Assembly: GCF_000993805.1 (NCBI RefSeq)
Contig: NZ_CP009961.1
Location: 1-24,000 of the forward strand
Origin: Infirmifilum uzonense
Lineage (GTDB): Archaea > Thermoproteota > Thermoprotei > Thermofilales > Thermofilaceae
Direction: 5' to 3'
Length of the DNA stretch: 24,000 nt
Translations under genes and position numbers: made by a program
In this document: positions 1 through 24,000 of the stretch, in pieces
Position numbering within the stretch: the stretch's first letter is position 1
Layout of the letters: each line of letters starts with the position of its first letter
Notes under the pieces: generated by a model
What the model was told of the DNA's origin: nothing
The model's database searches: none
What the model saw: the letters and a program-made list of their open reading frames with translations, nothing else

Positions 1-126
1 GCAAATCACAATAGGAAAGGGCTTTATGTTTTTTTCGCTCCGCGATCGATTATAACGCGGCCCCGCACTTAGCATTACACCTTTTAACAGTATGAAAAGG
101 CTTTAAGGGGATAGAGATGCGTAAGC

Positions 127-137
127 AATATATTTAT
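127..137 (+). promoter_or_regulatory. TATA-box-like element upstream of tRNA-Ile
   Basis: AATATATTTAT lies about 29-39 nt upstream of the tRNA 5' end at 166. That spacing suits an archaeal TATA box followed by a short leader. Confidence 0.4.
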
Positions 138-165
138 CCTAATCTTTGTTCTAATGCCGCGCGGA

Positions 166-295
166 GGGCCGGTGGCTCAGCCAGGTAGAGCATCCGAGCG
201 CTTCCTATAGCGCGGTGAAGCTGATAAACGAGCGCGCCCCTCTGGCGCCTCTTCCAGAGACCGGGGGGTCCCGGGTTCAAATCCCGGCCGGCCCA
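166..295 (+). tRNA. tRNA-Ile(GAU) with two introns (197-219 at position 30/31; 227-259 at canonical 37/38)
   Basis: The acceptor GGGCCGG/CCGGCCC plus A73, the D arm GCTC-AGCCAGGTA-GAGC and the T arm CCGGG-TTCAAAT-CCCGG were read directly. Removing 197-219 and 227-259 yields the anticodon arm TCCGG-CTGATAA-CCGGG. Intron 1 folds as a bulge-helix-bulge: central helix CATC(191-194)/GGTG(214-217), 3-nt bulges CGA and AAG, cuts at 196|197 and 219|220, and inner helix GCGCT/AGCGC. Intron 2 has helix CTG(221-223)/CAG(255-257), bulges TAA and AGA, and a long inner helix GAG(C)GCGCC/GGCGCCTC. Confidence 0.85.
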
Positions 296-316
296 CTCTT
301 TATAATCTTGGGGGGT

Positions 317-526
317 CTAGTATGTCTTCTCAGCTTCCCATTCCTCTGAGAGTCCTTCGATCCTGCTTTGATGTTCTTCTAGCTCCCTGAGCATTGCATC
401 TATGTCGTCGAGTATTTTCCTTGGGTCTGGCAGAATGTCGGCGTAGGCCCTGAGAGGGGCGATGTGTGTGCAGGACTTGGGGGTCCTCGAAGTAAACGCG
501 GACATCAACGCATGCTTGAACATCAC
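317..526 (-). CDS. Short ORF whose C-terminal ~41 aa are conserved with the ORF in copy 2; function unknown, possibly a gene fragment
   Basis: IAPLRAYADILPDPRKILDDIDAMLRELEEHQSRIEGLSEE aligns with IASLRIYADIPPEYRKTLNSMDAMLRELEEHRDTLESILEE (24 of 41 identical). About ten of the conserved residues use different synonymous codons. The N-terminal part is not conserved and is antisense to the tnpB remnant. Confidence 0.3.
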   Translation of the reverse strand: MMFKHALMSAFTSRTPKSCTHIAPLRAYADILPDPRKILDDIDAMLRELEEHQSRIEGLSEEWEAEKTY

Positions 527-656
527 TCACAAGACACGATACAGCCCGCCCACACCAAACGAGGTCAAAGCCTTCGTGTCGACACATAGCGGAGTCATAC
601 CACTCAACGAGAAAAAGAGAAAAATACACCAAGAGCAATACACTAATCCCTAGAAG
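462..656 (+). pseudogene. tnpB: Degenerate C-terminal remnant of an IS200/IS605-family TnpB (RuvC-III region only)
   Basis: The translation ...LEVNADINACLNITHKTRYSPPTP...THSGVIPLNEKK contains the D-x-N-A-x-x-N-I pattern typical of the TnpB/Cas12 RuvC-III motif (495-524). No RuvC-I/II or zinc ribbon remains. The stop is followed by hairpins CCCT-AGA-AGGG and GCCAC-CCCCA-GTGAC. Confidence 0.55.
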
Positions 657-761
657 GGTAACCCTGGAGCCACCCCCAGTGACGCAGGGCAGCAGTCGGC
701 GCTAGGCCGCTTCTGATCTTATTTTAGAGACTTACAACGACAATGACTGGAAAATAAGAAG

Positions 762-840
762 CAGTGTCCCGGGTGTGGGTTGCCGCTTTTCATTGCTGGC
801 GCGAAGGCGCCTCGAGCGGCGACCAATAGTCACCCGGGTC
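762..840. ncRNA. GC-rich nested-stem structured RNA candidate (H/ACA-like if read on the minus strand)
   Basis: There are three nested helices: CCCGGGTG(768-775)/CACCCGGG(831-838), GTTGCCGCT(779-787)/AGCGGCGAC(815-823) and GGCGC(798-802)/GCGCC(807-811) with loop GAAG. On the minus strand the outer stem is followed at once by ACA (767-765) and a T-rich tract. On that strand the C-A mismatch in stem 2 would leave a pocket whose top lies 14 nt from ACA. On the plus strand the same position is a G-U wobble, so the strand is ambiguous. Confidence 0.4.
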
Positions 841-862
841 ATGAATAAATTGAGGCAAAGGG

Positions 863-870
863 TTAAATTA
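863..870. promoter_or_regulatory. Palindromic TATA-like element TTAAATTA between the RNA candidate and the 905 gene
   Basis: It lies about 35-42 nt upstream of ATG 905 on the plus strand. On the minus strand it lies about 25-32 nt upstream of the outer stem at 838. It could therefore serve either direction. Confidence 0.3.
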
Positions 871-904
871 GCATTGTGTATTTTTTCAAACACGGTGTTG
901 TGTA

Positions 905-1270
905 ATGGGTGAGGGAAGCGACCTTGAAATAATAAAGAAGAGAATGCTGCTTGAAATGCAAAGAAAAATGCTCGAAAAAGAACTTAAAAAGGCTGAACCA
1001 GACTACTACAGTATTTTTCTCAAATACTTAACTGATGATGGCAGGATCATGTTTGAGAAGGCTGTCGAGCAATATAGTGATACTGCCAAGAAGATAGGAG
1101 AAAAGCTTGGTAAATTATTTTATTCAGGCAGGCTACGGGAAAAGCTAAATGCAGAGGCTGTATATTGGATTTTTTATGAGATTGGGCTTCCAATTCGTCT
1201 TGAGACGAAAATCGTCTATAAGAAGGGCAGAGAATACAAATCGATAAGTGATGTCTTAAAAGAGGAATAG
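905..1270 (+). CDS. PDCD5/TFAR19-like dsDNA-binding protein (COG2118-type), tentative
   Basis: The 121-aa ORF has an N-terminal charged helix (EIIKKRMLLEMQRKMLEKELKK). Its C-terminal pattern ...KLNAEAVYWIFYEIG...IVYKKGREYKSI resembles archaeal PDCD5 homologs as I recall them. Confidence 0.5.
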   Translation: MGEGSDLEIIKKRMLLEMQRKMLEKELKKAEPDYYSIFLKYLTDDGRIMFEKAVEQYSDTAKKIGEKLGKLFYSGRLREKLNAEAVYWIFYEIGLPIRLETKIVYKKGREYKSISDVLKEE

Positions 1271-1376
1271 GATTTGATGAAACTTGATTCAACATGTGTT
1301 TCTCTGAGGATACATATTCGAGGCACATATAAAAATAAATAAAGGGGATGAAATTGTCTCATGCCTGGGGATTCGG

Positions 1377-1679
1377 ATGCCTAAGCCCGTAAAGATAATT
1401 TTCGTCGGGGCATCGTGGGCCGACTTTAACAAGGAGCTAAAAAGCATAAGCCAGGAGGTGGCTAAAAGCAAAGGTTTAGAGTTTGAGGAAAAGCAAGAGG
1501 ACTACGTTTTTCTAACAAAGTATGGCGAGAAGGACGAGTTCGGAGGGGCTGACATTCCGCAAGTATTCGTGGTATACGACAACGGAAAGATAAAACACGT
1601 CCTCACGAAAGTACCTATCGTCGGGACAAAACCCGACTTCGAGGCTGCGAGGCGTAAGATAGAGGAAGCTTTGAGTTAG
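1377..1679 (+). CDS. Hypothetical small protein, possibly thioredoxin/glutaredoxin-like fold lacking the CxxC cysteines
   Basis: The 100-aa ORF starts with ATG, and a TATA-like CATATAAAAATAAATAAA lies about 35-50 nt upstream. KIIFVGASWADF sits where a CxxC motif would be, and IPQVFVVYDNG resembles the cis-Pro strand. The fold assignment is weak. Confidence 0.45.
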   Translation: MPKPVKIIFVGASWADFNKELKSISQEVAKSKGLEFEEKQEDYVFLTKYGEKDEFGGADIPQVFVVYDNGKIKHVLTKVPIVGTKPDFEAARRKIEEALS

Positions 1680-1687
1680 GTTCCGGG

Positions 1688-4213
1688 TTATTTCTTTGAC
1701 TTAATTTGCAGAAAATCATCAATGGATTGTATTCCAAGGAGCTCGTCAAAACTTATTCCAAGAGCATCGAGAACCTGTTCCAATGTGGTCTTCATTATGT
1801 CTAGATACTTCTCAGTGTCTATTTCATCTATTCGTGCAAGTTGTACATGCTTTACACCTTCCCTATCCCTTGTCTTCACATAGCTAACGACACTACCCTT
1901 CATAATGTTTACTGGAGTACTGCCATAGAGCTTCTTGTATTCTCGCAATAACTGTTGTGCAGCCTTCTTGTGTTGAGGGGTTGTTTCGACATATTCTTGT
2001 AGGTCCTTCGTTAATACCACGTTAAATGCCAGTTGATCCAATGAAATCTGATTATTTTTCAAGCGCATAATTGATTCTCTGATATCATCCTTTACTTGTT
2101 CGATAGCTTCTTCAAACGAGGTAATGGTGTCCGCTTTTGAAAGTGTTGTTACAACATCTGTGAACAGCTTCTTTATGAATTCGGGGGTGTTTCTTTTCTT
2201 TCCGACAAGACCCTTTACGTCTATTTTTCCATCCTTTAACGCTCCGAGGTAGTTCTTTTTCCTTTCACTGAAAACAACCCACTTGTACTCTTTGTCAACA
2301 CTGAGGTCTATTTTTAAATCATCGAGAACTGACTGTAGCAGTTTTTCTAATTTATCGCGGCTTGGATTCCAGAGGAAGAGGCTGTCAGTGTCTCCGTAAA
2401 GAACAGGAATGCCTAGATCTACAGCCTTCCTCATGGTCTTCAAGATAGCGTATCTTCCAAGGGCTGTTGTGCTTTCCGCTACCGGGGGACAGTATAGTGG
2501 GAATGCTTCGGAACCGAAGACACCGTAACTTGCGTTTAGAAAAACTTTGAGTGCAGACTGGATCACATCGTAGTGTTGCTTCTCGTCTTCAGACTTTACC
2601 TCTTTTGCCGCCTTCTTGTAAACGTATACGCGGAGATCCCTTAGGATCCCGATAATGGAAGCCATCATTCCTCTTCGACGTGTGCAAACCCAGTGGGGTG
2701 TTCCTGGGACTATGTTCCTTTTACATTCCTCGTGGGGGCATCGAACTGTTTCGTAGCTCAGGTTGCCAGTTTTGATTACGCTCGGATATAGGCTAGCGAA
2801 GTCAACTACAAGCACGTTGAAGTACATTCCGGGTAAGGGGTCGATAACTATTGCTCCAAGATATTTCTTCCCCTTAATTATTGCGCGGGTTGAAGTATCA
2901 CCTTTAATTCTCTTGATATCCTCAGGGTTGGGTATGAGCCAGCCCCTCTGCCTATGCTCGTAGTAGAACATATTTCGGATCCATGCCGAGATGTTGTGAC
3001 GTGTTAGGTCTTCCATTGGTAGTTTAGATATTCTCATCATAAGTATGATGAGTTTGATAACAAGGTCGTCGTTGAAAGCTGTTAACTCGTAGGTGAGCTC
3101 GGCATCACGAAAGCTGTACTCTGCTAGACGCTGATAGGTCATCTCTGAAATCAACTCCTCGTGTCTTACCTTGCCTTTTCCGAGGAGGGCTGAAGCTATT
3201 TCGTCCAAAGTGTTTCCTTCCCTGTATTTGTTTCCAAAAGCATAGACACGCATGGACTTATTTGTGAAGAACTTGTAGAGGTCAATGTGAATAGAGTTTC
3301 GTAGTTCGGGGTACTCGTCTCTTTCTTTCCATGAGATTGGTATCTCTTCTTTCTTGAATCCTAGCTTTAAGGCTCTATTGTAGAGGTAAGGTAGGTCAAA
3401 ACTATCACCGTTAAAGGTGACTAAGAGAGGATACTCTTCGATCAACTTGAAAGTTGCAAGTAGAAGCTCTTTTTCATCCTTAAAGAAAGTTATCCTAGCG
3501 TCTCCCAGCGAGATTTGTGTGTTCCCATGTTTTTCCTCTCTCTCTAAAAGGTATACTCCTTTTCTGCCATCGGATGAGTAATACGAAACGGCTATTACCT
3601 TGTCCTCTGCGAGCTTCGGACTGGGTACTCTAAGAGCCTCAGACTCCACTTCTATGTCTATCGCAACTCTTTTAATCTTGGGAATAGGGGCGCTTAGGAG
3701 TTTCGCCCACTCTATCATTTCTGCAGCTTGGATTTTATCCTCTACAAGGCCTTCTACAAGTTTACGTATGCCTTCAGGGACACTAGTCTCCACTATTTTG
3801 GGTTCCCCGTCCTCATACTTATAGGGCATTCCTGGAATGATTTGTCTATCGTATATGTAGCAGTGATGATATTTTATTTTAGCTTCCCATGAGTGATCCT
3901 TTAAGAGTTCACGAATACTTTTCCCAGAACCACCTATAGATAGTGGATCGTTGGCTTCCACTTTGGTCATCCTAATCCAACGATCGTTAAGTGCATCGTA
4001 TTTCTCGACAATATCAAGCTTGTTGAACCCCGGATGCTTTATAACTTCAGGGAATTTCTCAATGATCTCGTCGGGTGTAAGGTCAGTTAGAAGGTAAGGC
4101 TTGTGTCCGCTGTAGTCCGGAATCTTTACTATTTTATGTTCTTCGTCGTCATAAAAGTAGAGGACTGCTCGGCCATCGCTCCCCGAGTACCTTACTGAGA
4201 ACAAGTAAAGCAA
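1688..4213 (-). CDS. polB: Family B DNA polymerase, PolB1 (Dpo1) type
   Basis: The 841-aa ORF carries the exonuclease motifs AIDIEV, FNGDSFDLPYL and YSFRDAELTY. It carries the polymerase motifs DFASLYPSVI, KVFLNASYGVFG and YGDTDSLF. It is colinear with my recollection of S. solfataricus Dpo1 (GHKPY, KIKRVAIDIEV, NTPQH). Confidence 0.96.
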   Translation of the reverse strand: MLYLFSVRYSGSDGRAVLYFYDDEEHKIVKIPDYSGHKPYLLTDLTPDEIIEKFPEVIKHPGFNKLDIVEKYDALNDRWIRMTKVEANDPLSIGGSGKSIRELLKDHSWEAKIKYHHCYIYDRQIIPGMPYKYEDGEPKIVETSVPEGIRKLVEGLVEDKIQAAEMIEWAKLLSAPIPKIKRVAIDIEVESEALRVPSPKLAEDKVIAVSYYSSDGRKGVYLLEREEKHGNTQISLGDARITFFKDEKELLLATFKLIEEYPLLVTFNGDSFDLPYLYNRALKLGFKKEEIPISWKERDEYPELRNSIHIDLYKFFTNKSMRVYAFGNKYREGNTLDEIASALLGKGKVRHEELISEMTYQRLAEYSFRDAELTYELTAFNDDLVIKLIILMMRISKLPMEDLTRHNISAWIRNMFYYEHRQRGWLIPNPEDIKRIKGDTSTRAIIKGKKYLGAIVIDPLPGMYFNVLVVDFASLYPSVIKTGNLSYETVRCPHEECKRNIVPGTPHWVCTRRRGMMASIIGILRDLRVYVYKKAAKEVKSEDEKQHYDVIQSALKVFLNASYGVFGSEAFPLYCPPVAESTTALGRYAILKTMRKAVDLGIPVLYGDTDSLFLWNPSRDKLEKLLQSVLDDLKIDLSVDKEYKWVVFSERKKNYLGALKDGKIDVKGLVGKKRNTPEFIKKLFTDVVTTLSKADTITSFEEAIEQVKDDIRESIMRLKNNQISLDQLAFNVVLTKDLQEYVETTPQHKKAAQQLLREYKKLYGSTPVNIMKGSVVSYVKTRDREGVKHVQLARIDEIDTEKYLDIMKTTLEQVLDALGISFDELLGIQSIDDFLQIKSKK

Positions 4214-4219
4214 TAAGAC

Positions 4220-4432
4220 TCACCGCGTAAACCTCTCTACTCTCCAAACGTTTCTCCTATAGTTTTTCTTATACTCTTTATAATGCTCACGGCATAGGTA
4301 TACCCGTTTCGTCCCCTCTTTAAGCTTAAGATTGACCCCACTCCGTTTATAGTTTTCAAGCGATATTGATCTCACTGCATCGTTGTCACAACCCTCAACG
4401 GAACATTTCACTCCCTTGTCAACACGTCCCAT
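4220..4432 (-). CDS. Small basic Cys/His (putative zinc-binding) protein immediately upstream of polB1
   Basis: The 70-aa ORF has C10-x4-C15 ... C47-x2-H50 and a Lys/Arg-rich C-terminus. Its stop lies 6 nt before the polB start on the same strand. Confidence 0.6.
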   Translation of the reverse strand: MGRVDKGVKCSVEGCDNDAVRSISLENYKRSGVNLKLKEGTKRVYLCREHYKEYKKNYRRNVWRVERFTR

Positions 4433-4493
4433 GGAATACCCACAATACTAAAAAACAAACCACAGATAAATAGAAAGCGTATAAAGTTAGATA

Positions 4494-4649
4494 TTACTTC
4501 TTGTATCGCTTAGGTCTCAAATCACGGCTATGGCAACGCCTGCACCTCTCCGCGTCCCATGGGTTCCTCGCATTACACCTCCTACAAATCTTAACTTTAA
4601 AGTGGTAGTCCAAGGCTAACTGTAGTTTCTCGGGATCTCTTATAGGCAT
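4494..4649 (-). CDS. rpl40e: 50S ribosomal protein L40e
   Basis: It is not in the ORF track because it is only 51 aa. Hand translation of the minus strand gives [51 protein letters not shown], the L40e zinc-ribbon pattern. A TATA-like TTTTAAAG lies about 35-40 nt upstream. Confidence 0.9.
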
Positions 4650-4832
4650 AACTTACCCCTTGGCTATCGAATAGACGATCGCTTTAAAACTTTTTGTCAA
4701 CGCCTCAGAATCTGCTAAAATATAAAGATAACTATGAAAGACAAATATACATGTACTGATAAGTCTTCGCTTAGAGATTCAATAGGATCACCATCTTTAA
4801 AAACACTATTCTAGTTAGCCCTCCCTGTGATC

Positions 4833-6095
4833 ATGGAAAAAACCTCTAGTTTAAAATCCATAGCAAGGACAAACGTGTTCATCCTAGCAGTTGGCGCTCT
4901 CCTAATAGGCTTAATCCTAGGAGCATTAATGAGCTCTCTACTATGGAATAGATCTACCCAAAACACTCAGCAGACAATAACGGTTCCCATAGGCGCGCTC
5001 CTAGAGCTTACCGGCGACTTAGAGTCTTATGGTAAGAGAGACCAAGTAGCCCTCGAGCTCGCTGTTCAGGACATTAATGCTTTTGCTGAGAGTGTTGGGT
5101 CTCCTTTCCGTTTCAAGCTTTTAGTCGAGGATACTGCTACTAGCCCTGAGCAGGCTAGGGCCAAGATACAGGTTCTAGCTGCTCAAGGCGTCCAGGCTAT
5201 TATAGGTCTTGAGGCGAGTAGCGAGGTGAGCAGCGTTAAACAGTTCGCAGACGCCAACAAGATAGTCGTGATCAGTGTGGGATCCACCGCTGCATCTCTA
5301 GCTATTCCGGGTGACTATATCTTCAGGGTGGTTCCCAATGATAACTATCAGGGTAGGGCCCTGGCCAGGCTTGTGTGGAGTAGTGGCTTCAGGTCTGCGG
5401 TCGTCATATACAGGAACGACGCCTGGGGCAAGGGGCTTTACGACTCCTTCACTGCTAGGTTCCAGGAGCTCGGCGGGAGGGTTGCAGGCATACCCTACGA
5501 CCCCAACGCCCAGGACCTCTCAGGGGAGGCTGCGAGGCTCGCGCAGCAGGCCGCGGCCCTAGGCCCTGACACGGCAGTTGTGCTCGTGAGCTTCGAGGAC
5601 GACGGGATAAGGGTGATACAGGCTGCAGCACAAAACCCCACGCTAGCCCACCTCAAATGGTTCGGAACAGATGGAGTAGCGCTCTCTACCAAGCTCACAG
5701 ATCAGGTAGGTGCACAACTGGTCGCATTGGGAGGACTTCCATGTACAATCTTCCAGCCGGCTGGGAACCCTCAGCAAAGCAGGTTTGTCGAAGCATTCTT
5801 GAAGAAGATGAATGAGTATCCACACTCATATGCTATGAATGCTTATGATGCTGCCTGGCTAATAGCCCTAGCAGTAATGACGACAGGACAATACAACGGC
5901 GAAACAATAGCAAAAGCACTACCAACAATAGCACAACACTACTACGGAGTAACAGGAAACACAGCACTAGACCAAAACGGAGACAGATCAGCGGGAGACT
6001 ACGCTATTTGGACAGTAGTGCAAACACCGAATGGGTATAACTGGACTCAAATTGCGGTGTACAATTCAATTACAGACCAAGTGACAAGAGTCTAA
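4833..6095 (+). CDS. ABC-transporter substrate-binding protein, branched-chain amino acid (LivJ/LivK, type I PBP) family, N-terminally membrane anchored
   Basis: There is an N-terminal TM segment (VFILAVGALLIGLILGALMSSLLW). It is followed by GALLELTGDLESYGKRDQVALELAVQDINA, which is typical of Leu/Ile/Val-binding proteins. ATG 4833 is preferred over the track's GTG 4827 because TCTTTAAAAA (4793-4802) fits a leaderless start. No permease or ATPase gene is adjacent. Confidence 0.8.
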   Translation: MEKTSSLKSIARTNVFILAVGALLIGLILGALMSSLLWNRSTQNTQQTITVPIGALLELTGDLESYGKRDQVALELAVQDINAFAESVGSPFRFKLLVEDTATSPEQARAKIQVLAAQGVQAIIGLEASSEVSSVKQFADANKIVVISVGSTAASLAIPGDYIFRVVPNDNYQGRALARLVWSSGFRSAVVIYRNDAWGKGLYDSFTARFQELGGRVAGIPYDPNAQDLSGEAARLAQQAAALGPDTAVVLVSFEDDGIRVIQAAAQNPTLAHLKWFGTDGVALSTKLTDQVGAQLVALGGLPCTIFQPAGNPQQSRFVEAFLKKMNEYPHSYAMNAYDAAWLIALAVMTTGQYNGETIAKALPTIAQHYYGVTGNTALDQNGDRSAGDYAIWTVVQTPNGYNWTQIAVYNSITDQVTRV

Positions 6096-6607
6096 GCAGG
6101 ACGAGCCATCAAGTATGCGTCTTCGCCATCAAGATAGTACCCTGGCAAGACCTTTACAACGTTAAAGCCCAGTTTTTTGTAAAGTCTTATAGCTATTTCA
6201 TTACTAACTCTAACCTCTAGATAGTATTCCTCTGCACCATAGTATTTCTTCATGTTCTCCAAGGCTCTGATCATAAGCTCAGTTCCTATACCACGTCCTT
6301 GAGCAAAGGGGAGTACAGCAATAGAAATTATGTGTCCTCGTTTCCCTATTTTGTTAGGGTTAGTGTAGAGCGTGTCATACTCTACTCTGCACATAATATA
6401 GCCCACTATGCGCCCATCTAGCTCCGCGACTAAGAAGGCTTTCCCGAAATTTCTGTAATGCATTTCGAAGTAAAATACAGGATAGTTTTCAGGCAATACT
6501 TCCTTATTTATCCTTATGACTTCACCTAACTCTTCGTGTCTAACCTCTCTAATGATGAAATCTTTTCTAGACGTGGTAGACACCTCTCGAACGAGGAGAG
6601 AAAACAA
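6092..6607 (-). CDS. ard1: N-alpha-acetyltransferase (GNAT; Ard1/RimI type)
   Basis: LPENYP, RGHIISIAVLPFAQGRGIGTEL and YLEVRVSN...LYKKLGF...GYYLDGEDAYLMARP are colinear with S. solfataricus Ard1 as I recall it. The start is uncertain: TTG at 6607 or GTG at 6583, with no in-frame ATG near the N-terminus. The 3' end overlaps the convergent binding-protein gene by 4 nt. Confidence 0.88.
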   Translation of the reverse strand: MFSLLVREVSTTSRKDFIIREVRHEELGEVIRINKEVLPENYPVFYFEMHYRNFGKAFLVAELDGRIVGYIMCRVEYDTLYTNPNKIGKRGHIISIAVLPFAQGRGIGTELMIRALENMKKYYGAEEYYLEVRVSNEIAIRLYKKLGFNVVKVLPGYYLDGEDAYLMARPA

Positions 6608-6627
6608 TTTCAGCTTTTATTTTTTGT

Positions 6628-7220
6628 CTAGTCTTCTATTAAAACTCCTTGCTCTTTGAGTATAGCATAGATTTTGTTTACGGCGTTTTTTACCTCTTCT
6701 TCTTTTTTAGCCCCTGTGCACACAACTTTGCCACTGCTGAAGATCAGTAAGACGACCTTCGGCTCGTTCATACGATAGATTAGTCCAGGAAATTGTTCAG
6801 GCTCATACATAGCGTTTTCTAGTAGGAAGGCAGCCCGTTCAAGGTCAACAGCCGCCTTGAGGTTAGCGCTCGCCACTATGTTCTGTATCTCAACTATGGG
6901 CTCATTTCTAATGTCTATTCCGTGCTGCTTTAAGAGTTTGATAATGCTTCCAACAGCCTTCTTGACCTCCGTCTCTGACTTTGCTCCTGTACATACCATT
7001 TTCCCGCTGGAGAATATTAGCGTTGCTGTTTTCGGTCTGTTTAGTCTAAGCACTAGACCCGGAAACTCTCGGATCCCAGGTCCGGAGACCTGGGATGTTC
7101 CGGACTATACTCGGCGTGAGGTATTCGTTCAGCTATACGCTCTAGATCTAAACGTTGGTTGAGGGTTACAGAGGCAACAACGTTTTGAATCTCATAGGTT
7201 GGTTCAGGTATGTTGACCAC
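6628..7220 (-). CDS. tbp: TATA-box-binding protein, reading frame interrupted by a 29-nt insert (7066-7094)
   Basis: The segment from GTG 7220 to 7095 encodes [42 protein letters not shown]. The segment 7065 to 6628 encodes [30 protein letters not shown]... through the second repeat ([34 protein letters not shown]). The two parts are in different frames. Joining them gives a normal 187-aa two-repeat TBP. Confidence 0.85.
7066..7094 (-). other. 29-nt frame-breaking insert in tbp with a perfect 10-bp hairpin
   Basis: In mRNA sense it reads CCCAGGUCUCCGGACCUGGGAUCCGAGAG. The hairpin arms are 7073-7082 and 7087-7096 with a 4-nt loop. It was delimited by requiring the ...PEH|FPGL... junction. Confidence 0.7.
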
Positions 7221-7230
7221 CCCTTACGGG

Positions 7231-7260
7231 TTTATAAATATCTTGAAGAGATATATAAAT
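7231..7260 (-). promoter_or_regulatory. Two TATA-like boxes upstream of tbp
   Basis: On the minus strand these read ATTTATATAT (7260-7251) and TATTTATAAA (7240-7231). The distal box fits a transcription start about 9 nt before GTG 7220. Confidence 0.4.
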
Positions 7261-7302
7261 ACTTACCCATAGGAGGAGTAAGGAATAAAGTATGTTGAAG
7301 AT

Positions 7303-7719
7303 TTAATGTGAAATTAATCTTTCGAAGATTAATTTAAGGTTACCTATATACGGAATCACGAAAATTACTCTGCCCTTTATCGTAAACTTATCAGGATGGA
7401 TGCTGTCGGGGTAAGGGTTCGCATCTCCTTTAGTAATGAATTTATCACCGTTAACGCCGACAATCCTGTGAACAATTAGACCAGAAGGAGACTCGTAAAC
7501 CACAATATCTCCTATAGAGTACTGGCTGGCGCCATAAACAACCACTATGTCTCCAACGTGAAGGGTGGGCTCCATTGACCAGCTCGATACCACGGCTAGG
7601 GGGACTTGCGTGTGTAACAGGTACCCGAGGGAAAAAATAAGAGCGACGGCTACTAGAAGAGTAGAAATTAACATCGCGTGTTCGATAATTTTGTTTCTTT
7701 TTTGTTTAACCTCATCCAC
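7303..7719 (-). CDS. Signal peptidase I (archaeal Sec11/S26B type)
   Basis: The 138-aa ORF has an N-terminal TM helix, then the SWSMEPTL catalytic-Ser motif, then HRIV and GDAN motifs. Confidence 0.85.
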   Translation of the reverse strand: MDEVKQKRNKIIEHAMLISTLLVAVALIFSLGYLLHTQVPLAVVSSWSMEPTLHVGDIVVVYGASQYSIGDIVVYESPSGLIVHRIVGVNGDKFITKGDANPYPDSIHPDKFTIKGRVIFVIPYIGNLKLIFERLISH

Positions 7720-7784
7720 GCATCTTCACGCATTTGACGGAGATATATAATTCTTTCTTGAGGGATGGAAAAATAAAGAAAAGT

Positions 7785-7824
7785 TTTTATAGAAGTGATG
7801 TTTTTCTGGAAATGCTAAGGGTGA
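7785..7824 (+). promoter_or_regulatory. Thermosome promoter (TATA TTTTTATAG 7785-7793) and SD-like AAGGGTGA (7817-7824)
   Basis: The TATA centre lies about 40 nt before ATG 7830. The GGTGA-type motif lies about 6 nt before that ATG. Confidence 0.4.
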
Positions 7825-7829
7825 ATTCC

Positions 7830-9470
7830 ATGGCTCAGCCTTCAGGCCAGATTCCTGTTTTGATATTGAAAGAAGGTACTCAGCGAACGACCGGGCGTGA
7901 TGCTAGAAAAGCCAACATTTATGCTGCCAGGGTTATAGCTGAAGCCCTAGCAAGCTCTCTAGGTCCACGCGGAATGGACAAGCTACTGGTAGGCTCCTTT
8001 GGAAACGCCACAATTACCGGTGATGGAGCTACAATTCTTAAGGAAATGGAGGTTCAGCATCCCGCGGCCAAGATGCTTGTCGAGGTGGCAAAGGCTCAAG
8101 ACGACGAGGTTGGTGACGGCACAACTAGCGTTGTTGTACTTGCCGGACAACTACTCACAGCGGCTGAAGAATTGATAGATCAAGACATCCACCCAACTAT
8201 TATCACCGAGGGCTTCGAGAAGGCTCTCGTAGAAGCGACGAAGAAAATTGACGAGATGGCGGTAAAAGTAGACCCGTTGGACAGAAATATCCTCGAGAAG
8301 ATTTCGCAAACAGCTCTTTCAAGCAAAGTTGTAGCCGAGTATAAAGAGTTTCTATCAAAGATAGTAGTTGAAGCAGCCCTCCAAGTAGCAGAAAAAAGGG
8401 ACGGTGGATACAAGCTCAGTCTGGATGACATAAAGGTTGAGAAGAAGAAGGGTGAAAGTATAACAGAGACTACGCTTGTGAAGGGTATTGTTCTAGACAA
8501 GGAGGTTGTACATCCAGCCATGCCTAAGAGGGTTGAGAACGCGAAAATAGCGCTTCTAGACGCTCCACTAGAGATCGAGAAGCCTGAGTGGACCGCAAAA
8601 ATTAACGTAACCACGCCTGAGCAGCTGAAAATGTTCCTCGACCAGGAGGCCGAAATACTACGCAGGAAAGTAGAGAAGATTAAGGAGAGTGGTGCTAATG
8701 TTGTTTTCTGTCAGAAGGGTATTGATGATGTTGCTCAGTATTATCTTGCCAGGGCTGGTATTCTTGCTGTGAGGCGTGTTAAGAAGAGTGATATGGAGAA
8801 GCTTGCCCGTGCTACTGGTGCTAAGATACTTACAAGGGTTGAGGATATTTCTCCAGAGGCTCTCGGCAATGCAAGGCTCGTGGAGGAGAGGAAGGTCGCG
8901 GACGAGAAGATGGTCTTCGTTGAAGGCTGCCCCAACCCCAAGAGCGTGACAATACTCGTCCGAGGCGGTGCTGAACATATTGTCGACGAGGCTGAGCGAG
9001 CGATTCATGATGCTCTCAGTGTTGTCCGAAATGTCATAGAGGATCCGAAGATAGTAGCGGGTGGAGGCGCAGTTGAGATAGAGTTGGCTATGAAATTAAG
9101 GGAATTTGCTAACACTCTGCCAAGCAAGGAGAAATTAGCGGTTGAAAAGTATGCCGAAGCTCTCGAGAACATAGTCGCAATACTTGCGCAGAACGCGGGA
9201 GCTGAGCCCATAGACGTGTTAACAGAGCTCAAGCGTCTACACGCAAGGGGCGAAAAATGGGCTGGTATTAATGCTTACACAGGCAAGGTTGAGGATGCTT
9301 ACAAGGCTGGAATACTTGAGCCAGCAATTGTCAAGAAACAAGTCTTAAAGTCGGCTACAGAGGCAGCAATAATGATAATGAGAATTGACGATATCATCGC
9401 AGCTCAGCCTCCGAAAGGGAAAGAGAAGGAGAAGGAGAAAACACCTTCCGGAGAATTCGAAACCGATTAA
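7830..9470 (+). CDS. ths: Thermosome subunit (group II chaperonin)
   Basis: MAQPSGQIPVLILKEGTQRTTGRDA..., the GDGTTS nucleotide-binding motif and a C-terminal KGKEKEKEK tail are present. ATG 7830 is preferred over the track's TTG 7734 because of the SD and a typical thermosome N-terminus. Confidence 0.95.
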   Translation: MAQPSGQIPVLILKEGTQRTTGRDARKANIYAARVIAEALASSLGPRGMDKLLVGSFGNATITGDGATILKEMEVQHPAAKMLVEVAKAQDDEVGDGTTSVVVLAGQLLTAAEELIDQDIHPTIITEGFEKALVEATKKIDEMAVKVDPLDRNILEKISQTALSSKVVAEYKEFLSKIVVEAALQVAEKRDGGYKLSLDDIKVEKKKGESITETTLVKGIVLDKEVVHPAMPKRVENAKIALLDAPLEIEKPEWTAKINVTTPEQLKMFLDQEAEILRRKVEKIKESGANVVFCQKGIDDVAQYYLARAGILAVRRVKKSDMEKLARATGAKILTRVEDISPEALGNARLVEERKVADEKMVFVEGCPNPKSVTILVRGGAEHIVDEAERAIHDALSVVRNVIEDPKIVAGGGAVEIELAMKLREFANTLPSKEKLAVEKYAEALENIVAILAQNAGAEPIDVLTELKRLHARGEKWAGINAYTGKVEDAYKAGILEPAIVKKQVLKSATEAAIMIMRIDDIIAAQPPKGKEKEKEKTPSGEFETD

Positions 9471-9525
9471 ACAAAGATTAGACTTTAAAAAGATTTAAAT
9501 ATTGTTTTTCTTGTCTAACTCGTTT

Positions 9526-9822
9526 ATGTTCGAGGGTAATATTTCAAAAGGTAATACCTCATCGTCTAAATTTCAAGTCAAGATTGGTCCACCCTGGCTG
9601 ACAAGGTTTGAGAAAGCCCGGATTCTTGGTATAAGAGCCCTTCAGATCTCCTTTGGGGCGCCCGTCTTGATCCCAGTTGAGGAGTCTGAGAATATAGACG
9701 CTATAAAAATAGCCGAGAGAGAGCTTGAGATGGGCGTTTTACCAATAGTCATAGTACGTTGGACACCAGAGGGAAGAGTCCAGGACATACCATTAAAGTT
9801 CTTAAAGCTTAGTCCACCCTAA
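9526..9822 (+). CDS. rpoK: DNA-directed RNA polymerase subunit K (Rpo6/Rpb6 homolog)
   Basis: LTRFEKARILGIRALQISFGAPVLI...AERELEMGVLPIVIVR is the Rpb6/omega-like core. ATG 9526 is preferred over TTG 9502, and TTTAAATA (9493-9500) fits a near-leaderless start. Confidence 0.88.
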   Translation: MFEGNISKGNTSSSKFQVKIGPPWLTRFEKARILGIRALQISFGAPVLIPVEESENIDAIKIAERELEMGVLPIVIVRWTPEGRVQDIPLKFLKLSPP

Positions 9823-10178
9823 CCCTCTCGCTTCAATTCTATTTTTTCATTTGAGATCGTAATCTCAAAGAAGTCTCCAATGCTAGGCTTCGTAACGAAC
9901 TTTTCCCATTCATCTTCGGTTAATACCAATGTAACTCTTGGAACACGCATAACTCCGGGCGAAGCTCCGGGAAACATTCTCATGATTTGCGATATTATTG
10001 GGGCTATTTCACGACTTATCTCGCTATCCGGAGATCTCACAAACATGGGCTCGGGCATTTCTCTTTCCTCTGTTAGTTCCAATTTCACCATTCTCTCTCC
10101 AAAGGGAGCGTCAAAAAGAGAGATATTAGAGACCTTTGCTTTAAACCTAACAGATATTTCAGACATGTGTAATCCCAT
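9819..10178 (-). CDS. Hypothetical protein
   Basis: The ORF is open to 10223 (TTG). The first ATG codons are at 10178 and 10166, and a TATA-like TATTTTAA lies near 10240-10250. I recognise no motif. Its 3' end overlaps convergent rpoK by 4 nt. Confidence 0.5.
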   Translation of the reverse strand: MGLHMSEISVRFKAKVSNISLFDAPFGERMVKLELTEEREMPEPMFVRSPDSEISREIAPIISQIMRMFPGASPGVMRVPRVTLVLTEDEWEKFVTKPSIGDFFEITISNEKIELKREG

Positions 10179-10284
10179 TATCCGAGCTCTAATTATGTTT
10201 TTTGCAGTGGAATGTGAAATCAAAATTTCTCATGTGATATGGTTAAAATACGTCATGTGGTTAACATGAGAACAGAATCCAAGA

Positions 10285-10384
10285 AGCCCCGGCCGGGATT
10301 TGAACCCGGGACCTTCGGCTCCCTCGAACCCCCCTCTCTAGGGCCTTACAAGGCCGACGCTCCACCAGTCTGAGCTACCGGGGC
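10285..10384 (-). tRNA. tRNA-Thr(UGU) with a 26-nt canonical intron (10321-10346)
   Basis: The minus strand reads GCCCCGG-TA-GCTC-AGACTGGTG-GAGC-G-TCGGC-CTTGTA[intron]A-GCCGA-AGGTC-CCGGG-TTCAAAT-CCCGG-CCGGGGC-T. The BHB central helix is CTTG/CGAG with bulges TAA and GGA. A TATA-like AATAAATTTA lies 27-36 nt upstream. Confidence 0.9.
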
Positions 10385-10532
10385 TTACCAAGTCTCAAGG
10401 CATTTAGGGGTAAATTTATTGTTTTCGCACTTGTTTTCATCGACGTCTCGGATACAATCCTGAAGTATATTAGATATTTAACACCATCCAGCCGCCCTGC
10501 GCCACTGGGGGGTGGCTCCCGGTTACCCCTCT

Positions 10533-10880
10533 TAGGGGTTATTGTTTCTGGCCTGGTACTTTTTTCCTTCTCGTTTAGTGGTGTGACTCCTTGGTGTGTG
10601 GGGGTGTAGGTCTCGATTCTGGTCGGTGTTGGCGGGGTGTATCCTGCCTTCCTGGCGATGTTTAAGCATGCGTTGATGTCCGCGTTGGCCTCGAGGCCGC
10701 ACCGGGGGCACGGGGAGGCGTTGGACGCTTACAGCCGGGCGTTTCCCCCTCGCCGGTGCCCTCAACATTAACCCGGGGGAGTCCAGGGCTATGCAGGCCT
10801 GGCAGGTTGACCACGCGGGGAGGGCGTACCACGCCCTAAGCGAGGCGGTCGAGGAGGTAAACCTTCGACGCACACGCATA
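10533..10880 (-). pseudogene. tnpB: Degenerate C-terminal remnant of IS200/IS605-family TnpB (zinc ribbon plus RuvC-III), frameshifted
   Basis: Minus-strand hand translation gives ...PAWSTCQAC... in one frame. In another frame, from 10710, it gives CPRCGLEANADINACLNIARKAGYTPPTPTRIETYTPTHQGVTPLNEKEK. Together these form a CxxC...CxxC ribbon followed by the D-x-N-A-x-x-N-I motif. Stops and at least one frameshift lie between the two halves, and no N-terminal two thirds of TnpB is present. Confidence 0.6.
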
Positions 10881-11003
10881 GCCTCTCTAAGGATTTACGC
10901 GGACATCCCCCCAGAATACAGGAAGACACTCAACAGCATGGACGCGATGCTCAGAGAGCTAGAAGAGCACAGAGACACTCTTGAAAGCATCCTCGAGGAA
11001 TAA
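10791..11003 (+). CDS. Short ORF with a conserved C-terminal segment (homolog of 317-526), function unknown
   Basis: It shares the block IASLRIYADIPPEYRKTLNSMDAMLRELEEHRDTLESILEE with copy 1. It reads toward the 3' end of the adjacent tRNA. Its N-terminal 30 aa are antisense to the tnpB remnant and are not conserved. Confidence 0.3.
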   Translation: MQAWQVDHAGRAYHALSEAVEEVNLRRTRIASLRIYADIPPEYRKTLNSMDAMLRELEEHRDTLESILEE

Positions 11004-11043
11004 GAAGCGGGGAAGACACACTAGAACCCCCAAGATTATAGCC

Positions 11044-11171
11044 TGGTGGGCCCGCCGGGATTTGAACCCGGGACCTCCGCCGATCTCCGGCGAACCCCAT
11101 ATACGAATTCCTTGTGCTCGCCGCGCGACTCGCTGCGCAAGGGCGACATCCTACCGCTAGACTACGGGCCC
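11044..11171 (-). tRNA. Intron-containing tRNA with anticodon UGC (Ala-type) but a G3-C70 acceptor stem; genomically encoded CCA; 53-nt intron (11083-11135)
   Basis: The minus strand reads GGGCCCG-TA-GTCT-AGCGGTA-GGAT-G-TCGCC-CTTGCG[intron]C-GGCGG-AGGTC-CCGGG-TTCAAAT-CCCGG-CGGGCCC-A-CCA. The BHB has helix CTTG/GGAG (3 pairs plus G-G), bulges CGC and ATC, and inner helix GCGAGTC/GGGTTCGC. The isotype is uncertain because the Ala identity pair G3-U70 is absent. Confidence 0.75.
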
Positions 11172-11212
11172 CTGACAAAAATAATTCACAAAAGTCCAGG
11201 TTAAAAGTTTTT

Positions 11213-11266
11213 TCAGCCTTCGTGTGCCGTTCCTCATTCCTATTCAGACGGCAAGTCACTCATCAT
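11213..11266 (-). ncRNA. C/D-box sRNA candidate
   Basis: The minus strand reads ATGATGA(C)-GTGACTTGCCGT(12 nt)-CTGA(D')-ATAGGA-ATGAGGA(C'-like)-ACGGCACACGAAGG(14 nt)-CTGA(D). A TATA-like TTTTATATTTTT (about 11283-11295) sits at roughly the right distance upstream. The caveats are that the two guide regions are partly complementary to each other and that the second spacer is long. Confidence 0.4.
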
Positions 11267-11387
11267 CATTTTTACACCTCTGACAAAAATATAAAACCAT
11301 TAGCTTTCCTAGAGGGTGATCGTTCTTTCAAGTAAATGATTGATGTACTGGCTTTTCCGAGAGATAGCGTTTTAAACTGTAAGATTA

Positions 11388-11489
11388 CGGGCCGGCCGGG
11401 ATTTGAACCCGGGTCCTACGGGTTAAAAGCCTCAACCTGCCTAGGAGGACTAGGCAAACCGTCGCTCTTCCTAGCTGAGCTACCGGCCC
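11388..11489 (-). tRNA. tRNA-Lys(UUU) with a 28-nt intron at non-canonical position 30/31 (11431-11458)
   Basis: The minus strand reads GGGCCGG-TA-GCTC-AGCTAGGAA-GAGC-G-ACGG[TTTGCCTAGTCCTCCTAGGCAGGTTGAG]G-CTTTTAA-CCCGT-AGGAC-CCGGG-TTCAAAT-CCCGG-CCGGCCC-G. The BHB central helix is CGAC/GTTG with bulges GGT and AGG. The inner helix is TGCCTAG/CTAGGCA. Confidence 0.88.
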
Positions 11490-11533
11490 TGCCCGTATTT
11501 GTAGCAATATGATATAGGATATTAATTTTTCTC

Positions 11534-13042
11534 TTAAGGTCGCGTTTTCAGAGATAAAAATTCGAGTAGTTTCTCCCTATGCACCCTTTCTTGTTGTCTG
11601 GTGTCTCTGTATCTGACTGTGACTGTACCATCTTCCAGGCTCTGACCGTCAACTGTGATGCAGTAGGGGACTCCGACCTCATCAGCTTTTGCATAACGTT
11701 TCCCAATGCTTCCATCCTCGTCATAATAAACTCTGATGTGTTCGCGAAGTTCCTCATAGATCTCTCTTGCCAGGACATCAATATTGTCTCGCTTGACAAG
11801 AGGAAATATAGCAGCCTTGAACGGTGCTATTGAAGGTTTTATTTTTAAATATACTCGTTTTTCCTCCTTAACATAGGCTTCGGTCAACAGGGCTAGAATT
11901 ACTCTTTCCAAGCCGAAAGACGGCTCTATCACATAAGGAATAACTTTTTCATCTCCGTCGACTATGTGGAGAGATTCCCCACTAAATTCCTGGTGCCTTC
12001 TCAGGTCGTAGTCCCCTCTATTTGAAATACCCTCAATCTCCTTCCAGCCCATGAAGGGGAAGTAATACTCAATGTCAAATGTCTGGACTGCATAGTGTGC
12101 GAGCTCTGTTTTCACGTGTTCTCGTACACGCAGGTTGTCAGGTGAAAGGCCTATACGCCAAAGCCATTTGAGGGACTCTGCTATCCAATACGCGTGCCAC
12201 TTAGAGCCTATAAGACCGTTCTGGACTGCATCACCTATCGTGATCTTTTTAGCTGAATCTGTACCTTTCTCTTGATCCTCAGCGGTTAAGAGGTTAATCT
12301 TGAGATGTCGTATCGAGTCAAAATATGGGCATTCATCGAGTTTCCTTGGATTTACAAAGTATTCAATCTCCATCTGAATGAATTCTCGTAGCCTGAAAAG
12401 AAAGTTTCTCGGAGAGATCTCGTTCCTGAAAGCCTTTCCATATTGCGCTATTCCGAATGGAAGCGTAGCCCCCATTGTGAAAACTATATTCTTGAAATTA
12501 ACGAAGATAAGCTGGGCTGTCTCTGGCCTTAGATAAACCGTGAAAGGGGGGTCCTTTTTCGGACCGAGTGCTGTTGCAAACATCAGGTTGAAAGTTCGAG
12601 GATCTGTGAGTTCGCCTCCGCATAAGGGGCATCTGATATTGTTCTCATGAATCAATTTCTTTAGGCTCTCAATTGAATAATCAACTACCTTAATTCCCAG
12701 ATCCTCTAACAAATGATCGGCTCGGTACTCGGCTCCACACCTCTTACAAGTAACGATGTAGTCTATGAAGCTCTCAACGTGACCGCTAGCCTCCCACGTC
12801 CTTGGATGAGTTATTATGCTGCCATATATGCCATAGATGTCTTCTCTTTTTTCGACAAAAAACCACCACCAATCGTTTAGGATATTTCTCATTAGGTCTA
12901 CTCCTAACGGTCCATAATCGTAAAAGCCGCTTAGCCCTCCATATATCTTCCCTGTAGGATAAAAGAAGCCACGTCTTACACATAGCTCAGTGAGCTCATC
13001 TAATGAAACTGCTCTGGGATTCCTGTCTCCCTCAGCGTTCAT
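11534..13042 (-). CDS. glyS: Glycine--tRNA ligase (class II, archaeal/eukaryotic type)
   Basis: The 502-aa ORF contains GLSGFYDYGPLG, YLRPETAQ and EPSFGLERV motifs plus an anticodon-binding C-terminus. A TATA-like CTTAAATACA lies about 30-38 nt upstream of the ATG. Confidence 0.93.
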   Translation of the reverse strand: MNAEGDRNPRAVSLDELTELCVRRGFFYPTGKIYGGLSGFYDYGPLGVDLMRNILNDWWWFFVEKREDIYGIYGSIITHPRTWEASGHVESFIDYIVTCKRCGAEYRADHLLEDLGIKVVDYSIESLKKLIHENNIRCPLCGGELTDPRTFNLMFATALGPKKDPPFTVYLRPETAQLIFVNFKNIVFTMGATLPFGIAQYGKAFRNEISPRNFLFRLREFIQMEIEYFVNPRKLDECPYFDSIRHLKINLLTAEDQEKGTDSAKKITIGDAVQNGLIGSKWHAYWIAESLKWLWRIGLSPDNLRVREHVKTELAHYAVQTFDIEYYFPFMGWKEIEGISNRGDYDLRRHQEFSGESLHIVDGDEKVIPYVIEPSFGLERVILALLTEAYVKEEKRVYLKIKPSIAPFKAAIFPLVKRDNIDVLAREIYEELREHIRVYYDEDGSIGKRYAKADEVGVPYCITVDGQSLEDGTVTVRYRDTRQQERVHREKLLEFLSLKTRP

Positions 13043-13164
13043 CCCCGATCCGGAATAGCTTCAAAGAGACATGTATTTAAGCTTCTGGTTTCACTGTTGG
13101 TAAGTTCTCTAATTTAAGAACAGCCTCTTTTCAGGGTAAGAGTCTCAAGGGCAGTCCTAACGAA

Positions 13165-13176
13165 ATGTTTAAAAAC
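13165..13176 (+). promoter_or_regulatory. TATA-like element of the rpoH-rpoB-rpoA operon
   Basis: ATGTTTAAAAAC lies about 45-55 nt before ATG 13220. An SD-like GTGAGGT sits at 13208-13214. Confidence 0.4.
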
Positions 13177-13219
13177 AGGACTCTTAACGCTATCAACTAG
13201 TCTAAAAGTGAGGTTGATT

Positions 13220-13462
13220 ATGCCTCGTAAACTTAATGTTCTTGAGCATGAGCTTGTACCGAAGTCTGTTTTACTTTCACGTGACGAAGCGAAGCGTATA
13301 CTCAAAATAATGGGTTTAAAAAAGACAGAGTTGCCCTGGATTTTCTCAACGGATCCTGTGGCAAAGGCCTTGGGCGCTAAGCCCGGCGACGTTATTATGT
13401 TTATAAGGCAAAGCCCAACCGCTGGAGAGTCGGTGGCATTTCGTCTTGTAGTGCCAGGGTGA
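13220..13462 (+). CDS. rpoH: DNA-directed RNA polymerase subunit H (Rpo5/Rpb5 C-terminal domain homolog)
   Basis: MPRKLNVLEHELVPKSVLLS...GDVIMFIRQSPTAGESVAFRLVV was read from the ORF. ATG 13220 with an upstream SD is preferred over GTG 13208. The gene sits immediately upstream of rpoB. Confidence 0.92.
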   Translation: MPRKLNVLEHELVPKSVLLSRDEAKRILKIMGLKKTELPWIFSTDPVAKALGAKPGDVIMFIRQSPTAGESVAFRLVVPG

Positions 13463-16400
13463 TGTCTATGGAGAGCAAGGTATTAACTAGAGAGGATCGC
13501 TGGGAGGTTGTCAAAGCATATGTCAAGGAATTAGGTCTTGTGAGACAACACCTGGACTCTTTCAACATACTCCTAGAAAAAGGATTACAGGAAATCGTGG
13601 ATGAGATTGGTGGTATAAAACTGGAGGCTCATGGTGTTGAGATAAAGTTTGGTAGGATAGAGGTGGGGGAACCAATATTCAAGGAGGCTGACGGCTCTGA
13701 GATCACTCTAACCCCGATGATAGCACGTCTGCGAAATATCACTTATGCTGCTCCCGTCTACCTAAACATGACACTATATGTGGACGGTGAAGAAAGAAAA
13801 ACCGAGAGAGTCTTCATAGGAATGCTGCCTATAATGGTTAGAAGCAACAAGTGTATTCTATCCCGCATAAGCTCAGAAGAGGATCTAATAAAACTAGGAG
13901 AGGATCCCTACGACCCTGGCGGCTATTTCATAGTTAACGGCTCTGAAAGAGTAGTAGTAATGCAGGAGGATCTATCGGTAAACAGGGTTCTGGTCGACTA
14001 CGGCGGTACAGGGACGTCTGTAACTCACACAGCGAAGGTTTTCTCGGTGGCGGCGGGATACAAGGTACCCATTACCGTGGAGAGAATGAAGGACGGAATG
14101 ATTTACATAAGTTTTCCACATGTACCTCAGAGAATTCCCGTTGTTGTTGTTCTAAGAGCATTAGGGCTCCAGAAGGATAGAGACATTGTCTATGCGATTA
14201 GCAATAATCCTGAAATACAGCAAGAGTTCTTTCCAATCCTTCTTGAACAATCAAAGATTGCATCAACAGTAGAGGACGCGCTAGACTATATTGGTTCAAG
14301 AGTAGCCACAGGACAACCACGGAACGTTAGAATCGAGAGAGCTGAACAGATTTTAGACGAAAACTTTCTACCTCACGTTGGTCGAACAAAGTCTGCAAGA
14401 TTGGCAAAAGCTTATTTCGTAGGACAGATGGTAGCCCGGCTACTAGAGCTAAAGATAGGGCTTCGCGGACCCGATGACAAGGATCACCTTGCGAACAAGA
14501 GATTAAGACATGCCGGGGAGCTTATAGGGCAGGTATTCAGGGTAGCCTTTAAGCAGCTAGTTCGAGAGATGACATACACGCTGGAGCGTCACATGACAAA
14601 AGGACGGGATATCAACATAATCAGTATAGTTAGACCTGACATTATAACCGATAAACTGCGTCATGCTCTTGCCACTGGAAACTGGGTGGGTGGAAGAACA
14701 GGAGTAAGCCAGATACTCGATAGGACAAACTACCTCTCTACACTATCTCATCTTAGAAGGGTTGTTTCTCCTCTCTCAAGAACTCAGCCTCACTTTGAAG
14801 CGCGAGAATTACACGCTACACAATGGGGGAGGCTTTGCCCAGTTGAAAGCCCTGAAGGACAGAACTGTGGCCTAGTTAAGAACCTGGCTTTGCTCGCAAC
14901 CCTTTCCAACGGGTATAATGAGAGGGAAATCTATGAGTTACTCGTAACTCGCCTCAACGTTATACCCCTAGAGAGGAGTGTTGGTTTAAACGTGTCGGGA
15001 GCCCGGGTTTATCTCAACGGTAGGCTTATAGGATTTGTAGAGGACGGTGACGTTCTAGTCTCAACCATAAGAAGTTTGCGGAGACAGGGTAGGATTAGCC
15101 ATGAGGTTAACGTAGCGATATACAAACAAGGACGCATCGAGGAAGTTTACGTGAATTGTGATGCTGGGAGATTGCGAAGACCCTTGATAATTGTCGAGAA
15201 TGCCCAACCGAAGCTAAAGCCATCGCATATCAAGATGATACGCGAGGGGGCATGGACATGGAGCGACTTAATTCAGAACGGTATTATAGAGTACTTGGAT
15301 GCTGAGGAAGAGGAAAACGCGCTTATAGCTGACTCCCCAGAAAAACTGACTCCGAAGCACACACACCTCGAAATAGTTCCTTCTGCTATCCTAGGCGTAA
15401 TAGCGATGACCATACCCTTCATCGAGTACAATCAATCTCCCCGAAACTCTTACCAAGCAGCTATGGCTAAGCAGTCACTAGGAATACCGACTCTCAACTT
15501 CAAGCTTAGAATGGATCCCCGAATGCATATTATGTATTATCCACAGAAGCCATTAGTTAAGACTAGGATTTTTGACCTTCTCCCTATAGACTCTCTGCCC
15601 TATGGAACAAACATGGTTGTGGCTGTATTGACAGGCGGCGGTTATAACATACAGGACGCGGTCATAATCAATAAAGCCTCCATTGAGCGGGGAATGACGA
15701 GATCAGTCTTCTTACGAACCTACGAGGCCGAGGAGCGCAGGTATCCAGGCGGCATGGAAGACAAATTCGAAAAGCCGAGGCCTGAGGAGGAGCTCCTGGA
15801 TCTTAAACCAATAGAAGCTTATGAAGCACTCGACGAGGTCGATGGAATAGCACACGTAGAGAGCGAATTAAAAGGAGGACAAGTAGTAATAGGGCGTACC
15901 AGTCCCCCCAGGTTCTATACTGGGACCTACGAACCTAGAACGATTTCTAGGAGAAAGGATACTTCGATAATTCTCAGGCACGGCGAGCGCGGCATAGTGG
16001 ACAAAGTAGTACTTGTGGAGAGCCCAGAAGGTGTAAAGCTCGTAAAGGTTAGAGTCAGGGATCTGAGACCCACAGAGGTTGGGGACAAGTTTGCGTCGAG
16101 ACATGGTCAGAAAGGCGTTGTCGGGCTTCTAGTCCCTCAGGAAGACATGCCATTCACGGAAGAGGGAATAACACCTGACCTAATCATCAACCCTCACGCG
16201 ATACCTTCCAGAATGACTGTTGGACAACTCCTCGAGGCTATAACAGGCAAGGTCGCAGCTCTCTCAGGAAAACGCATAGATGCTACGGCTTTCGAGGCTC
16301 CTAGCGTAGACGACATTAGGGAATTGCTTAGAAGCTATGGATTTAGGAGCGATGGCAGAGAGGTTCTTTATAATGGGATAACAGGCGAAAAGCTTGAAGC

Positions 16401-16827
16401 CGAGATATTTATAGGAGTTGTCTTTTACGAAAAGCTACACCACCTTGTTGCGGACAAGATGCACGCTAGGGCGCGTGGCAGAGTGCAGATACTCACCAGG
16501 CAGCCAACAGAGGGAAGAGCTAGAGAAGGAGGACTAAGGTTTGGTGAGATGGAGAAAGATTGTCTCGTAGGGCACGGTGCAGCTCTCCTACTGCGCGAGA
16601 GGCTCCTAGAAAGCTCCGATAAAACCACAATCTGGGTTTGCGAGAACTGCGGCTACACCGGATGGTTTGATGCCAAGAAAAATATTCCCGTATGCCCTGT
16701 ATGTGGCGAAGAGAAGGGAAAGCTTCATCCAGTCGAAGTCTCCTACGCCTTCAAATTGCTTTTACAGGAACTTACTGGCCTAGGAATATCTGTCAAGCTA
16801 CTGTTAAAAGACAAGATTTCGATATGA
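13462..16827 (+). CDS. rpoB: DNA-directed RNA polymerase subunit B (unsplit)
   Basis: The ORF is about 1121 aa. It contains [45 protein letters not shown] and a C-terminal zinc ribbon CENCG...CPVCG. The start ATG overlaps the rpoH stop (GTGATG). Confidence 0.97.
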
Positions 16828-16837
16828 GGTGGTTCAC

Positions 16838-19492
16838 ATGAGTAATTCGCATAAAATTGTTGCTGGTGTTAAGTTCGGAATTCTATCACCTGACCTTATC
16901 AGGAAAATCTCGGTAATGCGTGTTGAGACCTCCGAGCTTTATGACGAGGAGGGACTACCGATACCTGGAGGCTTAATGGATCGTAGGCTTGGATCGATCG
17001 AACCAGGCACTACGTGTCAGACATGCGGTAATAGAGCTGTAAACTGCCCAGGCCACTTCGGATACATCGAACTGGCCAGACCTGTTATTCACCCCGAGTT
17101 CTCACCATATATCGCTAACCTCCTTAAGGCTACTTGTAGATACTGTGGAAGAGTAAAGCTACCGCAGGATAGGATCGAGACATGGAAGAAAAGAATAAAC
17201 GCGGTGGCGAAACACTGGCCTCCGCTTAAATACAAATATGCACAAGCGATTATTAAGGAAGCTTCAAAGGTTCAAAAATGCCCCCATTGCGGTAGTCCTC
17301 AATACAAGATTAAGCTTGAGAAACCTTATACTTTTTATGAGGAGCGAGAAGGCGGGCTTATAAAACTTACACCTCTAGAGATCCGCGAAAGACTCGAGAG
17401 AATCCCAGACCAAGACCTTGAACTTCTAGGGTTGGATCCTAAAGAGGCCCGGCCTGAATGGATGGTTCTAAGAGTGCTTCCCGTTGTGCCTCCAAGCGTG
17501 AGGCCGTCTATCACGCTGGAGTCAGGTGACAGGAGCGAGGATGACCTCACCCATAAGTTAGTGGATATTGTACGAGTGAATCAGAGACTAAAAGAGAGTA
17601 TAGAGGCTGGATCGCCGCCGCTAATAATAGAGGACCTATGGGGATTGCTTCAATATCATGTAGCCACATATTTCAATAATGAGCTCCCAGGGGTTCCTGC
17701 AGCGAAGCATAGATCAGGCAGACCCTTAAGGACACTTGCGCAACGTCTAAAGGGTAAAGAGGGTAGATTTAGAGGTAGCTTAGCTGGAAAAAGAGTGGAT
17801 TTCTCGGCACGAACGGTTGTGTCCCCGGACCCCAACCTGAGTATAAATGAGGTGGGCGTACCCGAGGACGTAGCTAAAGTATTAACAGTACCAGAAAAAG
17901 TGACCAGTTGGAACATAGAGAAACTACGAAGGCTCGTAATTAACGGGCCTGAAAAATGGCCTGGCGCAAATTATATCATAAGGCCTGATGGCTCGCGCAT
18001 AGATCTTAGATACGTAAAGCATCGTGAAGAAGTCGCTCAAACCTTGAAGCCCGGGTTTATAGTTGAGAGACATCTCCAGGATGGGGATGTAGTTCTCTTC
18101 AATAGGCAACCTTCACTTCATCGTATGTCTATAATGGCTCACATAGTCAAAGTATTGCCTTACAAGTCATTCAGGCTGAACCTCCTAGTCACGATACCCT
18201 ATAATGCTGACTTTGACGGAGACGAGATGAACCTCCATGTGCCTCAAAACGAGGAAGCACGGGCCGAGGCAAGAACATTGATGCTGGTCCAGGAGCATAT
18301 AATGACTCCCAGGTATGGGGCACCCATCATTGGAGCAATCCACGATTATATAACGGGTGCGTACCTGTTAACCAGAAAGGATTCACTTTTTGACAAGCAT
18401 AAAGCCACAACTCTGCTGTATAATGCAAATTACAAAGGATCACTACCCGAACCTGCCATTCTAAAACCAGGCCCCTACTGGACTGGGAAACAGCTAGTCA
18501 GCGTTTTCTTGCCCCCAGACATGGACTACGTGGGCAGGGCTGCCGTAGCGCCATCTTCCGGGAAATGTGACCAGGAGTTTTGTGAAAATGACGGCTATAT
18601 CCTCATAAAGAACGGAAAACTCTTACTGGGCGTCTTCGATAAGCAGGCTATAGGTGCAGAAAAACACGGCACCGTACTCCATGAGATAATAAGGGAGTAT
18701 GGCGTCGGGAAGGCTAAGGAAATCATGGACGGGTTATACAAGATGTTTATCATTTACCTCGATATGCATGGCTTCACGATGGGTGTTGACAGTATCGAGA
18801 TCCCGGATGAGGCGCAGAGGGACATTGAGAAGGTTTTACGTGAAGCGGAACAAAGGGTCATGGAGCTTATAGAGCAATATAAGCGGGGCGAGCTACAGCC
18901 AATGCCAGGAAAAACGAGGAAAGAAACGTTGGAAGATCTAATAATGAACGTTCTAGCGGAGGCACGTAGCCGGGCGGGAGAAATAGCTGGAGCGTATCTC
19001 GGTCTAATGAATCACGCGGTCATAATGGCCAGGACGGGGGCTAGAGGTAGCATGCTGAACCTGACGCAAATGGCTGCCACCGTGGGACAACAGTCTGTTA
19101 GAGGGAAGAGGATCGAGCGTGGCTTCACCGAGCGAACACTGTCACATTTCGATAAAGGAGAGCTTTCCCCTGCCTCGAAAGGATTTGTTTACAGCAGCTT
19201 CCGTCGAGGCCTATCTCCCGTGGAGTTCTTCTTCCATGCTATATCCGGAAGAGAGGGACTTGTAGACACTGCTGTACGCACTGCTCAGAGCGGTTACATG
19301 TATAGGCGTTTACAAAGCGCCATTCAAGACTTTTACGTGGCATATGACGGGACGGTTCGCAACAGTGAAGGGATGATAATACAATTCCGCTACGGTGAAG
19401 ACGGTGTTGATCCCGCGAGAAGTGATCACGGTAAACCCGTTGATGTCGAAAAATTGGTTAAGAAGATTATCGCTTTGAGAGGTGAAGCATGA
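16838..19492 (+). CDS. rpoA1: DNA-directed RNA polymerase subunit A'
   Basis: It has N-terminal zinc motifs (CQTCG...CPGHFG) and the catalytic [15 protein letters not shown] motif. ATG 16838 follows GAGGTGG. Confidence 0.97.
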
Positions 19493-20706
19493 TGAGAGAA
19501 CCCATAAGTCCAGAAGAGTTATGGAGCGAGATTGAGAAATACCACGACATGTTGCCGCTTTCACTAAGGAGGGAATTATACGAAAAGATACTCGAGTACA
19601 AGCTTACTCGAGGTGAAGCTCTTCAAGTATTGGAGGAGGCCGTACGCAGATATCTGTCAAGCCTTGTAGCTCCAGGAGAAGCAGTCGGAATGGTTGCAGC
19701 TCAGTCTCTTGGCGAGCCTGCAACCCAGATGACGCTCAGAACTTTCCACTTTGCTGGTGTACGCGAGTTAAACGTAACTCTGGGTCTACCAAGACTGATC
19801 GAGATAGTGGATCTTAGAAGAGAGCCTTCAACACCTATGATGGAGATTTACCTGGAACCAGAAATAGCTACGAACGAGCAGGAGGCACTCAGAATAGCCA
19901 GGGAGATAGAACTAACAACAGTCGAGACCTTGAGCAAGAGTATTGTAATGGACTTTTATGAAAAAAGCATCATCCTCGAGTTGGACCCTGAAATGATGGA
20001 GAACCGCGGCGTTACTGTTGATGATATAGTTAAGGCCTTAAACCGGGTTAAGGGTAAGAAAGGAAAAATAGAGGTGTCGGAAGATAACTCCACGATAATA
20101 TTCTACACGGAGCTCGAGGATCTTATCAAGTTTAGGAGAATGTATGACAGGATTCTCGACTTGCGCGTAAAAGGAATTAAAGGCATCAGACATGCAATTG
20201 TGAAACCAATTAGGGACGATAACGGCAATCTAAAGGAATATGTTATTCTAACCGAGGGTAGTAACCTCCAGGCTGTTTTGAATATAGAGGGAGTCGATCC
20301 TCGAAGGACTGTAACCAATAACATCATAGAAATATACGAAGTTTTAGGAATAGAGGCCGCAAGGGCTGCAATTATAAAAGAGATAAAGAAGGTTCTCGAC
20401 GAACACGGATTAGACGTAGATTACAGGCACATCCTCATGGTTGCTGACGCAATGACCTATACAGGGAAAGTTAGGCAGGTGGGTAGGCATGGAGTTGCCG
20501 GCGAGAAAGGAAGTATACTTGCCCGTGCAAGCTTCGAGGTTACGGTTAAGAATTTGATTGAGGCTGCCATGCGAGGCGAGATTGATGAACTCAAAGGGGT
20601 TATAGAAAACGTTATAATAGAGAGTAAACCTATCCCTGTAGGAACAGGCGCTGTAAAGCTTAAAATGAAGTATCAGCGCAGTGTTGGTGAAGGTGAGGGT
20701 AAATGA
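19489..20706 (+). CDS. rpoA2: DNA-directed RNA polymerase subunit A''
   Basis: The trigger-loop region [17 protein letters not shown] is present. The start overlaps the rpoA1 stop (ATGATGA). Confidence 0.96.
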
Positions 20707-21017
20707 GTAGTAGTGATCTAATTAGAGAATTACAGACGGTGTTAAAGACAGGAAAAGCTTTCCTAGGATATAGGAGGACAATTAAGGCGATAATCAACGC
20801 TCAGGCAAAACTCGTTATTCTCGCCCGGAACGCGCCCAGTCACATAAGTGAGGAGATAAAGTATTACGCTTCTCTATCGCAAATACCAGTATACGTCTTC
20901 AACGGGAGTAGCAGAGAACTAGGAGCTGCATGCAACAAGCCCTATTTGGTATCAGCTATTGCCATACTTGATCCGGGCGAGAGTAACATCTTAATGTTAA
21001 CACAGGGAGTTACATGA
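20703..21017 (+). CDS. rpl30e: 50S ribosomal protein L30e
   Basis: This is a 104-aa L7Ae/L30e-fold sequence ([16 protein letters not shown]...[10 protein letters not shown]...[10 protein letters not shown]). It occupies the conserved position after rpoA''. Confidence 0.9.
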
Positions 21018-21496
21018 GCCTGGCTTCGAGTGGACGCCGACTCGGCAATGAAGAGCTTCAAATGATGGGTCTATTTGAAAACATAACCAAGGTTCCGCCC
21101 AAGGATTGTGTTGTAGACACTCAATACAACCGCTTAATTTTCGTCGTCGATAAGGGTCTTGCGGGTCTCGCTGTAGGAAAAAACGGGTCGAAGATTCGAA
21201 TGCTGAGAGATGTCTTTAAACGTGATGTGGAGGTAGTCGAGGATGGAGAAACTATCGAGGAGCTTGCAAAGAGCACTCTTTACCCTGCAAAAATAGTTCA
21301 GGTTGAGGTTAAGGAGGAGGGTGGCCGAAAAATAGTAGTAGCTCGTGCTGCCCCGGGTCAATTGGGAATAGCGATAGGAAGGCAAGGTAGGAATGCTTAT
21401 AGAGCGAAGCTATTACTCTCAAGATACTTTGGAATAAGCGACCTTCGGGTGGTCGAGTTTAATCCTGGCTTAGCGGAGCCGCGTAATCAACCATAA
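21014..21496 (+). CDS. nusA: Archaeal NusA-like transcription factor (two KH domains)
   Basis: There are two GxxG KH signatures (VGKNGSKI and IGRQGRNA). The gene sits in the conserved position between L30e and S12. Confidence 0.9.
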   Translation: MSLASSGRRLGNEELQMMGLFENITKVPPKDCVVDTQYNRLIFVVDKGLAGLAVGKNGSKIRMLRDVFKRDVEVVEDGETIEELAKSTLYPAKIVQVEVKEEGGRKIVVARAAPGQLGIAIGRQGRNAYRAKLLLSRYFGISDLRVVEFNPGLAEPRNQP

Positions 21497-21563
21497 CTCA
21501 AGTTGGCGTAGCTTTAGACATAAAACTTTTTAAACCTTGAAAAGTGAGAACAAGCTGAAGTTT

Positions 21564-22007
21564 ATGCCTGGCAGTAAGTCTCCAATGGGCATGTTTGCAG
21601 CACGCAAGCTAGAGCTTAAAAGGAAGAAGCTCCGCTGGAGCGATCTGGAGTACAAGCGTAGAATGTTACAGCTTAAGAAGAAGGTCGACCCTCTTGAAGG
21701 TGCGCCAATGGCCCGAGGAATAGTCATCGAGAAGGTTGGCATTGAAAGCCGTCAACCTAACAGCGCTGTACGCAAATGTGTAAGGGTTCAACTCATAAAG
21801 AACGGGAAAGTAGTCACAGCGTTTTTGCCCGGAGACGGCGCCCTCCTATTTATTAACGAACATGACGAGGTAGTAATTGAGGGAATAGGTGGACCGGAAG
21901 GCAGGGCTTATGGTGACCTACCGGGAGTCAGATGGAAGGTTATAAAGGTAAATGGGGTTTCTCTCAAAGAGATTCTACGCGGGCGTAAACAAAAACCAAC
22001 GAGGTAA
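21564..22007 (+). CDS. rps12: 30S ribosomal protein S12
   Basis: [26 protein letters not shown]...AFLPGDG is the S12/S23 signature region. ATG 21564 (147 aa) is preferred over TTG 21537, and a TATA-like CTTTTTAAAC lies about 30-40 nt upstream. Confidence 0.95.
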
Positions 22008-22011
22008 TTTT

Positions 22012-22917
22012 ATGTCGTCAAAACCCACTCTCCACGTTTTGGAAGGGAAGGATAAATTACTTGTTGTTTCCCTTGAGAACGTCACGCCTGCTTTTGCTAA
22101 TAGTATCAGACGAGCTTTAATATCCGAGGTTCCGACGCTTGCTATAGATGAGGTTATTTTTACCGAGAACACGAGTGGGTTTTGGGACGAGTACATAGCT
22201 CATAGGCTAGGTTTAATCCCCTTTAAAATGAGCGAGGATTTGTACGATGCTCTAAGAGATTGCTACCAGAATCATGGAAATGATTGTCAAGTAGTTTTCT
22301 CTCTTAATGAAGAGGCACTGGAAAGACCAAAAACCGTTTTTAGCGGACATCTTAGGTTTGAGGGAATCGAAGGGATAATCTTCGAGAAAGAGAGAAATGA
22401 GGTAATAGTTGAACCAGTCTCCAAGTATATTCCGATAGTGAAACTCAACAAGGGACAAAAAATAGCTTTAACCGCCATTGCAAGGATGGGTGTCGGCAAG
22501 AATCATGCTAAATGGCAGCCTGTCACGGCTGTGGGGTACAAGTACAAGCCTATTGTTAAGGTCTTAAACCCTGAGGTGCCCGAGGAGAAGGCTAACAATT
22601 TGATAAATATCTGTCCTAGAAGGGTCTTCGGGTATACTCAGGGGCGTATAGTTGTCATAAATGAGAATGCTTGTTCCCTCTGCCGCGAATGTGTTGAAAA
22701 ATATCCCGATATAGTGCGCGTCGAGGGAGATCCATCTAAAATTATACTAACCATAGAGACGCTGGGGGGCCTGCCACCACGTAAACTCCTTGAAGTCGCG
22801 CTTGAAGTGTTAGACGAAAGGCTAAGCGCGCTCCACGACAAGATATCTGACGCCTTAAACGCCTTCCTAGCCCCTGCCCCTCCAGAAGCGCCCTCTGGTG
22901 GCGGGCAAAGTTTTTAA
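22012..22917 (+). CDS. rpoD: DNA-directed RNA polymerase subunit D (Rpo3/Rpb3 homolog) with a Cys-rich ferredoxin-like insert
   Basis: FANSIRRALISEVPTLAIDEV..., GHLRFEG and ICPRRVF...ACSLCRECV (four Cys) are present. ATG 22012 follows GAGGT, which overlaps the S12 stop. The track's extension to 21952 overlaps S12 and is rejected. Confidence 0.93.
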   Translation: MSSKPTLHVLEGKDKLLVVSLENVTPAFANSIRRALISEVPTLAIDEVIFTENTSGFWDEYIAHRLGLIPFKMSEDLYDALRDCYQNHGNDCQVVFSLNEEALERPKTVFSGHLRFEGIEGIIFEKERNEVIVEPVSKYIPIVKLNKGQKIALTAIARMGVGKNHAKWQPVTAVGYKYKPIVKVLNPEVPEEKANNLINICPRRVFGYTQGRIVVINENACSLCRECVEKYPDIVRVEGDPSKIILTIETLGGLPPRKLLEVALEVLDERLSALHDKISDALNAFLAPAPPEAPSGGGQSF

Positions 22918-22948
22918 CCCGTAAAGACATAGAGAGAGGGGTCTAAAT

Positions 22949-23308
22949 ATGCGTCGTACAATGTCTACAAACATTCATCTCAGGAGGCTAATACACTTCT
23001 TAAAGAAACAAAGTAGACAAAACGAGGCGTCGATATGGAGGGACGTTGCAGCATATCTATCAAACCCTCGCCGTAAACGCGTAGAGGTGAATCTAAGTAG
23101 GATAAACAGGAATGCAGATGACGGAGATATCATCGTAGTTCCAGGGAAGGTCTTGGGTAGTGGAGTATTAGAGAAAAAAGTTACCGTTGCAGCATGGAGG
23201 TTCTCTGAGCAAGCCTATCAAAAGATAAAAAGTGTTGGCGAAGCTATTTCTATAGAAGAGCTCTTAGAGCGAAGGCCAGAGGGTAAGAATATTAAGATTA
23301 TCACCTGA
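22949..23308 (+). CDS. rpl18e: 50S ribosomal protein L18e
   Basis: The 119-aa ORF has a basic N-terminus, then ...PRRKRVEVNLSRINR...GDIIVVPGKVLGSG. It sits in the conserved position after rpoD. Confidence 0.9.
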   Translation: MRRTMSTNIHLRRLIHFLKKQSRQNEASIWRDVAAYLSNPRRKRVEVNLSRINRNADDGDIIVVPGKVLGSGVLEKKVTVAAWRFSEQAYQKIKSVGEAISIEELLERRPEGKNIKIIT

Positions 23309-23325
23309 GTCTAGGGGGGATACGT

Positions 23326-23784
23326 ATGGATAACATAATAGTAATAGATGGTTCCAATCACATTGCTGGAAGGCTTGCCAGTGTTATCGCTAAAAAACTT
23401 CTCGAGGGCAAAAATATCGTTGTTGTAAACGCGGATAAGATCATCATAACAGGCAAGCCTGAATCTATAACTGCGACATACTTGAAAAGATGGCTGGAAT
23501 GGAAGACCTACTACAACCCCGAGAAGCGGGGCCCAAAGTATCATAGGACGCCAGATAGGCTCTTCAAACGAATGGTGCGGGGCATGCTTCCTCACGATAA
23601 ACCGAAGGGGCGTGAAGCCCTCAAAAGACTAAAGGTTTATGTAGGAGTCCCCGAGGAGTTCAAGGAGGCAAAGATGGTTAAAGTGGAAGAGGCCTTATTT
23701 AAAAACCCCCTTGTTCCATCTATAACACTTGGGGAACTATACGCTAGGCTCTCTAATAAAGTGCTTATGGGTGGTGCCGAGTGA
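23326..23784 (+). CDS. rpl13: 50S ribosomal protein L13
   Basis: The 152-aa ORF reads IVIDGSNHIAGRLASVIAKKLLEGKNIVVVNADKIIITG...RMVRGMLP. Confidence 0.93.
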   Translation: MDNIIVIDGSNHIAGRLASVIAKKLLEGKNIVVVNADKIIITGKPESITATYLKRWLEWKTYYNPEKRGPKYHRTPDRLFKRMVRGMLPHDKPKGREALKRLKVYVGVPEEFKEAKMVKVEEALFKNPLVPSITLGELYARLSNKVLMGGAE

Positions 23785-24000
23785 GAGTTGTTCTAGCTTC
23801 CGCTCGACGTAAAACAGCTAGGGCTAGAGTTATAGTGAGAGATGGCAAGGGAAGGATTTTTATCAACGGAACTCCTCTCGAGGTTCTCGAACCTGAAGTT
23901 GTAAGGCTAAAGATCATGGAACCAATTGTCCTTGCAGGCGACCTGGTTAAGACGATAGACATTTTTGCTGAGGCTAAGGGCGGTGGCATAATAGGTCAGG
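23781..24000 (+). CDS. rps9: 30S ribosomal protein S9, 5' partial (continues beyond the window)
   Basis: It is not in the ORF track because no stop falls inside the window. GTG 23781 overlaps the L13 stop (GTGA). Hand translation gives VRVVLASARRKTARARVIVRDGKGRIFINGTPLEVLEPEVVRLKIMEPIVLAG...AKGGGIIGQ. Confidence 0.88.
   Translation, partial: MRVVLASARRKTARARVIVRDGKGRIFINGTPLEVLEPEVVRLKIMEPIVLAGDLVKTIDIFAEAKGGGIIGQ

What the first reader, a model, noticed from the sequence alone, without database searches (positions are those of the whole stretch)
296..11047. Two diverged copies of a discrete GC-rich element inserted just beyond the 3' ends of two different tRNA genes, in the same relative orientation
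Region 301-690 follows tRNA-Ile on the plus strand. Region 10494-11040 follows the UGC tRNA on the minus strand.

The two regions are homologous end to end once one is reverse-complemented. Both begin 3-6 nt after the tRNA 3' end with TATAATCTTGGGGG(G/T)TCTAGT(A/G)TGTCTTC. Both end with GGTTACCC...CCACCCCC(C)AGTG(A/G)CGCAGGGC. Similarity stops abruptly at both ends, and the flanks are unrelated.

The best block (around 488-527 versus 10657-10696) has 4 mismatches in 40 nt, and other blocks are clearly more diverged. Copy 1 differs by a ~158-bp deletion between TCGAGG direct repeats.

The two tRNAs share an identical 22-nt stretch (GGTCCCGGGTTCAAATCCCGGC). That stretch could serve as a recombination or attachment core.

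Sharp shared ends, a tRNA-3' location and foreign-looking GC content together point to a small tRNA-targeting mobile or integrative module, or to the conserved terminus of one. I cannot match it to a described family.
Basis: partly seen in the sequence, partly recalled or inferred. Interest (0 to 1): 0.7.

Follow-up and report, generated by a model that had tools for sequence, protein, structure and literature searches.

The report
Decayed TnpB transposon remnants beside tRNAs
The two GC-rich regions are real, diverged copies of a multi-copy repeat of the hot-spring archaeon Infirmifilum: the tail end of a TnpB (IS200/IS605-type) transposon fused to a small conserved gene on the opposite strand. 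It is not a tRNA-specific integrating element, because most other copies lie away from tRNA genes.

Summary
Window 301-693 (+) and 10491-11040 (-) are homologous end to end (about 73-75% identity, a 157-bp length difference), and each starts 5-6 nt after an intron-bearing tRNA.

The right half is the last 25-60 codons of a tnpB gene (second zinc knuckle CPRCG and RuvC-III motif NADINAxLNI) plus its tail, down to a sharply conserved right end. This is where such elements encode their guide (omega) RNA. It is 88% identical to the 3' end of a full-length TnpB gene on contig L005.

The left half carries a 70-aa ORF on the opposite strand. It is a predicted two-helix hairpin with dN/dS about 0.3 and in-frame tandem stops. 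It has no known homologue outside Infirmifilum and at least 11 annotated paralogues on the I. uzonense chromosome.

Six other loci place the left end away from any tRNA. The "identical 22-nt core" is the ordinary tRNA T-arm. There is no integrase and no duplicated att.

Three of nine loci still abut tRNA 3' ends in the same orientation, and this is unexplained. Verdict: a non-autonomous IS200/IS605-derived repeat with an unusual antisense gene. Interest is moderate to low.

The parts
166..295 (+). Intron-bearing tRNA upstream of copy 1.
   Evidence: Rfam RF00005, 45.7 bits, with a 65-nt insertion in the anticodon region.
301..693 (+). Copy 1, the short form (393 bp) of the repeat.
   Evidence: Alignment and blastn against copy 2. 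Identical in L010, and 88% identical to the L008 copy at a non-tRNA locus.
301..329 (+). Conserved left terminus of copy 1 (TATAATCTTGGGGGGTCTAGTATGTCTTC). It contains a TATA-like TTTATAA and the in-frame backup stop (CTAG) of the antisense ORF.
317..526 (-). 69-aa antisense ORF of copy 1. The C-terminal 43 residues belong to the ORF70 family. The N-terminus is antisense to the TnpB RuvC-III codons.
486..644 (+). TnpB C-terminal remnant of copy 1 (LEVNADINACLNITHKTRYSPPTP...).
   Evidence: tblastn with the L005 TnpB: 57% identity over 53 aa, E=3e-19.
622..696 (+). Right-end block of copy 1 with hairpin (U)CCCU-AGA-AGGG(U) and terminal ...GGAGCCACCCCCAGTGACGCAGGGCAGC. Presumed 3' part of the omega-RNA scaffold / transposon right end.
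   Evidence: nhmmer right-end profile, E=2.6e-17.
11047..11171 (-). Intron-bearing tRNA upstream of copy 2. The anticodon reads UGC if the intron is canonical, and the acceptor stem has G3-C70.
   Evidence: Rfam RF00005, 54.4 bits.
10491..11040 (-). Copy 2, the long form (550 bp) of the repeat.
   Evidence: Orthologous copies are 91.5% (L001) and 92% (L014) identical.
10791..11003 (+). ORF70: an intact 70-aa antisense gene, 100% identical to I. uzonense MA03_00070.
   Evidence: dN/dS is 0.29 in its frame. AlphaFold2 predicts a two-helix hairpin with pLDDT 89.6.
10528..10710 (-). TnpB C-terminal remnant of copy 2 (CPRCGLEANADINACLNIARKAGYTPPTP...). The decayed first zinc knuckle (STCQAC) lies further upstream, out of frame.
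   Evidence: tblastn with the L005 TnpB: 85% identity over 61 aa, E=6e-36. Homologues carry PF07282.
10488..10563 (-). Right-end block of copy 2: hairpin ACCCCU-AAG-AGGGGU and the terminal stem GCCACCC...GGGCGGC.
   Evidence: nhmmer E=6.8e-21.
10285..10384 (-). Third tRNA, 106 nt (10385-10490) beyond the right end of copy 2. It has the same 22-nt T-arm and is not followed by a copy.
11388..11489 (-). Fourth tRNA. Its T-arm differs by 1 nt, and no copy follows it.

Best explanation
The two regions belong to a lineage-specific, multi-copy, non-autonomous repeat family of Infirmifilum (Thermofilaceae). The family descends from a tnpB-carrying IS200/IS605-type (IS1341-like) insertion sequence.

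Anatomy, reading away from the tRNA:
1. A roughly 30-nt left terminus.
2. A 70-aa gene (ORF70) on the opposite strand, reading back towards the left terminus.
3. The last 25-60 codons of tnpB (zinc knuckle and RuvC-III), now frameshifted.
4. The tnpB tail and non-coding end, down to a sharply conserved right end with two small hairpins. In intact elements this 3' segment encodes the omega (guide) RNA scaffold.

Shown here:
- Homology of the right half to a full-length TnpB gene.
- A multi-copy, mosaic family.
- Protein-level constraint on ORF70.
- Copies at non-tRNA sites.
- Absence of the element at the same locus in two sister species.

Inferred:
- An internal-deletion derivative (ORF70 backwards, 3' tnpB forwards) became the unit that spread. 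The same deletion junction recurs at several loci, so it was copied after the deletion. It was presumably mobilised in trans by the transposase of one of the two IS200/IS605 elements reported in the I. uzonense genome.
- Copies have since been homogenised and shuffled by recombination between copies.
- Any residual function would be a TnpB-less omega-like RNA and/or the small ORF70 protein.
- The position just 3' of tRNA genes is a site preference or a retention bias (a safe, strongly transcribed place), not an integrase-type tRNA attachment.
For: Origin of the window:
- ORF 10791-11003 is 100% identical to I. uzonense MA03_00070.
- The GlyRS gene is 100% identical to an Infirmifilum protein.

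Right half is TnpB-derived:
- The peptide CPRCGLEANADINACLNIARKAGY... finds only short Infirmifilum fragments, one of which carries PF07282.
- A 90-aa ORF in L012 is annotated Cas12f1-like_TNB.
- L005 holds a 456-aa ORF scoring 135 bits (cut-off 100) on NF040570 'RNA-guided endonuclease TnpB', covering positions 3-389 of 389.
- The L005 3' end is 88% identical in DNA to copy 2 positions 336-534 and 85% identical in protein.

Family size:
- At least 11 ORF70 paralogues sit on the 1,611,988-bp I. uzonense chromosome, 9 of them with MA03 locus tags.
- TnpB-tail fragments MA03_06995 and MA03_06740 add to this.
- MA03_06995 and MA03_07000 are numbered consecutively and are read here as a divergent TnpB-fragment/ORF70 pair.

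ORF70 is coding:
- dN/dS is 0.29 in its own frame against 0.7-1.6 in four other frames and 0.41 in the frame that shares wobble positions.
- Variable sites by codon position are 10/5/17.
- Homology between copies ends at its in-frame tandem stops TAA...TAG.
- AlphaFold2 gives pLDDT 89.6 for a helical hairpin.

Not tRNA-specific:
- Searches show six loci without a tRNA at the left end.
- The T-arm 22-mer is generic.

Insertion-like distribution:
- Sister species L017 and L019 (GlyRS 80-81% identical) lack the element at this locus (blastn).
- L019 keeps the same gene order with unrelated AT-rich DNA after the same tRNA.

Mosaicism and rearrangement:
- L008 is near-identical to copy 1 on the left and diverged on the right.
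- L004 joins an L016-like left half to the right half and flank of copy 2.
- L014 truncates copy 2 at position 403, with a new flank.

Literature:
- Non-autonomous IS200/IS605 derivatives (PATEs) that still encode omega RNAs are described (PMC10055086).
- The I. uzonense genome paper reports two IS200/IS605 elements (PMC4673724).
Against: - No left-end hairpin was found, and there is no conserved motif (TAM) in the 5' flanks. Canonical IS200/IS605 transposition would require both (flanks CTCTT, CAGGC, AAGTG, ATGAG, GCCCG, GTTAG).
- The left module has no detectable homology to L005 or to TnpB on either strand, so where ORF70 sat in an intact ancestor is unknown.
- RNA evidence for an omega RNA is weak. 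Fold z-scores are -0.04 and -0.67. Only 4 of 22 consensus pairs show compensatory change, and those depend on one distant sequence. There is no Rfam hit.
- Three of nine loci sit within 36 nt 3' of a tRNA in the same orientation (5 and 6 nt for the two window copies), far more than random placement predicts. The model does not explain this.
- The complete I. uzonense genome could not be searched, so copy number and flanks come from protein annotations and nine DNA loci.
Confidence: 0.75

Rival explanations
1. The region is a small integrative module that targets tRNA genes, or the terminus of such a module. It would use the shared 22-nt tRNA stretch as its recombination core, like archaeal SSV- or pNOB8-type integrated elements.
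For: - Copies 1 and 2 start 5-6 nt after a tRNA, in the same orientation, and share a 27/29-identical terminus.
- A right-end fragment in L004 (1359-1403) lies 36 nt after another tRNA.
Against: - Six loci have no tRNA at the left end.
- The 22-mer is in 3 of 4 window tRNAs, with 1 mismatch in the fourth. It is also in tRNAs not followed by a copy at related loci, including species that lack the element at this locus.
- There is no integrase domain in any frame or ORF.
- No partial tRNA duplicate lies at the far end.
- The 5-6 nt between the tRNA and the element differ completely (CTCTT versus CCAGGC).
- The right half is demonstrably the tnpB 3' end.
Confidence: 0.05
2. ORF70 is an ordinary, if orphan, host gene family. 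It expanded by segmental duplication. The TnpB tail is simply its conserved upstream region, captured once and never mobile as a unit.
For: - ORF70 is under purifying selection, and homology ends at its stop codons.
- Left ends are heterogeneous and no target motif is seen.
- The family is confined to one genus.
Against: - The right boundary is razor-sharp and coincides with a transposon right end.
- Copies sit in unrelated intergenic contexts with no flanking DNA co-duplicated.
- Right-end-only fragments exist.
- P0005 reads from a right end straight into the middle of another ORF70, which looks like a nested insertion.
Confidence: 0.1
3. The copies are functional solo guide-RNA genes. They would be TnpB-less omega RNAs, each carrying its flank as guide, expressed by read-through from the upstream tRNA or from the TATA-like left terminus, and used in trans by a TnpB encoded elsewhere.
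For: - The short form retains almost exactly the segment from RuvC-III to the right end, which is where omega RNAs map.
- Three copies lie directly 3' of tRNAs in the sense orientation.
- PATEs encoding omega RNAs used in trans are discussed in PMC10055086.
- The genome has an intact IS200/IS605 element.
Against: - There is no thermodynamic or clear covariation signal.
- Most copies are not next to tRNAs.
- The TnpB frame still shows residual coding-type substitution (dN/dS 0.42), which fits decay rather than RNA selection.
- No expression data are available.
Confidence: 0.1

Closest known systems
IS200/IS605-family tnpB-only elements (IS1341 group) with overlapping omega RNA (OMEGA systems)
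   Same: - The right half is homologous to the tnpB 3' end: second CxxC knuckle and RuvC-III motif D/N-A-D-x-N-A-x-x-N-I.
- Homology continues through the tail to a sharply conserved right end with small hairpins, in the same layout as the omega-RNA/right-end region.
- A full-length relative (L005) passes the NCBIfam TnpB cut-off.
   Different: - There is no intact TnpB and no TnpA in the window.
- No left-end hairpin or conserved flanking TAM was found.
- A conserved 70-aa gene on the opposite strand replaces most of tnpB.
PATE / MITE-like non-autonomous derivatives of IS200/IS605 (as discussed in PMC10055086)
   Same: - Short (0.39-0.55 kb) and multi-copy.
- Keeps the transposon end and the presumed omega-RNA region.
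- Lacks a transposase and must rely on functions supplied in trans.
- Acts as a substrate for recombination and rearrangement.
   Different: - PATEs lack protein-coding genes, whereas this family carries ORF70 under purifying selection.
- The left ends are heterogeneous between subfamilies.
Archaeal tRNA-integrating elements (SSV-type and pNOB8-type integrase elements)
   Same: Two copies and one mini-copy lie immediately 3' of tRNA genes.
   Different: - No integrase or integrase fragment is present.
- No att duplication of the tRNA 3' part is present.
- Most copies are not at tRNAs.
- The shared 22-mer is the generic T-arm.

Membership tests
IS200/IS605-family TnpB element | Homology to TnpB, including the zinc-ribbon knuckle and the RuvC-III motif. 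| tested here: met
   tblastn with a full-length TnpB (L005; NF040570, 135 bits against a cut-off of 100) gives E=6e-36 for copy 2 and 3e-19 for copy 1. PF07282 is found on family fragments.
IS200/IS605-family TnpB element | An intact tnpB ORF (about 400 aa, with RuvC-I, -II and -III). | tested here: not met
   Only the last 25-60 codons remain, and copy 2 is frameshifted between the two zinc knuckles. No TnpB domain appears in the large window ORFs that were scanned.
IS200/IS605-family TnpB element | Subterminal hairpins at both ends, and a conserved target/TAM motif 5' of the left end. | tested here: inconclusive
   The right-end hairpin ACCCCU-AAG-AGGGGU is conserved. No left-end hairpin is seen. 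The 5' flanks share no motif.
IS200/IS605-family TnpB element | A TnpA (Y1 HUH) transposase, in cis or available in trans. | not testable with these tools
   None is present in the window. The genome paper reports two IS200/IS605 elements in I. uzonense, but the genome itself could not be retrieved.
omega RNA (TnpB guide RNA) | A structured RNA overlapping the tnpB 3' end, ending at the right end and followed by a flank-derived guide. | tested here: inconclusive
   Position and the sharp end fit. Fold z-scores are -0.04 and -0.67. Covariation is weak. There is no Rfam match. Expression could not be tested.
PATE/MITE-like non-autonomous IS derivative | Short, multi-copy, with conserved ends and the same internal-deletion junction at several loci. 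| tested here: met
   Nine DNA loci and at least 11 annotated paralogues were found. The short-form junction is shared by copy 1, L008, L004 and L016.
PATE/MITE-like non-autonomous IS derivative | No protein-coding capacity. | tested here: not met
   ORF70 is intact in most long-form copies, with dN/dS 0.29.
tRNA-integrating element (tyrosine-integrase type) | An integrase gene or its partitioned fragments next to the tRNA. | tested here: not met
   ORF70 and the other element ORFs have no Pfam, NCBIfam, PHROG or PADLOC hit. The predicted fold is a generic helical hairpin.
tRNA-integrating element (tyrosine-integrase type) | An att core: the tRNA 3' segment repeated at the distal boundary. | tested here: not met
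   The 22-mer occurs only inside the four complete tRNA genes.
tRNA-integrating element (tyrosine-integrase type) | All or nearly all copies lie at tRNA genes. | tested here: not met
   Six of nine loci have no tRNA at the left end.

The most novel reading that the evidence does not exclude
ORF70 together with the TnpB-less omega-like tail would be a functional two-part cassette rather than debris. In this reading, ORF70 is a new, lineage-specific transposon-associated (or de novo, antisense-born) helical-hairpin protein that keeps the repeat alive. The sense strand would yield a guide-like RNA whose expression is helped by parking directly behind tRNA genes, through read-through transcription and RNase Z processing. 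That would account for the excess of copies at tRNA 3' ends.
Probability: 0.12. Interest if true: 0.6.

Novelty: new variant of a known kind. Interest (0 to 1): 0.35.

Why it matters
If the reading is right, this is mostly genome annotation. About a dozen 'hypothetical proteins' and several short 'Cas12f-like' fragments in Infirmifilum genomes belong to one decayed TnpB-transposon family. That family also marks strain-level rearrangement breakpoints and breaks metagenome assemblies.

Two points go beyond the ordinary:
- A small antisense gene under purifying selection is embedded in a TnpB remnant. It could be a new transposon accessory protein or a case of gene birth on a decaying insertion sequence.
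- There is an unexplained excess of copies just behind tRNA genes. This could bear on how single-strand transposons choose sites, or on how solo guide RNAs get expressed in hyperthermophilic archaea.

Tried and rejected
- ARAGORN found no tRNAs because of their long introns. Rfam was used instead.
- An exact scan for the left terminus in 185,579 species genomes found nothing.
- The protein-pattern scan of the same collection returned only 3 loci and did not reach I. uzonense.
- The metagenome scan returned 3 loci, all from one assembly.
- Two scans of viral contigs found nothing.
- Three look-ups of I. uzonense NCBI proteins were 'not on record'. The complete genome therefore could not be surveyed.
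- I tested whether the left module is an inverted or decayed piece of tnpB. blastn and tblastn against the full-length L005 gene gave only chance-level hits, so this was rejected.
- I considered the CTAG found near every left boundary as a transposon target or TAM. It was rejected because it is the in-frame TAG (primary or backup stop) of ORF70 in most copies.
- I considered TATAATCTT as a generic tRNA trailer. It was rejected because the other tRNA trailers differ.
- Searches for ORF70 homologues all gave nothing beyond short Infirmifilum proteins and generic helical hairpins. These covered Pfam, NCBIfam, PHROGs, PADLOC, PDB sequences, a Foldseek search of the PDB, and an HMM search of 1.8 billion representative proteins.
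- The empty-site search reached two sister species. The element is absent in both, but the surrounding spacer is rearranged (L017) or replaced (L019). No clean empty site or target duplication could be defined.

Full report
**What is in the window.** The window is chromosomal DNA of Infirmifilum uzonense or a near-identical strain.
- ORF 10791-11003 is 100% identical to MA03_00070.
- The 502-aa GlyRS gene is 100% identical to an Infirmifilum protein.
- The neighbouring genes are housekeeping genes: family-B DNA polymerase, thermosome, GlyRS and RNA polymerase subunits.
- ARAGORN finds no tRNA. Rfam finds four, all with 28-65 nt introns: 166-295 (+), 10285-10384 (-), 11047-11171 (-) and 11388-11489 (-).

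**Checking the observation.** The two regions are homologous end to end when one is reverse-complemented.
- Identity is 73-75%, and blastn gives E=1e-25 and 1e-27 for the two blocks.
- The refined coordinates are 301-693 (+) and 10491-11040 (-), that is 393 bp against 550 bp.
- Both copies begin 5-6 nt after the tRNA discriminator base with a 29-mer that is 27/29 identical.
- Both end at ...GCAGGGC(A/G)GC.
- GC content is 51.5% and 58.9% against 46% for the window.
- The flanks are unrelated.

Three details need correcting. The right ends lie 3 nt further out. The length difference is a subfamily trait shared with other loci, not a private deletion. The 22-nt "core" is present in three of the four window tRNAs, and in the fourth with one mismatch. 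It also occurs in tRNAs that are not followed by a copy at related loci.

**The right half is the tail of a tnpB gene.**
- In the sense frame, copy 2 reads ...CPRCGLEANADINACLNIARKAGYTPPTP... and copy 1 reads ...LEVNADINACLNITHKTRYSPPTP....
- A database search with this peptide returns only short Infirmifilum proteins, one with the TnpB zinc-ribbon domain PF07282.
- A 90-aa ORF at another copy is annotated Cas12f1-like_TNB.
- Contig L005 carries a 456-aa ORF that passes the NCBIfam 'RNA-guided endonuclease TnpB' threshold over its full length: 135 bits against a cut-off of 100.
- The last 61 residues of that ORF are 85% identical to copy 2, and the DNA is 88% identical up to the contig end.
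- Other copies (L009, L012) keep both zinc knuckles (CSWCG...CPEC).
- Homology among copies continues through the TnpB tail to a sharp, shared end. That end has a conserved hairpin ACCCCU-AAG-AGGGGU and a terminal stem GCCNCCC...GGGCGGC.

This is the position at which IS200/IS605 elements encode the omega RNA scaffold and their right end (established knowledge; PMC10055086). I could not show that the RNA is structured or expressed. Fold z-scores are -0.04 and -0.67, covariation is weak, and Rfam has no match.

**The left half is a small gene on the other strand.**
- Copy 2 has an intact 70-aa ORF (10791-11003, +).
- Copy 1 has a 69-aa ORF (317-526, -) that shares the C-terminal 43 residues.
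- The I. uzonense chromosome carries at least 11 annotated paralogues, most of them exactly 70 aa.
- Across independent loci, dN/dS is 0.29 in this frame. Four other frames give 0.7-1.6, and the frame that shares wobble positions gives 0.41. Variable sites fall 10/5/17 by codon position.
- Homology between copies stops just beyond in-frame tandem stops (TAA...TAG). This explains the CTAG present at every left boundary.
- AlphaFold2 predicts a confident two-helix hairpin (pLDDT 89.6).
- There is no hit in Pfam, NCBIfam, PHROGs, PADLOC or PDB sequences, and Foldseek returns only generic hairpins.
- An exhaustive HMM search of 1.8 billion representative proteins finds only about 16 short relatives.
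- The left module shows no homology to the full-length TnpB element on either strand.
- Its N-terminus overlaps, in antisense, the decayed first zinc knuckle of TnpB in the long form.

**Family structure.** Nine DNA loci were recovered. They are copy 1 (= L010), copy 2 (= L001, L014), L004 positions 1-206, L004:4600-5005, a right-end fragment at L004:1359-1403, L008, L011, L012 (= L009, L013), L015 and L016.
- There are at least three junction types between ORF70 and the TnpB remnant.
- Each type recurs at more than one locus, so the deletion derivatives themselves were copied.
- The copies are mosaic. L008 is nearly identical to copy 1 on the left but about 70% identical on the right. L004 joins an L016-like left half to the right half and right flank of copy 2. 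L014 truncates copy 2 at position 403, with a new flank.
- The I. uzonense protein MA03_06740 reads from a right end straight into the middle of an ORF70, which looks like a nested or recombinant copy.
- Metagenome contigs break at the element.

**Is it tRNA-targeting?** No, not as a rule.
- Six loci have the left end in ordinary intergenic DNA, next to Kae1, a radical-SAM gene, an rRN7-like zinc-ribbon gene, PFO-beta, a metallophosphatase gene and others. None has a tRNA on that side.
- There is no integrase, no att duplication, and the 5-6 nt spacers differ completely.
- Two sister species (GlyRS 80-81% identical) lack the element at the GlyRS-tRNA locus. L019 keeps the same gene order, but has about 600 nt of unrelated AT-rich DNA after the same tRNA. 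L017 is rearranged.
- The element is therefore a lineage-specific acquisition, but no clean empty site could be defined.
- Even so, copy 1, copy 2 and the L004 mini-copy all sit just 3' of a tRNA in the same orientation: 5 nt, 6 nt, and 36 nt to the RE-like block respectively. With roughly 46 tRNAs in 1.6 Mb this is far above random, even allowing for how the first two were ascertained. I have no demonstrated explanation. Site preference, safe-haven retention and read-through expression are all possible.

**Mechanism, with what is shown and what is inferred.**
- Shown: TnpB ancestry of the right half; a sharp right end; a multi-copy mosaic family; a constrained antisense ORF; non-tRNA copies; absence in sister species.
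- Inferred: spread as a non-autonomous IS200/IS605 derivative, mobilised in trans. The genome paper reports two IS200/IS605 elements, one of them disrupted (PMC4673724). Recombination among copies followed.
- Against canonical peel-and-paste transposition: no left-end hairpin and no conserved TAM in the left flanks.

**Comparison with known systems.** The closest described things are tnpB-only IS200/IS605 (IS1341-type) elements and their PATE/MITE-like derivatives that retain omega RNAs (PMC10055086). The family fails the 'no coding capacity' feature of PATEs because of ORF70. It also fails every defining feature of tRNA-integrating elements.

**Novelty and scores.** I rate it a new variant of a known kind, with interest 0.35. 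The most novel reading not excluded is that ORF70 plus the omega-like tail is a functional cassette that benefits from sitting behind tRNA genes. I give that a probability of about 0.12 and an interest of about 0.6 if true.

Noticed in passing
window about 11210-11270 (-); L019:5770-5826 (+); inverted in L017 at about 5700-5770: A candidate C/D box sRNA lies between two tRNAs. It reads AUGAUGA ... CUGA ... AUGAGGA ... CUGA (C, D', C', D). It is conserved in a sister species and inverted in another. Rfam does not call it.
   Followed up: partly
window 11047-11171 (-); L019:5869-5993; L017:7760-7862: The tRNA next to copy 2 reads anticodon UGC if its 56-nt intron is canonical. Its acceptor stem has G3-C70 rather than the G3-U70 expected for tRNA-Ala. 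A near-identical tRNA body in L017 carries CAC (Val). This may be an anticodon switch or a non-canonical intron; its identity is unresolved.
   Followed up: partly
window 166-295, 10285-10384, 11047-11171, 11388-11489: All four tRNA genes carry long insertions (28, 32, 56 and 65 nt) in the anticodon region. ARAGORN misses all of them, and only the Rfam covariance model finds them.
   Followed up: yes
L004:4500-5010 versus window 10491-11171; L014:2857-3256: Strains of the same species differ by rearrangements whose breakpoints lie inside copies of the repeat. In L004, Kae1 rather than a tRNA lies to the left. In L014, an LSM gene rather than a tRNA lies to the right. Metagenome contigs L001 and L002 start inside copy 2 or at its edge.
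   Followed up: partly
protein P0005 (I. uzonense MA03_06740): The annotated ORF runs from the TnpB tail through the right end (…NREPAPNGAGRL) directly into an ORF70-like C-terminal half in the sense direction (LDQRKVLDNMNARLGTLEEYRSRIEG). This suggests one copy inserted into, or recombined with, another. The DNA could not be retrieved.
   Followed up: no
L005:88-125: A strong GC hairpin (GCCCCGCCCC...GGGGGCGGGGC) lies about 140 nt upstream of the full-length tnpB start. It may be the left-end hairpin of the intact element. Nothing similar occurs in the window copies.
   Followed up: no
L011:2470-2600 (- strand as displayed): A very GC-rich stretch that looks structured lies beyond the truncated copy in this MAG. 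It has no Rfam hit at gathering threshold.
   Followed up: no
L004:1325-1410: A mini-copy lies directly after a tRNA (1240-1324). It consists of a roughly 50-nt right-end fragment (nhmmer E=2e-6) preceded by about 20 nt that resemble the L004/L016-type left terminus.
   Followed up: partly

Follow-up and report, generated by a model that had tools for sequence, protein, structure and literature searches.

The DNA analysed here (the window) is a 24,000-nt stretch from the hyperthermophilic archaeon Infirmifilum uzonense, in which the tbp gene, encoding the TATA-box-binding protein (TBP), lies on the minus strand in two pieces. An ORF starting with GTG (7220..7053, minus strand) encodes the first 42 residues of TBP (...AEYSPEH) followed by a 13-residue junk tail, and the remainder of the protein (FPGLVLRL...) occupies a different frame between 7065 and the stop at 6628. 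An earlier note on this DNA had described the two TBP halves as lying in different frames with 29 nt between them, with which both the ORF list and the translation agree, and translation also confirmed its claim that deletion of 29 nt from the minus strand gives a TBP of 187 aa. A junction of the PE(Q/H)FPGL type is restored by three registers of a 29-nt deletion: loss of 7096..7068 or of 7095..7067 gives PEQFPGL, and loss of 7094..7066 gives PEHFPGL. PEQFPGL is the TBP consensus and is identical to the sequence found in repeat 2 and in intron-less orthologues. The 187-aa product matches the Pfam TBP family (PF00352) in two stretches with a score of 229 bits, as compared with 169 bits for the annotated 141-aa piece alone, and it aligns without gaps across the junction with the Sulfolobus TBP 1mp9 (residues 9–180 to 13–184). 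Both tandem TBP repeats are thus complete in this product and colinear with those of solved TBPs.

In RefSeq the locus is represented by two separate small genes. The 141-aa ORF (7053..6628, minus strand) is exactly WP_191118587.1, 'TATA-box-binding protein [Infirmifilum uzonense]', which is without about a quarter of the protein, and the 55-aa ORF, including the tail encoded by the insert, is exactly WP_191118588.1, 'hypothetical protein [Infirmifilum uzonense]'. Similarly shortened TBPs of 142–153 aa have been deposited for I. lucidum, Infirmifilum sp. NZ, and Thermofilum pendens and Thermofilum sp. MAGs, and the proteins named Infirmifilum among the best 120 TBP matches are shortened ones only. 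An exact look-up of five predicted spliced proteins in a collection of 15 billion proteins returned no full-length spliced TBP. Two full-length close homologues (P0001 and P0003) were considered as spliced cDNAs and rejected as such, since they lie on genomic, syntenic contigs that are intron-less. At 90% identity WP_191118588.1 (55 aa) is clustered with an ENA protein of 1918 aa (P0122), which is probably a run-on gene call across the tbp locus in a metagenome. Two further proteins from ENA metagenome contigs, P0002 (275 aa) and P0004 (272 aa), have three TBP-type repeats in succession as opposed to the normal two, and each of these repeats bears a motif of the (E/R)EQFPGL type.

The insert contains a perfect 10-bp stem, ATCCCAGGTC/GACCTGGGAT (7096–7087 and 7082–7073, with a TCCG loop), and this stem as well as the CCGG cores were located where the earlier note had placed them. 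Read 5' to 3' on the coding strand together with its flanks, the region has the order C-CGGA-ACA-UCCCAGGUC-UCCG-GACCUGGGA-UCCG-AGA-G, and can be folded into a bulge-helix-bulge (BHB) structure. The 5' strand of the 4-bp central helix (H) is CGGA at 7099..7102, which belongs to the exon-1 codons CCG GAA and pairs with the 3' strand, UCCG at 7070..7073, inside the insert. Helix H is flanked on opposite strands by two 3-nt bulges, ACA (B1, 7096..7098), which lies between H and the inner stem, and AGA (B2, 7067..7069). The inner hairpin (h', 7074..7095) consists of the 9-bp stem UCCCAGGUC/GACCUGGGA closed by the loop UCCG. In cbf5 introns the cut falls between the second and third bulge residues (Yokobori 2009, PMC2738675), and with this rule the predicted splice sites are C7097|A7096 (5') and G7068|A7067 (3'). 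Exactly 29 nt are taken out by these two cuts, joining GAA C to AG UUU to give E-Q-F. Exon 1 would then extend over 7097..7220, comprising the GTG start at 7220, 41 codons and the C of a Gln codon (ending ...CCG GAA C), the predicted intron, AUCCCAGGUCUCCGGACCUGGGAUCCGAG, over 7068..7096, and exon 2 over 6628..7067, beginning with the AG that completes CAG (Gln), continuing with TTT CCG GGT and ending with the stop codon at 6630–6628, all on the minus strand.

The BHB geometry therefore picks 7096..7068 from among the three registers, and the product reads PEQFPGL. In the earlier note the junction had been drawn with PEH directly before FPGL; deletion of 7094..7066 does restore that sequence, but the register selected by the fold is a different one. 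Having set the junction 2 nt too far 3', the note had failed to fold a canonical BHB with its cuts at the required positions and had played down removal at the RNA level for this reason. The BHB core appears once the junction is moved by 2 nt, and among the four explanations that the note had listed, RNA-level removal is the one supported by the data described below. The outer edge of B2 is formed by only one invariant pair (C7103:G7066), beyond which the outer helix (h) continues with a Y·U mismatch and then an R-U pair (G·U or A-U). With so weak an outer helix the 3' splice site is of the relaxed, HBh'-like kind and not canonical hBHBh'; relaxed BHB motifs are known to be cut by crenarchaeal heteromeric endonucleases (literature including PMC2738675).

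The 86-nt stretch around the insert folds better than its shuffles (z = -3.6), and a covariance model of the motif finds it in the window at 7066..7103 with 57 bits and an E-value of 1.8e-12. In the minimum-energy fold calculated at 37 °C, CCGGAA of exon 1 pairs with UUCCGG of exon 2, leaving a 6-nt bulge, and this competing exon-exon fold is more stable than the BHB by about 10 kcal/mol at that temperature. We rejected the exon-exon helix as an alternative to the BHB since the wobble position of the Pro codon (in FPG) takes all four bases in relatives and the helix is lost at 85 °C, the temperature at which the species is reported to grow best (PMC4673724). The minimum-energy folds predicted for that temperature contain H with its UCCG strand, the 3-nt bulge and the inner stem in all four sequences tested (the window and the related loci L049, L029 and L091). 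After splicing, the junction in I. uzonense (7103–7060, minus strand) would read CCGGAA-CAGU-UUCCGG, which can form a hairpin of six perfect base pairs whose loop contains the splice site; this hairpin depends on the same Pro wobble base and is not kept in relatives.

Four intron-bearing tRNA genes were identified in the window with Rfam, at 166–295 on the plus strand and at 10285–10384, 11047–11171 and 11388–11489 on the minus strand. They measure 100–130 nt, as against 71 nt for the Rfam model, and the absence of tRNAs reported by ARAGORN for the window is accordingly a false negative. In two cases a canonical hBHBh' motif could be parsed with the cut rule used for tbp, giving a 26-nt intron at position 37/38 of tRNA-Thr(UGU) and, in the anticodon stem of tRNA-Lys(UUU), one of 28 nt whose position is non-canonical, and in both the intron length agrees with the number of extra nucleotides seen by Rfam. 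The other two genes have about 53–56 extra nt and probably contain two introns each. An organism with four intron-containing tRNA genes must possess functional BHB splicing. Neither EndA nor ligase genes were detected within the window itself when its ORFs were annotated with Pfam, nor was any obvious second split gene seen there. A generic scan for BHB geometry gave 113 'strong' matches in the window compared with about 79 in the shuffled window, and was thus too permissive to nominate further mRNA introns; it was kept for the positive controls only. An arcadin-1 homologue (Pfam PF18653, E 2e-49) lies at 9819–10223 on the minus strand, between a thermosome gene and a tRNA gene.

A scan guided by protein sequence, covering a single genome for each archaeal species, recovered 80 tbp loci, of which three shift frame at the same residue as the window gene. 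These are from Thermoproteales archaeon AUK141 (L021), archaeon S6B1_HD70 (L029) and a Thermofilaceae archaeon (L049), with 29, 31 and 28 extra nt, respectively. All three read CGGA-AC(A/G)-stem-loop-stem-UCCG-A(G/A)A, and the stems differ from each other while remaining complementary. A DNA pattern derived from them retrieved 39 metagenome contigs, 36 of which carry tbp and which come from about 22 datasets, and loci reached through the shortened database proteins added the complete genome of I. lucidum (CP062310.1) and Thermofilum sp. MAGs. In total, about 45 independent assemblies of Thermofilaceae-like archaea show this architecture at the same codon, with lengths of 27–32 nt, and all of them splice in silico to GAA CAG TTY (EQF). 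Exon 1 is conserved at the protein level in 35 distinct intron-bearing genes. An independent metagenome contig (L099), 98.6% identical to the window over 4.7 kb, has the identical insert, as does I. lucidum. Between I. lucidum (CP062310.1; positions 1442–1520 of locus L124) and the window (7110–7040) several flanking synonymous sites differ while the 29 nt do not, so that within Infirmifilum the sequence of the predicted intron seems more constrained than silent coding sites.

These occurrences bear directly on the possibility that the 29 nt are an assembly or sequencing artefact absent from the real genome. A palindromic hairpin in a genome with many annotated pseudogenes is the kind of setting in which such an error might be suspected, but L099 and the complete I. 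lucidum genome contain the identical insert, and homologous inserts occur on contigs from about 22 different datasets. With about 45 independent assemblies in agreement, we regard the chance of an artefact as practically nil.

The 26 distinct sequences were aligned with MAFFT (alignment A1) and compared with the proposed structure. The 4-bp helix H separates the two splice sites in all 26, and 98.9% of the cells in the alignment are paired as proposed. The inner helix h' varies between 8 and 11 bp, and compensatory double changes were observed at eight of its nine aligned pairs. The number of double-changed cells, 46, is far above that in shuffled alignments (11 ± 4) and was reached in none of 500 shuffles, and in a control in which the partner was slid by one column the pairing fell to 38–52%. 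RNAalifold, run without hints, predicts exactly H, the 3-nt bulge B1 and the inner stem. Bulge B1 is ACA in all but one of the distinct sequences in A1, the exception being ACG in L029, and B2 is AGA or AAA in all relatives. As the stem sequence varies freely between species while the architecture is kept, the local resemblance of 8 out of 11 nucleotides on which the earlier note had based an origin by template switching, as a quasi-palindrome, says nothing about where the insert came from, and that idea is not supported.

Helix H itself shows no variation in any intron-bearing gene. This invariance is unbiased in the eight loci that came from protein searches, as in the metagenome set H and the bulges were imposed by the search pattern. 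Given that it never varies, covariation neither supports nor contradicts H. Independent support comes from codon choice. Among 58 TBP genes with no intron, Pro is encoded by CCA in 22, CCT in 18, CCC in 11 and CCG in 7, and Glu by GAA in 33 and GAG in 25, whereas the intron-bearing genes always have CCG GAA. Since the exon half of H is made of codons, its synonymous sites are constrained. We also considered that the insert might be a dispersed repeat or MITE, which was rejected because the covariance model matches once per intron-bearing locus and always in tbp. The core model gave one hit per locus, only in tbp, across 43 related loci (51–62 bits, E about 1e-10 to 1e-12), and neither the window nor 311 kb of related DNA yielded another intron of this type.

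The lengths and contents of the relatives' inserts allow a further alternative to be weighed, namely translational recoding, in which the ribosome would shift frame at GAGAG or hop over the hairpin in the manner of phage T4 gene 60 and make TBP with or without a 9-aa insertion. In I. uzonense a stable hairpin does adjoin a GAGAG run, at which the earlier note had proposed re-pairing of tRNA-Glu. However, the inserts of the relatives measure 27, 28, 29, 30, 31 and 32 nt and stand in three frame relations, represented by 10, 9 and 8 of the 27 distinct introns, and with lengths in all three mod-3 classes no single frameshift or hop can serve all of them. Many relatives read CCGAAAG in place of CCGAGAG and thus have no GAG landing codon, and if the ribosome hopped from GAA to GAG the product would read PEFPGL, one residue shorter than the consensus. 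The GAGAG run is not conserved, and the insert shows neither the constant slippery (or take-off and landing) sequence nor the one frame relation expected of a programmed bypass or frameshift site. In addition, each of the ten in-frame inserts is interrupted by a stop codon in its loop, and 18 of the 25 hairpins contain a stop in frame. Recoding in any of these forms is in our judgement extremely unlikely.

The stop codons deserve description in their own right. In the exon-1 frame they are present in 12 of 15 distinct loop types (the 18 of 25 hairpins above), compared with about two expected, a count that none of 20,000 shuffles attained; these numbers are inflated by relatedness, and when the set is collapsed to about ten lineages, stops remain in roughly seven. 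Stop triplets touching the loop number 13, every one of them in the exon-1 frame and none in the other two frames. The three loop types without a stop, which include the UCCG of the window (7086–7083), all belong to the class of 29 or 32 nt, in which the shifted frame meets a stop within about 15–19 codons in seven of eight introns; in the eighth (L105) no shifted-frame stop occurs in the stretch examined. This pattern looks like the result of selection to end translation of the unspliced RNA early.

It could also be proposed that TBP is a split protein in this lineage, the N-terminal 42–55 aa and the C-terminal 141 aa being made separately and assembling without a covalent link, much as gene callers have found two ORFs here. 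Against this, 33 of 38 distinct genes have no ATG, GTG or TTG in the exon-2 frame upstream of FPGL, and in several there is no start codon for 20 codons in that frame. The break, moreover, splits a codon within the conserved PEQFPGL motif, and independent synthesis of two pieces leaves the exact restoration of CAG without explanation. We therefore hold a split TBP to be exceedingly improbable.

Another view of the locus would be that tbp is disrupted and decaying, the real TBP being supplied by another copy elsewhere in the genome. The handling of the locus as two small genes in RefSeq would fit, as would the 192 pseudogenes that the genome paper counts among the 1697 genes of I. uzonense (as T. 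uzonense; PMC4673724). The two exons are, however, under equal purifying selection, with pN/pS of 0.148 in exon 1 and 0.140 in exon 2 when codons fixed by the search pattern are left out, and synonymous sites are saturated. Nor would decay account for the position of the interruption, which is constant to the nucleotide throughout a family-level clade and comes with a covarying structure, or for a spliced protein with two full TBP repeats and a gapless alignment to 1mp9, and the TBPs named Infirmifilum among the best 120 matches comprise no full-length copy. A disrupted tbp, which the earlier note had listed as one of its options, is very unlikely on this evidence.

The distribution of the insert is that of a clade-specific element. 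When 100 TBPs are placed in a neighbour-joining tree, the 27 distinct sequences with the intron fall in one clade in which three intron-less tips are nested, and all 70 sequences outside this clade are without the intron. Four intron-less close homologues (P0001, P0003, L001 and P0102), all on genomic contigs, read TCN CCW GAG CAG TTY straight through and have neighbours in common with the intron-bearing loci, namely genes for a signal peptidase, tbp itself and a GNAT acetyltransferase. One clade with three nested intron-less tips suggests a single gain and few losses, as has been proposed for cbf5, a history that we hold loosely given a tree that is short and unbootstrapped.

Taken together, the data make it very probable that tbp contains an archaeal BHB intron in its coding sequence, formed by the 29 nt at 7096..7068 (minus strand). 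In the pre-mRNA, CGGA of the exon would pair with UCCG of the intron to form the 4-bp central helix, bordered by the 3-nt bulges ACA and AGA and stacked on the 9-bp intron hairpin. The tRNA-splicing endonuclease (EndA) would cleave after nucleotide 2 of each bulge, and an RNA ligase of the RtcB type would seal ...CCG GAA C to AG UUU CCG..., producing an mRNA for a normal 187-aa TBP, whereas the unspliced RNA would yield a short N-terminal peptide only. Both the cleavage and ligation steps and the identity of the enzymes are what we infer from the architecture of the motif. Recognition of the intron corrects the annotation of an essential gene, and similar shortened TBPs exist in Thermofilum and Infirmifilum genomes and MAGs. 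Part of the 192 pseudogenes of I. uzonense may likewise be unrecognised intron-bearing genes and not decayed ones, and a share of the many 'pseudogenes' annotated in these genomes would merit re-examination with BHB structures in mind.

A more far-reaching and speculative reading, built on the stop codons of the loops, is that the tbp intron is not a passive passenger but a maintained control point, with the loop stop as a fail-safe, and that it forms an archaeal counterpart of XBP1/HAC1-type splicing. In XBP1 and HAC1, unconventional cytoplasmic splicing excises a very short, frame-shifting intron (26 nt in XBP1) through the stem-loop-specific endonuclease Ire1 and a tRNA ligase (RtcB in animals), giving an active transcription factor under the regulation of stress. 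The analogy with tbp is one of logic only, since the endonuclease and the RNA motif differ and the XBP1/HAC1 intron is a stress switch, and we consider this reading unlikely. If a control point were present, TBP synthesis would depend on the activities of the tRNA-splicing endonuclease and ligase, and if the fail-safe operates, the unspliced mRNA would give rise only to a harmless short peptide. The enrichment of stops in the loops hints at selection on the fate of the unspliced mRNA in a setting where transcription and translation are coupled.

Several systems in archaea can be compared with the tbp intron. Introns of archaeal tRNAs and rRNAs share its BHB recognition architecture and presumably its enzymes, but the tbp intron resides in an mRNA with no tRNA body, its outer helix is 1 bp long in place of the 5 bp seen in the two tRNA controls and, unlike in tRNA introns, the exon half of H is built from codons. 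The BHB intron of HVO_1309 in Haloferax volcanii (Schwarz 2020, PMC7714728) is also an mRNA substrate of the archaeal splicing endonuclease; it lies in the 5' untranslated leader of a euryarchaeal transcript and interrupts no reading frame, whereas the tbp intron does. As of 2020 the only other mRNA BHB case reported was cbf5 (PMC7714728), the pseudouridine synthase gene whose pre-mRNA contains an intron in Desulfurococcales and Sulfolobales (Watanabe 2002; Yoshinari 2006; Yokobori 2009, PMC2738675). Full-text literature searches, with most subscription journals outside their reach, returned no mention of the tbp intron, so that an earlier report is possible; tbp appears to be the second archaeal protein-coding gene family with an intron of the splicing endonuclease.

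The introns of cbf5 and tbp have much in common. Both are short coding-sequence introns (19–44 nt in cbf5 and 27–32 nt in tbp) inserted between bases 1 and 2 of the codon for a conserved residue. They have BHB-like boundaries, often of the relaxed type, with cuts after the second bulge nucleotide, which in tbp are predicted. Each is confined to one clade with apparent secondary losses, and each is routinely overlooked in annotation or called a frameshift. On the other hand, the two introns have no sequence relation, cbf5 encodes an RNA-modification enzyme whereas tbp encodes a general transcription factor, and in the tbp intron's own lineage, the Thermofilaceae, cbf5 is intron-less (Thermofilum; table in PMC2738675). 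Splicing of cbf5 is supported by cDNA and in-vitro cleavage, whereas the tbp intron is predicted from sequence; two cultured carriers with complete genomes, I. uzonense and I. lucidum, make it a tractable system. For more than twenty years cbf5 has stood alone as the documented archaeal protein-coding family with such an intron, and a second case, in another lineage and in a core transcription factor, would mean that the splicing of mRNA by the tRNA machinery is not a curiosity of one gene.
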